Shown: positions 1-64,000 of the stretch, in pieces
Layout of the letters: each line of letters starts with the position of its first letter
Numbering within the stretch: position 1 is the stretch's first letter
IMG/VR virus record: IMGVR_UViG_3300031369_000002
Span: 1 to 64,000 of that record
Strand: one strand, 5' to 3'
Length of the DNA: 64,000 nt
Source: a virus
The notes under the pieces: model-generated
What the model was told of the DNA's origin: nothing
What the model saw: only the letters and a program-made list of their open reading frames with translations
The model's database searches: none
Translations under genes and position numbers: made by a program

Positions 1-1171
1 TTTTCTCATTTAAAACTTTAGATATATTAACATCATTATAAGCTAAAGAAAAAGTAAGTTCTAAAATACCATTGACTTCCTCTTTAATAATAACATCCAT
101 AGCATATAATAAAATAAAATCCATTACCCCAGCCTCATCATAAACAACCACATTAGAATTACTTATGCTCTCAGGCTCCCTAATAGAATCGTTATAAAAT
201 ATACTATCCAAATCATTATATTTAACCACATCCAAATAATTATAAGGCACAATAGTAAAATGTTCTGTAGCTCTAACTAAAGGTATAGGTAAAACCATAG
301 ACATATTTATAGGATTTATACTTTTATTATAATCATTAGTATAAGTTGGTATAGGTAAACTTACTTTTAATGAAGTAGAAGGCACATAATTACCCGCATA
401 AGCTAGAGACTCCATACCTATATTTACCTCTATAGATGGTACATTAATAGAAACATTACCACCAGGATCAGCCTCAGGCAAACTAAGATTTACCTCTATA
501 GGAGGAACTATCACCTCAAAATTACATTGTATAACAGGCTCAGGCAAAGAAATATTTTTAAAAAAACTATTCAAAGTATCCCTAACAGACAAACTAACAG
601 CAGGAATCTGCATGTTAACAGCAAATTTAGGGTATTCCCATTCAACCATTAATCTCAATGCATAAGTATAACTATCATCATAATCAAAAGCAACAATATT
701 ACTATAATCTCCTACAGCACTACCATCGTCTCTTAAGAAAAATTGAATATCATTACCAGCAACCCATCCATCTTGATTAACTATTTCAGAAAGCATATCA
801 GATAAATCAGGAGAATCCGCCCAATAAAAAATCTCTCCATCCAAATCCCAATCAACTTTATTAGTTGTTAAACTACGAGAAAAATAATCAGCGTTACTAG
901 TACATGCAACTGGGTTTAAAGCCTTTTCTGCGGACACTTTCAATTTAACGGACACTCCTGCACCTATATCAAAATAAGCTCTTAAATAAGCACTCTTAAT
1001 CACAGCCTTAGGAGGGATAGTCACATCTGAAACCACATGAAAAGTATTTTGAGTCGTGCCATCTCCATAAACTCCCGCATATAACCAACTACCATTATTT
1101 ATATAATAACCACCACTCGTAGCATATCCGTCATCAATTCCATTCTCTGTATAATACCAATAAATACCCAA
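1..1171 (-). CDS. Tail tip protein (Tal/minor tail family) with long N-terminal extension; 3'-truncated by window edge
   Basis: Not in ORF track. TTG at 1171 with GGAGGTG RBS; frame open to position 2 (390 codons). The last residues read IIKEEVNGILELTFSL, resembling the start of siphophage Tal/prophage-tail proteins. Lies downstream of Dit. Confidence 0.7.
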   Translation of the reverse strand, partial: MGIYWYYTENGIDDGYATSGGYYINNGSWLYAGVYGDGTTQNTFHVVSDVTIPPKAVIKSAYLRAYFDIGAGVSVKLKVSAEKALNPVACTSNADYFSRSLTTNKVDWDLDGEIFYWADSPDLSDMLSEIVNQDGWVAGNDIQFFLRDDGSAVGDYSNIVAFDYDDSYTYALRLMVEWEYPKFAVNMQIPAVSLSVRDTLNSFFKNISLPEPVIQCNFEVIVPPIEVNLSLPEADPGGNVSINVPSIEVNIGMESLAYAGNYVPSTSLKVSLPIPTYTNDYNKSINPINMSMVLPIPLVRATEHFTIVPYNYLDVVKYNDLDSIFYNDSIREPESISNSNVVVYDEAGVMDFILLYAMDVIIKEEVNGILELTFSLAYNDVNISKVLNEK

Positions 1172-1208
1172 AAGTTATCACCTCCCTATAAACTTTAAGA
1201 TTAATTTA

Positions 1209-1652
1209 TTAAGCAGGAGGCGAAAAATACACTACCCCATTAGCATCCCAAGTAATAGTAAAATCACCTGAGGACACACTAACATCCGCTCCAAAATCTA
1301 TTAAACCAATAACAATACTAGTCGCAGGATTGCCAGTATCTTTAAAAATAACAGCATATCGAGCAGTAAAAGTGGCACTACTCCAAACAAGATCAGCCGC
1401 ATCTAAAGAAGCATTACCCCCACTAGTTGTATTAGTCTTAGATGATAAAGTTTTTTGTGAATAACCCGTTCCACTAGTTGACACCTCATAAGTATCATAA
1501 CCACTAACATCCGCTAAATACGTATCCGTATTTATATCAGGAGCCAAATCACTTGTATATAAAGCTAACTTTATAGTATCACTTACCCAATTAATTTCAG
1601 CCTCTGCCAATTTTTTAGCGAAATTTCCAAAGAAATCAGTACTTACAGCCAT
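1209..1652 (-). CDS. Minor tail/baseplate-associated protein
   Basis: 147 aa, beta-rich (IKLALYT...FTITW), GGAGG RBS, in the tail tip cluster. Confidence 0.6.
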   Translation of the reverse strand: MAVSTDFFGNFAKKLAEAEINWVSDTIKLALYTSDLAPDINTDTYLADVSGYDTYEVSTSGTGYSQKTLSSKTNTTSGGNASLDAADLVWSSATFTARYAVIFKDTGNPATSIVIGLIDFGADVSVSSGDFTITWDANGVVYFSPPA

Positions 1653-1667
1653 TAATAAAACCTCCTT

Positions 1668-2585
1668 TTAACTAGACTTACGTCTTAAAAATATTGCCCC
1701 TAACTGAGCGGCATCCTCCATAGCTACTAAACTAGCCCCAACACTAAAAGGATTAGGCGGCTCATTGGTATACGTAGCCCCAAGAGTATATCCTACAAAA
1801 TTTTTAACAGGGTTCCAATCACTTGCTATAGGATTAATATAAGAAGTAACTACCCCTTGAATATCCACAGCAACATCAGTAATAAACCCTATCCAATACA
1901 AACCTTTATTTAAAATTATATCCTCTGATAAAACAGTTACACCAGTACTACTAACATCTAATTCCCCATCATAAAGCAACTCCCCAGGATAACCATTGTC
2001 ATTAGCCCAAATAGAAACACACATATTACCAGACAAAGCCGCTACTATGTCAGTTCCTATCCTATCAAAAGTTAAAGTCTCTGGTATTTCCAAAGGTAAT
2101 ACATAATAAGTATCAGCCGAAACAGTTACCGACCTATAAGCAGGAGCTACACTTTTATATTGATTAGGTACATAAACAGGACCTACTTTTCTATTAACTT
2201 CACTTACAATAATAGATTGAGAATCTTTTATATAATCAAAATCTGCTGTTATAGTATCCCCAGGCAACTGTTGACTATTAAAAATAATCAAACCAAAACC
2301 TTTATGTAAAGTATATTCCCCAGAATCAACAGCGACGGCATTTCTATATATTATAGGAGTAGGACTATCTAACCAATTTCTATACCCTCCCGTAGCCTCA
2401 TAAATTCTATACCTCAAAGCTATAACACTCTGATCAATTATAGGAGTTAATTCATGATCGGAGACAGAATCCGAAGATAATCCTAATAAATCCTCAAGTC
2501 TCATTACTCCTTTTGCTATAGCATTTAAATGACCTGATAAAATACTATCTAGAGTACTTAATACTTTAAAATCTGAATTAGCCAT
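1668..2585 (-). CDS. Tail tip/receptor-binding associated protein
   Basis: 305 aa, GGAGG RBS, between Dit and the Tal-like gene; beta-sandwich-like C-terminus. Confidence 0.5.
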   Translation of the reverse strand: MANSDFKVLSTLDSILSGHLNAIAKGVMRLEDLLGLSSDSVSDHELTPIIDQSVIALRYRIYEATGGYRNWLDSPTPIIYRNAVAVDSGEYTLHKGFGLIIFNSQQLPGDTITADFDYIKDSQSIIVSEVNRKVGPVYVPNQYKSVAPAYRSVTVSADTYYVLPLEIPETLTFDRIGTDIVAALSGNMCVSIWANDNGYPGELLYDGELDVSSTGVTVLSEDIILNKGLYWIGFITDVAVDIQGVVTSYINPIASDWNPVKNFVGYTLGATYTNEPPNPFSVGASLVAMEDAAQLGAIFLRRKSS

Positions 2586-2603
2586 AATACACCTCCAATC
2601 TTT

Positions 2604-2632
2604 ATTATATCAGCAAACTACACATACGTCAA
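2604..2632 (-). promoter_or_regulatory. sigmaA-type promoter TTGACG-N17-TATAAT for tail tip genes
   Basis: cgtcaa at 2627-2632, attata at 2604-2609, 17-bp spacer. Confidence 0.75.
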
Positions 2633-2642
2633 TCAATAGAAA

Positions 2643-2661
2643 AGGCGGCACACCGCCGCCT
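2643..2661 (-). terminator. Intrinsic terminator after Dit
   Basis: AGGCGGC-ggtgt-GCCGCCT followed by TTT on the minus strand. Confidence 0.75.
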
Positions 2662-2675
2662 ATCTGCCTTACAGC

Positions 2676-3422
2676 TTACACCCACCGACTTCGACAAGTC
2701 ACATCTATATCAACGGTGAAATCACTTGTTAAAACATAAAAAGAATTTTCACCAGTAACAGCCTCAAAAAAATCCAAAGAATCTAAATTATTAATAGCAC
2801 TTGTTTTAACTACACCATTTAAAATATAAGCAGTTTTCAACTTAGAATCTATAACTAACTTATCACCTGAGACCATAGTCCCTGTATAATTAATAGTAAC
2901 ACCATTTAAAATTATTTCTATAGTACCACTACCAACAGCAGTAATCTCAATCTTAGGCAAAGAATTTATATTTCCCTTACTCCTAGTAAAATTATGACTA
3001 CCAGTACCATTAAAATTAAAAGTCTCATCCTCTACAGCATACCAATAAGGATCAAAAGCCATAAAATTTAAAGTGCCTGTACCATTTAAAGCTATTAAAT
3101 CTAAAGAAGTATTACCAGATAAAATCGCATTTAAATATTTATCACTCTCATCAGAGAATATTAAAGCCTTAGGCTCAGCCTTTATAAGTTTAGAAGCTAT
3201 ATCCCTTTTAAGACTATGCAAAGCAGTTAAACTATCCTCATATACAACAACATCAACAGGCACCGTTGCAATACCATCCCTTTTATTAATAAATAATTCT
3301 CCATTAGTATTAGTATCCGTTGATTTAACTATCTGATTAATAATTAAATCTCTACCAACATTATTAACAAATAAAAGATTAGAAAAGTCTACTCCATCAA
3401 AACTAAAAGTAACATTAGCCAT
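2676..3422 (-). CDS. Distal tail protein (Dit)
   Basis: Directly after tape measure; typical Dit motifs (FSFDG, LIFSDE.DKY..A, F.AFDPYWY, G.N). Confidence 0.85.
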   Translation of the reverse strand: MANVTFSFDGVDFSNLLFVNNVGRDLIINQIVKSTDTNTNGELFINKRDGIATVPVDVVVYEDSLTALHSLKRDIASKLIKAEPKALIFSDESDKYLNAILSGNTSLDLIALNGTGTLNFMAFDPYWYAVEDETFNFNGTGSHNFTRSKGNINSLPKIEITAVGSGTIEIILNGVTINYTGTMVSGDKLVIDSKLKTAYILNGVVKTSAINNLDSLDFFEAVTGENSFYVLTSDFTVDIDVTCRSRWV

Positions 3423-6097
3423 TATCTTCGCCTCCCCTCAGACCTATTTTTATTGCCAGTTTTTCTGGCTAAATTAGTAGATACATAAGGAGTAACTACT
3501 CTAGACACTTCACGCCCATCTAAATTAACAGGAACCTCAACAACTATTCTATCCTTTACAAAATCTGATAACTTTTGAGCAAACATACCATTCATATTAG
3601 CATGATTATTACTTAAAACTCTCATTAAGTTAGTATCTCCAATACCAATATCAGATAAATCTCTAAAATTACCTACCATATCTTTCTTCATTTCATGAGA
3701 TTTCAGAGCAATTGCATCCATAGCTCGCTCCAAATATGAAGGCGAATGAATACCTAAACCATCTTTAAAACCTTCCCAAATCTTTTGTCCTGCCTTTTTT
3801 GCGTTATTCCATAAGGTAGACCCTATATTTAATAATTTAGAGGCAACATCACCTAAAATACCTCCAAGTTTAGAGGGTAAACTTGTAATGGCACTAATAA
3901 AACCACTAACCAATTTAGACCCTGCATCCCTGGCCTTAGAAATCAATTGACTACGCCAAGAAGAAACTTTACTAATAGTCTGTAGTAAAAAATTCCAAGC
4001 TTTACCTGGCAAAGTTTGAAAGAAGTTTATAACTCCGTTTAAAAAACTTCTACCTGTTTCAATTGCCTTACTTCTCATCTGAGAACCCCATGAAATAGCT
4101 TTACTTATAGTGCTAGTAAAGAAATTCCATAAGCGACCAGGTAACTGTTGAAAAAACGATATCACAGCAGCTAAAAACTTAGCACCAAGTTCATTAGCTT
4201 TTACTAACATTTGAAGAGTCCACACAATCACCTTAGCTATTATAGTTAAAAATAAATTCCACAGCTTACCAGGTAATTCAGTTACTAAAAACACTATACC
4301 ATCTACAAAAGCCTTACCAACTTTAAGGGCTAACTGTCCTAACTTAATACCAAAATCTATTACAGCCCGTACAGCTTTACCTATAGCAAAACCAAACCAA
4401 TATAATAAATCACTAGGTAAACTCTTAATACCCTCTATAAATTTAGCAGCAGCTTCCCTAGCTTTTGCGGCTAATTGTACTTGCCACTCAACCACCTTAG
4501 CAATAACACCTAATAAAAAGGTCCATATCTTACCTGGCAAAGACTTAAAAAAGTTTACAATAGCATCAATAATACTTCCTATCTTCTCAGGTATTGATTG
4601 AAAAAACGAAACTATAGCACCCCAGACAGAAATAGCAGCAGCTTTTATAGTCTCCCAAACACCCAACAAAAAGGCACTTACAGTATCCCAATTTTTAACT
4701 AATAATACTATAGCAGCTATTAAAGCTATAACACCCAAAACGATCCAAGTTATAGGATTAGCTAATAAAGCCGTAGTAAAAGTCCAGGCCGCCACAGCAG
4801 CACTAGAAAAGGCCATAACTAACGTTGGAAATACCGCCACTATTATCCCTATAGAAGATATCAAATTACCTAAAACCATCAAAATAGGTCCTATAGCCAC
4901 AGCAAAAGCAATGAAACCAGCAACAACACCCTGTAAAGGAGGACTTAATTGAGCATACCAACCGACCAATTTACCAACCACTCCTCCTACCTTTTCTAAA
5001 GCAGGAATCAAAGTATCAGTAACAACAGGAGCCAATTGCTCACCCAAAGAAATCAATAAACCCTCAGTCCTAGATTTTAATGTCCTAAAAGCTCCTCCTA
5101 CATTATCCTCCATAGTAGTAGCCATCTTTTCAGCCGCTCCCTCAGACTCATACATTTTCTTTTCTAACTCTTTATATTTTTTGGAGCCAGTTTCCAGCAT
5201 GATATTGACACCACGAATAGACCTCTCATGGAAAATACCTCCTAAAGCAGCATCTCGCTCAGCCGTAGTCATACCAGCCGTAGCCTTTTCCACATCTCCC
5301 ATAATACTGCCTAAATCTCGCATAGTACCATTAGAATTATAAAGAGCCACAGACATATCACCTATAGCCACTTTACCATCCTCAGCTCCCTTACGCAAAT
5401 CAGTTAACATAGCATTAAAAGTAGTACCTGCCATAGAGCCTTTTATACCACTATTAGCAAGAGTACCCATAACAGCCGCCGTCTGTGCTAAATTCATACC
5501 AGCCGCATGGGCATTAGCACTGGAATATTTAAAAGCCTCACCTAATTGCTCAACACTAGTATTACTTTTTGCCTGAGCTTGTGCAAATATATCAGAAGCT
5601 TTACCAGCCTCAGAAGCTTGCATATTAAAAGCCGACATAGTATCTGTTACTATATCCGCAGCAGTAGCCAACTCTAAAGACCCTGCACTTGCCAAAGACA
5701 ACATAGAAGGTGTAGCCGCTAATATTTGATTAGTATCCCAACCAGCCAGAGCCAAAAAGCCCATAGCATCTGCAGCCTCAGAAGCAGAAAACCTAGTAGT
5801 AGCACCCATATCTTTAGCTTGATCTCTAAGCTTTACCATTTCACCACCAGTGGCCCCACTAACAGCCTTTACCCTAGACATAGAATCATCAAACTTAGCT
5901 ACAGTTTTTATAGCCGCAGCACCTACAGCAACTAAAGGCAAAGTTACATTTTTAGTTAAAGAGCCACCTACTTTACTCATAGTATTCCCTGTAGTAATTA
6001 AACGATTATTTAAACCACTTGTCTGATCGCCTACACCTCTAATAACATTACTAGCTTGATCTATTGCTCTAATCAAAATATTCATTATAGCAGGCAT
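3422..6097 (-). CDS. Tape measure protein (TP901-like core)
   Basis: FDDSMSRVKAVSGATG, TRFSASEAADAM, GIKGSMAGT motifs and Trp/Phe-periodic helical repeats; ATG at 6097 fits the GGAGG RBS better than GTG at 6106. Confidence 0.95.
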   Translation of the reverse strand: MPAIMNILIRAIDQASNVIRGVGDQTSGLNNRLITTGNTMSKVGGSLTKNVTLPLVAVGAAAIKTVAKFDDSMSRVKAVSGATGGEMVKLRDQAKDMGATTRFSASEAADAMGFLALAGWDTNQILAATPSMLSLASAGSLELATAADIVTDTMSAFNMQASEAGKASDIFAQAQAKSNTSVEQLGEAFKYSSANAHAAGMNLAQTAAVMGTLANSGIKGSMAGTTFNAMLTDLRKGAEDGKVAIGDMSVALYNSNGTMRDLGSIMGDVEKATAGMTTAERDAALGGIFHERSIRGVNIMLETGSKKYKELEKKMYESEGAAEKMATTMEDNVGGAFRTLKSRTEGLLISLGEQLAPVVTDTLIPALEKVGGVVGKLVGWYAQLSPPLQGVVAGFIAFAVAIGPILMVLGNLISSIGIIVAVFPTLVMAFSSAAVAAWTFTTALLANPITWIVLGVIALIAAIVLLVKNWDTVSAFLLGVWETIKAAAISVWGAIVSFFQSIPEKIGSIIDAIVNFFKSLPGKIWTFLLGVIAKVVEWQVQLAAKAREAAAKFIEGIKSLPSDLLYWFGFAIGKAVRAVIDFGIKLGQLALKVGKAFVDGIVFLVTELPGKLWNLFLTIIAKVIVWTLQMLVKANELGAKFLAAVISFFQQLPGRLWNFFTSTISKAISWGSQMRSKAIETGRSFLNGVINFFQTLPGKAWNFLLQTISKVSSWRSQLISKARDAGSKLVSGFISAITSLPSKLGGILGDVASKLLNIGSTLWNNAKKAGQKIWEGFKDGLGIHSPSYLERAMDAIALKSHEMKKDMVGNFRDLSDIGIGDTNLMRVLSNNHANMNGMFAQKLSDFVKDRIVVEVPVNLDGREVSRVVTPYVSTNLARKTGNKNRSEGRRR

Positions 6098-6102
6098 AAA
6101 AG

Positions 6103-6367
6103 TCACCTCCTCTTTTTTCTAGCATTATACATAGCTTTCATAGTCTTTAAATCAGCATTACCACTCTTAGTATTACCAGTCTTAGTCCCAGGTAACCCTT
6201 TATTATTCTCAACCCCATTATCACCCATCATTAATCTATTAATTTCAGGTAAAGCCTCAAGTAAAAATTCCCTTTGCAAAGGTGTTAATTCTCCTTGAGT
6301 AGGGGCTAATTTATAACCATTCACATCCAAGTAAGCAATTCTTAAACCTTCCTCACTCTTTGCGAAA
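6103..6367 (-). CDS. Tail assembly chaperone, frameshift extension (gpGT-like C-terminal part)
   Basis: Overlaps the end of the chaperone gene in the +1 frame, has no RBS of its own, and ends at the TMP start. Confidence 0.65.
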
Positions 6368-6808
6368 TTGTTTGATTGCCTCAGACCTCGCATTTTTACC
6401 TATAATTTTTGGAGACACTCCACTTAATTCATATATTTTCTCAGCAATTTTTTTAACTATACCCGCAGGAGTTAACTCTTTAATTTCCTCAATAGTCCAA
6501 GGTTCTTCTTCTACCAAACCAAAACTAACAGCTAAGCAGTCAGCTTCAAACTCAGCAGTAGTGATCTTTTCCATATCCATACTCAAACTCATATTAGACA
6601 TATCTATATTAGATTTATCTTGCATATTAACATCAGGCATGCCAGAAATAGAAACACCACGAGTCCTTATCGCTTCTATCTTTGTCCATTGAGCATCTGT
6701 TAAAGGTCTTAATTGCAATTCACCTTTAAGCTCAGTAAAATACACCCACTCAGTATTAAGAACACCATTTAAAATATCTTTTTTACTTAATTTTTTAATC
6801 TCACTCAC
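6353..6808 (-). CDS. Tail assembly chaperone (gpG-like)
   Basis: Between tail tube and TMP; GGAGG RBS. Confidence 0.8.
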   Translation of the reverse strand: MSEIKKLSKKDILNGVLNTEWVYFTELKGELQLRPLTDAQWTKIEAIRTRGVSISGMPDVNMQDKSNIDMSNMSLSMDMEKITTAEFEADCLAVSFGLVEEEPWTIEEIKELTPAGIVKKIAEKIYELSGVSPKIIGKNARSEAIKQFRKE

Positions 6809-6826
6809 TACAATAACCTCCTCACA

Positions 6827-7822
6827 TTAAGCCGATAATGTGGCTATATCGTTTTCCACACTTACCCCTATCTCACTCTCTACCTCACTAGCATCCGCTA
6901 AAGTAATGGTATCCATCAAACATCTACCAGTAACTGACTGCACTATTTCATCTCTAGAGCTAGGTTGCTGTTGGACTTCACTATAAGCAACTTTAGGTAA
7001 AGTGATTTCCATAGAACCATGTGCACCATTATCAAAAGTTAATACTATAGGAATCTCACTAACACCAGTAGCAGCAGGACCAGTAGCACCACCCCAGAAA
7101 TCTTCTAAAACACTGGAATCTTCAAAGAATAACTCCATTGAAATTTCCGTCTCTCTTTCTCCACCAATTACCCGATAAGGATGTCGACTACCTAAACCTC
7201 TGCCAGACTCAGCATCCATATTATTAGATATGGATAAATTTAAAGTTTTAACCTTAGCAGACAAATCAGAGCCATCAATAGTAGCAGTTACCTCATGAAA
7301 AGCCAAAGGATATGCATCAGGTAAAGACAAATCAGCTATAGCCTGAATAGCAGCCTTGGAATCTTTAGCAGCCACAATATCGGCTGTTAAGTTACAAAAT
7401 TCACCCTCTACTTGCAACTCCAAACTATTAATAACACATCCACTAAAAACATGTTCAAAATGATCTTTCCCTACTCTGGCACAAAACGAATCTAATACAT
7501 TATTAGCAGACCCATAAAACTCATGAAGATTTAACGTCCCAGTACCACCCTCACTAGTGAAAACATAAGCACCTAAACCCCATTTTAATAAATAAATAAC
7601 ACTATTAACATCAAAAGCATACATGATATTTCCACTAGGGGCATAAAAACCAGGTCTCTGTAATGTAGCCGATCTTTGTAATCCTCCTCCATAAATAAGA
7701 TTAGGATCAGACGGCGTATCTAAAGAAGCAGAAGCTATATCTAAATGCACTACAGCAGCAGGAGGACTCCCCATATTATAACTTGTCTCCTCAGCTAAAC
7801 CCAAATATCTTTGTACAGCCAT
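6827..7822 (-). CDS. Major tail tube protein
   Basis: 331 aa; RYLGLAEET N-terminus and FSGCVINSLEL; position; no sheath gene nearby. Confidence 0.85.
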   Translation of the reverse strand: MAVQRYLGLAEETSYNMGSPPAAVVHLDIASASLDTPSDPNLIYGGGLQRSATLQRPGFYAPSGNIMYAFDVNSVIYLLKWGLGAYVFTSEGGTGTLNLHEFYGSANNVLDSFCARVGKDHFEHVFSGCVINSLELQVEGEFCNLTADIVAAKDSKAAIQAIADLSLPDAYPLAFHEVTATIDGSDLSAKVKTLNLSISNNMDAESGRGLGSRHPYRVIGGERETEISMELFFEDSSVLEDFWGGATGPAATGVSEIPIVLTFDNGAHGSMEITLPKVAYSEVQQQPSSRDEIVQSVTGRCLMDTITLADASEVESEIGVSVENDIATLSA

Positions 7823-7841
7823 AAATCACACCTCCATTTTA

Positions 7842-8297
7842 TTAATACTCTAAAATAGTAAAAATAACTTTAACCGCAGCTAAAGCCGAATATTTATTTC
7901 CTTCCCTATGCCAAGGAGCTGAAGGTTCAAACCTACCGCTTCTAACATCCTGTACATAACTCCTATTTAAAGTCCTACCTTTAATTGTAGCCGATCTTGC
8001 CTGGGCTGCAATACTAGTAGCTGACATATACCCTTCCTCAGGAACATTAGATGTTAATACAGGAGTTAAAATAGCAGTCAACTCCCAAGTCTCATATAAA
8101 GTCCGTCTTTCATGATTAGGAACACATTCCTCCACAAATACCCACACAGATGGCATTTTAGGGTTTGGTCTATCTCTATCTCCTCGAACAACAGAAACAG
8201 CATCCAATTCATGCTCAGTTATAGCAGTCGTTAACTTAGAAACAATAGAATCTAATATCTCATTAATTGCATCTTTCAAAAGTTTAGGCTCTGGCAT
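7842..8297 (-). CDS. Tail terminator/completion protein
   Basis: Size and position immediately upstream of tail tube. Confidence 0.6.
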   Translation of the reverse strand: MPEPKLLKDAINEILDSIVSKLTTAITEHELDAVSVVRGDRDRPNPKMPSVWVFVEECVPNHERRTLYETWELTAILTPVLTSNVPEEGYMSATSIAAQARSATIKGRTLNRSYVQDVRSGRFEPSAPWHREGNKYSALAAVKVIFTILEY

Positions 8298-8743
8298 TAT
8301 AACTCGCCCCTTTCTCTAATTGCCATCTCTACATATACATTTAATCTAGGTTCTATTATCCTAGACACAGCATCTACAAAATCATTAGCTTTAGTACCTC
8401 TATGCACAATAGTCCACCAAACAGGCCCAGGAGGTAAACCTTTATACCTAGCCCATTGAGCAATAGGATCAAAAGGTCTAGGACCTGGACCCGTACCCTC
8501 AACAACAGCTTTTAAATAATTTATAGGAGATGAAATACCCCAAGATAAATTACCATTCTTTTTAACTACCCAAGACCTGGCTAAAACTCCTTTATAAAAA
8601 GGACTTTTTTCTTTTAATTTAGCCTTAGTATCAATAGCAGCTAATCTAGCAGCTCTATTAGCAGTCTGTTTCATTTTTACTATTATAACTTCTATTTGAG
8701 TTCTATCAATACCTTCAACTTGAATGTCATAATTACCAGCCAT
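8297..8743 (-). CDS. HK97 gp10-like tail completion protein
   Basis: SP..KGVLARSW, YLKAVVEGT and HRGTKANDF motifs. Confidence 0.75.
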   Translation of the reverse strand: MAGNYDIQVEGIDRTQIEVIIVKMKQTANRAARLAAIDTKAKLKEKSPFYKGVLARSWVVKKNGNLSWGISSPINYLKAVVEGTGPGPRPFDPIAQWARYKGLPPGPVWWTIVHRGTKANDFVDAVSRIIEPRLNVYVEMAIRERGEL

Positions 8744-8746
8744 ATC

Positions 8747-9151
8747 TTAAGCCTCCTCATCATCTTCATAAGTTGAAGCCTTATAAAGACTCATTCTAAA
8801 TCTTGGCTTTGCTGGAAATCTTCTTAAATCTCTTTTAATTGACTCTGTAAAAATCATATCCGTAGCAATATTATTAGTAAAATCATCATTCATAACAACA
8901 GGAGTCTGCCTTTTCATTACTGCCACAGAAGCCATATTTCCTACAATTCTCAAAGCTATATTATGAATACCTTTTGGTACACTACCATCAGCATCATAAT
9001 CCCTATTTCTATCTCCATCAATTAAACTCTTAGCTTCCTCTAACCATTCTTCTATTAAAGTATCTAAAGCAGCCTCATTAGCAAGACCCAAATCAGTATA
9101 AACAAGCCCTGTATATTGCTTGACAGCACTTACACTACTATACACAGCCAT
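8747..9151 (-). CDS. Head-tail adaptor/connector
   Basis: YSSVSAVK...LIEEWLEEAKSLID...VP pattern, downstream of capsid. Confidence 0.7.
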   Translation of the reverse strand: MAVYSSVSAVKQYTGLVYTDLGLANEAALDTLIEEWLEEAKSLIDGDRNRDYDADGSVPKGIHNIALRIVGNMASVAVMKRQTPVVMNDDFTNNIATDMIFTESIKRDLRRFPAKPRFRMSLYKASTYEDDEEA

Positions 9152-9164
9152 TTATAAAACCCCC

Positions 9165-9632
9165 TTAAACACTTTGCATTCTAGTTTTAAATGCCTCATA
9201 ATGATTAGGATGTTTTAATCTCACATGAGCAAACATGCCAGCTCTAGTGCCATTAAAATCACAATAAGGACAATCAATATCCCCGTTTTTTACCTCTTTA
9301 GTAGCCTCTTTTTTATCCTTAGATTCATTTAAAGGATTTTCATTAGCAGCCTTTATAGGGGCTTTTTTTGATGATTCTATAGTAGTTACCTCAGAGTTTT
9401 CACTTACTTTAGTTGTAACATCTACAGGAGCAGCAGCCACCGCATGAGATATAACAGCCTTTTTAGGTATATCAGCCAAACCTAAAATCTTTAACCTACA
9501 ACAAGCTTTTATTTCCCTATATTTAATGGAACCCTCTTCCATCAACACATCTAGGACTTTACCTGCAGGAAATACAACTCCACCTCTGCCTACATTAATA
9601 TCCGAAATATTTTTAACTCTATATTTAGCCAT
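9165..9632 (-). CDS. Hypothetical head-associated protein with C-terminal C2H2 zinc finger
   Basis: CPYC-x11-HVRLKH at the C-terminus after a low-complexity linker. Confidence 0.6.
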   Translation of the reverse strand: MAKYRVKNISDINVGRGGVVFPAGKVLDVLMEEGSIKYREIKACCRLKILGLADIPKKAVISHAVAAAPVDVTTKVSENSEVTTIESSKKAPIKAANENPLNESKDKKEATKEVKNGDIDCPYCDFNGTRAGMFAHVRLKHPNHYEAFKTRMQSV

Positions 9633-9655
9633 AATATACTCCTTTCTTATAAATA

Positions 9656-9681
9656 ATAGGTAGGTAGTTTCCTACCCACCA
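9656..9681 (-). terminator. Intrinsic terminator after major capsid gene
   Basis: GGTGGGTAG-gaaa-CTACCTACC hairpin followed by TATTATTT. Confidence 0.65.
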
Positions 9682-9699
9682 CAATCTAACAAAAACGCT

Positions 9700-10725
9700 T
9701 TAAGCCGATTCTTTTTGAATCAAAGCAGCTACACTAGCATTTTCGTCCTCATAATGGGCATCCCCTTCAAAAGAAAGAACAAAGTCAGTTCTTCTCGCCT
9801 TAGCTTCTCTTTCCCTCTCAACCATAACATCATGGAATACACCATATGCCATATTATCAGGATTAGTCAATAAAGCAAGTTTACCATTCATTAAACCATC
9901 ATCAGAAGCACCAGAAGTAGCAGCCCTTTCTAATGTTGGTACATATTTAACTTTAATACCCTTATAATATAATTGAGGCATTCCTACTTGAGCCGTATCA
10001 CCTAAAGCAGTACCTCTAGCTTTTAGTAAATTATGATAAGCGTTATGGACTTCCCAAGTTACCTCATACTCCCAATCTTGCACATTAACAAGATATTGTT
10101 TAGGTAAAGCAGCTAACATAGCGTCAAACATATTCTCAGGGTAAGAACTAGCAGCAGGATCAAAATCCTTACCAGCACCCGCACCATATATTTTATTACC
10201 AGCTAACTTAATCCATCCATCAGTCTGAGACAACACATCATCAGTACCATAAGCAACACTAGTATCACCAAGTAAACAATATTCTTCCAAGTCTCTACCA
10301 GCAGCTCCACCAAATAGGTCTAATAAAGTATCCTCAAACCCACCTCTTTCAATATTTCTTCTTAATGCATCATCCCTTAAAGATGTAATAGCTACAAGCT
10401 CTCTAGCTATTAACTGATTAGTAACAGGCGTAGGACTAACCCCATGAGTAGACGCATTTAATTCTACTACAGCACCGCCACCTTGAGCAGCAGCTCTACC
10501 AGCTTTTATAATTCTTCCAACAAAACCTGTTCTATCAATATCAGATTTTTGAGCATCCATTCTTATAAATCTAGCATTAGGTAAAACATTAACAGCATGT
10601 TCCATAGTTCTCACAAACCTATCGAATTTCTCAGGTTGTAAAATACTATCTCCAAAATCAGATATTTCAGTAATACCTTTAAAAGCTGCATCCAACTTTG
10701 CTAAAATTTCCATATTACTAGCCAT
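9700..10725 (-). CDS. Major capsid protein (HK97 fold, XkdG-like)
   Basis: ILQPEKFDRF, LRRNIER, GRDLEE...GD, DGWIK and LTNPDN motifs; follows the protease gene. Confidence 0.9.
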   Translation of the reverse strand: MASNMEILAKLDAAFKGITEISDFGDSILQPEKFDRFVRTMEHAVNVLPNARFIRMDAQKSDIDRTGFVGRIIKAGRAAAQGGGAVVELNASTHGVSPTPVTNQLIARELVAITSLRDDALRRNIERGGFEDTLLDLFGGAAGRDLEEYCLLGDTSVAYGTDDVLSQTDGWIKLAGNKIYGAGAGKDFDPAASSYPENMFDAMLAALPKQYLVNVQDWEYEVTWEVHNAYHNLLKARGTALGDTAQVGMPQLYYKGIKVKYVPTLERAATSGASDDGLMNGKLALLTNPDNMAYGVFHDVMVEREREAKARRTDFVLSFEGDAHYEDENASVAALIQKESA

Positions 10726-10758
10726 TTATTTCTCACTCCTTATATAAAATATTTAAAA

Positions 10759-12183
10759 TTAATTAGCTACTTTTTTACGTCTCCTACCAAAATGATCTCT
10801 ATAGTTTTTAATACTATACTCATCCTCAATAACCTTATTATTACCTTTCTCAGCCTCAACAAGTTTTAAGCCTTTAGAGCTAACAGTCTTTTTACCGTAA
10901 AGTTTTTCTAAAGAGTCAAGTCTTTCCATAATAGCCTCTTTAAAAGCTTTATCGTCATTATCATCCTTAGAATCAACATTAGAATCATCAGTAGGATCAG
11001 CTTGAGACTTCTTAACTTCCTTATCATCCTTAGAATCATCAGTAGAATCAACATCTTTAGACTTCTTAGCTTCCTCATTAATAGACTCAATTTGAGACTT
11101 AACAGAAGTTAAACTTTCCTCTATAGTAGCCACTCTTTCATTTAAAGGCTCTACAGCAGTCTTAACCGAATTAGCTATAGTCTCAGCTAAAACATCTAAA
11201 TCTATTTCCTTCTTTGCGTTACTCTTATCAGACATATCAATATCCTCCTCTTTCTTAGATTTCTTTAAAATGCCTATGGCATCCATAAACTTACTAACTT
11301 TTGCAAATAAAGAGTTCTCGTTATCTGCCTCAATTTCTTTTTTATCCTCAGCAGACTTATCTGCAGACTTAATAGAGAAAAATTTTGCTTTAGGAACAGC
11401 AGGATCATCCACAATTGATACATGAGTAGCCACCCAATCAGGCCCTAAATCTTGAAGTAAAGTTCTCTTATAAGCAATATCCTTATCTTTAGACTTAGCA
11501 GCACTTTCAAAAGCAGACTTTCTAACTCCCATAACTGAATAGCCCTTAAACGTGCCATCCTCAACACCATTCCAGGTCTCCTCAGAAAATTTAGAAGCTA
11601 ATACCCACGTACCTTTAGGTAGTAAAGTCTTTTCTCCATATATATCAACCTCCATAGGACTAGAGGTAATATAACTTTCCACAGGCACACCAACATTATT
11701 TAAAGTATGCATTAAATCAACATTTCTATATGATTCCATCCAACCATGTGCCACTTCCTCAATCTTTTCAGATGTTACAATCTCACCATCTGAATCAGGT
11801 TCCCCAGGAACCAACACAGCAGCATGAGCAATTCTTTTAACAGCATTTTTTATAACAATAGGACCACCTATTTCCACACCTTTAAAAGCTTTAGCCGCCG
11901 ATAAATTAATTTCTATGCCTGCTATTTTTGCCCTTTTTGCAACATACTGCTCCTCAACTTCTCTTAAGCTACTAAAAACAACTTGACTATCAGATATTAG
12001 ATAAGAAGCCTCATATAATTTCTCATTGCAGGTATTCATTAAGATAACAGCATCCGAAAAAGTATGTAAAACCCTACTATCAAAAGCATTATCAGGGTCA
12101 TCATAATTATCAAAATTTCTCCATGCCGCACGCTGAACCGTATTTAATAAAACTTCATAACTATCATTTTTATTTTTAGCCAA
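10759..12183 (-). CDS. Prohead protease (XkdF-like) with C-terminal scaffold region
   Basis: VLVPGEPDSDGE, DLMH, PVESY, PKGTW, GYSVMG and VSIVDDPA motifs; charged coiled-coil tail. TTG at 12183 has an AGGAGG RBS; the ORF-track start at 12288 overlaps the upstream gene. Confidence 0.85.
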   Translation of the reverse strand: MAKNKNDSYEVLLNTVQRAAWRNFDNYDDPDNAFDSRVLHTFSDAVILMNTCNEKLYEASYLISDSQVVFSSLREVEEQYVAKRAKIAGIEINLSAAKAFKGVEIGGPIVIKNAVKRIAHAAVLVPGEPDSDGEIVTSEKIEEVAHGWMESYRNVDLMHTLNNVGVPVESYITSSPMEVDIYGEKTLLPKGTWVLASKFSEETWNGVEDGTFKGYSVMGVRKSAFESAAKSKDKDIAYKRTLLQDLGPDWVATHVSIVDDPAVPKAKFFSIKSADKSAEDKKEIEADNENSLFAKVSKFMDAIGILKKSKKEEDIDMSDKSNAKKEIDLDVLAETIANSVKTAVEPLNERVATIEESLTSVKSQIESINEEAKKSKDVDSTDDSKDDKEVKKSQADPTDDSNVDSKDDNDDKAFKEAIMERLDSLEKLYGKKTVSSKGLKLVEAEKGNNKVIEDEYSIKNYRDHFGRRRKKVAN

Positions 12184-12214
12184 AGTCAATCCCTCCTTTC
12201 TATTTACTATCCTC

Positions 12215-13648
12215 TTAAACCATTGAAAAACTATAAGTATAATCCTCAGCCAATAAAGCACCATCATCACCCTTAACAGTAGCAGCACTAGGAATAGTAA
12301 CGGTAACCGTCTGACTATTTTCTCCTAAATTAGCTCCTAAAGTTATAGTAAGAATAGCCCCAGTAATATCAATATTTGTAGCATCATTCGTAAAGGTCTC
12401 AGGCACTCCACCATTAGTAACTATAATAGAATCAACTATATCACCCGCACCAGAATTATCTGCTATATCTCTATCAAAAGTAATAGCTATAGTATCGGTA
12501 TTACTTGTACCAGAACCAGCCACAGGACTGACAGAACTAACAGCCAAATTAGTATCCATAGTAAAGCTAAATTCTAAATCAGCCGCCATTACTCCACCCG
12601 TAGCAGTAGCCACAGTAGCAGCACTATTAACGGTAACCTCAACTAATTGGTCCTCACAATCAATCTGAGAAGCCATAGTAATTCTTAAAGTATCATTAGG
12701 AATAGTAGTCTGTTCTATAGAAGTGCTGGCAATAGTAGCAGCCACACCACCAACAAGAACACTAATACCATCCTTAATAGCAGCCGTACCAGAATTATCC
12801 GCAATAGCTACATCAAACACCACATCTATAGTAGTCCTTGCAGCTTGGTCATCAGCTTCATCAGTAGGTACCGTACTAGCTACAGTTAAATAAGTATATC
12901 CATTTGTAAATGTAAACTCATAATCATCAGCTAATAATTCATTATTAGAACCTTTAACAGTAGCCGCCGCAGGAATAGTCACAGTGACCTCATCCGCTTC
13001 GTCAAGAGTACCACTAAGAGTTAATCTTAATGTATCATTAGACACAGTAGTAGTAGCTAAAGCCGAACTAGCTATCGTAATAACCCCAGTACCTTGCTCC
13101 AAAGTAATATTAGTATGCATATCATCTTCACCAGAATTATCTGTTAAAGTTCTATCAAATACTATATCAATACTTGAAGCAGGTTGAGCAGACGAACCAC
13201 TAGGAGACGTTGATAACACAGCTAAATTAGTCGCTAAAGTCTTATCAAAAGTTGTGACAGCAGCCGACACAGTAGTATCATCATAACTAACACTAGTATA
13301 ACCTGTCTTAGAAATAACTACATCATATACCCCAGGGTATAAATTCATTGTAAAATATCCATCTGAATCCGATAAAACCGCACCCGCTACATTAGACGTA
13401 TCTTTCACGTAAGCTGTGACTAAAGCCCCTGCCAAAGCAGCAGCATCCTCATCAACTATATCCCCTGCTAAAACATATTTTGTCTCATTATTACCTCTGA
13501 ATGTTCTAGCAGCTTTATTAACAGAAGCAGCAGTATATAGAGTTTCCATATCAGCAGCCGCAGCATTTAACAAATCTTGTATTTGTGCTATTTTAGAACC
13601 GCCTTCGCCTTTACCAATCTCATTAGGTAAAATCTTATAATAACCCAT
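12215..13648 (-). CDS. Ig-like repeat virion decoration protein (carboxypeptidase-regulatory-like domain plus three SbsA/Big_5-like repeats)
   Basis: Three repeats starting NLAV..(T/V)SP...I.I.FD and ending L..DY.F(S/T)F; acidic and Thr/Ser-rich. Confidence 0.7.
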   Translation of the reverse strand: MGYYKILPNEIGKGEGGSKIAQIQDLLNAAAADMETLYTAASVNKAARTFRGNNETKYVLAGDIVDEDAAALAGALVTAYVKDTSNVAGAVLSDSDGYFTMNLYPGVYDVVISKTGYTSVSYDDTTVSAAVTTFDKTLATNLAVLSTSPSGSSAQPASSIDIVFDRTLTDNSGEDDMHTNITLEQGTGVITIASSALATTTVSNDTLRLTLSGTLDEADEVTVTIPAAATVKGSNNELLADDYEFTFTNGYTYLTVASTVPTDEADDQAARTTIDVVFDVAIADNSGTAAIKDGISVLVGGVAATIASTSIEQTTIPNDTLRITMASQIDCEDQLVEVTVNSAATVATATGGVMAADLEFSFTMDTNLAVSSVSPVAGSGTSNTDTIAITFDRDIADNSGAGDIVDSIIVTNGGVPETFTNDATNIDITGAILTITLGANLGENSQTVTVTIPSAATVKGDDGALLAEDYTYSFSMV

Positions 13649-13674
13649 TTAATTTCCTCCTTTATTTAAAAATT

Positions 13675-14544
13675 TTAAACTACACTTATCAAATCCCCCT
13701 CATAAAAATAAGGAGCAGTTGGAGCCGCAGACCCTAAAGGCATTAAATAAGGAACAGTAAAACAACGACAATTTATCCATTCACTTATTGGAGCATTTCT
13801 ATCCCCAGGAAATTGCAACCCATTTGAAAAAGGTTCACCCACTCTAACAATCTGACCATGTAAAGCAATATGATTAGCTCTATCATACCGCCCTAAACCT
13901 CTAACTCTATTATCCAGAGCAGTCATCCACATATGGTACACAACACCCAACTCTAAATCTGACATATAAGAGGATAGATTTTGTGACCCTTGTATTTCAG
14001 TCCTAGCAATTCTTTCAAGTTCCCACCCTCGCATATCTTCAAAAACACTTTCTAATCTACGAGTAGTGTCATAAATACCTAACCCTTTACTATAGCTATC
14101 TGCTAATACTTCCATAACATCCCCAGTCATCCGTCTAATTGTAGACTGAGAAGCTACAAAAACTTGATTTCTTAACAAATCTACAGTAGTAGAGGGTAAA
14201 GTAGACCTAGCTAATTGCCTACCTTGTAATCTTAAATCATTAATAAGCTTTATTCTAGCAGCTTGAGCCGCAGGTTCTACCTCATCAAAAACAACACTAG
14301 CCATATCATCAATAGAACCCCTTAAGTCAGATAATATACTACTACGAGACACATCATCTGAAGGAACACGCCCCAACCTTGATAAATTCCTTAAAACATT
14401 GTTAAAAACTCCACCAAAAAAACTTTTTAATCTATTAATTAAATTAGTCTCAGCATTATTTTTAGCCTTCATTACCTTCAGATAATGGAGAGTTCTCTCC
14501 ACTTCCACCATTGCCTTGAGAGCTATTAAGGGTCGATTCTCCAT
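13675..14544 (-). CDS. Head morphogenesis protein (Mu F / SPP1 gp7 family)
   Basis: ERIARTE, W.TA.D.RVR...H, FPGD and INCRC motifs. Confidence 0.9.
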   Translation of the reverse strand: MENRPLIALKAMVEVERTLHYLKVMKAKNNAETNLINRLKSFFGGVFNNVLRNLSRLGRVPSDDVSRSSILSDLRGSIDDMASVVFDEVEPAAQAARIKLINDLRLQGRQLARSTLPSTTVDLLRNQVFVASQSTIRRMTGDVMEVLADSYSKGLGIYDTTRRLESVFEDMRGWELERIARTEIQGSQNLSSYMSDLELGVVYHMWMTALDNRVRGLGRYDRANHIALHGQIVRVGEPFSNGLQFPGDRNAPISEWINCRCFTVPYLMPLGSAAPTAPYFYEGDLISVV

Positions 14545-16063
14545 CTATCTCACCTTCCATATCCTCAGCAGGATCATCACCAACAACTACCCCAGCTAAT
14601 CTATCATTTAAACCATTAAGTATCTCTTTAACTTCATCAGAAGACGTATTATCTCCGTCAATAGCTTTACCTTTAATATAATGCAAGTTCATAGCCTCAT
14701 GATCTGATTCCTTAAGACCAAATCTTCCACCAAAATTTTTAATAAGTTCATTTGGTGTCATAGCTGCATTTTCAAATAATTTAACAGCCATAGTAATATC
14801 AGTATCCTCATCCTCAGCATCTATAGCAGCTATTTTAAATTCCAGGTCATAAGCTCCAAACATACCCCAAAGGATATCTTTATTGAAAAAATCCTCAATA
14901 ATAGCCTGTCTAGGTTCTATTACAGAAGTCTTATATACCTTTGTAGCTTCCTCAGCAACATTACTTCCTAAGGTACCTGTCTCAACAATACCTAATCTAT
15001 AAGGAGGTACCCCATGAGCGGCTAATATTTCATCTCTATTATCTTGTCTATATAATCTAAAGGAGGACTCTTTTATTTCCACTGATAAAGGGTGAAATTT
15101 GATTTGAACATCTCCCCCGCCATCATCAGAAACAGAGGGAATAGATAAAATCAACACTGAATTTGGATTCTTAGAAGCCTCATCAAAATGAGCCTCTATT
15201 TCCCATTCCAAAGGAGTCTTACCCAGCTCATCAGGATTACCATTTTTATCGACAGGCTCACCAGGATCGAAGTCACCAGTTATATAAACAGCATATGCAG
15301 GAACCCCATAATTATCAAAGAAAGAAATATTATAATCTCGCCTTGAAATATCACCCTGTACAGCTCCCATAGCAGGAACTATATCAGGAACTCCATAATA
15401 AGTACATCTAGGTGAATAATTTTCCCAAAATATAATCTCCGTAGCTCTATCCTCTGGCTTTAAAGAACCTAAAGGATATTCCTTACCAGTCTTACAATCT
15501 ATATCCATAGGATAATTAATTTTTTTAAACCAAACATGTTCAGCTCCAACACGTTGCATATATTTATTACCAGTAATATGGACCCTAAAGTTTATAGCAG
15601 GTAAATGATAAATCTTAGCCAATTCCCCATCAGCTTTATGACTCTCACGCACTATCTCCAAAACACCATAACCTATAGCCTCCCAATCTACACAAGCTCT
15701 ATATAAACTTTTCGACAAGGATTCATCCATATCCTTTAAAATATTTTCTATATTATCTTTCATAGCAGAGGTGTCAGTACCCTCAGTGTCTTTTAATTGC
15801 CAACCTAAGCCAGCAGTATCCTTAGCTTTAGTCTGACAACACCGCATATGATACACGTTTAATTCTAATAAATATGATAAAGATAAGGGATTATATAAAG
15901 GTTCACTTAATTGATAAGAGCTATAAGCATTTAAAAACACATCAGATAATATCTGTTTGCTCTCAGCTTCTTTACCTTTACCAGTAAATAAATTTAACTG
16001 TCTTTCACTAAAAGTCTTACCACCTTTAGAAACATAACAAAAAGGCTTTTTAACTTTCTTCAT
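14462..16063 (-). CDS. Portal protein (PBSX-like)
   Basis: YYGVPD, FFDN..VP, RDEILAAHGVPP..LG and MTPNE motifs; follows terminase. Confidence 0.9.
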   Translation of the reverse strand: MKKVKKPFCYVSKGGKTFSERQLNLFTGKGKEAESKQILSDVFLNAYSSYQLSEPLYNPLSLSYLLELNVYHMRCCQTKAKDTAGLGWQLKDTEGTDTSAMKDNIENILKDMDESLSKSLYRACVDWEAIGYGVLEIVRESHKADGELAKIYHLPAINFRVHITGNKYMQRVGAEHVWFKKINYPMDIDCKTGKEYPLGSLKPEDRATEIIFWENYSPRCTYYGVPDIVPAMGAVQGDISRRDYNISFFDNYGVPAYAVYITGDFDPGEPVDKNGNPDELGKTPLEWEIEAHFDEASKNPNSVLILSIPSVSDDGGGDVQIKFHPLSVEIKESSFRLYRQDNRDEILAAHGVPPYRLGIVETGTLGSNVAEEATKVYKTSVIEPRQAIIEDFFNKDILWGMFGAYDLEFKIAAIDAEDEDTDITMAVKLFENAAMTPNELIKNFGGRFGLKESDHEAMNLHYIKGKAIDGDNTSSDEVKEILNGLNDRLAGVVVGDDPAEDMEGEIDGESTLNSSQGNGGSGENSPLSEGNEG

Positions 16064-16066
16064 TTT

Positions 16067-17581
16067 TTACCTCCTTCCCCTAACTCTAACTTTAGCTTTC
16101 TTATTTCTTTTCTCAGGAACTACATTACCAAAAGCTAACAACCATGCATCTCCTCTATCAGGAGACTTACCCAATCGATCAGCTTTCCTTAAATCTTCCT
16201 TTGATTCAATTTTTATTTGCCCCTTAGAAGTCATACTATACTCAGGAGCCGACAATTCTTTTAATCCTTCCGAGGAAATATTCTTAGTAGATATTTCTCT
16301 CTTTTGTACTCGTTCTCTAAATTGCCACCATAAATTGTCTCTTAAAGTTACAAATCTTAATCTATCCTTTTTTAACTCTTTAGTTTTTAAATCCTTACTA
16401 GCCATAGCTACATTAACACCAATAATCTCAATATGTTGAGGAAATTCTCCCTCCTCTTGTAGCTCCAACAATCTATCCACAGGACCTGCACCTAAACCAA
16501 TAACATCTAACTTAATTTTACTTACCCTATGAGGACCTAAAAAAGATATCTCCTCTCTTATAGCCCCTACTACAGCCATAGTAGATTTATGATATAACAC
16601 TCTCTCATATAAGGGCTGTCTACCAGCTCTAAAAGCTAATACAGACTCATCCGTTCCATATCTTGCTATATCAACCCCAACCTCAATCTCTGAATAATTC
16701 TCATCTTGAGCAAAATATAAATCTCTACACTCATCTAAATCAGCTATAGGAATAACCTTATCAGTTTGATCACTACTAGGAAAATCAGCATCTATTTTAA
16801 TTTTTACTAAAACGGACTCTGATCCCCAGGTCTGAAATCTTTCAGCTACCCATTGAGGAGTAACTAAATAAGGTCTGGGCATCTTCTTATCTCCAACTTT
16901 TTCTTGCCAGGCCCCAGTTAAAATATCCTCTCTAGTTATACCAAAATAAACAAAATTAGGTGTATCAAAAGCTGATATTTTAAATTTAGCATATAAATCA
17001 TCTGTAAAAGATTCTCTAAATCTTCCCTCAGCTCTAGTTGGATTTCCTACAAGTAACATATGAGCATTACCAGAAGACATTAATCCCTCTAAAGCGTCAA
17101 ATATAGGGTCGGGAACTCCACTAGCTTCATCAACAATAATTAAAATATTATCAGAATGATATCCCGTAACCCTCTCTATATTAAACTCAGAAGTAGCAAA
17201 CCCTTCGGCATACCACCCAGGCTTTAATTCTAATCTAGTTTTTAAAGGGTCTCCCCCTAAAGGCCTAATCTTACTGCCTCTTCCATGAGCTTCTCTTATC
17301 TCTGACCATAATAAAGAATAAACTTGTCTCCCAGTAGGAGCCGTAGTTATAACTTTAGAAGGTTTATGCGTATATAAGAACCATAACACAGTATTTCCAG
17401 ATAAAAAAGTTTTACCAGGACCATGACAGGCCCTAACAGTAGTATATCTTTTGTCTTTAACAGAATTTATTATATCAATTTGTTTCTGCCACAACTCAGC
17501 CCCAAGCATATTCTTAATAAACCAATCAGGCTTTTCCTTACTTTTACTCAACAACCGCAAGGCGTTATCTTTACTAATCAT
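16067..17581 (-). CDS. terL: Terminase large subunit
   Basis: Walker A ACHGPGKT, Walker B IIVDEASG, GNP, nuclease GVDIA and SPDRGDA motifs. Confidence 0.95.
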   Translation of the reverse strand: MISKDNALRLLSKSKEKPDWFIKNMLGAELWQKQIDIINSVKDKRYTTVRACHGPGKTFLSGNTVLWFLYTHKPSKVITTAPTGRQVYSLLWSEIREAHGRGSKIRPLGGDPLKTRLELKPGWYAEGFATSEFNIERVTGYHSDNILIIVDEASGVPDPIFDALEGLMSSGNAHMLLVGNPTRAEGRFRESFTDDLYAKFKISAFDTPNFVYFGITREDILTGAWQEKVGDKKMPRPYLVTPQWVAERFQTWGSESVLVKIKIDADFPSSDQTDKVIPIADLDECRDLYFAQDENYSEIEVGVDIARYGTDESVLAFRAGRQPLYERVLYHKSTMAVVGAIREEISFLGPHRVSKIKLDVIGLGAGPVDRLLELQEEGEFPQHIEIIGVNVAMASKDLKTKELKKDRLRFVTLRDNLWWQFRERVQKREISTKNISSEGLKELSAPEYSMTSKGQIKIESKEDLRKADRLGKSPDRGDAWLLAFGNVVPEKRNKKAKVRVRGRR

Positions 17582-18071
17582 CCTCTATCACATCAAATAA
17601 ATCTAACCAAGTCTCAGTATTAGATTGAGCAGCACTAGTATTTTCACCTAAAGCAAGCCTACCTATTTTTTGAAATTTATCAGCACACCTCGCCAAAGCC
17701 TCTAAACTATCTAAGGATATATTCTTTCCAGTTTCATTATATTTAAATTTAGCTTGTCTAAAATAATTCTCAACATGTTCTAATCCATCCTTAGCCACAC
17801 TTAAAACCCTAAAATCAAAATTCGCCGCCTCATCAGCTAAAGACTCAATGCGTTTTTCTCTCTTACGTTTTTCTACATTATCTAAGTATAAATTTTTCTC
17901 AGTTTTCCAGTTATCATCTTTTATTCTTACACTTAAAGCCTGAGGAGAAATCCCAAACCTTTTGGCTAAATCTACATTAGAGCTATAAATTATATTTCCT
18001 TCCTTGTCAAGCTCACCCATAATATATAAATCTTTTAATTCAATCCAATTAACACCATTATTAGCAGGCAT
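17574..18071 (-). CDS. Terminase small subunit
   Basis: NWIELKDLYI plus HTH (DLAKRFGIS), overlapping the terL start. Confidence 0.75.
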   Translation of the reverse strand: MPANNGVNWIELKDLYIMGELDKEGNIIYSSNVDLAKRFGISPQALSVRIKDDNWKTEKNLYLDNVEKRKREKRIESLADEAANFDFRVLSVAKDGLEHVENYFRQAKFKYNETGKNISLDSLEALARCADKFQKIGRLALGENTSAAQSNTETWLDLFDVIEDD

Positions 18072-18097
18072 TTAAGACACCTCCCTTTTATAGCTCA

Positions 18098-18126
18098 AGT
18101 TTAGCATACCACTTAATCAAAGTCAA
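18098..18126 (-). promoter_or_regulatory. Promoter of packaging/head operon, TTGACT-N17-TAAACT with extended TG
   Basis: agtcaa at 18121-18126, agttta at 18098-18103. Confidence 0.6.
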
Positions 18127-18134
18127 GGTACATA

Positions 18135-18230
18135 ACAATAGAGAGTACTATTAAAGCACTCTCTATTTTGAGTAGAAGTTGTCTTATCAGATTTATATAT
18201 ACACTATTGTAGTGAGCTTAGCAGTTATCT
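18135..18230 (-). ncRNA. Candidate small RNA (ORF-less promoter-terminator unit)
   Basis: TTGACA (18259-64)-N17-TACGCT, then hairpin ATAGAGAGTGCT/AGTACTCTCTAT at 18137-18167. Confidence 0.4.
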
Positions 18231-18260
18231 TCTACAGCGTAGCATAATTTACAAAAACTG

Positions 18261-18605
18261 TCAAGCTCCTGAAGGTATTTGATAAGCCATTACATAACTC
18301 CCAGCCGTACAAGTTACCTCCGTAAACCTACCTGCTAACATCTGACCTTTATTTAATACTTGTGAAGCTACAGAACTATTACCAGTCACCGTAATATTAG
18401 AATCCTCAACAGCATACACCACACAAAACTTATACCCACTATCAGGAGTTATATTACTTGCAGGATTCACCAATCTTTTAAAACCATAATACCCAGACAT
18501 AGCTCTTTCAATAATCAACTTATTATAGTCAATAATATTTAAGACTCTAATATCTTTTAAATCTTCCTCACTCAAACTAATAACACTGTTATCAAAATTA
18601 AGCAT
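18261..18605 (-). CDS. Hypothetical protein, possibly virion decoration
   Basis: 114 aa, GGAGG RBS, beta-rich C-terminus. Confidence 0.5.
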   Translation of the reverse strand: MLNFDNSVISLSEEDLKDIRVLNIIDYNKLIIERAMSGYYGFKRLVNPASNITPDSGYKFCVVYAVEDSNITVTGNSSVASQVLNKGQMLAGRFTEVTCTAGSYVMAYQIPSGA

Positions 18606-19463
18606 TTAAACACCTCCATTTTTTAAATCTGTATACTTACTATAAACATCCGCATTAAAAACATAAACACTTTTTATATGACCATTAAAATAAGTAGAGT
18701 GACTAGTAGGGTTTTTCCTGGCTCCTATAGACACATTACTAACGTTAACCAGAGTAGCATCAAACAAAGCACTTGATTCACTGCCATTAGCATTTAATTT
18801 TAAACCATCAGCTACAAGAGTATCCCAGAAAATCATATCTTGACTAGGCTCCCCATTAGCAGCAATAAGCCTCTCATTCCCATGCCACCAAGCACTAACA
18901 CTAGTACCATCATTTAAAATAGAATATTGTGCATCATCAGAACCAACACCATTTTTACAAAATACAAAGCCTACATGAGAGCTGACCCTTTTATAATTTG
19001 CATATAAAACTAATTTAGGAGCTATTATATCTAAAGCTGAATAATTATCTATCACTAATACATCATCAGTACCATCATATAATAAACCCTCAGTAACAAC
19101 AGCACCAGCATTCACAATTTTAGGCATATAATTAAAATCCTCTTGATAAGCGTATTTACTGTTATCATTTTGCAAATAAACCCTTTTAATAAATGTGTCT
19201 ACTCCACCACACCAGGATAAAATAGAAGCCGTATCTAATACCCCATTCTTAAAAGTAAATTCTTCCTCAGCTAAATCCCCTGACCTTACACACCTAATAA
19301 TAGGTCCTGTAAAACTACTTATAACCTGAGTATAAGGATTAAAAATTAATATAGCATTCTCACTAATACCTAAAACATCAAATAATAAAGGTATCACTGC
19401 ATTTTCAAGTAAAGTATAAGTTGAACTAAAACCTAAACCAAAGCCTAAACGTCTCACACTCAA
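18606..19463 (-). CDS. LamG/concanavalin-like (arabinofuranosidase-B-like fold) protein, probably virion-associated
   Basis: N-terminal LGFGLG, IRCVRSGD, YDGTDD and SIGA...YFNGHIK motifs. Confidence 0.55.
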   Translation of the reverse strand: MSVRRLGFGLGFSSTYTLLENAVIPLLFDVLGISENAILIFNPYTQVISSFTGPIIRCVRSGDLAEEEFTFKNGVLDTASILSWCGGVDTFIKRVYLQNDNSKYAYQEDFNYMPKIVNAGAVVTEGLLYDGTDDVLVIDNYSALDIIAPKLVLYANYKRVSSHVGFVFCKNGVGSDDAQYSILNDGTSVSAWWHGNERLIAANGEPSQDMIFWDTLVADGLKLNANGSESSALFDATLVNVSNVSIGARKNPTSHSTYFNGHIKSVYVFNADVYSKYTDLKNGGV

Positions 19464-19512
19464 ATCACCACCTAACTATATTGTATAGTATATCATAAAA
19501 AGACAAAAAAAT

Positions 19513-19539
19513 AGGATTAGGGGACACAACCCTAATCCT
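19513..19539 (-). terminator. Intrinsic terminator
   Basis: AGGATTAGGG/CCCTAATCCT stem followed by a T-tract. Confidence 0.75.
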
Positions 19540-19653
19540 TATCAAAACCAACCATTACCCACTCTCTTTTATCTATCTCACATCTCTTTACTTTAGCTTC
19601 ATATTCACCAGCACTAAGTTCCTCCCTAGTAAATATGTTTCGATAAAACATAA

Positions 19654-19893
19654 TCACACCACCTTATTTAAAAATCTTTTATCCTCAGTACATCTAAACC
19701 CTAAAAACTTCTCTAAAAGATAAATACTTTCAGCATTTTCACGAGAAATATGATCAGCTATAGCATATAAAAACCAAAACATTTCTCTAAACTCCTGAAA
19801 ATCCTCCATATCCATAACCGCATAAGGACATATACCACAATCCTCATTAATACGATTAATTTTTTTATAAGCAATTACACCTAGCTTAGCCAC
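19654..19893 (-). CDS. Hypothetical protein
   Basis: 79 aa ORF with strong GGAGG RBS. Confidence 0.55.
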   Translation of the reverse strand: MAKLGVIAYKKINRINEDCGICPYAVMDMEDFQEFREMFWFLYAIADHISRENAESIYLLEKFLGFRCTEDKRFLNKVV

Positions 19894-20001
19894 TTAATCC
19901 TCCTCCTCTTCATCCTGAACACAGCCATTAAAATATGTACATTCTACCTGTTGAGTAGCTACGTTAATACGACCCCAAGGACATGATCTGCAATTTCTCA
20001 T
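19894..20001 (-). CDS. Micro Cys-rich protein (35 aa)
   Basis: Not in track; MRNCRSCPWG...ECTYFNGC; coupled to the upstream stop codon. Confidence 0.5.
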   Translation of the reverse strand: MRNCRSCPWGRINVATQQVECTYFNGCVQDEEEED

Positions 20002-20540
20002 CAATTACACCTCGCATTATAAACGTCATCTAATAACGTATTCTTAGTATGTCTTAAACTATTAAACACTTCTTTTTTATTAGGTAATTTATCAATAATA
20101 GGTTTATATTGATTCAAATAAGCTATCTTCTCATCACTTGATAAACTACTAAATTCCTCACGAGTTAAAGGCTTTAAATTTTTATTTTGATTAACTTCCA
20201 AATCCCTATATTGTGAAAACTCTTTCTCAAAAACTATGCTCTTTTCTTTCTCAGCTTCCTTAACAACTTCCTTTACAATCGAGGGAATATGAGGAGTTAA
20301 ATCCATTTCCGTAGGAGCATCAGTTGGATCACTAGGAACCATATTAAATCTCGTCATTAACCCATAAGTTAATATATCTATAGACTCCAACCTTTTTTTA
20401 TTTTTATTTAAAGAAATACTTAACTTTCTAACATCTCTCACCATACTTTTTAGATGTTTATAAACCAACAAAAACAAAACACCTAAAGTAATAACTACTC
20501 CTACTATAAACATTCCCGCCGCCAATAATATGTTAAACAT
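20001..20540 (-). CDS. Membrane-anchored hypothetical protein
   Basis: N-terminal hydrophobic helix, GGAGG RBS. Confidence 0.6.
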   Translation of the reverse strand: MFNILLAAGMFIVGVVITLGVLFLLVYKHLKSMVRDVRKLSISLNKNKKRLESIDILTYGLMTRFNMVPSDPTDAPTEMDLTPHIPSIVKEVVKEAEKEKSIVFEKEFSQYRDLEVNQNKNLKPLTREEFSSLSSDEKIAYLNQYKPIIDKLPNKKEVFNSLRHTKNTLLDDVYNARCN

Positions 20541-20560
20541 AATATAATCCTCCCTTTAAT

Positions 20561-20986
20561 TTAAGGACCCAGGACCTCGATATCAACATCAAAGTCCACA
20601 ACCCCTTTATCAAAACTTACAGCTTCAAATTTCCAAGTAACACCTTTTTTAAGTCTCCCTGAATAAGCTGTCGCTTCACCAACTTTATTTTTATCCTTAT
20701 CATATAAGGCTACTATTGCCTCTATTCCTCTGATATTCACACCAGAAGTATTTTTTATAAGACCTGTAATATTATAACCCTTATCAGTCTCCGTCATAAT
20801 TAAATCTTTTATACTTAAGGAATCCTCTATAGGCTCTAACTCCACATTAATATCTTTTTTCTTCTCAGCTTCCTTATTAGAAAACTCAGCCAAATTAAGA
20901 CTTAAAGCAACAAGACCCTGCAGAGCCAAAGCAATTAAACCCAAAAGCAATACTACTATACAACCACCTATTAATAGTCTTTTCAT
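20561..20986 (-). CDS. FxLYD-like domain membrane protein
   Basis: TM anchor plus ITG.IKNTSG, VALYDKD...VG and TWKFEA motifs. Confidence 0.65.
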   Translation of the reverse strand: MKRLLIGGCIVVLLLGLIALALQGLVALSLNLAEFSNKEAEKKKDINVELEPIEDSLSIKDLIMTETDKGYNITGLIKNTSGVNIRGIEAIVALYDKDKNKVGEATAYSGRLKKGVTWKFEAVSFDKGVVDFDVDIEVLGP

Positions 20987-20995
20987 AAGACCCTC

Positions 20996-21706
20996 CTACT
21001 TTTCTATAAGTTTTATAGTCACATTTTCTAATTGTAAAGTGGCCCCTTTATTTAATTTAGCGTTTTTATATTCACTGATATATAAATTATCTGCCACAGT
21101 ACTCATTATTAAATTAACTGAATCCATAAAGCCATTATCATGAGCTATAACATTACCACTACCAGACAAACAAACTATATCATAAGTAGCAGCTTTAATA
21201 TCAGACCCAACAGCATATCGCCCAGGACTAAAATTATAAGTCTTTTTAACTACAGGTTTTTGAGTAGGTTTCTTAGTTGGCTTAGGTGTAACTTTTTCAG
21301 TTTCCTTAATAACTACCTTTTTATTATCTTTCTCAGCCTCTAATTTATCCACTTTAGATTGATACTCAGAGACTTTATTCTCATAATCATTAAACTTAGC
21401 CTCTAACTTTTCATACTTCCCTAAAGTTTCTTTATACTTTGCTTTATAATCAGTACCTATACCAAATAAGTTACCAAAACTAAAATTAGCAAGCAATAAA
21501 GCAGCCAAACCAACTAAACAAGCTTTCCACCATACAAACTTAAGTCTTTTATTACTTTCAAGCCCTACTATTAACCAAGGAACAATACTTAAAATCAAAG
21601 CATCTATCCAAAAATTACCCGTTACATTAAACAATCTAGTCTCCGCTACCTGCAACTCAGCAAAAGTCTCTACATTTTCATCATATCTATTATTTCTATC
21701 ATCCAT
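20996..21706 (-). CDS. Membrane protein with coiled coil and extracellular C-terminal domain
   Basis: Two TM segments, coiled coil, Pro/Lys linker, PGRYAVGSDIKAATY motif. Confidence 0.6.
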   Translation of the reverse strand: MDDRNNRYDENVETFAELQVAETRLFNVTGNFWIDALILSIVPWLIVGLESNKRLKFVWWKACLVGLAALLLANFSFGNLFGIGTDYKAKYKETLGKYEKLEAKFNDYENKVSEYQSKVDKLEAEKDNKKVVIKETEKVTPKPTKKPTQKPVVKKTYNFSPGRYAVGSDIKAATYDIVCLSGSGNVIAHDNGFMDSVNLIMSTVADNLYISEYKNAKLNKGATLQLENVTIKLIEK

Positions 21707-21737
21707 TTTAATCTTCCTCCTAAAAGTTTATTTAATA

Positions 21738-21770
21738 CTTATACCTAAAAAATAATGAAATATTAAGTTA
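21738..21770 (-). promoter_or_regulatory. Class II promoter TAAC-N20-AGGTATAA
   Basis: One of 8 copies with an exact 20-bp spacing (see findings). Confidence 0.65.
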
Positions 21771-21831
21771 TCATTTTAAATTTTTCTCAAATAAAAATAA
21801 CAGGATATAAAAATACACCCTGTCACTCCTC

Positions 21832-22026
21832 TTATTTCTTAATCTGTACCAATTCTAAAACTCGCTGATATTTTTTACGCAAAATAAAACCACTTATACT
21901 AATTAATATAATAGACAAACATATTAATACAGATATAAATGGATTACCATTATGATGTATAGTTTGATACACATCTCTTAAAAATATTATGAATACAAGA
22001 CCTAGTATAAAACTTAATACTTTCAT
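21832..22026 (-). CDS. Small two-TM membrane protein
   Basis: 64 aa, two hydrophobic helices, basic tail, GGAGG RBS. Confidence 0.65.
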   Translation of the reverse strand: MKVLSFILGLVFIIFLRDVYQTIHHNGNPFISVLICLSIILISISGFILRKKYQRVLELVQIKK

Positions 22027-22044
22027 AATAACCTCCTAAAGGCA

Positions 22045-22160
22045 TAATAATGGAGCCAATAGATGAGGATATTGGCCCCTATAAGATAAATTCAATTTAA
22101 AGGAGAATCATTTTTAATGACTCTGAACCTCATCACTTAAGTACTTTATTTTGAATATGT
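22045..22160 (-). ncRNA. Candidate structured sRNA/leader carrying the antisense of the early-gene 5' leader
   Basis: Class I promoter at 22166-22194; contains UGAUUCUCCUUUAAAUUGAAUUUAUCUUAU; terminal hairpin at 22052-22079. Confidence 0.55.
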
Positions 22161-22165
22161 GCCTA

Positions 22166-22194
22166 ATTATATCCCTAAAGAATACACATGTCAA
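22166..22194 (-). promoter_or_regulatory. Class I promoter TTGACAtgtgta..-N17-TATAAT
   Basis: Perfect -35/-10 consensus with 17-bp spacer. Confidence 0.8.
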
Positions 22195-22529
22195 GCCTTA
22201 ATTTTAAATCTTTCAGACAAAGGATCATAATCAGCACCAGAAGTAATGCTCATGATAATAATCTCTTTATAAGACACACCTTTTTTAACTAACCATTTAA
22301 CATCAGGTCCATAAACATTCCCATAAATACGCTTATTTTTAGGTTTAACTCTTTCCAATAAAGTAATAGATTTTATAGCCTGGTATTTTTTACACACTTT
22401 TCTTTTAGTTTTCCATAAAATAATAGCCATGTCTTTCTCACTAAACTTAAAATCAAGTAACAACTTATACAAAGTATCAATCTTTTCTATCTCAGCTTCT
22501 CTCTCTTCAACAGCCTTAGTAATTTTCAA
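22191..22529 (-). CDS. Hypothetical basic protein
   Basis: 112 aa, TTG start with GGAGGAG RBS. Confidence 0.55.
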   Translation of the reverse strand: MKITKAVEEREAEIEKIDTLYKLLLDFKFSEKDMAIILWKTKRKVCKKYQAIKSITLLERVKPKNKRIYGNVYGPDVKWLVKKGVSYKEIIIMSITSGADYDPLSERFKIKA

Positions 22530-22540
22530 AGTAACTCCTC

Positions 22541-23671
22541 CTAACTATTAAAGAAACTGGCTACAGCTTCTTTACTTGTAAAATGGGCTGGCTTTTCTAC
22601 TTCTCCTACCATTGGATTAAGCACATAACTTAATCTCAAATAAACAAGACCTAAAGACACTTTATCCCCAGACACTTTAATTTTTCCTTTATACTCCCAC
22701 AATACATTTAACATATTAAAGATAAGTTTAGGAGTTAATTTCTCTGCCAACTCCATATAATTCTCATAACCTTTAACATTATTCTTAGCTAATAAAATGT
22801 TTTTTAAAGTCTCCATAAAAGAATCTACAATTCTCACAACAGAATTAGCTCTATCAAACACCTCCTCCAATAAAACCACGCCCTCAGCCAACTTATTATT
22901 AATTAAACAATTAATTAATTCAAAATAAAAAGATTTATCTATGATTCCAAAGAAATCTTTAAACACCTGAGAAGTTATATGATCAGATATATACTTAAGT
23001 TGATCTAAACACATAACAGCGTCACGCATACCACCATTAACATAATGGGCTATAGCCTGAGCCGCATCCTTATCTAACTTAATATTCTCAGCTTCCGCAA
23101 TAAAAAAGAGTCTATCCATAATATCCTTAACAGAAATCCTCTTATATTCAAAAACTAATAATCTTGATTTAATAGTCTCAGGTACTTTATGGCTCTCAGT
23201 AGTAGCCATAATAAATATAGTATTGCTTGGCGGTTCTTCTAATATCTTTAGTAATGCCTGAAATCCCTGAGTAGAACACCCATGCACTTCATCTATTACT
23301 ATGACTCTATACTCTCCATTATGAGAAGTCATAGCCACATCTTTTAACTTCCTGATATCATCCACTAAACCATTAGAAGCGGCATCTATTTCCAAAACTG
23401 AGGTATCATTAGCCTTGGAAATAGCCACACAAGAAGGACATTTACCACAACTTTTAATACCTTTTCGATCAGAGCAATTTAAAACCCTTGCTATTATTCT
23501 TGCACTAGTAGTCTTACCTATTCCCCTAGAACCACAGAACAATAAACCTGCAGGTAAAGCAGCACCCTTAAAATGTTTATCTAAAATAGCTTCCAAAATC
23601 TTAATAATATGCTCCTGCCCAACCATATCAGATAAATTTAAAGGTCTATATTTTAATGCTAACTTTTCCAT
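22541..23671 (-). CDS. dnaX: DNA polymerase III gamma/tau-like clamp loader subunit
   Basis: LKYRP, GSRGIGKTT, CGKCPSC, EIDAASN, IDEVH, LLKILEEPP and GGMRDA motifs; ATG at 23671. Confidence 0.93.
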   Translation of the reverse strand: MEKLALKYRPLNLSDMVGQEHIIKILEAILDKHFKGAALPAGLLFCGSRGIGKTTSARIIARVLNCSDRKGIKSCGKCPSCVAISKANDTSVLEIDAASNGLVDDIRKLKDVAMTSHNGEYRVIVIDEVHGCSTQGFQALLKILEEPPSNTIFIMATTESHKVPETIKSRLLVFEYKRISVKDIMDRLFFIAEAENIKLDKDAAQAIAHYVNGGMRDAVMCLDQLKYISDHITSQVFKDFFGIIDKSFYFELINCLINNKLAEGVVLLEEVFDRANSVVRIVDSFMETLKNILLAKNNVKGYENYMELAEKLTPKLIFNMLNVLWEYKGKIKVSGDKVSLGLVYLRLSYVLNPMVGEVEKPAHFTSKEAVASFFNS

Positions 23672-23672
23672 A

Positions 23673-23891
23673 CTAAACCCCCTTAACTTTTTCACCTATC
23701 CATACTAAATCCTCAGAAGATAACAACCTATTTTTAGTACCACCACATATAGGACACAAATAAACTAAATGCATGGACCATTTAGAGACTTGCACATTAT
23801 AATTAGTTGTCATTTCAATAGGTTCCTTATGAAATAAACCTGTTTTATTACAATGTGAGTCTAAATAATTACAAAAAACAATCTCTTCCAT
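23673..23891 (-). CDS. Small zinc-binding protein
   Basis: C..C and CPICG motifs; GGAGG RBS. Confidence 0.55.
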   Translation of the reverse strand: MEEIVFCNYLDSHCNKTGLFHKEPIEMTTNYNVQVSKWSMHLVYLCPICGGTKNRLLSSEDLVWIGEKVKGV

Positions 23892-23901
23892 AATAGCCTC
23901 C

Positions 23902-24249
23902 TTACTTATCCATCATCTTTTTTAAAACTCCAAACACTTGAAAAGCTTCCATATAAAAGTTAGTGCTAACAGCAAACATTTTTTTAAGAGTCTCCTTTAA
24001 TCGATCAGGATCATGATTGGCAATGGCTTCACTCAACTCATCAAAACCCTCAATAAAAAATCCCTGTTCTCTAAATAGCTCATCCATTTCAAATTTAAGA
24101 ACCCCAAAAAACTGGAATTCATCAACAAACTTATCATGTAAGGCGATACCCAATTGAGTCATTTCCTCAATCATATCATTTATTACTTTTAATCCTTCAT
24201 CAGACCATTGCACCTTCTCTATATTCTGATTATACTTAAAATATTTCAT
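23902..24249 (-). CDS. Hypothetical helical protein
   Basis: 115 aa ORF in operon context. Confidence 0.55.
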   Translation of the reverse strand: MKYFKYNQNIEKVQWSDEGLKVINDMIEEMTQLGIALHDKFVDEFQFFGVLKFEMDELFREQGFFIEGFDELSEAIANHDPDRLKETLKKMFAVSTNFYMEAFQVFGVLKKMMDK

Positions 24250-24253
24250 GTCC

Positions 24254-24556
24254 TCATCTCCTATTTAACTTACTTAAAATTGTTTTCCTAGCTTCCTTAT
24301 TTTCCATGGCTAACATATAATACTTTTTAAAATCTGTTGAGCCTCTTTTAAATTTAAAAGCTCTGGCCATATTAGCCTGCATTTCCTTATCTAACTTCAA
24401 AGACTCCTCATTCTCAAGTGACACATGATAAAGTTTTTTACAATGACTACACTGTATAAAAAGCTCTACCAAATCACCCTTAAGTTTTTTCTCTTCAAAC
24501 CTATCAGCTTTAAAAGCTTTCTTACACAAATCACAAACATACATACCATTATCCAT
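24254..24556 (-). CDS. Zinc-ribbon protein
   Basis: CDLC...CSHC; follows a class II promoter. Confidence 0.6.
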   Translation of the reverse strand: MDNGMYVCDLCKKAFKADRFEEKKLKGDLVELFIQCSHCKKLYHVSLENEESLKLDKEMQANMARAFKFKRGSTDFKKYYMLAMENKEARKTILSKLNRR

Positions 24557-24584
24557 ATATAAACTACCTCCCTTTTTAAAAAGT

Positions 24585-24617
24585 ATTATACCTATAAAAT
24601 AGTAAAATTTAATGTTA
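24585..24617 (-). promoter_or_regulatory. Class II promoter TAAC-N20-AGGTATAAT, upstream of the dnaX operon
   Basis: gtta at 24614-17, attatacct at 24585-93. Confidence 0.7.
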
Positions 24618-24650
24618 TTTTAAAAATAAAAAAGAAGCTAAAAGCTCCTT

Positions 24651-27506
24651 TTATTTTATTACTTTATTCTTATCAGCACATTTAGGACAAAAATCAACAC
24701 TTAAAGATTTATCTAAAAAGTTTACAGGAATAGTTTTCCCGCACTCCACACAAGAAGGTCTAAAAAAATCAGCCTGTATATCCTTAAAAGAAACAAAACT
24801 ATCAACTCTTAAAATATTATGCTTATAAGCAGCACCAAACACCTTATTAAATAAAGCATTATATACTTCAAAAGGAGACGCTTTACCTTTAACAAATAAT
24901 TTAAGCTTTACCTCTAATCCTTCTCTCACAGCCCATATATCACTAACAAAATCCTTAGCATTACATTCAATAACATTAAGCCCAGCCCTATAAACAACCT
25001 CTCTAATTTTCATAGTGATTTTTTCAGCCTTATGCCAATAATTAAGGGCATTAATAACAGACATTTCGGTTTTATCCGTATCTATTTGATATAAAGAATA
25101 TCCTTTTTGTTTCTTTAAACTTTCCATAGAAGAGGGTACTTTAATACCATCTAAAAGCTCAATACCAAAATGAGTTAATTCTTTATTCATCTCACTTATT
25201 AAGTTTATTAAATCTGTCTCATTTTTAATAAACTTTTCTAATAAACCAAATTCTACATAATCGATCCCATACAACCAATTTTTAAATTTAATATTATCAG
25301 ACACAAACCTAATACTTCTTTTAGTAATAGGTATATCAGCTTTCCAAGCAGCTCGCCTAATTAAACATTTCCAGTAAACATTTTCTACATACTTATATTT
25401 TTCATGTATACAAATTTTTAATCTCACTTTTTCTCTTATAGTTGATTCATCCTTACGCTTTAAAGAGGATAAATTTTTTAAACTAATATCTTTTTCTCTA
25501 GCCTTATAAGACTCCTGGACCTTTTTTGCTTCTACAGGACTACAAGCCCCACAAGTACTACAACCATGTAGACACTTTTTAACAAGAAAACCATTTTTAT
25601 TAGGTCCTCTATGATCTTCTCCTAACTCTGTATTAAGCATAAAATCACAAGACTTTTTATACAACCTATAAATATAATCTTTAGTTACTCCTATATCAAT
25701 ATGATCCCAACCAAAAATATAATCCCAAGGTTTTTCTTTAAAATAATACTCATAAGACACTCCATATTTCTGCAGGTTCTTTTCTAAAGTTTCTTTCATT
25801 TTACTATTTACGGCTCCTATATAAACAGCATCTAATTCATCATAAGAATCCACCAGAGCATAACCGCCAAGCCTATCACATAAATGAGCTACTTGAGTAC
25901 TCCACAAATAATCCTCTTTTGTTTTTTTGCCTAGTGTAAATTCTATACCTAAATCTCTTAATTTTTGAAAAACACCAGTTAACATCTTTTCTCCTAAAGT
26001 AACCCTATGCCATTGAAAAGGAGTCCAGGATTCAATTAATAAAGGTGTAAAAGAAACCCTAACACCTATAGCGGACCCCATAGAATTCTTTAAATCTACA
26101 ATTTTTTTACACAACTCTAAAAAATCTTCTATATCTTTATCAGACTCAAAAGGCAAGTTAGCTATCATATAAAGTTTTAATTTTTTATATCCACCTTTTA
26201 TAACATTTTCACAAGCTTTTAATATAATTTCCTTAGTAGCCCCTTTATTTACAAAAGTCCTTAATCTCTCTGAGCTTCCTTCTACTCCTACGGCCAATTG
26301 ATTCATGCCACCCTCACCAGATATTAAAGAAAAATTAGCGTCCTCAGCCATACTATCAATCCTCTGAGACTGAGAATCAAAAGTATCAGACACTTCCTCT
26401 AAGATAGTCTTAGTTAATAAATTCTTTTGAGTATATCCAGTATACTCAAAAGCTGTTGGAAAAGCATAAATAGAACCAGAATTTTTAATATTAGCTTTTA
26501 AAGCTTTAACCATATAAGAAATAGACCTTTCCCTATATGGCCTATATCGATACCCTACAGCACAAAAAGAACAATTACCAGCATTACAACCCCTAGCCAA
26601 TTCAACCTCTCCTAAACCCATCTCAGGAAAAATCCAAGGTACTGGAGGAGCATCCACACAAGGCACATTATTTAAATCCTTAACATGTCTTTTTTTAATC
26701 CTCTTAGGTATATCATCATATTTAGCCGCAAAACAATCTATTTTAAGCTCATTATTCACCTTTTTATATTTAGGGTATAAAAACTTAGGCATATATAAGA
26801 AGTCGTATTCTTTAGCTAAAAAATGCAGTAATTCTTCACGTCCTTCTTTAGTATAATAAAAACTCTCAGCTTCCTTTTTAAAAGAGTTAATATCTTCTAA
26901 TACAGCCATTAAACCAGGAGACCCTTTTTCATCCTCAGCCTCTCCAATAAACATAAAATCTACTATAGGACTCCAAATCTCAGGACTCCCAAAAGTCGAA
27001 CCTCCTGAAATAATCAAAGGATAATTTTCTTTCATTTCTTCTCTGTCTTTCCATCTTACAGGAACACCAGACATCTTTAATATTTTAACTACATTCGCTA
27101 AAAATGGAGGGAATCCCAAAGAAAAGCCTACCACATCAAACTCACCCATAGGCCTCTTAGACTCCAAACCAAACACAGGAATCCCCTCAAAATATCTTAA
27201 TTCTTTATGACTAATAGGCATAAAAGACCTTTCAGCTTTAAAGGGTCTTATACCATCCGATCTCCTATACTCATTAATCAATTTATATAATAAAGGTCCT
27301 CCTTGATTACCAACAAAATCTCTATAGCCCCAAGGATTTGCTATTAAAAATTTTAACTCAGCAGCATCCCATTCTTTATAAAATAAATCTTTTCCCCATT
27401 CTCCATAAGTATTACACTCACAACCTAAAAAAGCCTCAGGCATTTCCATTTTAGGCATAATTGAAGTTAAAAATTTTTCTATTTGTATTTTCGTCATTTC
27501 CACCAT
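24651..27506 (-). CDS. Large radical SAM protein (TIGR03960-like) fused to a radical-SAM-linked C-terminal domain and a zinc ribbon
   Basis: FDVVGFSL, ELARGCNAGNCSFC, YRPYRERS, GVEGSSERLR, LKLYMIANLP.E..D, TPFQW, WDHIDIGV, C..CS.CGAC; C-terminal CVEC/CPKC. Confidence 0.85.
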   Translation of the reverse strand: MVEMTKIQIEKFLTSIMPKMEMPEAFLGCECNTYGEWGKDLFYKEWDAAELKFLIANPWGYRDFVGNQGGPLLYKLINEYRRSDGIRPFKAERSFMPISHKELRYFEGIPVFGLESKRPMGEFDVVGFSLGFPPFLANVVKILKMSGVPVRWKDREEMKENYPLIISGGSTFGSPEIWSPIVDFMFIGEAEDEKGSPGLMAVLEDINSFKKEAESFYYTKEGREELLHFLAKEYDFLYMPKFLYPKYKKVNNELKIDCFAAKYDDIPKRIKKRHVKDLNNVPCVDAPPVPWIFPEMGLGEVELARGCNAGNCSFCAVGYRYRPYRERSISYMVKALKANIKNSGSIYAFPTAFEYTGYTQKNLLTKTILEEVSDTFDSQSQRIDSMAEDANFSLISGEGGMNQLAVGVEGSSERLRTFVNKGATKEIILKACENVIKGGYKKLKLYMIANLPFESDKDIEDFLELCKKIVDLKNSMGSAIGVRVSFTPLLIESWTPFQWHRVTLGEKMLTGVFQKLRDLGIEFTLGKKTKEDYLWSTQVAHLCDRLGGYALVDSYDELDAVYIGAVNSKMKETLEKNLQKYGVSYEYYFKEKPWDYIFGWDHIDIGVTKDYIYRLYKKSCDFMLNTELGEDHRGPNKNGFLVKKCLHGCSTCGACSPVEAKKVQESYKAREKDISLKNLSSLKRKDESTIREKVRLKICIHEKYKYVENVYWKCLIRRAAWKADIPITKRSIRFVSDNIKFKNWLYGIDYVEFGLLEKFIKNETDLINLISEMNKELTHFGIELLDGIKVPSSMESLKKQKGYSLYQIDTDKTEMSVINALNYWHKAEKITMKIREVVYRAGLNVIECNAKDFVSDIWAVREGLEVKLKLFVKGKASPFEVYNALFNKVFGAAYKHNILRVDSFVSFKDIQADFFRPSCVECGKTIPVNFLDKSLSVDFCPKCADKNKVIK

Positions 27507-27616
27507 AAATAATATAACCTCCTACAAAGTAAAAGCCCCTGATAAATAGATTGGTAATATCAGAGGCTTTTTATTAAATTATGACTATCTCTTTCTTTAT
27601 TGTAACGTAAAATCAG

Positions 27617-28003
27617 TTAAAAATCAATCTCCTTTTTCCAACAAGGTAAAGCAGACACATGGGCATCCCACGCCACTCCAAAACATAAATTTTCTTTTAA
27701 ACATGTTACGGTATAGTCAATCTTACCACTTAAAATTGAATGTGCTTTACTAAAATCCTTAGCATATTTACAATACCAGCATTTAAACATTTTAGGATTT
27801 GCATCAGTATAACTTTTATTATTCATAGCAATCTTATGGGCTTTATTCAACCTAGAAGAATACTCTAAAATGTCTTTCTTATTAATATCCTCAGAAGATT
27901 TAATATTAACTATCTTTCTCTTATCATAGAGCTTACACCAATCAATATACTCTAATAATGTAAGCCCTCTTTCAATATCTTTTTCCTTTAATAAGTTAAT
28001 CAT
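27617..28003 (-). CDS. Hypothetical protein with Cys cluster
   Basis: CWYC...C...C; ATGA overlap with the HTH gene. Confidence 0.55.
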   Translation of the reverse strand: MINLLKEKDIERGLTLLEYIDWCKLYDKRKIVNIKSSEDINKKDILEYSSRLNKAHKIAMNNKSYTDANPKMFKCWYCKYAKDFSKAHSILSGKIDYTVTCLKENLCFGVAWDAHVSALPCWKKEIDF

Positions 28004-28392
28004 GATAAAACCTTCAACTTAGTATAATCATAATTTAATATATTACAAAATTCTTTTAATGAGGAATCTGATAACCTATGAGTACCAGCCTCCACCTTAG
28101 CATAAGTACTAAGAGACATACCCAAAGCTTTAGCAATCTCTCTTTGTGTCCATCCTCGCCATACTCTTATCTTACGTATTGTACTAAAACTTTTCTCGCT
28201 CACTATACTCAACCTCTTATAAGGTTTATATACTTTTTTAGTCTTTCTTTTTTCATAAGCATCCGTAGCCCATTCTAAAAAAACGTCAACCACTTCATCC
28301 ATATTTAAAGGGTTTTCCTCAGCAACCTTTTTTAATTTTTCTAAAGTGGAATTTTTTATTAAAAATCTACAAGTACTACGCAAAACTTTCAC
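28000..28392 (-). CDS. XRE-family HTH regulator with possible N-terminal RHH-like part
   Basis: IRKIRVWRGWTQREIAKALGMSLSTYAKVEAG. Confidence 0.85.
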   Translation of the reverse strand: MKVLRSTCRFLIKNSTLEKLKKVAEENPLNMDEVVDVFLEWATDAYEKRKTKKVYKPYKRLSIVSEKSFSTIRKIRVWRGWTQREIAKALGMSLSTYAKVEAGTHRLSDSSLKEFCNILNYDYTKLKVLS

Positions 28393-28410
28393 TCCTTTCT
28401 ATTATCCCAT

Positions 28411-28605
28411 TTAGGACATATAAATTTTTACTACTTTTATAGTCAGTCTATACATATAAAGCCAAATAAAGAAAATACCTAAAAGCAACCAACTTTTACA
28501 GGTATAATCTCTTTCATATATAATAAATATCATATGAGTCCCAGCTATTAAAAGAACAAACAAACTATAAACCATTCCAATTAAAGTCCAGACCAAATTA
28601 AACAC
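28411..28605 (-). CDS. Small two-TM membrane protein
   Basis: Hydrophobic 64 aa ORF after a class II promoter. Confidence 0.5.
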   Translation of the reverse strand: MFNLVWTLIGMVYSLFVLLIAGTHMIFIIYERDYTCKSWLLLGIFFIWLYMYRLTIKVVKIYMS

Positions 28606-28613
28606 CTCCTAAA

Positions 28614-28646
28614 ATTATACCTACAAAAAACCAAAAAAGCATGTAC
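28614..28646 (-). promoter_or_regulatory. Class II promoter GTAC-N20-AGGTATAAT
   Basis: gtac at 28643-46, attatacct at 28614-22. Confidence 0.65.
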
Positions 28647-28660
28647 ACATAAAAATAAAA

Positions 28661-28683
28661 TAAGCCCCTGAAAAAGGAGCTTA
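28661..28683 (-). terminator. Intrinsic terminator
   Basis: TAAGCTCCT/AGGGGCTTA stem followed by TTTT. Confidence 0.7.
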
Positions 28684-28715
28684 CTTCTTAAAAGGCATAA
28701 TATGTAGTAAATTAC

Positions 28716-28943
28716 TTATATTATATCAGCCTCAGAGATTACAATCAAATCTAAAATTTTAATTTGATTAAAAGACTTCAAGCATAAATTATCATCATAG
28801 GCATTTAACAAATACTCGGCCTTTTTCTCTAACCCATTATAATTAATTATGGTCTCGATCTCTTTACTGGGTAACTGGACCGCAGTTACAATCATTTTTT
28901 TATTAGGTTTCTTTAATTTACTCTCATAAGAAGCTCTATTCAT
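28716..28943 (-). CDS. Conserved small phage protein
   Basis: E.IIN...EKKAEY..AYDDNL.LK pattern common in Firmicutes phages. Confidence 0.6.
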   Translation of the reverse strand: MNRASYESKLKKPNKKMIVTAVQLPSKEIETIINYNGLEKKAEYLLNAYDDNLCLKSFNQIKILDLIVISEADII

Positions 28944-28957
28944 TTCTTAGCTTCCTC

Positions 28958-29929
28958 CTAAAATAAAGCATATGTATTCGCCAAATCAATGATCACACTA
29001 TTATTATCCCTTACAATAGCGGACTCATTTAATAAAAATAATTTCTTTATCCATTCAATAGACTGCTCAAAGTATTTAATATCTTTCTCTATACCTATAA
29101 AAAATCTCTTAGTATTTGCACAAGCTATTCCAGTACCGCCCGACCCAAAACAAAAATCTAAAACAGTATCACCCTCATTACTAAAAGTTGTTATTATATC
29201 CTCCAATAATCTTATAGGCTTTTGCGTAGGATGTACTTTAGCATAATCCTTTTTATAATAAAACACACTGCCTTTAAAATTACCTTTGATATTAAAAGTT
29301 TTATTATGTCTTGCAAATCTATCACATACTTTAGCATAAGGCCAAAAGTTAGGAGCTTTATCAATATGGAATACATTAATAAGCTCCTGATATATATCCT
29401 CAGAACATAATTCAAATTGTAGAGTATCCCACCTTAAAAAGTGTTCTGCTTTTCTATGTCCTAAGATATGATTTATTTTAGTCCTATTAACATTTATATA
29501 AGACATTAAGTATTTTACATACAATCTAACAGGGTTATTATGGTTGCTATCATATTTCTTACAAAAAATACTTATGTCCTCATGATATTTAACCAAAGCT
29601 TTTTTAGCTATTAAATTATTTGCAAAATGATCCTTAACCCATACAGCATCATATAAAAAGAACAAATTTTCATGTTTATAACTTCTTAATTGTGAAGTAT
29701 AAGGCTCCTGGGAAAACACTATTAAATAACCCTTAACTCTCAGCAACTTATTACAATGATTAAAAAATTTGTCCATGTCTAACCTATCATCCCAGGACGT
29801 ATCCTGATTAGAATAACCTTTTAATTCAATATCTTTAATCGTTCCATAAGGAGGGTCCACCAAAATTAAATCTAGCTCCTTATGGATTTTAGTCATCTCT
29901 TCAAAACAATCACCATTATATAAAAGCAT
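28958..29929 (-). CDS. DNA N6-adenine/N4-cytosine methyltransferase (beta class)
   Basis: GDC, DPPY, HPTQKP, DFCFGSG and GIE motifs, with DPPY before the SAM-binding motif; no cognate restriction enzyme adjacent. Confidence 0.92.
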   Translation of the reverse strand: MLLYNGDCFEEMTKIHKELDLILVDPPYGTIKDIELKGYSNQDTSWDDRLDMDKFFNHCNKLLRVKGYLIVFSQEPYTSQLRSYKHENLFFLYDAVWVKDHFANNLIAKKALVKYHEDISIFCKKYDSNHNNPVRLYVKYLMSYINVNRTKINHILGHRKAEHFLRWDTLQFELCSEDIYQELINVFHIDKAPNFWPYAKVCDRFARHNKTFNIKGNFKGSVFYYKKDYAKVHPTQKPIRLLEDIITTFSNEGDTVLDFCFGSGGTGIACANTKRFFIGIEKDIKYFEQSIEWIKKLFLLNESAIVRDNNSVIIDLANTYALF

Positions 29930-29943
29930 AATTCCTCCCATAA

Positions 29944-30022
29944 ATTAAAGCCCTTTAAAAAAATAAAGAGCTTTAAACAAATATATTAAACTACACAGCA
30001 ACAATAATAATAAATAACTTCT
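29944..30022 (-). ncRNA. Candidate small RNA or attenuating leader of the methylase
   Basis: TTTACA (30052-57)-N17-TATACT, hairpin at 29946-29975. Confidence 0.4.
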
Positions 30023-30059
30023 ATATTGAGTATAGCATAAGGCTATACAAATGTAAACA

Positions 30060-30123
30060 TTAAAATAAGCCCCATACAGAGCTTATTTTAAAGTCAATAA
30101 CAGTTCCATTATGAAAAAACTAT
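30060..30123 (-). ncRNA. Candidate small RNA
   Basis: TTGACT (30153-58)-N17-TATAAT, terminator at 30061-30090, no RBS or ORF. Confidence 0.5.
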
Positions 30124-30158
30124 ACAACTATTATAAAATACCATTTTACTTTAGTCAA

Positions 30159-30308
30159 TTATTTCTCATCTTCCAAACTATTAACCATAGCCTCATGTTC
30201 TACCACAACTTTTTTAATCCTGCTTATTAACCAAACACCTACTACATAACATACAACAAAGATTAAATAAGCAAACATCAACACATAAATTCCAGCTAAC
30301 CTACTCAT
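30159..30308 (-). CDS. Single-TM micro protein (49 aa)
   Basis: Not in track; MSRLAGIYVLMFAYLIFVVCYVVGVWLI... Confidence 0.5.
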   Translation of the reverse strand: MSRLAGIYVLMFAYLIFVVCYVVGVWLISRIKKVVVEHEAMVNSLEDEK

Positions 30309-30316
30309 AATTTCAC

Positions 30317-30538
30317 CTACCCTGTAATCTCAGGAGTTATAATTGTAGGTAAAGTAACATCAGGAGTTATAGTCGGTGTTGGCGTAGGAGTATGAGAAAT
30401 AGGCGTATAAGATTTAAAAGTCCTACGTATATTTGCCTTTTCAAGCTCCTTTTTATTACCATTTTCATTGTTGGAAGCCAACAATAAACCAACGATACAA
30501 AATCCTAAAACAATCAAAACTAAAACTACTTTTTTCAA
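30317..30538 (-). CDS. Membrane-anchored Pro/Thr-rich protein
   Basis: Signal/TM segment followed by TPTPTPTITP. Confidence 0.55.
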   Translation of the reverse strand: MKKVVLVLIVLGFCIVGLLLASNNENGNKKELEKANIRRTFKSYTPISHTPTPTPTITPDVTLPTIITPEITG

Positions 30539-30556
30539 AAGAATCCCCCTCCTTTC

Positions 30557-30685
30557 TTACTTTTTAATAACCAACTTTTCCCAATTACGACACTTACTAT
30601 TCTTGGGATTTGCACAGACCCATCTAGTCCATTTATTAGTATCTTCTATACAAGTGGCTTTATCGCCACACTCTGCACAATACAT
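30557..30685 (-). CDS. Micro zinc-binding protein (42 aa)
   Basis: Not in track; MYCAECG...WVC...C; GGGAGG RBS. Confidence 0.55.
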   Translation of the reverse strand: MYCAECGDKATCIEDTNKWTRWVCANPKNSKCRNWEKLVIKK

Positions 30686-30830
30686 AATCTTAATCCTCCC
30701 TTTCTTAGCTTCCTTTTATAGAAGCTCTAACAACTTTAGTAATCATAGGGAACCATACTACACTAGTACTCCCTAATAACAAACATGCACTAATTATAAC
30801 AGTTTTCAATAAAATTCCTCCTCTCCTAAG

Positions 30831-31469
30831 TTAATCGAAAAAATCACTAGTCTTATCAAAAAGGTCATAAGCATTATACTTATCTCTGAGAGCATCGAAT
30901 TTTTTCTCTCTATCTTTTAATCTATTAATTAAATCTTTAACTGTAAACCCACAATCTCGTAGTCTCATCATACTAAAGTCATCCTCCAAAAGAGCAATAA
31001 GAGACTCTTTTGCATTTTGTAACAAATCCCTATAAATTTCTATCTCAGCCTCTAGACAATTGTACACATAATCATATACAATCTTACACAAATCTGACAA
31101 ACTGAGTTGAAATACAAGAACCTCGGCCCCACTATCAAAAGCCTCAAAAACAAAATCCTCTTCTTGTATAAAGCACTCTATAGGAAACCTTATTTTATAA
31201 TTATCAGGTTTAAAAGAATCCTGATAAAAATATTTTACTTTGCGTAAATAATCCAAGCATTTATTTTCTAATAAAGAATACTCTATCTCTATCTTTTTTA
31301 TAATGCCATCCTCATCATAAACATTATCTATTTTCACATTCTCAGCATCACAAATCCAAGTTATTTTTGGAGTCTTTTGTAACTGTCCAAACTCAGTTAT
31401 TCCTAGACGTTCCAAATCCTCGACTTTTAAATCTTCCACTATAAAATCAAAACTTAATTCTACTACCAT
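30831..31469 (-). CDS. Hypothetical acidic protein
   Basis: ATG at 31469 with GGAGG RBS. Confidence 0.6.
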   Translation of the reverse strand: MVVELSFDFIVEDLKVEDLERLGITEFGQLQKTPKITWICDAENVKIDNVYDEDGIIKKIEIEYSLLENKCLDYLRKVKYFYQDSFKPDNYKIRFPIECFIQEEDFVFEAFDSGAEVLVFQLSLSDLCKIVYDYVYNCLEAEIEIYRDLLQNAKESLIALLEDDFSMMRLRDCGFTVKDLINRLKDREKKFDALRDKYNAYDLFDKTSDFFD

Positions 31470-32008
31470 AATTATGCCTCCTAATAAATTATACACTCAT
31501 CCAAAAACAGCCTCTTCATAATCTTTTAAAGCTTTTATATACACCTCTCCCATATAGGTGTATTCAATTTTTTTATCATACACATTAGCTTTAAAATATC
31601 CCACAAAAGCATCTTTTAGCTCTGGCTTAATATATTTCTCAAAAGCTTTATTAGCTACTTTAAGATATGCACCGTAGCTATTAAAATTTTTAAACATTAA
31701 ATGCCTATACTTATCATAAAACTCCCTTTTAAATACAATAGAAGAATAGTCTAGAAAAACCTCCTCAATATAAATAGTACTATTAAAGTCTTTTGCTAAC
31801 TCAAATAATCTAGTTTTACTTAAATCCTCAGAATTAGCACAAATATCAATCTCAGAACTAAGACAAATATCAAGTACAGGATATTTATCTTTAAACTCCT
31901 TTCTTAGTTCAGTTAAATTAACCACCTTTAATTGTTTTCTCTTAGCTTCCTCTATAAAATCTTTTATTTCCTTAACCATAAATACCTCCTAATAAACTAT
32001 ACTCTCAT
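31465..32008. repeat. About 35-bp imperfect direct repeats flanking one gene
   Basis: accataattatgcctcctaataaattatacactcat (31465-31500) vs accataaatacctcctaataaactatactctcat (31975-32008). Confidence 0.7.
31497..31979 (-). CDS. Hypothetical protein
   Basis: 160 aa, GGAGG RBS. Confidence 0.6.
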   Translation of the reverse strand: MVKEIKDFIEEAKRKQLKVVNLTELRKEFKDKYPVLDICLSSEIDICANSEDLSKTRLFELAKDFNSTIYIEEVFLDYSSIVFKREFYDKYRHLMFKNFNSYGAYLKVANKAFEKYIKPELKDAFVGYFKANVYDKKIEYTYMGEVYIKALKDYEEAVFG

Positions 32009-32132
32009 ACCACATAACTTTGCCACATCTAGAGCATTTATGTTCGTATAATAGAATACCTGAGAAGTCCTCAGTTTTTCCCGTATACTCAAAATACCCT
32101 ATGCAATGAAACCTATCACATTTTACTGCCAT
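31989..32132 (-). CDS. Micro zinc-ribbon protein (47 aa)
   Basis: Not in track; KCDRFHC...KCSRCG. Confidence 0.55.
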   Translation of the reverse strand: MAVKCDRFHCIGYFEYTGKTEDFSGILLYEHKCSRCGKVMWYESIVY

Positions 32133-32221
32133 ACTAAAATCCTTTCTTATAATATTATACAGCCTCATATTTAAAAAGACTGTACTTAAATTTATTTTAA
32201 AACAAAGCGGGGAAATATTCC

Positions 32222-32392
32222 CTACTCTATTATAAATTTTCCCCAGTTGTTAACCACTGACTCATACAGTTCATTACAACTATCAAACTTATTCATGTCT
32301 ATCATATAGTTATCAAGTTCCCATTGAGAGAACTCAATTCCTCTGTCCATCAACCTACTTGCAATTATTTTTTTAGCTATAACACTTAACAT
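32222..32392 (-). CDS. Early micro protein (56 aa)
   Basis: Not in track; first gene after class I promoter 32435-32463, GAGGAGG RBS. Confidence 0.6.
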   Translation of the reverse strand: MLSVIAKKIIASRLMDRGIEFSQWELDNYMIDMNKFDSCNELYESVVNNWGKFIIE

Positions 32393-32418
32393 CTTAACGT
32401 CCTCCTCAAAATTTATTA

Positions 32419-32463
32419 TTTATCTTATGTTCTTATTATATAATAATCCTTTACATGTGTCAA
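32419..32463 (-). promoter_or_regulatory. Class I promoter plus conserved ATAAGATAAA leader
   Basis: TTGACAcatgtaaagg..-N17-TATAAT. Confidence 0.85.
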
Positions 32464-32481
32464 GCATAAAGCTAAAAATTT

Positions 32482-32724
32482 TTAACTTAAATTTCTTATA
32501 AAATGCAGTATACCCAAGGACTCCAAATCATTTAAAAATCCCTCTGCATTAACTCTTATTTTTATGCCTTTTAAAATATTAACTCGATCTCGGACCTGAC
32601 ACATATATATCAAGTCCGACTTATCATTACAATAAGCTGCCTTTTTCATTTCCTGGACCACTTCAAGACAAGTATCCCCAGAAAATATGTTTTTATCATC
32701 TCTATATTTTAACATTCTATTCAC
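32482..32724 (-). CDS. Small protein co-transcribed with the amidoligase
   Basis: 80 aa ORF, GGAGG RBS. Confidence 0.55.
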   Translation of the reverse strand: MNRMLKYRDDKNIFSGDTCLEVVQEMKKAAYCNDKSDLIYMCQVRDRVNILKGIKIRVNAEGFLNDLESLGILHFIRNLS

Positions 32725-32742
32725 CTCCTGACACTATTAGCC

Positions 32743-33585
32743 CTAAGAGGCTAATAATGCTTTTCTTCCAGTATAGAATTTCACTACACTGGCTTCAACC
32801 TCTGCGGTATACATCAAAGACTCAAACCATTTATTTTGATTTGGTCTTTTAGCTACGACTTTTTTAGCCCTGGCCCCTCTTTCTACTAAACCCTGAGTTA
32901 ATAATAACCAGTTTAAGATTTTTTCAAACTCTACAGTACCACTATGATGACGAAACTCAATAGTGCCGTAAACAGCATAACTGTTTACATTTAATTTTCT
33001 ATATCTAGCTCTATAAGTGTCTGTGAATACTTCAAGCAAGTCACTGACTGTACTTTTAGAGTCGATCAAATCAAATTTAGCTTTTAAATTCATACCTGAT
33101 AAAGTTCCAACATCTGAGAAGTTTAAGCAATACATATTAGCATTGCCTTTTCTTGAGAGAGGCATAAAATTATCAATTTCATCCTCAAACTTTAAATAGG
33201 CCTTAGTTAGCGTTTTCCAGCTATCCAAGGTATAATCAATAATTTCATGATGGATATGCAAGCCACAAGACTTGTTAACAGTGGCTCCTATGGTATCTAA
33301 TACAGCACATACAGCCTTTAACTGATTAACACCATCTTTACCAGATAACGGCGGCGATACTAACTCATAACCTTTAAAATTAACTGTTTTAATTGATTCC
33401 TCAGGCTTTATGGAACAGTCAGTAACAACTTTCCAACAGTTATTTAATACTTCATGAGTATAACCAGCATACACACAAGGTATACCTTCACTCATTAAAA
33501 CATCTGCTATAGCTCTACCAGTATACTGCTGAGGTACCAACATTTCTATTTCAATCCCAAACTTTCTACCAGTTAATTTTTTCAT
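32743..33585 (-). CDS. Putative amidoligase (COOH-NH2 ligase, Amidoligase_2-like)
   Basis: FGIEIE, W.VV.D.SI, ELVSPPL, SCGLHIH, RY.KLN and TIEFR.H.GT motifs. Confidence 0.88.
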   Translation of the reverse strand: MKKLTGRKFGIEIEMLVPQQYTGRAIADVLMSEGIPCVYAGYTHEVLNNCWKVVTDCSIKPEESIKTVNFKGYELVSPPLSGKDGVNQLKAVCAVLDTIGATVNKSCGLHIHHEIIDYTLDSWKTLTKAYLKFEDEIDNFMPLSRKGNANMYCLNFSDVGTLSGMNLKAKFDLIDSKSTVSDLLEVFTDTYRARYRKLNVNSYAVYGTIEFRHHSGTVEFEKILNWLLLTQGLVERGARAKKVVAKRPNQNKWFESLMYTAEVEASVVKFYTGRKALLAS

Positions 33586-33614
33586 TTTTAAAATCCCCCT
33601 TAAATTTGTTATGA

Positions 33615-33659
33615 TTTATCTTATGTTTACATTATATAATAAACCTTTACACATGTCAA
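33615..33659 (-). promoter_or_regulatory. Class I promoter plus leader
   Basis: TTGACAtgtgtaaagg..-N17-TATAAT-N6-ATAAGATAAA. Confidence 0.85.
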
Positions 33660-33704
33660 GGAGGATTTTAAAATTTTTATGTTAATATTTAATTTTTTTA
33701 TTTT

Positions 33705-34346
33705 CTACAGAGAATCAATATACCTTCTTTCCCTATGAAAGATAGGCCATAAATCCTTCTCAGCTTCCTTTATAGTATTACCAAAAGAGTAATAGTTGCA
33801 ATCAGCTAAATAATCCCATACTGACATTTTCTGAGTTCTTTCCACATCAGCCACCTTTTCAGTAGCAATAAACTCAAAATTAGGACTGATAAAGCTCACA
33901 TATGGGATATGTGACCCTATTTCCTCCAAATCATTATAAAACTCATTAAATGAATTAACAAACCCGCTGGACATATAGCTGCAGACCTCTCCTAATGTCA
34001 AAGGTAAAGCCTTATAATTCTTATCATAGATGACATTTAAACCATCTATAAAATAACCCTCATAAAAGGTCTTTTTTAACTTATACACTTCATTATTAAG
34101 CTTTTTTCTACTTGGCATAACATCTAATAAATCCTGGGCCTGCAAACCCAAGTGATAATTTTCTACTGAATATTTAAACGTATATTTATTAACTTTAGAC
34201 ACCATAGTAAGTTCCTCCTTAGTATTATCAGCACTATCCACACACTCCATTTCTTGCTCAGAGTCCACTCTATCATTATACTCACAATAACCGTTTACAT
34301 TATACACACACGCACCATAAGCGTCACAAGGTACATAATCACACAT
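33705..34346 (-). CDS. Early hypothetical protein with N-terminal Cys cluster
   Basis: CDA..ACVYN..GYC N-terminus; first gene after a class I promoter. Confidence 0.6.
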   Translation of the reverse strand: MCDYVPCDAYGACVYNVNGYCEYNDRVDSEQEMECVDSADNTKEELTMVSKVNKYTFKYSVENYHLGLQAQDLLDVMPSRKKLNNEVYKLKKTFYEGYFIDGLNVIYDKNYKALPLTLGEVCSYMSSGFVNSFNEFYNDLEEIGSHIPYVSFISPNFEFIATEKVADVERTQKMSVWDYLADCNYYSFGNTIKEAEKDLWPIFHRERRYIDSL

Positions 34347-34370
34347 AATTGTCTCCTCCTAAAAATATAA

Positions 34371-34415
34371 TTTATCTTATGATTTAATTATATACCTATG
34401 CTTTACACATGTCAA
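34371..34415 (-). promoter_or_regulatory. Class I promoter plus leader
   Basis: TTGACAtgtgtaaag..-N17-TATAAT. Confidence 0.85.
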
Positions 34416-34792
34416 GGATTATTTTTTATTTCTTCTAAAACTTCATCATCTAAACTGCAGTGATAACATAAACCCTCATAATGCTTTACAACTCCACACT
34501 TAGGACACTTTAAAAGAGCCTCAGCAGAAGCATCTTTTTTAAACTTCTCTATAAATCTTTTATATCTGGCTTCTAATATAGAGGCCTTATCTTTTCTATT
34601 AAAATAAGCCTCCAACAATATATAAAGATCAGCCATCTCAGCTTCCCATTTATCGCTAACCTTCATATACTTATATTCATGATCGTATAAAAAAGAAACT
34701 TCTCGAACATGATCCATAATACCCAGCTTATTAAAATACTCCTTAGCATATATTTTAGCTATCTCAGCCACATATTGAAACTTTTCAAACAT
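34412..34792 (-). CDS. Hypothetical protein with C-terminal zinc ribbon
   Basis: ATG at 34792 with GGAGG RBS; CPKCG...CYHC. Confidence 0.6.
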   Translation of the reverse strand: MFEKFQYVAEIAKIYAKEYFNKLGIMDHVREVSFLYDHEYKYMKVSDKWEAEMADLYILLEAYFNRKDKASILEARYKRFIEKFKKDASAEALLKCPKCGVVKHYEGLCYHCSLDDEVLEEIKNNP

Positions 34793-34837
34793 AAATATTC
34801 CTCCAAACGAAATAAAGGCGACCAACAAAAGGCCACC

Positions 34838-35002
34838 TTATTTTTTACAATCCCTACATGTTTTAGTTTTATCATCCCAGCATTTAGGACAAACCAACTT
34901 ATCACAAGTAGGACAATAAATCATATCTTTTTTTATATGCATATTGATACACAAATCACAATTACACATATAAGTATAGCGTTTTTCTGGCTTTTCTTCC
35001 AT
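34838..35002 (-). CDS. Micro 8-Cys zinc-finger protein (54 aa)
   Basis: Not in track; CDLC...CPTC..VCPKCWDDKTKTCRDC; paralog of 35748..35957. Confidence 0.7.
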   Translation of the reverse strand: MEEKPEKRYTYMCNCDLCINMHIKKDMIYCPTCDKLVCPKCWDDKTKTCRDCKK

Positions 35003-35049
35003 AATAAAAACCTCCTCATAGATAAAAGGGAGACATAATCTCCCTAAGT

Positions 35050-35235
35050 TTACTTACCTTTTTTATATTTATCTCGTCTTTTTTGGTGATAATCTTTCAC
35101 TTTCTGATTACCTGGCTTAGTAGTATCACAAGGACAATCTTTTCCAGGCGGTAACCCACAAACAGGGCCACCTTTTAAAGTCTCACAATACCAATCACAG
35201 CCTATCTGAGTACACCTTTTAGATATCTCAGTCAT
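35050..35235 (-). CDS. Cys-rich micro protein
   Basis: 61 aa with 6 Cys, GGAGG RBS. Confidence 0.55.
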   Translation of the reverse strand: MTEISKRCTQIGCDWYCETLKGGPVCGLPPGKDCPCDTTKPGNQKVKDYHQKRRDKYKKGK

Positions 35236-35247
35236 TTAATTCCTCCT

Positions 35248-35463
35248 TTAAAAAGCGTTTAAATGAGTTTCAAAAGCTGTCTTAGCTTCCTCCTCTGTGC
35301 CTGTAAAAATAAAACAATGGTTAAGTCTATTAGAAGACACATAAGCAAAATCATCTTTTGTCTTTAGGGCTTCTACAAAACTTACAGGAAAAGTTTTTCT
35401 AATTCTTACAGTAGTATGCCCAGTGACATCATCATAACTAAAACTAACTTTTTTCTTCCACAT
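35248..35463 (-). CDS. Early hypothetical protein
   Basis: First gene after class I promoter 35500-35528. Confidence 0.6.
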   Translation of the reverse strand: MWKKKVSFSYDDVTGHTTVRIRKTFPVSFVEALKTKDDFAYVSSNRLNHCFIFTGTEEEAKTAFETHLNAF

Positions 35464-35483
35464 ATCAACGCCTCCAAATATAA

Positions 35484-35529
35484 TTTATCTTACATTCTTA
35501 TTGTATAATATTCCTTGACATATGTCAAG
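35484..35529 (-). promoter_or_regulatory. Class I promoter with perfect palindrome CTTGACATATGTCAAG
   Basis: TTGACA-N17-TACAAT, leader GTAAGATAAA. Confidence 0.85.
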
Positions 35530-35536
35530 CTTTTAT

Positions 35537-35743
35537 TTAAAATAATTTATAAATATTAGGCTGTTTATAAAAGCATTCAAACTTAATATCATCTAAACTT
35601 ATTCTAAATTGCATTCCATTTTTACAGATAAGCATTTCATTAGAATCATTAAAAGTAACTGAGTAATAATTTCCTTCTTTATCAGTACCCCTATATAATC
35701 CATCATCTTCATAAGCTTTATTTATAGCCTGAATAAAATGCAT
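35537..35743 (-). CDS. Hypothetical protein
   Basis: 68 aa ORF with RBS. Confidence 0.5.
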   Translation of the reverse strand: MHFIQAINKAYEDDGLYRGTDKEGNYYSVTFNDSNEMLICKNGMQFRISLDDIKFECFYKQPNIYKLF

Positions 35744-35747
35744 TTAA

Positions 35748-35957
35748 TCACTCCTTACAGCTCTTACATGTTTTAGTTTTGCTATCCCAACAATCATCAC
35801 AAACATTATGCAAACAAGGGTAACAATAGTTACCCTTTTCATTTTCTTTCAATATGATAAGCTTTTTGCAACAACCACAATGCACCATAACTCCAGCACA
35901 ATTATAACTGTTAACACTGAAAAAAGAAGGTCCTTTATCTTTCTTTTTTCCAAACAT
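35748..35957 (-). CDS. Micro 8-Cys zinc-finger protein
   Basis: CGCC...CYPC..VCDDCWDSKTKTCKSC. Confidence 0.65.
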   Translation of the reverse strand: MFGKKKDKGPSFFSVNSYNCAGVMVHCGCCKKLIILKENEKGNYCYPCLHNVCDDCWDSKTKTCKSCKE

Positions 35958-35977
35958 TTAAAACAACTCCTACTCTT

Positions 35978-36262
35978 TTATGTAAAATTCACACTATCAA
36001 ACGAAACATTACAGATTTCATTTTCCCCAGGTTTTATAATAAACACTCCCCCAGTTAAGCCCTTATTTAGCCACTTAATTCCGTCCTGTATAGCTGCATG
36101 ATTAACATCATTTAAATTTACCTTATACTCATATAAATCTCCAAAACTTAAAAGGTATACAGGCTTATCCCCATACAAATCTTTATCTATATCAACAGTA
36201 CATAAAACGCTTTTAGTTTCAAATACGCTGATATCATCCTCATATTTCACACAAACACGCAT
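35978..36262 (-). CDS. Hypothetical protein
   Basis: 94 aa ORF, GGAGG RBS. Confidence 0.55.
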   Translation of the reverse strand: MRVCVKYEDDISVFETKSVLCTVDIDKDLYGDKPVYLLSFGDLYEYKVNLNDVNHAAIQDGIKWLNKGLTGGVFIIKPGENEICNVSFDSVNFT

Positions 36263-36280
36263 AATTCTCAGCCTCCTTCC

Positions 36281-36406
36281 TTATCTACATTTATTGCATA
36301 AACCATTAGAATAACAGTTAATACAAACCATATTTCCGCATTTAGTACAGGTATAGAGCCTAAATACATAGGCTCCACAACCAGCACAAACTAACACTCC
36401 AGTCAT
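36281..36406 (-). CDS. Micro 8-Cys zinc-finger protein (41 aa)
   Basis: Not in track; CAGC...CTKC..VCINC...LCNKC; AGGAGG RBS. Confidence 0.65.
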   Translation of the reverse strand: MTGVLVCAGCGAYVFRLYTCTKCGNMVCINCYSNGLCNKCR

Positions 36407-36425
36407 ACTTTATCCCTCCTAAAAA

Positions 36426-36578
36426 CTATCTGATTTCTGTAATCTCCCATGTACGACCACATTTATTACATTGATGATAAACTACGACTTTCTTTCTTCT
36501 CTGATTATTAATAACTATTTCCTCCGTAGATTTTACGGCCGATATTTTATGCCTACTATCACAATTACATTCTTTCAT
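36426..36578 (-). CDS. Micro zinc-ribbon protein (50 aa)
   Basis: Not in track; CNC...QCNKCGRTW; ATGA-coupled to the upstream gene. Confidence 0.55.
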   Translation of the reverse strand: MKECNCDSRHKISAVKSTEEIVINNQRRKKVVVYHQCNKCGRTWEITEIR

Positions 36579-36724
36579 AAATAAACATATCCTCCCTTTA
36601 CAAGTTTTATACTAAATTCATTATGACAGTTATAACAGATGGAATCATAAAACACATTCCCACCTCTATAAACAGAGATAACAAATTGATTAGTATTACA
36701 TTTAAGACACTTAGGCTCCTCCAT
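36575..36724 (-). CDS. Micro zinc-ribbon protein (49 aa)
   Basis: Not in track; KCLKC...ICYNCHNEF; GGAGG RBS. Confidence 0.6.
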   Translation of the reverse strand: MEEPKCLKCNTNQFVISVYRGGNVFYDSICYNCHNEFSIKLVKGGYVYL

Positions 36725-36814
36725 AAGAACCTCCTACAAATTTTCTAAAAAAGCAGCTAACACCATTAGCCAGCCACTTACACGATTTATAATTTTCATT
36801 AAATAACCTCCATA

Positions 36815-36946
36815 TTAGGCTTTATTATAATTCCATTTATGACCGCATTTAGTACATTCCAAAGGGATAGAATCCACTGGTCCAACAGGAGCAGTGAAAT
36901 AAACTTTTTCTCCACACATAGGACAAACCGCCACAGAAATAGCCAT
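36815..36946 (-). CDS. Micro zinc-ribbon protein (43 aa)
   Basis: MAISVAVCPMCG...ECTKCGHKW; the longer track ORF overlaps another gene. Confidence 0.6.
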   Translation of the reverse strand: MAISVAVCPMCGEKVYFTAPVGPVDSIPLECTKCGHKWNYNKA

Positions 36947-36965
36947 AAGACACACCACCTTTCCT

Positions 36966-37121
36966 TTAAAAATTACCTTTCTCATCACAACTAATAATAA
37001 ACTCATGTTGACATTTAATACATACAACTTTAATATGCCAACCATCAAACATCTTTACAGGCTCAGCACCTACAGCAGGTACTAAGAGGCCACCACAGCC
37101 AACTGCTCTACATACTTCCAT
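36966..37121 (-). CDS. Micro zinc-ribbon protein (51 aa)
   Basis: Not in track; VCRAVGCGG...VCIKCQHEF. Confidence 0.55.
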   Translation of the reverse strand: MEVCRAVGCGGLLVPAVGAEPVKMFDGWHIKVVCIKCQHEFIISCDEKGNF

Positions 37122-37136
37122 TTCTTAGCTTCCTCT

Positions 37137-37481
37137 CTAATTTTCAGCAAATAAATCAATGCCAAGAAGTTGTCCATCTCTTTTACTTTTATCACAATAA
37201 TCTCGATACTTACCCTCTATTCTACCAAAGACTACAGTAACAGCATGATGCAGCTTAGTTTTATTTAAATAGTTGTCTAAATAAATAACCCATATTTCAC
37301 TATCAAAAGTAGCCTCTAGTAAATCAAGAGTAGAATCATCAATAAGCTTTTCACTTATTAACACATTCATTTTATCATTAAACTTAAACACATAAGCATA
37401 AGTTGATTTCTTAGCTTTAAGCCAACTAGATAAAATAACATGTCTTACTAAACCTTTACTACTATTTTTAAGCTCTCTCAT
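37137..37481 (-). CDS. Hypothetical protein
   Basis: First gene after class II promoter 37497-37529. Confidence 0.55.
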   Translation of the reverse strand: MRELKNSSKGLVRHVILSSWLKAKKSTYAYVFKFNDKMNVLISEKLIDDSTLDLLEATFDSEIWVIYLDNYLNKTKLHHAVTVVFGRIEGKYRDYCDKSKRDGQLLGIDLFAEN

Positions 37482-37496
37482 AATATCACCTCAGAT

Positions 37497-37529
37497 ATTA
37501 TACCTAAAAATAATTAAAAAAGCCTGTTA
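37497..37529 (-). promoter_or_regulatory. Class II promoter TAAC-N20-AGGTATAAT
   Basis: gtta at 37526-29, attatacct at 37497-37505. Confidence 0.7.
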
Positions 37530-37793
37530 ATCTTCTAATAAATTTAAAGTATGTCTAACAGCTTCATAATGAGTAAAAGGCTCTTTCCTTTCTTTTCGAT
37601 CAGTGACAAAACCCATAAACAAACTTTTAAATTTATTTATATCAGTCTTAAATAACCTTCTACTTCCTCTATAATAAGACTTACCAACTTCTATAGCATA
37701 ATCTACAGCGGACCAGTTAACACCCTCTTTAGACTTATACTTCAAAGGTTCTCCTCTATCTCTTCTTTTCTTATTTCCTCTACTCATAACCAT
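37527..37793 (-). CDS. Basic hypothetical protein
   Basis: 88 aa ORF, AGGAGG RBS. Confidence 0.55.
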   Translation of the reverse strand: MVMSRGNKKRRDRGEPLKYKSKEGVNWSAVDYAIEVGKSYYRGSRRLFKTDINKFKSLFMGFVTDRKERKEPFTHYEAVRHTLNLLED

Positions 37794-37807
37794 TCCTCCT
37801 ATAAATA

Positions 37808-38056
37808 TTATTTATTCATATAGCCAACTTGCCATCTATTAAGCCAAACCAATAAACAGCCATCAACTAACACCATCTTATCAATAGCAGCAGCAGCCAC
37901 ATAAATATCACCCTGCAAAGCTGTTTTAGTTTTAACCTCATCAGAGTAACAAATAACTAAACCCTTCCCATCTAAGATCACTTTATCATGAGAAGTATAT
38001 GACTTACTCTGATTACCAAAATAACAAGTTACGCTCTTAATATTAATACTCTCCAT
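37808..38056 (-). CDS. Hypothetical protein
   Basis: 82 aa ORF. Confidence 0.5.
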   Translation of the reverse strand: MESINIKSVTCYFGNQSKSYTSHDKVILDGKGLVICYSDEVKTKTALQGDIYVAAAAIDKMVLVDGCLLVWLNRWQVGYMNK

Positions 38057-38156
38057 AAAATTCCCCTTTCACGCACTAAAGGATATTCCTTTAGGGAATA
38101 CCCTCAACGCTGTTTAATTAATTAATATTGCCAATTACAAATATGATTATACACAT

Positions 38157-38185
38157 ATTATATAAACAGCCCATACACTTGTCAA
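38157..38185 (-). promoter_or_regulatory. Class I-like promoter driving an ORF-less AU-rich leader/sRNA
   Basis: TTGACAagtgta..-N17-TATAAT; hairpin at 38078-38105. Confidence 0.7.
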
Positions 38186-38436
38186 GTCTCATCTACCCAA
38201 TAAGAAGCTATACTATCATCATCAGCTAACTTATTCAAAATTCTTTTGTATCTAAAAACACTAATCTGATGTTTAAAATACATATCATATAAGCTCTGGG
38301 TAGTATGATACATATAATTTTCTACTATTAACATTTTAATAAAATAATGCTTGAGATATACCCAAATGACAAGCCCTAGACTTAGGGCCACAGAACAAAA
38401 CCCTATAAATAGAATTAATTTAACAATTTTAATCAT
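38182..38436 (-). CDS. Membrane-anchored hypothetical protein
   Basis: N-terminal TM helix. Confidence 0.5.
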   Translation of the reverse strand: MIKIVKLILFIGFCSVALSLGLVIWVYLKHYFIKMLIVENYMYHTTQSLYDMYFKHQISVFRYKRILNKLADDDSIASYWVDET

Positions 38437-38520
38437 CTCCTTACACCAAAAAAGATTATACCCCAGACAGTATAATCTTTAACAAATTTAGAAGGCTTTT
38501 TAGTTCTTCCCCTCATAACC

Positions 38521-38553
38521 ATTATACCTTAAAAACTAAAAGATAACAAGTTA
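38521..38553 (-). promoter_or_regulatory. Class II promoter TAAC-N20-AGGTATAAT
   Basis: gtta at 38550-53, attatacct at 38521-29. Confidence 0.65.
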
Positions 38554-38567
38554 CAAAGAAATTATTC

Positions 38568-38957
38568 TCAGCTTCCTTGCTTATCTTTCTTTTGCCAGGA
38601 TTTAAACTCTTCTATCTTTTCAGCTAAAGTAAACCCATTACCATCGAAACAGATTGCCCTATCATCTATAGTCAAATAAGCTGCCTTCTTATGTGCTGAT
38701 ATTTCATCATAATAAATATTATGCTCAGTACAATAATCCTTAATAGCTTGTATACCTTCCTTATGAGTACACCTTGAGGAATAAATAACTATCTCATACC
38801 TTCCACTATCTTTTAACCCATCTATACACTCTTTCATGCCTTCAACAACAGGATCAGGAGCCATATCAACTCCATGCCAGCCACTAGTATAAGAATGTAT
38901 AACTCCATCAAAATCAAACAACAATCTTAATTTATTCATTTCTTTTTTAGTCTCCAT
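38568..38957 (-). CDS. HAD-superfamily phosphatase-like protein
   Basis: FDFDGVI, IYSSR, K.AA..TIDDRA motifs. Confidence 0.8.
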   Translation of the reverse strand: METKKEMNKLRLLFDFDGVIHSYTSGWHGVDMAPDPVVEGMKECIDGLKDSGRYEIVIYSSRCTHKEGIQAIKDYCTEHNIYYDEISAHKKAAYLTIDDRAICFDGNGFTLAEKIEEFKSWQKKDKQGS

Positions 38958-38996
38958 AAAGACCTCCTATAAAATAATATTCTTAGCTTCCTTAGA

Positions 38997-39121
38997 TAAA
39001 GAAATAGCAGGATGTTTATCCCACTATTTCCCCCATTAATTACATTTAATTATTTGCTTTCAAACATGGATATAAAATATTAAATTAACATATATTATTA
39101 TTTTAAGGTCATTACCTTAAT
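38997..39121 (-). ncRNA. Candidate AU-rich small RNA
   Basis: TTGACAcatgtaa (39151-56)-N17-TAATCT with TG; terminator at 39001-39030; no RBS-linked ORF. Confidence 0.45.
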
Positions 39122-39172
39122 AAAAAGAGATTACCACAGTTAATTACATGTGTCAAGCCTACACCTTTATAC

Positions 39173-39571
39173 TTACTTTAACCAAGCTTCTTGTAGCCAA
39201 ACATTTTTAAAAACGCCCTCTTTAAAACATACTGTCATCTCAAAACCTTCCTCACCTTTTACATTAGGAGTCCCAGCTCTTAAAATAACATGGCATTCAT
39301 CAGCAACACTTTTATCGACCACATAACAAACATTCCAGCTCTCCAATAACTGAATAAAGCTATCTTTATCCGCAATAGCAGTCCTAAAATTCTCTGTGCT
39401 GCCAAGCATAAACTTTTCTATGTATTCCCTATCCGTAGGAATGGGATAACTACAATATTTAGTACAATAAGGAGCCATATTTTTAATATTTTCCTTATCC
39501 TTTTGGCTTAATATAACCATAATAGGCTCCTCTTCACTATCATAAATCGTATTTCCTATCTTAACTTTCAT
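39173..39571 (-). CDS. Two-domain hypothetical protein
   Basis: MKVKIG..IYDSEEEPIMVIL N-domain; C-domain paralogous to 43738..43914. Confidence 0.6.
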   Translation of the reverse strand: MKVKIGNTIYDSEEEPIMVILSQKDKENIKNMAPYCTKYCSYPIPTDREYIEKFMLGSTENFRTAIADKDSFIQLLESWNVCYVVDKSVADECHVILRAGTPNVKGEEGFEMTVCFKEGVFKNVWLQEAWLK

Positions 39572-39681
39572 TTCTTAGCCTCCTCTATTTGTCAATTATA
39601 TTATATTTTTTATGTTGTCTTGTCTCCTCGCAATGAAAAAATCCCAGGGATTAGTAAAAACCTAGTCAGCAAAACACTACA

Positions 39682-40077
39682 TTATATACAAACCTCAACT
39701 TTTTTTAAATTTCCAGGAATACTTACAGTCAAACCACAAAGTAGACAGTTAATATTTGTATACATAGATTTTTCATAAGACACCTTAGAACTCTCTACTT
39801 TAGAAGGTATAACCTCCTTTTTCTCTATAAAAAGTTTATGTCTAGTATTGCACTGAGGACATACAAAAGTCATATTACTATTAGACTCATCAATTCTAAT
39901 TTCACCTGTTATCAAAAATAATAAAAACTTACTTATAGAATAGCCAGTTACTTTCTCGAACTCTTCCACATCTCTTCTTAAACCTTCAATAGTAAACTCA
40001 TCTATTAAGGCTTTTCTTTTACCATCATCTTTTAAAGCCTCCTTAAAATCGTTTAATAACTTTTCTTTTTCATCCAT
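39682..40077 (-). CDS. Hypothetical protein with zinc ribbon
   Basis: CPQC...CLLC; GGAGG RBS. Confidence 0.55.
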   Translation of the reverse strand: MDEKEKLLNDFKEALKDDGKRKALIDEFTIEGLRRDVEEFEKVTGYSISKFLLFLITGEIRIDESNSNMTFVCPQCNTRHKLFIEKKEVIPSKVESSKVSYEKSMYTNINCLLCGLTVSIPGNLKKVEVCI

Positions 40078-40273
40078 AAATATCTCCTCCTATAATACAC
40101 TCATTTTTTACCTTTTAAACACCTTTTATTTTACCTTATTAATAATATAACACCCTTACCTATTAGATTAATTTAAACCATAATTTTAGGTTAATTTTAG
40201 GCTGATTTTACCCAAAAACCATTGAGCTGTCTTAAAGTAAAATTAATGTTTATTCAAGTTATCATAAAATAAA

Positions 40274-40501
40274 TTAATAATCATGTCTTACAAATAATTC
40301 TCTACATTCTGTACAATACTCCATTGCTATAGAGACACCTATGCTTCTCTTATAATTCACACCGACCTTACTAACCCTTAAATCCTTATATTTATTGGTA
40401 TACAAAGGAGTCTTACACTCTGGACATTCTTTCAGCCAATAACTCTTAGACCTGTATATCTTGCCCCTCGTTATAGCAGTAAACTTCTCCATACTGCACA
40501 C
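40274..40501 (-). CDS. Zinc-ribbon protein
   Basis: CPEC...CTEC. Confidence 0.55.
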   Translation of the reverse strand: MCSMEKFTAITRGKIYRSKSYWLKECPECKTPLYTNKYKDLRVSKVGVNYKRSIGVSIAMEYCTECRELFVRHDY

Positions 40502-40919
40502 GACCTTTCTATCTTAGTATTTAATTAAAGCAACCATTTAATCCTTTTTAAGTATTTTCTATAGCACCATACTTTTAATTGCATACAGTTAATACAATAA
40601 ATATACCCATCCCCTTTATTGACCTCATTACACTTAGCTATTAACCAATAAACATATAACCTTATTCGTATGTACTTAAAGCGTCTTTTTATTTTTCTCT
40701 TACAATTATTTATTCTCATTCTTATTACTCTCAAAATATAAGTTATGCTCATCCTTAAAAGATAGTTTATTAAATAGCTCCTCAGTTACATACAACATAG
40801 AATCTCCTACAGTAGTACCATTAACGTCCATCTTAACATATAATCTGAAGCTTGCAGGTAAAGCCTCTTTCTTATATATCCTAAATTTAATCTCTGACAT
40901 AACAACACTCCTTTTTATC

Positions 40920-41516
40920 TTAGCATTTAAAATCATCATCCAAAAGAGTCATAGCATAAGGAAAGCCCTCCCAGTTATCCACTCCCGCATTTTCTAAAGC
41001 ATTAAGCGTGGCCTCAGACTTTCTTAAACCCTTAACTTCCTTTTCTAACCTCTCTATCCACTCCATATGAGTGAATTTAGCATTTAAAAGCTCTTTATTA
41101 TTAGACCTTAACACCAGATTATCCTCTCTTACTTTTTGATAGCTTTCTATTAAAGCCTCATCTAAAACAGTTAAGTCTTTAAGCTCTAATACTATCTGAA
41201 TAAACATGGCATCCTTTAATTTTTGAAATATATTTAATTCAGCAAAAGGAACCAAACAAGCATGTTGTTTCTTTTCTCGATCAGTGACAGGAGAATACTC
41301 CCAACCATCTTTTAATTTGGCCTCCATCCACACATCATGGGCCTCATAAACAGTAATCTTAGGATTATCTAAAACCTCTTCCACAGTATATATTACCTGA
41401 CTCTTTCTTTCCTCAGACAAATTATCATAAGTCTCAATACAATCCTCACTATTATAAATACGTATAACCTGTAACAAATTAAAAGCTATCTTTGCTATAT
41501 ATTCTTTATCCATCAA
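40920..41516 (-). CDS. RyR-domain protein with coiled-coil C-terminus
   Basis: HDVWMEAKLKDGWEYS...KKQHACLVPFAEL...KLKD matches the RyR repeat motif. Confidence 0.75.
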   Translation of the reverse strand: MMDKEYIAKIAFNLLQVIRIYNSEDCIETYDNLSEERKSQVIYTVEEVLDNPKITVYEAHDVWMEAKLKDGWEYSPVTDREKKQHACLVPFAELNIFQKLKDAMFIQIVLELKDLTVLDEALIESYQKVREDNLVLRSNNKELLNAKFTHMEWIERLEKEVKGLRKSEATLNALENAGVDNWEGFPYAMTLLDDDFKC

Positions 41517-41764
41517 TAAAATTTCCCCTTATACTTTATATTTTGTGTAGCGGTAATAATACTATTACCCTTACCACAATTAATCTGTCCTATATTATTT
41601 TTATGATTGACGACTACTTTTCCATCTTCCATAGTTTCATTGATATTATCTATAATCTCATCAACTAAAATAATCTCAGACTTAAGCTCTGCAATTTCCA
41701 GAGCTTCATTTACAGTCTTTAACATACTTATAATTTCTCTCTTCATTTCATCTTTTTTAACCAT
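41513..41764 (-). CDS. Hypothetical protein
   Basis: ATG at 41764 with AAGGAG RBS. Confidence 0.5.
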   Translation of the reverse strand: MVKKDEMKREIISMLKTVNEALEIAELKSEIILVDEIIDNINETMEDGKVVVNHKNNIGQINCGKGNSIITATQNIKYKGKFY

Positions 41765-41777
41765 TTTAGCACTCCTT

Positions 41778-41945
41778 TTATTTAATTTTTCTATCACACA
41801 GAGGACAATAATAACTTCCCTCTTTTAAGAGCATACAACTATTATGGATATTTGCCCCACAATCACAGATTCCAAAAACAGTATCATGCAATAGACCATC
41901 ACAAGCATTACATATTAAAAATCCATCTTTATCAAACATATCCAT
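41778..41945 (-). CDS. PHD-finger-like micro protein (55 aa)
   Basis: Not in track; ICNAC...ICDCGANIHNSC...YYCPLC; AAGGAG RBS; paralog of 55894..56061. Confidence 0.7.
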   Translation of the reverse strand: MDMFDKDGFLICNACDGLLHDTVFGICDCGANIHNSCMLLKEGSYYCPLCDRKIK

Positions 41946-41972
41946 ATTAAAGCTCCTTTCTATCTTAACATT

Positions 41973-42296
41973 TTAAAACCCTAATTCTTTCTTAAAACAG
42001 GATATACAAAACTCTGCAAACTGATCCTCGTCTAAATCATCTTTTAAATAAGCTTTATAATACAAACAATTATCTAAAAAATCAAAGTCGTTATCAGTTA
42101 AAATCTCTTTAATACATTTAGATACTACAAGCTCATTAAAGAAACTTGACTCCTTTAATAACCACTCAAAAAACTTTTTATTATTCTTCTCAGCTTCACT
42201 CTCTACGATATATTTTTTACACTCAGGACACCATTTCATAGGTTTATTCTCTAAAACAGTATCACAAGCAGAACAAACCTTTTTATCCTTATTCAT
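41973..42296 (-). CDS. Zinc-ribbon-containing hypothetical protein
   Basis: CSAC...WCPEC. Confidence 0.55.
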   Translation of the reverse strand: MNKDKKVCSACDTVLENKPMKWCPECKKYIVESEAEKNNKKFFEWLLKESSFFNELVVSKCIKEILTDNDFDFLDNCLYYKAYLKDDLDEDQFAEFCISCFKKELGF

Positions 42297-42440
42297 TTAA
42301 TCATCCCTTTCCATAACTTCCCTTGCATAATCCTCAAACTCTGCCTCATCTGAAATATAAGTCTGACATACAGGACACCAGCCACTGCCATCATCAATAA
42401 TAAAGTCACAATAAGGACACTCTTCACTAAAAAAATCCAT
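42297..42440 (-). CDS. Acidic micro zinc-ribbon protein (47 aa)
   Basis: Not in track; ECPYC...WCPVC. Confidence 0.55.
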   Translation of the reverse strand: MDFFSEECPYCDFIIDDGSGWCPVCQTYISDEAEFEDYAREVMERDD

Positions 42441-42442
42441 GT

Positions 42443-43288
42443 TTAAACACCTCCTCTTAATATTTTCTCCATTAAATCGACTATACCTATAGCTTTAGCA
42501 AACTCATAACTTTTAGGCTCTAAAAATTCAAGTCTATCAATCTTATTAGGTCTTTTCTCAAAATGTATTCCATACAGGCAAAACTTACAGCCTGTACGAA
42601 GTTCATACTTATAAATATCACATAATTTTATATTATGGTACATGATATATTTATTGACTAATTCATCAGACCATAATCTTAATGGAACACATTTATTAGG
42701 CATTATACAGGTATTGTATTTTTGCTTTCTTAAAATACTCTCACTTATACGCTCCCCAGTAAAATAATAATGCCCTAATCTTTTTAATGGAGCTTTTTTT
42801 AAATGATAACAACACTTATCACTAATTTTTATATTTGTATCCAACAGCCATCTCCATTTATTAGATATTCTAAAATTACCGTTCCCTAATCTAATATCCT
42901 TTGTCTTTTGACAACACTTAGGATTCCTAACATCTGATATATATCTGGATTGCTCTTTTGATATAATAGGATAACCATAATCTTTTATTACACCTACAAA
43001 GGATTTTTTAGGTTTTACTATTTCAACATTATCAAAACTTTTAACAAAATCAACTATAGAATTATACTCAACGCCAGTATTACAAAAGATAGGCTTTATT
43101 CCTGTCAACACACTATCAATTAAATGCTTTAATACTGTACTATCCTTACCACCACTAAAACTCAATGCTATATCATCTTTCCCCATAAAGGCTATAACAC
43201 TAAATATCTTTATTTGTGCTTTTTCTATCAACATTTTTTCATAATCAGTAAACACTTGCTTAAACCTCCTATCCTTTTTCTCTATCAA
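42443..43288 (-). CDS. PAPS reductase-family (PP-loop) protein
   Basis: SFSGGKDSTVL, NTGVE, GYPIISKE, CC.HLKK.P and RTGCKFC motifs. Confidence 0.88.
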   Translation of the reverse strand: MIEKKDRRFKQVFTDYEKMLIEKAQIKIFSVIAFMGKDDIALSFSGGKDSTVLKHLIDSVLTGIKPIFCNTGVEYNSIVDFVKSFDNVEIVKPKKSFVGVIKDYGYPIISKEQSRYISDVRNPKCCQKTKDIRLGNGNFRISNKWRWLLDTNIKISDKCCYHLKKAPLKRLGHYYFTGERISESILRKQKYNTCIMPNKCVPLRLWSDELVNKYIMYHNIKLCDIYKYELRTGCKFCLYGIHFEKRPNKIDRLEFLEPKSYEFAKAIGIVDLMEKILRGGV

Positions 43289-43359
43289 TAGGTAAAGGTT
43301 CAGTAGTTTCTTTAGGCTTCTCAGGAATATAATTTTCTCCTTCTACCATAACACCCCTC

Positions 43360-43737
43360 CTAAAATATAAGATGAGGACAACTAAAAGCCGCCTCTACTT
43401 CAATTAATATAATAAAATCACCTGACTGTATACCAGGTAAAATCTCATTAATTTTTTTAACTGTAACCTCAGCGGCAATACTTACCATATCACTACAAGA
43501 GGTATTATAATAACCCTCTGAGTAATACTTACCGCTCCTTTTAAAGTAAGTTAATTTCACTCTATACATTTCCTTTTTCTCCCCTTTACAGCAATGACAA
43601 TGCATATATTTTTTTATATATTCACAATAATAAGTCAATTCTCCGCATTTTTCACATCCACCAGAAAAACACCTATTATCAGCTAAAGAAATACTCTTGG
43701 GTATACTTAATATTTTAAAGCAATCAGCCATAAACAC
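43360..43737 (-). CDS. Hypothetical protein (start uncertain)
   Basis: C-terminal VKLTYFKRSGKYYSEG motif seen in phage proteins. Confidence 0.5.
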   Translation of the reverse strand: MFMADCFKILSIPKSISLADNRCFSGGCEKCGELTYYCEYIKKYMHCHCCKGEKKEMYRVKLTYFKRSGKYYSEGYYNTSCSDMVSIAAEVTVKKINEILPGIQSGDFIILIEVEAAFSCPHLIF

Positions 43738-43914
43738 CTACTCCCATAATCCAAACTTTACAAACTTGCCATCCACAAAATAGACCACAGTCTCAAAACA
43801 TGTATAGCCTTCAACCTTTTTAGTATCAGCCGATAAAACCACATTTTCTCCTTCTTTACTATAGGCTACACCCCAATTATTCAACAATGCTATAAACTTA
43901 TCAAAATCAGACAA
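43738..43914 (-). CDS. Small hypothetical protein (58 aa)
   Basis: TTG at 43914 with GGAGG RBS after a class II promoter; the track start at 44013 runs across that promoter. Confidence 0.6.
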   Translation of the reverse strand: MSDFDKFIALLNNWGVAYSKEGENVVLSADTKKVEGYTCFETVVYFVDGKFVKFGLWE

Positions 43915-43933
43915 GACCAACACCTCCTTTAAT

Positions 43934-43966
43934 ATTATACCTACCATTAAACAAAAAAGCATGTAC
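43934..43966 (-). promoter_or_regulatory. Class II promoter GTAC-N20-AGGTATAAT
   Basis: Near-identical to the copy at 28614 (GTACATGCTTTTTTG). Confidence 0.7.
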
Positions 43967-43994
43967 AATTTAAAAATTATACATGCTATAACTA

Positions 43995-44306
43995 TTAAAT
44001 TAATCCTGACCAATTATTATAAGTTCTACCATTATCATTAGCGAATAATATATAACAGTTTAACTCAGTATCCCATATAAATTTAGAATTAAAGTAACCC
44101 TGACCAGTCTTTAAAGTGCCAGTTATACATTTAAAGTCTGGCACCTTTTTAGTCACCTTATATCTAGCCTCTAAATAATCCACCAGATCATATACATCAT
44201 CTAAGAATATACCTCTGGATAAATTTTGTATTCTCTTATCATCAGCAAAAAACTTTCTCTCAACCCTATTCTCACACACCATTACTTTTAGTTCTTTCAT
44301 TCCCAT
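43995..44306 (-). CDS. Early hypothetical protein
   Basis: 103 aa ORF with RBS. Confidence 0.55.
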   Translation of the reverse strand: MGMKELKVMVCENRVERKFFADDKRIQNLSRGIFLDDVYDLVDYLEARYKVTKKVPDFKCITGTLKTGQGYFNSKFIWDTELNCYILFANDNGRTYNNWSGLI

Positions 44307-44324
44307 TCCCTCCTTATCACACCA

Positions 44325-44693
44325 TTAACCTATACACTCAGCAAACCCTTTAATAGCTGCCTGAAACAAATCTCTTTCTAAATCTTCAAAGCTTTCTATT
44401 TCAGTACACTTAAATGTTCTTTTTAACTTCACTAAATCACCTTTAACACCACTTTTAACAGTCTTTACAGTGTTATCAGAATAATCTGATAACTTAGTAT
44501 ATCTCCAAGAAGAATCAATCTTTTTTTGAGCTTTTACCCATTTTCTATAGGCTTGCTTTTCATGCAAAGCCTTTTTAGAAATATGCCGAAAACACTTAAC
44601 TTTATCACCTTTTATCTCTTTTATGGTCCAGGGTAAAAATAAACCCCTGACCTTACTTTCTAAAACTAAATCACCTTTATTAAAATCACTCAT
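44325..44693 (-). CDS. Early hypothetical protein
   Basis: First gene after class I promoter 44735-44763. Confidence 0.6.
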   Translation of the reverse strand: MSDFNKGDLVLESKVRGLFLPWTIKEIKGDKVKCFRHISKKALHEKQAYRKWVKAQKKIDSSWRYTKLSDYSDNTVKTVKSGVKGDLVKLKRTFKCTEIESFEDLERDLFQAAIKGFAECIG

Positions 44694-44718
44694 ACAATAA
44701 TTCCTCCTCCTAAAAATT

Positions 44719-44764
44719 TTTATCTTATGATTTAATTATACACCTATCCTTGACACATGTCAAG
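44719..44764 (-). promoter_or_regulatory. Class I promoter plus leader; palindrome CTTGACA-TG-TGTCAAG
   Basis: TTGACA-N17-TATAAT-N6-ATAAGATAAA. Confidence 0.85.
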
Positions 44765-44774
44765 CTTTAATATA

Positions 44775-44806
44775 AAAAGAGAGGATAATTAAATAACCTC
44801 TCTTTT
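44775..44806 (-). terminator. Intrinsic terminator insulating a class I promoter
   Basis: AAAAGAGAGG/CCTCTCTTTT stem. Confidence 0.75.
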
Positions 44807-44816
44807 CTCAGCTTCC

Positions 44817-45311
44817 TTAATCATACATGGATTTTACAAACCTGTTAGTCTTAGCACAAATAACTTGCAATGTGCTAGGCTCAAATTTATAATCCCTTAA
44901 AAGCAAACCATCTTTTAATTTAGTGACCTCCATTACATAATCATAACTATCCTTGAAAAAATACTTATTTATATAACTTTCTACAGAATATAAAACCGTC
45001 CAATCATGACTGCTAAAAACATCACTTAAAGGCAAATCATTACCTGCATTTTTAAGGACCGTATCAAAAGAGGCAAACTCATCATTATAGATAATTAAAG
45101 AAATTAACTGGTACCTATCCTCATACAAATAATATTTATTGGTGTCTACCTCTTTAATTTTCTCCTCTATTTTAACCTTTTCCCGCACTTTAATAACCGT
45201 TTTTGGTTTTAAACAAGTAGACACTAGCCAAAGGTTAAAAAGCACTATGCCTACTAAAACAATGAAATAAATTAATATAATTTTTATATGTAACCTCAAC
45301 CATTTAATCAT
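44817..45311 (-). CDS. Membrane-anchored hypothetical protein
   Basis: N-terminal TM helix. Confidence 0.55.
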   Translation of the reverse strand: MIKWLRLHIKIILIYFIVLVGIVLFNLWLVSTCLKPKTVIKVREKVKIEEKIKEVDTNKYYLYEDRYQLISLIIYNDEFASFDTVLKNAGNDLPLSDVFSSHDWTVLYSVESYINKYFFKDSYDYVMEVTKLKDGLLLRDYKFEPSTLQVICAKTNRFVKSMYD

Positions 45312-46138
45312 TATGAATCCCCTTTAAGATTATATTTTTCTACCAGTTCTAAAAGCCTGGTATCTAACTTAGCCTTATTTTTTTCACCACTATAAATCAC
45401 TAAATAGTAGTTGGTCTCATCTATATTACTAAGAGCATTATAACTATCCCAATAATGCTCTTTTATCAGAACAGCGTAAGTATTACTTAATGTAAAATTA
45501 GGCTTGCATTCTTCTTCCTCAGGAGTTTCAGTGTCTCCATTATTTGAGTACTCATAATAATATTCAAATCCACAATGAAGATCATCACCATATAATATAG
45601 TATCCTCCTGCAATTTCCCTTCTTCTCCTGCCCATGAGTGCTTTCTTGTATAATCTACAAGAGTCATTCTTTTAGCAAATTCCTCATAATCAGTTATAAA
45701 TTCAACTTCTATATCCATAATAGATAAATCTATATTATCCACTACGGCATGTATAAAATTTTCATCTTCTATATTAGAAGCTCTGATAATTTTCTCTGTC
45801 AATCTGGCTTTCTTTTCTGTCTCCGTTAAAGCCAGATAATTATTATATTCCTCTTCCTTCTCAGACACATAATCTCTCCATCTATGAGAGACATAGATAT
45901 AATCTTTATCAACATAATCGATATAATATCTATGAACCTCATCCTCAGACACATAAACATTCCTGCCTCTGGCAAGAGGTAAAGGATACTCAGGTTTATA
46001 AATCTTGATAAACTCAGATTTATGATCTCTAAAGGTATCAGAGACAAACTCCAACACATCCTTTTCAAAGATCGCATTTATTTCTATAACATCAAGACCA
46101 GTTAACTGGCCTATAATTTCTTTTTGTAAAATTTTCAT
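45311..46138 (-). CDS. Acidic early hypothetical protein
   Basis: ATG at 46138 with AAGGAGG RBS; Glu/Asp/Tyr-rich. Confidence 0.6.
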   Translation of the reverse strand: MKILQKEIIGQLTGLDVIEINAIFEKDVLEFVSDTFRDHKSEFIKIYKPEYPLPLARGRNVYVSEDEVHRYYIDYVDKDYIYVSHRWRDYVSEKEEEYNNYLALTETEKKARLTEKIIRASNIEDENFIHAVVDNIDLSIMDIEVEFITDYEEFAKRMTLVDYTRKHSWAGEEGKLQEDTILYGDDLHCGFEYYYEYSNNGDTETPEEEECKPNFTLSNTYAVLIKEHYWDSYNALSNIDETNYYLVIYSGEKNKAKLDTRLLELVEKYNLKGDS

Positions 46139-46151
46139 ACTATTATCCTCC

Positions 46152-46694
46152 TTAAAAGTACTCCACCACAAATTTTAATTTAGTATCATCATAAAAAGCC
46201 CATACGTTACATAAAGTTTCTTTTGAAAACACTAACATATAAGACCCATCAAATTTACCTTTACTAGTAAAATAAATATAGTTAGCGTTAACAGTTTGAA
46301 AAATATTATATAATTCTAAATGAATAATATACGTTTTACTATGCTCAGGTTTCATTACAGGCTCTTGCTTATATCTAAGAACATCTAATAAATCCCTTAA
46401 TTGAACCAAAGTTTCAAACTTATCACCAGCTACATTATCTTGGGCATCTTCTCTTTGCATTTCAAAAGACACCTCATGAGTATTAAAATACTCTATATCT
46501 TCCTCAGAGATATTCAATTCATCAATAATTTTATTGATAGACATACCCTGGGCTTTATAAATTCTAGCCAAAGAAGCTCTAGCAGCCTTATACTTTATCA
46601 ACTCTTTAACTACAGCCCTTCTAGTAATACCCTCAGGCTCTTTAACACCATCTAAATTTTTATATTCCTCTAACAAATCTTTATAATTTTTCAT
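46152..46694 (-). CDS. Early protein with possible HTH
   Basis: QGMSINKIIDELNISEEDI resembles an HTH; first gene after a class I promoter. Confidence 0.55.
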   Translation of the reverse strand: MKNYKDLLEEYKNLDGVKEPEGITRRAVVKELIKYKAARASLARIYKAQGMSINKIIDELNISEEDIEYFNTHEVSFEMQREDAQDNVAGDKFETLVQLRDLLDVLRYKQEPVMKPEHSKTYIIHLELYNIFQTVNANYIYFTSKGKFDGSYMLVFSKETLCNVWAFYDDTKLKFVVEYF

Positions 46695-46719
46695 ATGATC
46701 TCTCCTTCAAAAAATTTTA

Positions 46720-46764
46720 TTTATCTTATGGTTATATATTATCATGACACTTTACACATGTCAA
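46720..46764 (-). promoter_or_regulatory. Class I promoter plus leader
   Basis: TTGACAtgtgtaaag..-N17-TAATAT, ATAAGATAAA. Confidence 0.8.
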
Positions 46765-46820
46765 GGATAAATATAAAAAAATAAGAGAGTATCTTAAATA
46801 CCCTCTCAGCTTTATTACTT

Positions 46821-47054
46821 CTAATCAATTTTCTTTATATCCTGCCAATTCAAAACATACACATCTAACTTATACTCATATTTATCCTTAGCATTCTTAA
46901 TTTTAGTTTTCTTATACCATATAATATTAGCCATAGGAATAGTTATTTCATCTATAGTAATGCCTATAGAATTAATAATACACTCAGCTGTACCCGATTC
47001 TAAAAGATCACCCTTATAAAAACTATCTACATAGGCATTAAATTTATCAAACAT
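46821..47054 (-). CDS. Hypothetical protein
   Basis: 77 aa ORF with RBS. Confidence 0.5.
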   Translation of the reverse strand: MFDKFNAYVDSFYKGDLLESGTAECIINSIGITIDEITIPMANIIWYKKTKIKNAKDKYEYKLDVYVLNWQDIKKID

Positions 47055-47384
47055 TTAATCATCCTTTCTATTCAAATACATACTATCAGTTACTATATCT
47101 ACAACAGCAACCAACTCTATAGACCCTACAATTGCCCCAGCACCTTCGACAACCCGTCCACCAATTACACATTTAAAGTTATTATTCTCCATAACTTCCT
47201 CCTATTAAGCATCCTTTCTTATAAAACATATTCCTCATAAAAATCCTCAATGGAATAAGTCTCCCAGGAATCACCATTATTAACCTCAACACAATCCCCA
47301 TGACAAACAAAATTGCTAGGGTCTACCTTACAAAAAGTCTCTACCATATCCAACATACTACTCATAATATTCCTCCTCTTTTAT

Positions 47385-48137
47385 TTAATTAAAAAATTCT
47401 TCTAAATCAATATCATAACAATTATACCAGGCATCTGCATGATAACAATTAACGCTGCCATAATTAACATCAGGTACCTTTTTAATTTCCACCTCATACT
47501 TTTTAGAGTAATCCTTCAAAGGTTTCCATCTAAACTTACGATTAGTAAACATCTCAACTTTTTTAATGGTAGCATGTTTTTTATTAAATCCTACCTCTTC
47601 TCTTAACTTATTAACTTCTCTACTAAGATGAGAAGCAGTCACCATAGCTGTAGCAGTTTTCTTATCTGATATCCAGGCTTTAGTTCTAATAGCCTCATCT
47701 CTTTCTCCTATAACTACAGCCTTTTCACCCTCTAATTTTTCAATAGATAATTGCTTTTCAGCAGCTAACATTAAAGCTTCCCCATAAGTTTTAGGTACAT
47801 TTAAACTATAGCTGCCAGTCTTTCTAATTGAGGGCAATACTTCACTAGTAACCCACTTCTTAAATTTCTTAGCTTCCTCTTTCTTACTTGATAAAATTAA
47901 GGAATATAACCCAGATTCATTAATGATAGTTACACTATTTGTCCCTAATTCTTGAATTGAGAGAGTGGCTCTGTCATCTTCATCAACATGTCTTATCAAA
48001 GCGTTATACGTATTAGAATAATCTAAAATATGAGCTACATCCACGCCAATAAACCAAGGCTCCCCTTCAATCTCTAAAGACCTAATTTCAAATCCTAACC
48101 CTTTATCATCTTTCCAAACTTGTAACGCACTGTTCAT
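47385..48137 (-). CDS. Bro-N domain antirepressor-like protein
   Basis: EPWFIG.DVA.IL.Y, INESGLYSLILSS and AKKFKKWVTSEVLPSIRKTGSY motifs. Confidence 0.92.
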   Translation of the reverse strand: MNSALQVWKDDKGLGFEIRSLEIEGEPWFIGVDVAHILDYSNTYNALIRHVDEDDRATLSIQELGTNSVTIINESGLYSLILSSKKEEAKKFKKWVTSEVLPSIRKTGSYSLNVPKTYGEALMLAAEKQLSIEKLEGEKAVVIGERDEAIRTKAWISDKKTATAMVTASHLSREVNKLREEVGFNKKHATIKKVEMFTNRKFRWKPLKDYSKKYEVEIKKVPDVNYGSVNCYHADAWYNCYDIDLEEFFN

Positions 48138-48157
48138 AAAACTCCTCCTAAATATAC

Positions 48158-48294
48158 AAAGCCCCTATATACCACCAAGTCCGACCTCAGTTATATAGGG
48201 GCTTTTACCTTATTATTTAGGTTTTTTAGTTTGGGTCGGATTCAAACCAAAAAACCTACTCAGGTATAATATCAAATTTTAGATTTATAGTCAA
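48158..48294 (-). promoter_or_regulatory. Promoter and two-hairpin leader of the Bro gene, with complementary loops
   Basis: TTGACT-N17-TATTAT; hairpins at 48218-48258 and 48158-48205; loops UCCGACC / GGUCGGA. Confidence 0.7.
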
Positions 48295-48298
48295 CCTC

Positions 48299-48442
48299 TT
48301 AATCTTTTTCCTTCATCAATTCCTCTGCACACTCCGCACAAACATTTAAAACCTGCTTTGTTTTTTTATGCGTCATTTCAATTAAAAAATAATGTACAGT
48401 CTTACTACATTTCTCACACTTAGCAGTATATACAGGCCTCAC
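48299..48442 (-). CDS. Micro zinc-binding protein (47 aa)
   Basis: Not in track; KCEKC...VCAEC; GTG start with GGAGG RBS. Confidence 0.55.
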   Translation of the reverse strand: MRPVYTAKCEKCSKTVHYFLIEMTHKKTKQVLNVCAECAEELMKEKD

Positions 48443-48456
48443 TATATCCCTCCTTT

Positions 48457-48612
48457 CTACCATTTTTCGAGTTTACCGTCAATCATCCAGCCATACTTAC
48501 AGCGACTACAGTAGCACTTTTTAACCTTTACGGTACCACCTTTAACAAACTGGGTATTTTCATCCACCTTATCAGACTTGCCACACTGCGGACATACTTC
48601 TTTAACAGCCAT
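48457..48612 (-). CDS. Micro zinc-ribbon protein (51 aa)
   Basis: Not in track; VCPQCG...YCSRCKYGW; GAGGAGG RBS. Confidence 0.6.
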   Translation of the reverse strand: MAVKEVCPQCGKSDKVDENTQFVKGGTVKVKKCYCSRCKYGWMIDGKLEKW

Positions 48613-48629
48613 ATCAATCCCTCCTCATA

Positions 48630-48965
48630 CTATACATTAGGAGCATTAGTCCTTAGAACATAACATTCAGGAGCAGGCTCCCAGCAAAAAAACATATTAT
48701 CCTCATTAATTAACCTATCAATAAATACCTGATAATAACCTAAATGCAAACAAACATTATAGCCACCAGCTTTGACCGCACTATCCATAGTATCAGCCAA
48801 TAAATCATATTTTTCTAAGAGTTCTTTTTTAGGTCCAGTTAACTTAAAGTCAAAAGGAGCAAAAGATATCCAAACTACCTTTGATTTCTCAGCAACATTA
48901 CACATTACTTTTGCTGGCTTAATAGAAATCAAAACATTACTTCTATCTAACAATGTAAATCTCAT
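48630..48965 (-). CDS. Hypothetical protein with long structured leader
   Basis: 111 aa ORF, AAGGAGG RBS. Confidence 0.6.
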   Translation of the reverse strand: MRFTLLDRSNVLISIKPAKVMCNVAEKSKVVWISFAPFDFKLTGPKKELLEKYDLLADTMDSAVKAGGYNVCLHLGYYQVFIDRLINEDNMFFCWEPAPECYVLRTNAPNV

Positions 48966-48984
48966 TTCATTCCTCCTTAGAATA

Positions 48985-49240
48985 AATAAAGCCTCTTATT
49001 TTATGTTAAAAGTCAGAGTAACATAAAACAAAAGACTATTTTCATCATGTATTATTATATTTAAGGTTTTAAACTTGACTCTGACAACAACTTTAAAACC
49101 TTAGATACTTTAAATAAAATAAGCCTTCTCCTTGCCTATAGTTGTGATAGGACACGCATTTTCGTCGAAGCAGAAAACTTAAAGACCGCAAGTGGTTTAC
49201 ACAAGCTAGATTACTAAAATCTCTTCGATAACTTCATCCT
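48985..49240 (-). ncRNA. Structured RNA/leader of about 255-275 nt with kissing-loop hairpins
   Basis: TTGACT (49270-75)-N17-TATATT; GC-richer 5' domain; hairpins at 49062-49103 and 48989-49037 with loops GUCAGAGU / ACUCUGAC. Confidence 0.55.
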
Positions 49241-49284
49241 AAAAACAATATAACACAAAATGATGTATCAGTCAAGCATAAATT

Positions 49285-49403
49285 AAAAACACCCTAGAAA
49301 ATTCTAGGATGCTAAAACCTGCAACACATTATAAATTATAAGAAAAGTAAAACTAATATTTATCACTTATTATCCAGCACATAATAAATGAACCATTCGA
49401 CTT
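49285..49403 (-). ncRNA. Candidate small RNA
   Basis: TTGCAT (49433-38)-N17-TATACT with TG; terminator at 49290-49311. Confidence 0.45.
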
Positions 49404-49420
49404 AAAAGAAGTATAACATA

Positions 49421-49768
49421 TTAAATCATGCCATGCAACTGACAACGAATTTTAATATCACAAGGATTAGCTCCAATATTTTTAGCCACTAATCTAAAAG
49501 AATAGCCTTGAGGGCCTCCGTTACGATAAGTAGTATATTGACCAAAAGCCGCACTCATAGGAACATTAAAAGGCATATTAGGCACATCCTCAACAAGTTC
49601 CGAATCTCTTCTTTGAAAATCAATTTCTATATCCTCAGTATTAGTGATCATCATTAAAACATCTCTAACAAATTGAATATCATTAAACCAACCAGATTTA
49701 ACAACGCCACCAACATTAAGTCCAGATACATCAATAACTAGACCCTTATCAATATAATTTGTATCCAT
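49421..49768 (-). CDS. Hypothetical beta-rich protein with its own promoter
   Basis: ATG at 49768 with GGAGG RBS; TTGTGT-N17-TATTAT upstream. Confidence 0.55.
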   Translation of the reverse strand: MDTNYIDKGLVIDVSGLNVGGVVKSGWFNDIQFVRDVLMMITNTEDIEIDFQRRDSELVEDVPNMPFNVPMSAAFGQYTTYRNGGPQGYSFRLVAKNIGANPCDIKIRCQLHGMI

Positions 49769-49825
49769 AAAATACCTCCAAAATATTAGTATATTTCCAT
49801 AATAGCATACTCTTTTTACTAACAC

Positions 49826-49924
49826 AAAAAATAGAAGCTTTTGGCTTCTATTTGTATTTATGGTGTAATCCTCTATATAAATCCGTAAACTTATTTATAG
49901 GAAGGAATGACTAAAAGTATTTAT
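49826..49924 (-). ncRNA. Candidate small RNA
   Basis: TTGACT (49954-59)-N17-TATAAT; terminator at 49829-49853. Confidence 0.5.
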
Positions 49925-49955
49925 AGACACATTATACTTTAGTCATTCACCAAAG

Positions 49956-50405
49956 TCAAACTTTCTTCTCAATAATGATTTTAACTTTCTTAGAAACATC
50001 CTCTACCAGATCACAATTAAATAAATCTTTTAATTTATTTAAAGCCTGGCCATCCACCCCAGAATATTCCCTATAATCTTCTATCTCATAAAGCACATCA
50101 TTTAAAACATCCAACTCCGCATAAGATAGAATAGTTTCCTCAGGATATATTTTATCTTTTAATTCCTCTTTATCATCCTTATCAGGCTCCAAAGAACCAT
50201 CAAGCCAAAAATATCCCTTTACTTCAACATAAGTTTGATTTTTTAAACCTAATAAATTAATTAATATTGCTTTTAAATGACCCATATGCATCTCATCAGG
50301 CCCAACCTTAGAGCCTATTATAGCAGTACATTGCATATGACTTGTCATAAGCTCAGACCTAATATAAAACTCTACACTATAATTATATATCTTTTCCATT
50401 CTCAT
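49956..50405 (-). CDS. Hypothetical protein, paralog of the adjacent gene
   Basis: Shares SKVGPDE...L..LL.LK..TY with 50402..50608. Confidence 0.6.
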   Translation of the reverse strand: MRMEKIYNYSVEFYIRSELMTSHMQCTAIIGSKVGPDEMHMGHLKAILINLLGLKNQTYVEVKGYFWLDGSLEPDKDDKEELKDKIYPEETILSYAELDVLNDVLYEIEDYREYSGVDGQALNKLKDLFNCDLVEDVSKKVKIIIEKKV

Positions 50406-50608
50406 TCCTCCACTATAAATACTTTTTGAACCATAATATAAGTACCATCTTTTAAATTTAATAAGCTTTCTAAAACAGACTCAAGATAACTAAAGGACAC
50501 CTCATCAGGCCCAACTTTAGATTGGATTGTATCTGAAGATAAAATTCTAGTATTTATAAAATCTGACTCAATAGTATATTTGACCACATAATCATAAAAT
50601 TTATCCAT
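50402..50608 (-). CDS. Hypothetical protein
   Basis: MDKFYDY...SKVGPDE; tandem paralog. Confidence 0.6.
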   Translation of the reverse strand: MDKFYDYVVKYTIESDFINTRILSSDTIQSKVGPDEVSFSYLESVLESLLNLKDGTYIMVQKVFIVEE

Positions 50609-50612
50609 CTTC

Positions 50613-50846
50613 ATTCCTCCCATAAAGCTATTTTAGTATTTCATATCTAAATATAATTTTTTTAATTCTTCCAATGACTTATCGGCATAGTCTTTATAAC
50701 TGCATATAATACTTATAAATTGTTCGCCTAAACTTGCAACTTGATCATTGCAAAAAGTAATTCTAACTTGATTATCTTCTATTATCGATATACTAAAAAA
50801 ATCATATCTTAATGTCATAACCTTATTCCTCCCATAAAGCTATTTT
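50613..50846. repeat. 22-bp perfect direct repeats flanking one gene
   Basis: attcctcccataaagctatttt at 50613-50634 and 50825-50846. Confidence 0.8.
50633..50818 (-). CDS. Hypothetical protein bracketed by direct repeats
   Basis: 61 aa ORF; its RBS lies inside the repeat. Confidence 0.55.
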   Translation of the reverse strand: MTLRYDFFSISIIEDNQVRITFCNDQVASLGEQFISIICSYKDYADKSLEELKKLYLDMKY

Positions 50847-51025
50847 TTATCCAATCCAATTATATAATCTCTGATAATATACACAGACTTTTTAAGCATT
50901 GTATTATTGCCAAAAGACACTAACCAGACAGCAAAAGCAATTAACCAACCTACTTTAAAACCTAAAATAATTAAGCCCACAAGCCAAAAAATAAAACCTA
51001 TACAAATATACTTATTATATTTCAT
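50840..51025 (-). CDS. Small membrane protein
   Basis: Hydrophobic hairpin. Confidence 0.55.
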   Translation of the reverse strand: MKYNKYICIGFIFWLVGLIILGFKVGWLIAFAVWLVSFGNNTMLKKSVYIIRDYIIGLDKK

Positions 51026-51549
51026 TTCTGATCCTCCACTTTTTCCTTAGCTCCAAACTCACTAATATGACAACTATTTAATTTATTATTTAAAAAATCA
51101 AAGTCGCTTTCAAAACCACCAATATAATCTAATACTCCTAAAACTGTTACTATATCACCAACTTTTACTTTTAATAATTCTTTATCCGTACTAAAGTTAC
51201 AATTAAAATAATATGCCTCAATACCATTAACATCATCTTTAGGACTATAAAACTCTATTTCATTCCAACCATCTATAATATCGTTTATTTCACCAGTTAT
51301 TCTATATTTTTTCCCTATATACTTATTTTTGGCTACTATCTCATTAAAATGATAATCTTTCATTATAGAGGCAAATTCTACATTATCTAAAAGTTTATAT
51401 TCTTTTATATTCTCCATATAAGAAGGACTTTCAGAGTTATAATCAGGAGTAGCCACCAACCAGCCAACTACTAAAGACAAAATAATTATGAAAAATATAC
51501 CTCCTACAATACTAAAACCAATAATTAACAATATTTTATTTATACTCAT
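51022..51549 (-). CDS. Membrane-anchored OB-fold (tRNA_anti-like) protein
   Basis: TM segment then Y..NE..A..KY.GK...ITG.I..I and L.KVKVGD.VTV.G. Confidence 0.7.
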   Translation of the reverse strand: MSINKILLIIGFSIVGGIFFIIILSLVVGWLVATPDYNSESPSYMENIKEYKLLDNVEFASIMKDYHFNEIVAKNKYIGKKYRITGEINDIIDGWNEIEFYSPKDDVNGIEAYYFNCNFSTDKELLKVKVGDIVTVLGVLDYIGGFESDFDFLNNKLNSCHISEFGAKEKVEDQK

Positions 51550-51899
51550 TTCTGATCCTTCCTTTTCTTGGAGCAATCTCCGCAAACTATAAAACTAAAC
51601 TCTATATCTTTATTACAATCTTGGCACTTATGGCCTACTATGGTAACTCTAGGCTCCTCAGGTTTACCAGTAAAAATCCTCTGACCTACAAAAGGCTTAT
51701 AATGCAATTGCCTAGTATCCAACTGCCATGCTGTATGCAACATATTAGGCATGGTACCTTCCTCATGACACACTCGACAAGCTATACAAAAAGGAACTAC
51801 ACCGTCTCTAGAGTTCCAAAGAATTTCTAAAGCTCCGCAAGCCTTACACCTATACAACATCAAACAATAAGCCTCGTTGTATTTATTTTTTTCAATCAT
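51546..51899 (-). CDS. Zinc-binding phage protein
   Basis: EAYCLM.Y.C..CG..E..WNSRDGV.PF.I.C..C. Confidence 0.65.
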   Translation of the reverse strand: MIEKNKYNEAYCLMLYRCKACGALEILWNSRDGVVPFCIACRVCHEEGTMPNMLHTAWQLDTRQLHYKPFVGQRIFTGKPEEPRVTIVGHKCQDCNKDIEFSFIVCGDCSKKRKDQK

Positions 51900-52222
51900 T
51901 CCTCTACCTCCACTATTAACTGATAATCATCTAAAGACTTATCAGTTTTTATATTTAATACTCTTTCAAGAGTTCTAAGAACCCATCTTAATTCCCCATA
52001 TATAGCTAAATTAGCCTCTAATCTTGGCCTATCAAATTGAATCAAATCATATCTCTCTTTAGAAGCTTTAAAAGCAATCTGTTCTTTTGCCACATGATAA
52101 GCACTTAAAAAATCCTCTCTACACTTATAATACAAAGTAACCAGGTCCTCTGTCTCCTGAGAAGATAACACATAATTTCTATCCTTGCATTCTTTTCTTT
52201 TTTCCTGAAAATTAATAGCCAT
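51896..52222 (-). CDS. Hypothetical protein
   Basis: 108 aa ORF, GGAGG RBS. Confidence 0.55.
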   Translation of the reverse strand: MAINFQEKRKECKDRNYVLSSQETEDLVTLYYKCREDFLSAYHVAKEQIAFKASKERYDLIQFDRPRLEANLAIYGELRWVLRTLERVLNIKTDKSLDDYQLIVEVEE

Positions 52223-52233
52223 TAATAACCTCC

Positions 52234-52449
52234 TTAACCTATAATCATCTTTTTACCCGTAGGCCCGCATTTAGGGCAATAATTAAACCAGCATCTAAAA
52301 TCATCAGAGTGTATATTCCACCAATGATAATCTTTGCTGGCTTTAACTGCCTCTTTATGGGTCTTACGCTTAATCAGCAGCCCACAGAGATCACATCTTA
52401 ATTCCCAAAAATTATTAGTATTCTTTAAACTCATAGTTGGCCTCATCAT
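52234..52449 (-). CDS. Zinc-ribbon protein, paralog of 62419..62607
   Basis: L.CD.CG...EAV...W...W..YCP.C in both. Confidence 0.6.
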   Translation of the reverse strand: MMRPTMSLKNTNNFWELRCDLCGLLIKRKTHKEAVKASKDYHWWNIHSDDFRCWFNYCPKCGPTGKKMIIG

Positions 52450-52885
52450 TTAAACAAATATTTAACCCTTCCTCAGAACATAAGGCACCATCTTTGAATT
52501 TAATTTTAACTTCACCAGAACCATCTAGCTTAGTAACCCAAGCTATACCACTAGCTCCGTTATTCATAGAATTTAAACGATTAATCTGCCCCTCTACTTT
52601 TTTACCATTAATAATTAAGTTTACTTTTCTTCTAAGAAGAGGATGATCAGCCAATAAATCCTCTACAGGGCTATCTAGAAACTTAATGCTATCAGCCTCC
52701 ACCACAACCACCTGACCGATCATTAATTCCACTATAGCCATAGGGTAAGGGTAAATCCCGTCCATATCAGAAGAACTAGCAGGGGAAAAGCCATGAAACC
52801 ATCCAACCACATCATAAGTATATTGGCTATTAATATACACCTTTTCAACTAAAACCTTTCTAGGTTTCTTACCATCTTTACTCAT
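52415..52885 (-). CDS. Hypothetical protein
   Basis: GWFHGF...AIVEL..GQV motif; ATG at 52885 with GGAGG RBS. Confidence 0.55.
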   Translation of the reverse strand: MSKDGKKPRKVLVEKVYINSQYTYDVVGWFHGFSPASSSDMDGIYPYPMAIVELMIGQVVVVEADSIKFLDSPVEDLLADHPLLRRKVNLIINGKKVEGQINRLNSMNNGASGIAWVTKLDGSGEVKIKFKDGALCSEEGLNICLNDEANYEFKEY

Positions 52886-53087
52886 CCTTAAACCTCCCAG
52901 GTAGTTTAATATTATGTATGCCATTAATTAATCTTAAGGCATACTCTAAGATTTCATCATCAGAAGTATTTAACTCAGCAAATACCTTTTTAACTTTTTT
53001 CAACTCATACAATGTTTTAACAGACACAGCCAATAACACCTTTTTATCATTCTTAGCACTCATATCCTTCTTATCATTCATAATCAT
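52878..53087 (-). CDS. Ribbon-helix-helix-like small regulator
   Basis: KKVLLAVSVKTLYELKK...SDDEILEYALR pattern. Confidence 0.5.
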   Translation of the reverse strand: MIMNDKKDMSAKNDKKVLLAVSVKTLYELKKVKKVFAELNTSDDEILEYALRLINGIHNIKLPGRFKDE

Positions 53088-53120
53088 TCCTCCTATACCT
53101 ACACTATATATAAATTCACT

Positions 53121-53170
53121 TTTGCCCCTAACAAGGTATTATACCGCCGAAGGGGCAAAGTTTACTGTTA
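53121..53170 (-). promoter_or_regulatory. Class II promoter TAAC-N20-CGGTATAAT with flanking inverted repeat
   Basis: tttgcccct at 53121-29 / aggggcaaa at 53151-59. Confidence 0.65.
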
Positions 53171-53204
53171 TTTTAAAAAATTTTTAAACTTTTTTATTAT
53201 ACGC

Positions 53205-53513
53205 TCATATACTTATAAAATTATTATATGCGATTAAATCAGACCTGATTGATTTTAAAGCCTTTAAGTTAGCTTTAAAGCTATTTAACATATCAGATAA
53301 AGTGCCTTCATCCAATAAGGCTAATTGATTAATACTAACCCATAAGGTATACATATAAATATCAGCGTATTTATACTTAACCTTCAAAGAATCATAAAAA
53401 CGATTCTTATTTAATCTATTGCCTCTGAGTTTGCTAATAGCATTCTCAATATTAAGGCAATTTTTAGCTAATAATGACACTTCCATACAAAGTTCTAAAT
53501 GCATTTTATTCAT
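53205..53513 (-). CDS. Early hypothetical protein
   Basis: Sole gene after class I promoter 53552-53580. Confidence 0.55.
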   Translation of the reverse strand: MNKMHLELCMEVSLLAKNCLNIENAISKLRGNRLNKNRFYDSLKVKYKYADIYMYTLWVSINQLALLDEGTLSDMLNSFKANLKALKSIRSDLIAYNNFISI

Positions 53514-53535
53514 TTAATCATCCTCCAAAAATTAA

Positions 53536-53580
53536 TTTATCTTATGTATCTATATTAACATTATCCTTTACATATGTCAA
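53536..53580 (-). promoter_or_regulatory. Class I promoter plus leader
   Basis: TTGACAtatgtaaagg..-N17-TAATAT, ATAAGATAAA. Confidence 0.8.
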
Positions 53581-53595
53581 GGAAAAATATAAAAA

Positions 53596-53623
53596 AATAG
53601 ATAGGGCATAAACCCTATCTATT
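53596..53623 (-). terminator. Intrinsic terminator ending the recombination operon
   Basis: AATAGATAGGG/CCCTATCTATT stem followed by a T-tract. Confidence 0.8.
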
Positions 53624-53844
53624 TATACTCTATGATTCCAAATCTTAACCGCAGTATCCAAATCCAAATAAGAAAAAGTATTCACCGCTATTACCTTCTC
53701 ACTTTTACAATTCTCACAACTCACAGAATAATGATATATTTTTTCAATTTCATTAACTAACCACCTATCTACGCCCTTAGGTACAGTACCACAAAAAGGG
53801 CAACTCTTAATAGGTATCTTAGACTCTATTAACTCATAATCCAT
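53623..53844 (-). CDS. Lar-like (restriction alleviation family) zinc-ribbon protein
   Basis: KSCPFCG...V.C..C...AVKIWN.R. Confidence 0.7.
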   Translation of the reverse strand: MDYELIESKIPIKSCPFCGTVPKGVDRWLVNEIEKIYHYSVSCENCKSEKVIAVNTFSYLDLDTAVKIWNHRV

Positions 53845-54509
53845 TATTTCATCTTTTCAATTACAGTCTTATATTTAGGTTTGCTGAACCTATAAACCCG
53901 ATCAGCATAATCAATAAACTCTTTTTGATGAGTTACAAGAATTATCTGCAGGTCCTTTCCTAACTCAGTAACTAATTTATTAATCACCTTAGCAATTAAA
54001 GGTACATACTCAGCCGATAAATTAGCAAAGCTTTCATCTAAAAATAAAACAGGTCTATATTTTTTAGACTGAAATACCAGGACTAATAATTTCAATAAGA
54101 ACCCTACTATATTACTTACACCACCACCATGAGACGACATAATATCTGTAGTGACTTCTTTATCCTCATACATAAAAGTTAAGACAGGTTTAATAGTAAA
54201 TTGATTTCTTTCTATACTGTTAATAAATTTAAAACTTTTGAACTGTCCTTCAAAAATAATTGATAAAGCGTAAGATATCAACATTTCAAATTTATCTTGT
54301 ATATTTCTATGTTCTCTTTCACTAAATTTTTGGAATAGTCTAGCCACCTCTTCCAATATACTAGTATCAAATTTAAGCTCTTCCACAACTTTATCCAGAT
54401 CAGCAATCCTGCTATTTAAATCTTTTAATAATACCTCTTCTCTATTGACCGAAAATTCAAAGGTATCAATAGCATTTGATAAAATACCTAATTTATTCAT
54501 CATTCCCAT
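53844..54509 (-). CDS. sbcC: SbcC/Rad50-like ATPase, C-terminal half
   Basis: Coiled coil, signature SHGGG, Walker B LFLDESFANLS, H-loop QIILVTH; no Walker A. Confidence 0.85.
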   Translation of the reverse strand: MGMMNKLGILSNAIDTFEFSVNREEVLLKDLNSRIADLDKVVEELKFDTSILEEVARLFQKFSEREHRNIQDKFEMLISYALSIIFEGQFKSFKFINSIERNQFTIKPVLTFMYEDKEVTTDIMSSHGGGVSNIVGFLLKLLVLVFQSKKYRPVLFLDESFANLSAEYVPLIAKVINKLVTELGKDLQIILVTHQKEFIDYADRVYRFSKPKYKTVIEKMK

Positions 54510-54518
54510 TACAACCTC

Positions 54519-55619
54519 CTAATCAAAATCAATTTGTAATTGATTTATAATAGCTAAATTATTATCATGCTCAAATAATAAAGGAGCTTTTCTAGTTTTC
54601 TTATCATCCCCTAATAAAATCTCTAAGTTAGGATTGTCTATACAAGAAATAGCCCCTAATATATGCTCATGATTAACTCCTATAGTTCGATCAGCATATG
54701 ACCAGGACACATCTATTACCTCAGTAGCCATATTACCGTATCTATCCTTAGCCCGCAAAATTAAACTATTCTTTTTTAAAGCCAATAAAACTCCTTTTGT
54801 ATTTTCATCCGCAGTAATCCGCACTCTCCTAATACCCGCTCGCAAAGCTGCCTTATCCACAGATAATTTATATTTATTCTTCCTTGCGGGTTCAACTAAT
54901 AAAGCTTCGACATCAGGATAATCCACATTATTCTTAGTTATTAAAAAGCAATCAATACCTGAGAATACTAATATATGGTCCTCAGTCTCCCCAATACCGA
55001 TATTTTCTGTCTCAGTATTTTTAAGCATTTTTATTAAATCTTCTACAGCTCCAACAGGAAACTGCAAAGATATATCCTTCAAAGCTTCTAATTTAACCTG
55101 TCTAAATATAGCTCCATCAGAAGCCATCACCGACCCTTTAACTACATTAATCATCTGCAAAGCAGGTCTAACAGATTCCTTAGCAGCAGCCCCTTTTACT
55201 TTTAATAAAGCACTTATTAAAGCCAATCTAGGTACATCTATTTTAGTACAAGATTCAATCTTAGGAATCTCAGGATAATCATCAGGATTCATTAAATGTA
55301 TAGACCACTCAGCCCCAGCACACTTAATTAAGGCTTTATCATCAGCCACAGAGATTAAAACTATATCATCCTCACAACCATTAATAATCTCTTTTAAGGT
55401 TTTACCAGGAAATATGGCCTTACCTGAGGACTCTATTTCAATTAAATCACTAGAAGCCCTGATAGAAAGTTCTAAATCAGTAGCTATTATTTCAATGTCT
55501 TTATCTACTTTTATATGAAAGTTTTTAAGTATTGGCATAAAATCGCCTTTTGACAATAATACTGCAGAGGCCTTATTTAATAAAGCCTCTAATACAAATT
55601 TTTTAATCCTAAATTTCAT
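54519..55619 (-). CDS. dnaN: DNA polymerase III beta sliding clamp
   Basis: PIL, ATDLEL, DDYPEIP, ASDG..R and YPD motifs; 366 aa. Confidence 0.9.
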   Translation of the reverse strand: MKFRIKKFVLEALLNKASAVLLSKGDFMPILKNFHIKVDKDIEIIATDLELSIRASSDLIEIESSGKAIFPGKTLKEIINGCEDDIVLISVADDKALIKCAGAEWSIHLMNPDDYPEIPKIESCTKIDVPRLALISALLKVKGAAAKESVRPALQMINVVKGSVMASDGAIFRQVKLEALKDISLQFPVGAVEDLIKMLKNTETENIGIGETEDHILVFSGIDCFLITKNNVDYPDVEALLVEPARKNKYKLSVDKAALRAGIRRVRITADENTKGVLLALKKNSLILRAKDRYGNMATEVIDVSWSYADRTIGVNHEHILGAISCIDNPNLEILLGDDKKTRKAPLLFEHDNNLAIINQLQIDFD

Positions 55620-55885
55620 AGTAATCCTCCTGCTTTTAATTTAGCTTCTATATCATTTAATTCTTTTTCTATCTCTGCCTCTAAAATTTCTTTTTTCTTA
55701 ACTAGATCATCATAATCCTTAATTCCAAATTTCTCTTTAGCACCAGTTAACAACTCATTATAAGAATTACTATTAATTTCTAATTCTCTCTCAGCTACAG
55801 CCAATTTTCTCTTACCATCTTCAACAGCAATTTTACACTTTTCATATCTTTTAGTTAAATCTGTCATATCTAAACAACTCCTCAT
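55616..55885 (-). CDS. Small coiled-coil protein
   Basis: Heptad-rich helical sequence. Confidence 0.55.
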   Translation of the reverse strand: MRSCLDMTDLTKRYEKCKIAVEDGKRKLAVAERELEINSNSYNELLTGAKEKFGIKDYDDLVKKKEILEAEIEKELNDIEAKLKAGGLL

Positions 55886-55893
55886 TAAATTTT

Positions 55894-56061
55894 TTAAACT
55901 ACTTTAGTTTTGCACTGAGGACAATACCACTCGCCCTTTATTTTTTCATAGCATTTATTATGAACATCAGCCCCACAACCTTGACATGTAGAATAAATAT
56001 AACCCTCAACAGGCTCATTACATATATCACAAATGACATAACCATTTAAATCTTTGCTCAT
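55894..56061 (-). CDS. PHD-finger-like micro protein (55 aa)
   Basis: Not in track; ICDIC-x11-CQGC-x4-HNKC-x7-WYCPQC; ATGA overlap with the nuclease stop. Confidence 0.75.
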   Translation of the reverse strand: MSKDLNGYVICDICNEPVEGYIYSTCQGCGADVHNKCYEKIKGEWYCPQCKTKVV

Positions 56062-56936
56062 AATTTAATTCTCCCATCTTCCATAGGTCTATCAATAGGC
56101 TTTTCCGCTTCTTTAGCAGCAGGACAAAAAGCCTTTACGGGGCATTGATAGCAATTAGTTTTATCATAATTCAAAAGCCATTTACCAGTATGAAGAGAAC
56201 TACCTATCACCCCTATAGCTTTTTTAACTCTCTCATATAACTTTTTAAAATCCTCACTTTCAAAAGACAAAGTAACTACCTTATCTTTTCTTAAAGGTAC
56301 GATAAAACCACATTTAGTCACTTTCCACCCTGCCAAAGTACCCATCATGGTATAATAACAGATTTGATCCTCATCCATAAATCTGGCTGAACTGGTAACT
56401 TTAAGATCATAAACTACTTTATCATCCTCATCGTACAAATCTAAAACACCAGTTAAGAAAACATTTTTATAAGCTTTTAATTTTATTTTCCATTTAGTTT
56501 CATTTCTTAAAGCCTTCTCAGTAAAACCAAAATCAATAAAAACATCCTCTATAGCCTGAGCATTAACTACAGACTTCTCTCGCATATTATTAATATCCTG
56601 AGCATTTAAAGGAATAACATTATGCTTTTTTAAATACAAATCAAATAGCTTTGTAGCTATAGACTGCATATAGCCTATAATTAAGTTACCATCTTCATCT
56701 CTACCATTAGCAAGCCATTCCTCAAGACAAGAATGGCCTACAGAACCTAAACAAAAATTCCTCTCATTAAAATCCTTAGGCTTCCAATACATTATATTTT
56801 GCATAAAATATCTACCTGGACAATACTCCAAAGACTTAAAAGAACTATAAGACAACTTTAAAGGTCTATTATTAAAATAATTTATCTTATAATTATAATC
56901 TTTAGAATCTAAATTTTTTACCTCTAAATACACCAA
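56058..56936 (-). CDS. PD-(D/E)XK exonuclease, AddB/Cas4-like with Fe-S cysteines
   Basis: SYSS...YCP, G...H, E...G.LD...DLK, Q..YY and CYQCPVKAFC motifs. Confidence 0.85.
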   Translation of the reverse strand: MVYLEVKNLDSKDYNYKINYFNNRPLKLSYSSFKSLEYCPGRYFMQNIMYWKPKDFNERNFCLGSVGHSCLEEWLANGRDEDGNLIIGYMQSIATKLFDLYLKKHNVIPLNAQDINNMREKSVVNAQAIEDVFIDFGFTEKALRNETKWKIKLKAYKNVFLTGVLDLYDEDDKVVYDLKVTSSARFMDEDQICYYTMMGTLAGWKVTKCGFIVPLRKDKVVTLSFESEDFKKLYERVKKAIGVIGSSLHTGKWLLNYDKTNCYQCPVKAFCPAAKEAEKPIDRPMEDGRIKL

Positions 56937-56937
56937 A

Positions 56938-58002
56938 TCACCCCTTTACCTTTTCTAATATTTCTACAGCTTTTTCCTTTACTGCATGATAAAATTCTAG
57001 AGCCTGATCCTCAGACGCAGGATCAATCTCAGGATTATAAGCCTCAAATAATATTTCCTCTCCTATAGCTTTAATAGCCTCCTCAGTAGAAAAAATACCA
57101 AAAGAGGTCTCATTAACATTATCTAATAAAGTTTTGATAGACTCATCAATTTTATTATCAGAGCTTTCCTCTTTAAATACATCCTCTACTACAGGGATTT
57201 CCACTTCTTTATAACTTAAACTTATCTTCTTATTTTTATTGGTTACATCAAACAACAAAAATTTAGGCTTTCTTCCCTTATCATCTATAGAAGTTCTGGA
57301 AACACTTCCTACTTGTGCAAAAGTAGTAGTTTTATTATTTAAAGTACTTTCCCATATGCCCTTATCATCATGCATATGGGCTATTAAACCTAAATCAAAC
57401 TCCCCCGCTAAATCATCAGCAGGAATCACCTCATAAGGATAAACTTTCTTATCCTTAACAATAGGCTGATGTAATAAAGCAATATCATAATACTTTCCAG
57501 TAAAAGAATTAATAGCACTTGATTTTTTATACTCTTTAATTTTATTTAAGACTTCATCAGTTTTATTATAGGTATCACTTAAAGGCAATACCCTAATTAA
57601 TAACTCTGTATCCTCATCAACTATCTCAAAATCAGGGTTTATTATATAAGGTTCTTCTAAAAATCTAACCATAGGATGTTTTAAAATAGTACCTATAGGC
57701 CTTTTATTTATAGTTTCTAATCTCCCATAACTAATGTCATGAGAACCCACTATAAATAATATAGGGCATGGAAATTCATCTAAAACCTTTAAAATTTTAT
57801 TGACTAAACCATGCGATATTTTAGAAGCTATTTTAGAATGAAATAAATCCCCACCAAAAACAACATACTCAGCATTAACCTTAAGGCAAGTCTGAGCTAT
57901 AAATAACAACTTTTCTATTATTGCATCACTATAAGATTCATCCTTACGAGATGCAGGAGCGACATCCGCAAGATGGACATCGCTAAACCAACAAAATATC
58001 AT
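56938..58002 (-). CDS. sbcD: SbcD/Mre11-like metallophosphoesterase nuclease
   Basis: SDVH, GGDLFH, GSHD, AHMH and GSVSR motifs; ATG at 58002. Confidence 0.88.
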   Translation of the reverse strand: MIFCWFSDVHLADVAPASRKDESYSDAIIEKLLFIAQTCLKVNAEYVVFGGDLFHSKIASKISHGLVNKILKVLDEFPCPILFIVGSHDISYGRLETINKRPIGTILKHPMVRFLEEPYIINPDFEIVDEDTELLIRVLPLSDTYNKTDEVLNKIKEYKKSSAINSFTGKYYDIALLHQPIVKDKKVYPYEVIPADDLAGEFDLGLIAHMHDDKGIWESTLNNKTTTFAQVGSVSRTSIDDKGRKPKFLLFDVTNKNKKISLSYKEVEIPVVEDVFKEESSDNKIDESIKTLLDNVNETSFGIFSTEEAIKAIGEEILFEAYNPEIDPASEDQALEFYHAVKEKAVEILEKVKG

Positions 58003-58023
58003 TAAGACAACCCCTTTCAAAAT

Positions 58024-58155
58024 TTAACTGAATTCATCCTCTGACTCCCATTTAGTAGCGTTACATTTAGAGCATTCAAACTCATACTCTACTTTTCCAT
58101 TGCTATTGCTAATCCTGGTATTCCCAGTTTCTAACCATAAGTGCGAACATGCCAT
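58024..58155 (-). CDS. Micro zinc-ribbon protein (43 aa)
   Basis: Not in track; MACSHLWLETG...ECSKCNATKW. Confidence 0.65.
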   Translation of the reverse strand: MACSHLWLETGNTRISNSNGKVEYEFECSKCNATKWESEDEFS

Positions 58156-58177
58156 TAATCACACCTCCTTATCTATA

Positions 58178-58300
58178 TTAATCTTCTTCTACCCATTTAA
58201 CTATATGACACTTAGAGCATTCTACCTCAAACTCATTTTTACCAGTAGACTTATTAACTCTAACCTCACCAGTCTCTTGCCAATCATGAGAACAACCCAT
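58178..58300 (-). CDS. Micro zinc-ribbon protein (40 aa), tandem paralog
   Basis: Not in track; MGCSHDWQETG...ECSKCHIVKW. Confidence 0.65.
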   Translation of the reverse strand: MGCSHDWQETGEVRVNKSTGKNEFEVECSKCHIVKWVEED

Positions 58301-58311
58301 AATTAAACCTC

Positions 58312-58443
58312 CTAATATTTCTCTATAACTACTTTCTCCTCATTGCAATTATCACATTTATAAGTACAAATATGATCTTCGCCTTTATCCTCTATATCAG
58401 TTAAGATCATATCCTTGCCACAGCATACAGGAGTATCCGCCAT
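58312..58443 (-). CDS. Micro zinc-ribbon protein (43 aa)
   Basis: Not in track; PVCCGKDM...YKCDNC. Confidence 0.6.
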   Translation of the reverse strand: MADTPVCCGKDMILTDIEDKGEDHICTYKCDNCNEEKVVIEKY

Positions 58444-58446
58444 AAG

Positions 58447-59682
58447 TCACACCTCCTCATTATCTAATGGCTTATTACATACAGGACACAAAGGATTTTC
58501 TTTTATAAAATCCCTTAAGGCTATTTTTCTTTTGTCTAGCTCCACCATAACAACATCTTTCTTATCTCTGGACTTACTTAAAAGCTTCTCAGTTCTATCT
58601 ATTTGTGCAATAGCCCTTTTACTATCAAGATAAGAAGAAATATCAGGCAACTTAATAAGATTAATAACATTTAACTTGGCTAAACTATCCTCAGAAACTT
58701 TTACTTTTTGAGAAATTACCACCAAATTTTTAATTATCTCAATTAGTTTATTATACCGATCAACCATATTAAAAAGCCTGTTAATTTCAATATTTTCTGT
58801 ATTTCTCCAATGAGCAACTTCATCATAAGTCTTATCCATAAATACTTTTAATTGCTCTAATTTTAAGGTTATATCACTAAAAACATTTACAGCAAATAAT
58901 TTATCATTTAATACTTTTAAATTAGTTTCTAACCCCTTTAAAGTTGTTTTAAGATTATGCACAACTACAGCATTATTTTTCATTGACTGAGAATAGACAA
59001 TTAAATTTTTCTCTATCTCAGCCAAAGCCTCTAAAGCCTTAATTTTATTTTGTACTTTTTCTCTAGAGTCTTTTAAAACCTCTAAAAACTTCCTTTTACT
59101 TTCTAACTGTGAATATTGCTCTTTGTCTCCTCTTAATACAATTAAATCTTTTTCTCTAATAAGTTTCAATTTATTTTTATTTACTTTTTCCTTATTAGCC
59201 TCTTTATTAGCAGCTATTAGAAGATTTACATTAGTAATCTCCCCTAATATTTTTGCTACCATAGAGCCAGAAGCATCACAAAGAAAAGGTAAGTCAAACT
59301 GTCTATCAAAATTAACTAAAAACTTACTGCCATCAATAGAAATTTCACTCATCTGCAAAAAATGAGTTACTTCCTCAGGACAACCCCTGCCAACATTTTT
59401 CAAGAGTTCACCATCAACAGCATAATTATTTATATTTTTACCTTTGACCCATTCCACCACATGACCATCTAAAGTCATAGAAATATGAGTCTTATTAGAC
59501 CCAGCAGGTAAATAAGACCAATCTGAACCACACACAGCACTATTAGTGACCATAGACTCCAAAGCACGAATTAAGGCACTTTTCCCGCAATTTGATTGTC
59601 CAATAATAGCAGTAAATTTACCAGGCTCTATAACAACATCAGATAAAGACTGGTAATTTTTTATATCTATTCTTTCCAGCAT
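58447..59682 (-). CDS. sbcC: SbcC/Rad50-like ATPase, N-terminal half ending at the zinc hook
   Basis: IKNYQS, Walker A GQSNCGKS, Q-loop RQFD, long coiled coil, terminal CPVC. Confidence 0.85.
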   Translation of the reverse strand: MLERIDIKNYQSLSDVVIEPGKFTAIIGQSNCGKSALIRALESMVTNSAVCGSDWSYLPAGSNKTHISMTLDGHVVEWVKGKNINNYAVDGELLKNVGRGCPEEVTHFLQMSEISIDGSKFLVNFDRQFDLPFLCDASGSMVAKILGEITNVNLLIAANKEANKEKVNKNKLKLIREKDLIVLRGDKEQYSQLESKRKFLEVLKDSREKVQNKIKALEALAEIEKNLIVYSQSMKNNAVVVHNLKTTLKGLETNLKVLNDKLFAVNVFSDITLKLEQLKVFMDKTYDEVAHWRNTENIEINRLFNMVDRYNKLIEIIKNLVVISQKVKVSEDSLAKLNVINLIKLPDISSYLDSKRAIAQIDRTEKLLSKSRDKKDVVMVELDKRKIALRDFIKENPLCPVCNKPLDNEEV

Positions 59683-59692
59683 AAGACTCCTC

Positions 59693-59980
59693 CTAATCTT
59701 TTTTTATACCATTAAAACTTATAAGCATATCATTAGCCTTTTTATCAATCATAACTCTCACATTATTTTTATTAATCTCTTCTAACTCATCCAACCCCTT
59801 TAATAAAATCCCTTTATAACTTTTAACGACCTGACATCTTATCAGGTCATTAAAAGCACTATTTTTTACTACATTTACTTTATTATATAAAGACTTACTA
59901 CAGACTTTTAAAAGTATAATCTGAATAAGCATCCATAATAAAGTTACTCCTACCACTACACATAAGATATAGAATTGCAT
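59693..59980 (-). CDS. Membrane-anchored hypothetical protein
   Basis: ATG coupled to the DUF932 stop; TM helix. Confidence 0.5.
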   Translation of the reverse strand: MQFYILCVVVGVTLLWMLIQIILLKVCSKSLYNKVNVVKNSAFNDLIRCQVVKSYKGILLKGLDELEEINKNNVRVMIDKKANDMLISFNGIKKD

Positions 59981-61005
59981 TAATCTACATCCAATAAACT
60001 CTGGCAAGTAGGGCAAAAAGTAGAATGTTCAGCTACGCCACTAGCTAACATTTGAAGGGATTGCGTCATATTAGGATTGTCTACAAATTCACCAGAATTA
60101 GCTGCAGAGGTTATAGCATTAAAAACATCATACATATTTTTAATTTCCCCCGCATTTATAATCTCATCAGTTATGGCCTCTCTTAATTTAGAGGACACAC
60201 TAAACTCGCTAAATATATTTCTTAATAGAACAGAACCATGATCATTAATAGGAATCTCTTGTAAATGCTTAATTCTTTCAAACTCAGAAGTAATCTCCGT
60301 CTGAGCTTGCGTAACACTATTTTTTACCCATTCTTCCAAATGTTCGCTATTAGAACGCCTTGACCATTTAGATAGAATATTTTGCGATATCATACCGTTA
60401 GAACAAACTAAACGATATACATAGCCTGAAATAGTAAAAACCTTTTCTCCAAGAATATGATCTTGCACAGAAATACCACCTCTAACTACATCACCTACAT
60501 TCATAGCCTCTTCTTGATTTGAGACTACAGAGTAATACAATCCTCTATCAAAGCTATGATGCACCTTATCATAAAGCAAATTATCTTTTTCCAAACTAGT
60601 AGGAGCCAAAGTATCCTCAATAATTTCAAGGACCTTAACCCTACTATAATAATCAGTTGAGCCTTTAATAAAAGACACCACATTATCCCCAGCAATTAAT
60701 AATTTTCCATCATCTGACTTAGTATTAAACCAATGATTAAAATGAGGATTCATTAAATGTAAAGATTCATCATTGAATTTTTTTACATAAGTAGCAGGTA
60801 CACCGCAAATCCTAGAAGCTTTAATAAAAGCCTCCTTAGACAATTTAAATTCATTATTATCCAAACGGAATAACATATTATTCGCACTGTCTTTAGTAAA
60901 CTCTATCTTATTACTACCCATTCTAAAGGGTACTTCTTTAAAGCCATCAGTAGGCTTTAATAATTTAACCACGTCATCTCTAGAAAAAACTTTATCATTT
61001 CTCAT
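59980..61005 (-). CDS. DUF932-family protein
   Basis: YRLVCSNGM and YDVFNAIT motifs. Confidence 0.75.
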   Translation of the reverse strand: MRNDKVFSRDDVVKLLKPTDGFKEVPFRMGSNKIEFTKDSANNMLFRLDNNEFKLSKEAFIKASRICGVPATYVKKFNDESLHLMNPHFNHWFNTKSDDGKLLIAGDNVVSFIKGSTDYYSRVKVLEIIEDTLAPTSLEKDNLLYDKVHHSFDRGLYYSVVSNQEEAMNVGDVVRGGISVQDHILGEKVFTISGYVYRLVCSNGMISQNILSKWSRRSNSEHLEEWVKNSVTQAQTEITSEFERIKHLQEIPINDHGSVLLRNIFSEFSVSSKLREAITDEIINAGEIKNMYDVFNAITSAANSGEFVDNPNMTQSLQMLASGVAEHSTFCPTCQSLLDVD

Positions 61006-61032
61006 ATAACAACCTCCATTTTTTTATTAAAT

Positions 61033-61065
61033 ATTATACCTATAAAATCTATAAAGAGACTGTTT
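61033..61065 (-). promoter_or_regulatory. Class II promoter AAAC-N20-AGGTATAAT for the recombination operon
   Basis: gttt at 61062-65, attatacct at 61033-41. Confidence 0.6.
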
Positions 61066-62251
61066 TATTTTTATTATTTGTCTCTTCTAATAATTCCTCA
61101 GGCAACTCTTGAATCGGTCCATCTTCGACTAAAGCGTAACTATCCTCTATTTCCGTTCTAGTCTCCATATACTTCATATCTTTATCAATGGCATCTTGTA
61201 AATCCTTTGATAAAACTTTAAAACCTTTAACCCCAGCCTCTCTAAAATATGTGCATACTTTTTCCAAGCCTTGAATATTTTTTTCCTCTTTATCATGCCT
61301 ATATTTAGCAGGCACTTTTAAAAAGGCTCCATTCTTTTTAATCATTTTTCTATCAATAGCCACAAGTATAATAGACATTACATCATCTACACCTATACCA
61401 TAGCGAATAATAAACTCACAAGACCTAAAAGGCGGGGCAACTTTATTTTTAATAAGTTCACATTTAATTTTAGTGGCCACTAATCCATCTTCCCACTCAC
61501 CTTTTATCGCATTAAATATTTTACCTTTTACTCCACCTATCTTAGTAAATTTTAATCTCATAGTAGAATAAAATTTTAAAGCAGACCCACCAGGAGTCGT
61601 CTCTTTTTTAATTCCCTTTGCCTTTTCAAAAGGAGTCATAGGCAAGCCAATCCTCAATTGATTTATAAAAGCAAAAGCTACATTAGTAGTTGAACATATA
61701 CCCGCCAACTTCTTTAAAGTCTGAGCCATAATCCTAGCACCATGAGCGACACCACCTGCAGTAGGATCACCAATCTCCCCTTCCATTTCAGCCTGAGTCT
61801 TCATAGCTGCAACGGAATCAGCTATAACCAACCCTATAAACCCAGTTTTCATATAGAACTCAGCTATACGAAATCCTTGCTCCATATATGTTGGTTGTAC
61901 ATAAATAAACTTATCATCCGATAAATCTACTCCTTGAGCGATCATATATTTTTTATCAAGAGCATGCTCATAATCTAAATACAACACAGCTTTTTTTAAA
62001 ACCTTTTGACATTGTACAGCACAACTACTCATCACCGTAGTCTTACCCGAACTCTCTAGACCATAACATTCTATAATACGGCCTAAAGGTATGCCTCCAA
62101 TACCAGTTATATAATCTATTAAAAAGCTACCTGTAGAAATATGAGGCATAGGTTTAACTTTGCCCTCCAAAGATATTATAGTGTCATCACCCTCAATACC
62201 TAAAATATGTTTTTTAGCATCGTCCAAAGTTTTTATAACAGTTTTAGCCAT
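61049..62251 (-). CDS. recA: RecA recombinase
   Basis: ISTGS..D, GGIP.GRI.E.YG.ESSGKTT, D.EHALD, DSVAA, FINQLR, ETTPGG.ALKFY and KNKVAPPF motifs; ATG at 62251. Confidence 0.97.
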   Translation of the reverse strand: MAKTVIKTLDDAKKHILGIEGDDTIISLEGKVKPMPHISTGSFLIDYITGIGGIPLGRIIECYGLESSGKTTVMSSCAVQCQKVLKKAVLYLDYEHALDKKYMIAQGVDLSDDKFIYVQPTYMEQGFRIAEFYMKTGFIGLVIADSVAAMKTQAEMEGEIGDPTAGGVAHGARIMAQTLKKLAGICSTTNVAFAFINQLRIGLPMTPFEKAKGIKKETTPGGSALKFYSTMRLKFTKIGGVKGKIFNAIKGEWEDGLVATKIKCELIKNKVAPPFRSCEFIIRYGIGVDDVMSIILVAIDRKMIKKNGAFLKVPAKYRHDKEEKNIQGLEKVCTYFREAGVKGFKVLSKDLQDAIDKDMKYMETRTEIEDSYALVEDGPIQELPEELLEETNNKNKTVSL

Positions 62252-62429
62252 TACTATCCTCCTCTTTAACACAATCCTTAATTCCTTGATAATTACATGT
62301 GCCTACTTGAGTCAGATCATACTTACTTTTAGGTCCATATCTAAAATAAGTACATCCCGAACATTTAGCCCAGCACTCTTGTATTTCTCCTAAATCTCTA
62401 CCCATTAATAACAACTCCTCATTTATCAA
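62244..62429 (-). CDS. Cys-rich micro protein
   Basis: CSGC.YF...GTC. Confidence 0.5.
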   Translation of the reverse strand: MINEELLLMGRDLGEIQECWAKCSGCTYFRYGPKSKYDLTQVGTCNYQGIKDCVKEEDSNG

Positions 62430-62607
62430 ACTCCTTCTTACAATCAGGACAATATTCTGCCCAATCGTCAGAATTAATCCCTACTTTTATACTTTTCCAA
62501 CCGTTATCTTTCTTATAGTCCACAGCTTCCCCAAAAGAATCTACTTCTACTCTCAGACCACAGCCATCACACTCTAAAAAGTACTGCCCTCTAATATTAT
62601 CAATCAT
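62419..62607 (-). CDS. Zinc-ribbon protein
   Basis: ECDGCG...YCPDC. Confidence 0.65.
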   Translation of the reverse strand: MIDNIRGQYFLECDGCGLRVEVDSFGEAVDYKKDNGWKSIKVGINSDDWAEYCPDCKKEFDK

Positions 62608-63286
62608 TATTTTTCACCTCCAAAAGACTATATAAAACATCATCATTTAACAATAAATCCTTATTATCCATTAATCCATTTTTAGTTTTAGGATTAACAA
62701 ATATCTTTTTCCTAATTGGAGACAATATATCCATAGAAACACCCATTAAGAAAAAACAATAATAAACTCCTATTACACCATGTACAAAAGCATCAGTACA
62801 ATCAGACCTTTCCTTCGCATAATGCCTGGTTGACTCATACTTAAACTCTTTTTTAACCCACTCAACAATAAGCCTCTTAGCAGCTCCACCTTTAGGAGCT
62901 TTCTTGCCATCAGCAATAAAACTTCTAAACTTAGCAGGATTATTTAAAAGCATACTAAATTTACGCTCATAATGAAAAGCCCTGATAATACCATTAAACT
63001 CTGCTATAGAAAAGGCTACATGACTCATATTGTTAATGTAATCCTCATTAACTATTAAATCTATGCCATTATATTTCTCATCCATAGCCCAGGTAAACTC
63101 AAAAACACCCTCAGCATTCTTATACCTAGATTTAAAATTATTCTCTATAGTAAAAGACTTCTCAGCTAAAGATTTAAATTTTATATCATTTCCAGTAAAT
63201 TCACCTCTAACTAAGTTCAAACCTGAACTAATAGAGGCTATATCCTGGCCCACTACATAAACAAATTTTTTCATTTTATCCTCCAA
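62600..63286 (-). CDS. RuvC-like Holliday junction resolvase
   Basis: VVGQDIAS..SG, VNE, G.A.K...K and SDCTDA catalytic pattern; next to recA. Confidence 0.7.
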   Translation of the reverse strand: MEDKMKKFVYVVGQDIASISSGLNLVRGEFTGNDIKFKSLAEKSFTIENNFKSRYKNAEGVFEFTWAMDEKYNGIDLIVNEDYINNMSHVAFSIAEFNGIIRAFHYERKFSMLLNNPAKFRSFIADGKKAPKGGAAKRLIVEWVKKEFKYESTRHYAKERSDCTDAFVHGVIGVYYCFFLMGVSMDILSPIRKKIFVNPKTKNGLMDNKDLLLNDDVLYSLLEVKNND

Positions 63287-63292
63287 AAAATT

Positions 63293-63325
63293 TAAAGCCT
63301 ATATAAATAAACTATATAGGCTTTA
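63293..63325 (-). terminator. Intrinsic terminator
   Basis: TAAAGCCTATATA/TATATAGGCTTTA stem. Confidence 0.7.
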
Positions 63326-63335
63326 TAATATAAAA

Positions 63336-64000
63336 CTATGAATTTAATAAGCTATCAAAATCCACCGTATCCGCTTTAACATTATCAGCAGGATTACTAC
63401 CAATATTATCAAGCAAATCAGGCACATTATTAGTAGCAGGGGCATTATTGCTAAGTACATTATTATCCACTTTAGATAAATCTTTTGCCCCTCCATTAGT
63501 AACTAGCCCAGGATTTTGACCTTGATTATTGCTAGGTACATTATTGCCTAATAAATCATCAAAATTAGTGCTAGATACATTATTATTAGCAACATTAGTA
63601 GGCCCACTATTTGAAACATTAGGCACATTAATCGCAGGAGTCTGGTTTTGAACATTAGGCACATTATTAACAGGAGTTTGATTTTGTACATTAGGCACAA
63701 CATTATTAACAGGAGCCGTATTATTACCTAGCAAAGCAGAAAAATCTGTATTAGCAGGAATATTAGGCTGACCTTGATTAACAGGAGGAGTAACACCCTG
63801 AGCAGCACCATTCAATATACTATTAATATCCGTATTAGCATATTGAGGCACAGTAGTAGAAGAACCAACAGCATCATTTATAACTTTGTCTATCTCTTCT
63901 AATTTGCTAACATCTCGACCTAATAATCTCCTCATATCACCACCATATTTATGCATGATATTTTTATACTCCGCTACAACCTGAGCCTTTAGATTAGCAT
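63336..64000 (-). CDS. Probable single-stranded DNA-binding protein, C-terminal part (5'-truncated)
   Basis: Frame stays open to the window end; long Asn/Pro-rich disordered tail ending DFDSLLNS, similar to acidic-hydrophobic SSB tails; upstream of resolvase/recA. Confidence 0.5.
   Translation of the reverse strand, partial: ANLKAQVVAEYKNIMHKYGGDMRRLLGRDVSKLEEIDKVINDAVGSSTTVPQYANTDINSILNGAAQGVTPPVNQGQPNIPANTDFSALLGNNTAPVNNVVPNVQNQTPVNNVPNVQNQTPAINVPNVSNSGPTNVANNNVSSTNFDDLLGNNVPSNNQGQNPGLVTNGGAKDLSKVDNNVLSNNAPATNNVPDLLDNIGSNPADNVKADTVDFDSLLNS
63610..63720 (-). repeat. Coding tandem repeat (NVPNVQNQTP, about 3 copies)
   Basis: acattaggcac recurs three times at about 35-40 bp spacing. Confidence 0.75.

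Follow-up and report, generated by a model that had tools for sequence, protein, structure and literature searches.

In satellite phage P4, the early PLE transcript has a leader from which the CI immunity RNA is cut, and this RNA pairs with seqA and seqC. In phages P1 and P7, the c4 antisense RNA acts on the ant (icd-ant) mRNA. In Listeria, terminated transcripts of the SreA and SreB SAM riboswitches pair with the prfA mRNA, and in phage T5 the initial transcribed sequence downstream of early promoters has an established role that involves promoter escape or a DNA-binding factor. We compare a locus of an uncultured phage with these systems, with the RegB and RegA proteins of phage T4 and with the type I toxin mRNAs, and we draw on established knowledge for each comparison.

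The DNA analyzed here, referred to as the window, is the first 64 kb of the 88,665-bp virus record of this phage. An earlier note on this DNA had drawn attention to a minus-strand RNA that carries the complement of a 5' tag and Shine-Dalgarno (SD) sequence shared by the phage's own early (class I) transcription units, and had proposed that this one RNA silences the whole regulon in trans. The observation is confirmed by our analysis, and the trans interpretation is partly supported. We regard the locus as a 5' leader that is structured and conserved and in which the anti-leader segment is suggestive. Our best explanation, which we hold tentatively and at a little less than an even chance, is that it acts in cis, as a structured leader or attenuator, on a small membrane-protein gene, and that it probably arose from an inverted class-I-type leader.

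If the RNA acted in trans, it would be like P4 CI RNA in being a regulatory RNA that comes from an early 5' leader and is complementary to short repeats in the phage's own early transcripts, with early shut-off or immunity as the result. P4 CI RNA differs in that it has two targets in the same operon and acts by premature termination after RNase processing, whereas here there are nine separate units that carry the tag at the extreme 5' end together with the SD. Likewise, c4 is a trans-encoded phage RNA in which two short separated complementary segments occlude a ribosome-binding site, but it has one target and lies upstream in the same operon, whereas a nine-member promoter/leader family is proposed here. 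The best functional analogue of a dual-function reading, in which an attenuator-ended cis leader doubles as a base-pairing RNA, is Listeria SreA/SreB. Unlike those transcripts, the leader studied here matches no ligand-binding fold or family among the Rfam 15 covariance models (best scores 16-23 bits against thresholds of 39-57, all from unrelated families), and termination at its hairpin 3 is a candidate event. T4 RegB and RegA share the logic of shutting off many early mRNAs through a common feature of the initiation region (GGAG in the SD, AU-rich TIRs), but they are protein effectors, whereas an RNA is proposed here. The type I toxin mRNAs (hok, tisB, aapA1), the nearest systems if the locus acts in cis, are alike in that a small membrane-protein gene stands behind a long leader, with the SD and start codon predicted to be sequestered in the present case; the 64-aa protein encoded here, with two transmembrane (TM) segments, is longer than is typical of such toxins. 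The T5 PN25, P25 and P26 downstream regions are alike in that early promoters for host RNAP share sequence from +1 at a fixed position. They differ in that they act at the DNA/RNAP level without an antisense partner, and they could explain the tag but not its inverted copy.

In a literature search, no RNA turned up that targets a 5' tag common to the early units of the phage that encodes it. Should the pairing be used, this phage would to our knowledge be the first to control a whole class of its own early transcripts by one RNA directed against a common 5' tag. Such an RNA would be a counterpart of T4 RegA/RegB and a multi-target extension of P4 CI and P1 c4; with its toehold and its masked anti-SD, it would also provide a natural and compact design for a tag and its anti-tag. 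If no use is made of the pairing, the locus is a conserved structured leader before a small membrane protein, of which this phage lineage seems to use several, and it illustrates the reuse of promoter-leader modules within one genome.

The phage DNA was found in salt-marsh, wetland and marine-sediment metagenomes. It has a GC content of about 31%, and its GC skew lies between -0.3 and -0.45 throughout, which indicates that all genes are on the minus strand. A blastn search of the phage collection in distant mode gave no match to this phage, and the nearest isolates found by tblastn with the clamp loader are less than 40% identical; thus, the phage has no cultured relative. Scans with a clamp-loader alignment led to relatives at 50% identity with a GC content of 45-48%, and these have neither class I promoters nor tags and so offer nothing for covariation. 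Close relatives, at 93-97% identity, are two IMG/VR contigs and contigs from three further metagenome studies, and these were used to assess conservation.

Class I units have a fixed layout. The promoter consists of TTGACAYRTGT and, at N17 spacing, TAWWAT, and is followed by N7, the tag (A/G)TAAGATAAA, an A/T spacer, the SD and ATG. There are nine such units in the genome, seven of them in the window, and the tag begins exactly 7 nt after the -10 element in all nine promoters that fit TTGACAYRTGT-(12 nt)-TAWWAT. On the gene strand, the nonamer TAAGATAAA (read on the plus strand as TTTATCTTA) occurs nine times in the window, and seven of these copies are promoter-linked, exactly where the earlier note had placed them. 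Counting both orientations, the window contains 10 matches to the nonamer compared to 4.1 expected. The tags and the promoter palindromes discussed below are as follows.

32419..32427, minus strand: class I tag TAAGATAAA of a unit with a 56-aa ORF.
33615..33623, minus strand: class I tag of a unit headed by an amidoligase-family gene.
34371..34379, minus strand: class I tag before a 213-aa ORFan.
35484..35492, minus strand: class I tag before a 71-aa ORFan, with G at +1 and a perfect promoter palindrome, TTGACATATGTCAA.
44719..44727, minus strand: class I tag before a 122-aa ORFan, with a perfect palindrome in the promoter.
46720..46728, minus strand: class I tag before a 180-aa ORFan, in the leader that is most like the inverted copy.
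53536..53544, minus strand: class I tag before a 102-aa ORFan, with the best accessibility-corrected pairing energy, -12.5 kcal/mol.
Genome positions 69993 and 80207: tags of two further class I units, outside the window.
40914-40922 and 56881-56889, minus strand: tag copies without a class I promoter.
32450-32463, 33646-33659, 34402-34415, 46751-46764 and 53567-53580: the other palindromes at class I -35 elements.

The two copies without a promoter, at 40914 and 56881, are either internal tags or chance matches; the one at 40914-40922 is directly followed by AAGGAG and then ATG. Most of the first genes of class I units are small ORFans, together with one amidoligase, which would fit early genes, and the term "early" is inferred from the host-type promoters. 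The class I -35 element lies within a palindrome, cTTGACAyrTGTCAAGg, that is perfect at two promoters (35515-35528 and 44750-44763) and that, judged by its sequence, looks like an operator for a dimeric regulator. Two more promoters of the TTGACAnnTGT type occur on the minus strand at 38100-38185 and 39040-39156 with long tagless leaders, one of which holds a GC-containing hairpin (GGGUAUUCCCUAAAGGAAUAUCC).

The inverted copy of the class I leader lies within a transcription unit whose features are listed here.

22529-22191, minus strand: 112-aa ORFan, 3' of the clamp-loader gene and 5' of the studied leader.
22166..22194, minus strand: promoter P22194, with TTGACA (22194-22189), a 17-nt spacer and TATAAT (22171-22166), matching the sigma-70/sigmaA-type consensus at 12 of 12 positions.
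22027..22158, minus strand: structured, conserved 5' leader RNA of about 132 nt, with its predicted +1 at A22158 or A22160.
22090..22156, minus strand: composite hairpin, with helices P1a (22156-22151/22095-22090), P1b (22148-22144/22102-22098) and P2 (22124-22116/22112-22104).
22128..22134, minus strand: GAUGAGG, a candidate tertiary contact with the hairpin-3 loop, -9.3 kcal/mol as a duplex.
22081..22110, minus strand: anti-leader segment, in which tag, A/T spacer and SD of a class I leader appear as their reverse complement; the tag/anti-tag pair is TAAGATAAA / UUUAUCUUA.
22052..22079, minus strand: hairpin 3, with a 10-bp stem containing 5 G-C pairs, the loop UCCUCAUC, a folding energy of -13.8 kcal/mol and the tail AUUAUUAUGCC.
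22032..22037, minus strand: SD AGGAGG of the 64-aa ORF, 25 nt 3' of hairpin 3.
21832..22026, minus strand: 64-aa ORF encoding two hydrophobic segments and a basic C-terminus, without a family match.
21793..21830, minus strand: strong intrinsic terminator that closes the P22194 unit (-18.2 kcal/mol, z-score -5.1), with the long U-run UUAUUUUUAUUU.

Promoter P22194 carries the class I family extension (TTGACAtgTGT) and only the left half of the class I -35 palindrome. Its -35 hexamer contains the TGA stop codon (22193-22191) of the 112-aa ORF that precedes it, so transcripts from upstream also enter the leader region. Neither the 64-aa nor the 112-aa protein gave a lead in the protein atlas, Pfam or PHROGs. 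A search with the 64-aa protein found matches only in the two IMG/VR contigs already known as relatives. The 112-aa protein has homologues (P0001-P0003) that are 84-95% identical, and a metagenome scan with the alignment of this protein found none. Upstream of a 236-aa gene, at 21738-21775 on the minus strand, TAAC-N20-AGGTATAA fits the class II promoter pattern, which makes the P22194 unit an early-type island between class II units.

Within the window, the nonamer occurs on the opposite strand once, at 22082-22090, and the whole genome contains one more such copy, at 82361 in a coding region and without an SD. By itself, the opposite-strand nonamer is at chance level (2 copies compared to 2.2 expected in the genome). 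A nonamer that is followed within 5-16 nt by GGAG or GAGG is expected 0.03 times per genome (P=0.03), and a nonamer with both SD and ATG was seen in none of 300 dinucleotide shuffles. Read on the plus strand, the 22082-22090 nonamer is followed by ttcaatttaa-AGGAGA-atcattttta-ATG. The likeness extends beyond the nonamer: in the window variant, the anti-leader shares 12 nt with the 34379, 53544 and 69993 leaders, and in relative G001 it shares ATAAGATAAA and TTTAAAGGAGA with the 46728-type leader (10 and 11 identical nt). Given this improbable array of tag and SD, and given the runs shared with particular leaders, we conclude that the segment is either homologous to a class I leader or selected to match one; from its sequence, the inverted module is unlikely to be a product of chance.

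The predicted fold divides the anti-leader into two parts. Nucleotides 22110-22091 form the 3' arm of P1/P2, whereas 22090-22081 (UUUAUCUUAU), the complement of the tag with a perfect 10/10 match, lie in a single-stranded linker. In the minimum free energy (MFE) structure, cis pairing takes up 20 of the 23 nt in the anti-spacer/anti-SD part (22112-22090), and the MFE fold of the leader has a z-score of -2.6. GAUGAGG sits in a 19-nt 5' bulge of the composite hairpin and has an alternative partner in the linker, AUCUUAU, through G-U pairs. What the earlier note had read from the sequence is reproduced here, with all coordinates exact. The only inverted copy in the window, with its spacer and SD, lies at 22081-22110 to the base; on the plus strand, the only promoter candidate for it is a 9/12 match of a kind found at background frequency; and the copy is inside the minus-strand transcript of the same-family promoter at 22194-22166. 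The two proposed helices, AUUCAA..UAAAG/CUUUA..UUGAAU and AGAGUCAUU/AAUGAUUCU, are both recovered in the computed MFE structure together with hairpin 3, GAUGAGG (22134-22128) is complementary without mismatch, over 7 nt, to the loop CCUCAUC (22068-22062), and the anti-SD half is masked while the tag complement UUUAUCUUAU is predicted to be accessible, at an opening cost of about 1 kcal/mol.

Hairpin 3 bears on whether this RNA ends before the 64-aa ORF. Its tail AUUAUUAUGCC has 5 U in 8 nt with at most 2 consecutive; by a lenient rule only (5 T in 8), hairpin 3 is terminator-like. The 64-aa ORF has an AGGAGG SD and, in the relatives, an in-frame 12-nt insertion, which indicate that it is a real coding gene, and no other promoter-like site occurs on its strand between 22158 and 22027. 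Therefore, hairpin 3 must be read through. Given this and given the weakness of its U-tract compared to the long U-run of the unit's own terminator, hairpin 3 is probably not an efficient terminator, and the 22158-22027 region is first of all a 5' UTR. The discrete RNA of about 110 nt that had been proposed is thus not supported, since AUUAUUAUGCC makes a poor U-tract and expression of the 64-aa ORF, 25 nt downstream, depends on read-through; partial termination at hairpin 3 may nevertheless yield an RNA of about 110 nt. In the full leader, the predicted probability of being unpaired is 0.001-0.002 for the SD and 0.001-0.007 for the SD and AUG together, in the window and relative variants. A paired SD and AUG, as modeled here, is what one would typically see for small membrane proteins under tight control.

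Two other leaders of this phage have a similar layout.

48158-48294 and 48981-49105, minus strand: two leaders with 7-nt loop-loop complements.

The complements are UCCGACC/GGUCGGA in the leader at 48258-48158 (minus strand) and GUCAGAG/CUCUGAC in the leader at 49103-48990 (minus strand), and both leaders have a terminator-like hairpin followed by an AU-rich tail and an SD. Thus, at least two other leaders share with the P22194 leader a structured element followed by an AU-rich linker, then a terminator-like hairpin with a loop that matches a 7-mer further upstream, and last an SD; these two leaders are a reason to favor a cis-acting role. A crude genome-wide test for an excess of such loop-complement ("kissing") pairs was not significant (11 compared to 7.0 expected, P=0.076), so we treat the GAUGAGG/loop tertiary contact as a lead only. 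A further candidate, at 51947-51918, has a loop with an 8-nt complement 115 nt upstream.

We compared the leader among the relatives. For the DNA-run variants, which come from four runs, conservation refers to the variants listed, the most divergent of which, X9 and X12, are partly covered. Genome-wide identity to the IMG/VR relative is 93.7%, and 15% of 4-fold degenerate sites differ (40/259). Over 134 nt, the leader differs from that of the relative by 4 substitutions and 3 gap columns, and the 84 nt from 22027 to 22110, which contain the SD, hairpin 3, the linker and the anti-SD, show 0 substitutions and one 1-nt deletion. The absence of substitutions in this segment compared to 15% at 4-fold sites indicates that the leader is under purifying selection and is no decaying relic. 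Hairpin 3 is 100% conserved in the relatives. Helices P2 and P1b are kept, P2 by way of an A-U to G-U change and a loop insertion, whereas P1a is lost and GAUGAGGUGAA can pair with the linker instead; the cis fold is thus only partly conserved. The opening cost of the linker stays near 1 kcal/mol in both the window and the relative variants. The inverted copy is present in every available relative (93-97% identity); both tag and anti-tag are invariant among them, and G001 has no opposite-strand nonamer other than this one. A pattern scan of genome contigs for the tag complement together with the loop gave only scattered chance matches in unrelated bacteria.

To rank possible targets, we used an RNAup-like scan that combines the duplex energy with the opening energies of both partners, applied to the start regions of 145 minus-strand ORFs. 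With uniform targets (-60..+30) and 24-nt windows, the class I leaders are not at the top of the ranking, and the most favorable site of the RNA is its exposed loop UCCUCAUC, placed on the SDs of many genes. With true +1 starts and 36-nt windows, the nine leaders rank 1, 3-8, 10 and 14 of 145, at energies of -8.0 to -12.5 kcal/mol, a ranking that hinges on the target definition and partly restates the complementarity by which the locus was found. Thus, the prediction that the leaders would head such a scan holds with true 5' ends and fails with -60..+30 targets. The expectation that they would score above background is upheld with true 5' ends: the mean for the nine leaders is -9.8 kcal/mol, compared to a mean of -3.6 (sd 1.35, best -9.6) for 122 random natural 114-nt windows of the transcribed strand, none of which pairs with the leaders as well as this RNA does. 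The best hybrid, with the 46720..46728 leader, is -26 kcal/mol over 35 nt. The toehold duplex alone is worth -7 kcal/mol, and invasion of P1/P2 costs nearly what it gains. These calculations suggest that the RNA can pair with nine early leaders, at predicted energies that are modest for silencing.

In the cis-acting explanation that we favor, P22194, the leader of about 132 nt, the gene for the 64-aa two-TM protein and the terminator at 21830-21793 would form a stand-alone early-type unit. Hairpin 3, with its weak U-tract, would pause or partly terminate transcription, and in mRNA that extends past it the membrane-protein gene would have its SD and AUG sequestered, so that the level of a potentially harmful small membrane protein would be kept low or made to depend on conditions. 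The 3' arm of P1/P2 and the linker, which together make up the anti-leader segment, most likely originated when a class-I-type leader, closest to the 46728 type, was built into an inverted repeat at P22194. Since the sequence of the 3' arm dictates that of the 5' arm, all of P1/P2 looks as if a class I leader had been duplicated in inverted orientation. That the RNA is complementary to the nine early leaders would then be a by-product of this inverted origin, and trans regulation would not be required. Several results argue against this explanation. The fold predicted for the window does not need UUUAUCUUAU, yet this segment is a perfect match to the tag and is invariant in the relatives; an inverted tag together with an SD is improbable by chance (P ~0.03); the nine leaders are the best predicted partners of the RNA; helix P1a is lost in the relatives; and the genome-wide excess of loop complements is not significant.

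The perfect, conserved and unpaired tag complement is best accounted for if the P22194 RNA, either attenuated at about 110 nt or as the 5' part of the full mRNA, pairs with the tags and SDs of the nine class I units, a possibility that we consider unlikely but well worth weighing. The free UUUAUCUUAU toehold would pair first and the anti-SD afterwards, and translation or stability would be lowered, giving an early shut-off timer or an immunity circuit; the process could equally run in reverse, with pairing that remodels the leader and switches on the 64-aa gene. Consistent with this, tag, spacer and SD stand in the right order and spacing (P ~0.03, lower with ATG), the anti-leader comes closest to the 46728-type leader (10 and 11 identical nt in G001), where it is also the only opposite-strand copy, and it is under purifying selection. 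The toehold costs about 1 kcal/mol to open in both variants, the nine leaders take ranks 1, 3-8, 10 and 14 of 145 with true 5' ends and are equaled by 0/122 natural windows, and P22194, without the right half of the -35 palindrome, could escape a class I regulator. Nevertheless, the toehold duplex reaches only -7 kcal/mol, and extension would add little because P1/P2 holds the anti-SD. A single RNA would have to act on nine mRNAs whose promoters are equally strong and of its own class, and the weak U-tract and the needed read-through speak against a dedicated sRNA gene. There is also no sign of co-evolution: within G001, the longest runs that anti-leader and leaders have in common are 10-13 nt, and a 17-nt match that would be possible in principle occurs in no single genome. 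The ranking is sensitive to the target definition, and sequence conservation at the start of a transcript can have its reason in promoter escape or in a DNA-binding factor instead of in a use as an RNA handle. We regard as doubtful the specific proposal that one anti-tag RNA, in the leader of a tenth unit with a promoter of this family, pairs with nine tags through a 10-nt toehold and strand invasion, whether for regulon-wide early shut-off or timing or as a sensor of early leaders that activates the membrane protein.

The role of the initial transcribed sequence can also be taken as the whole explanation. In that case, TAAGATAAA at +2..+10 would be a promoter-escape element or the site of a DNA-binding factor from the phage or the host. 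The inverted copy, which lies at +69..+77 relative to P22194, would then be one more operator, or a roadblock, that brings the 64-aa unit under the same factor. The strict N7 distance from the -10 element in all nine promoters, the invariance of the nonamer in the relatives and the operator-like palindrome over the -35 element, which makes protein control of this promoter class plausible, are what one would expect of such a site. We nonetheless judge it improbable: the spacer and SD of the inverted copy are left unexplained, the nonamer site is not palindromic, and a fixed position is equally expected of an RNA 5' tag. Coincidence is less probable again. An AU-rich linker could hold the nonamer by chance (about 2 copies are expected on the strand, and the count of 2 compared to 2.2 is at expectation), CUCCUU is accounted for by P1/P2 pairing so that CUCC could stand in the stem for unrelated reasons, and the finding was selected post hoc. 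It is nevertheless hard to reconcile with the joint arrangement (P ~0.03, and 0/300 shuffles with ATG), with the runs of at least 11 nt common to particular leaders beyond the nonamer, and with the intergenic position of the copy within a unit of the same promoter family. Finally, the tag, the SD (AAAGGAGA) and an ATG 10 nt downstream all occur on the plus strand, as they would in a divergent leader whose transcript starts at 22081 and is translated from a 7-codon ORF at 22118-22141 that is open in the relatives. We give this very little credence, since the plus strand upstream of 22081 has no class I promoter (its -35 and -10 positions read TAATAA and GATATT), the ORF has only 7 codons and all genes of this phage are encoded on the opposite strand. 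The plus-strand mini-ORF at 22118-22141 encodes MTLNLIT, with an N to H change in the relatives, and is probably meaningless because no promoter precedes it.

Two further observations concern the tag in other phages and the ends of this genome. The arrangement TTGACA-N17-TATAAT-N7-TAAGATAAA is also present in unrelated phage contigs (L046, L047, L052, L054 and L064, from IMG/VR 3300045988) and at about 40 further loci of IMG/VR; AT-rich phage promoters may thus carry the nonamer after +1 independently of this lineage, bearing in mind that the search pattern itself forces the motif. One examined unrelated phage family that bears the promoter and tag has no inverted tag copy. An unrelated gut-type phage family has two promoter-and-tag copies per genome, followed by ttaatac, and in another family the sequence continues GAAAGGA. 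An exact 127-bp direct repeat occurs at both ends of the record (genome 1-127 and 88539-88665), and reflects either a terminal redundancy or a circular (or circularly permuted) genome whose assembled ends overlap.
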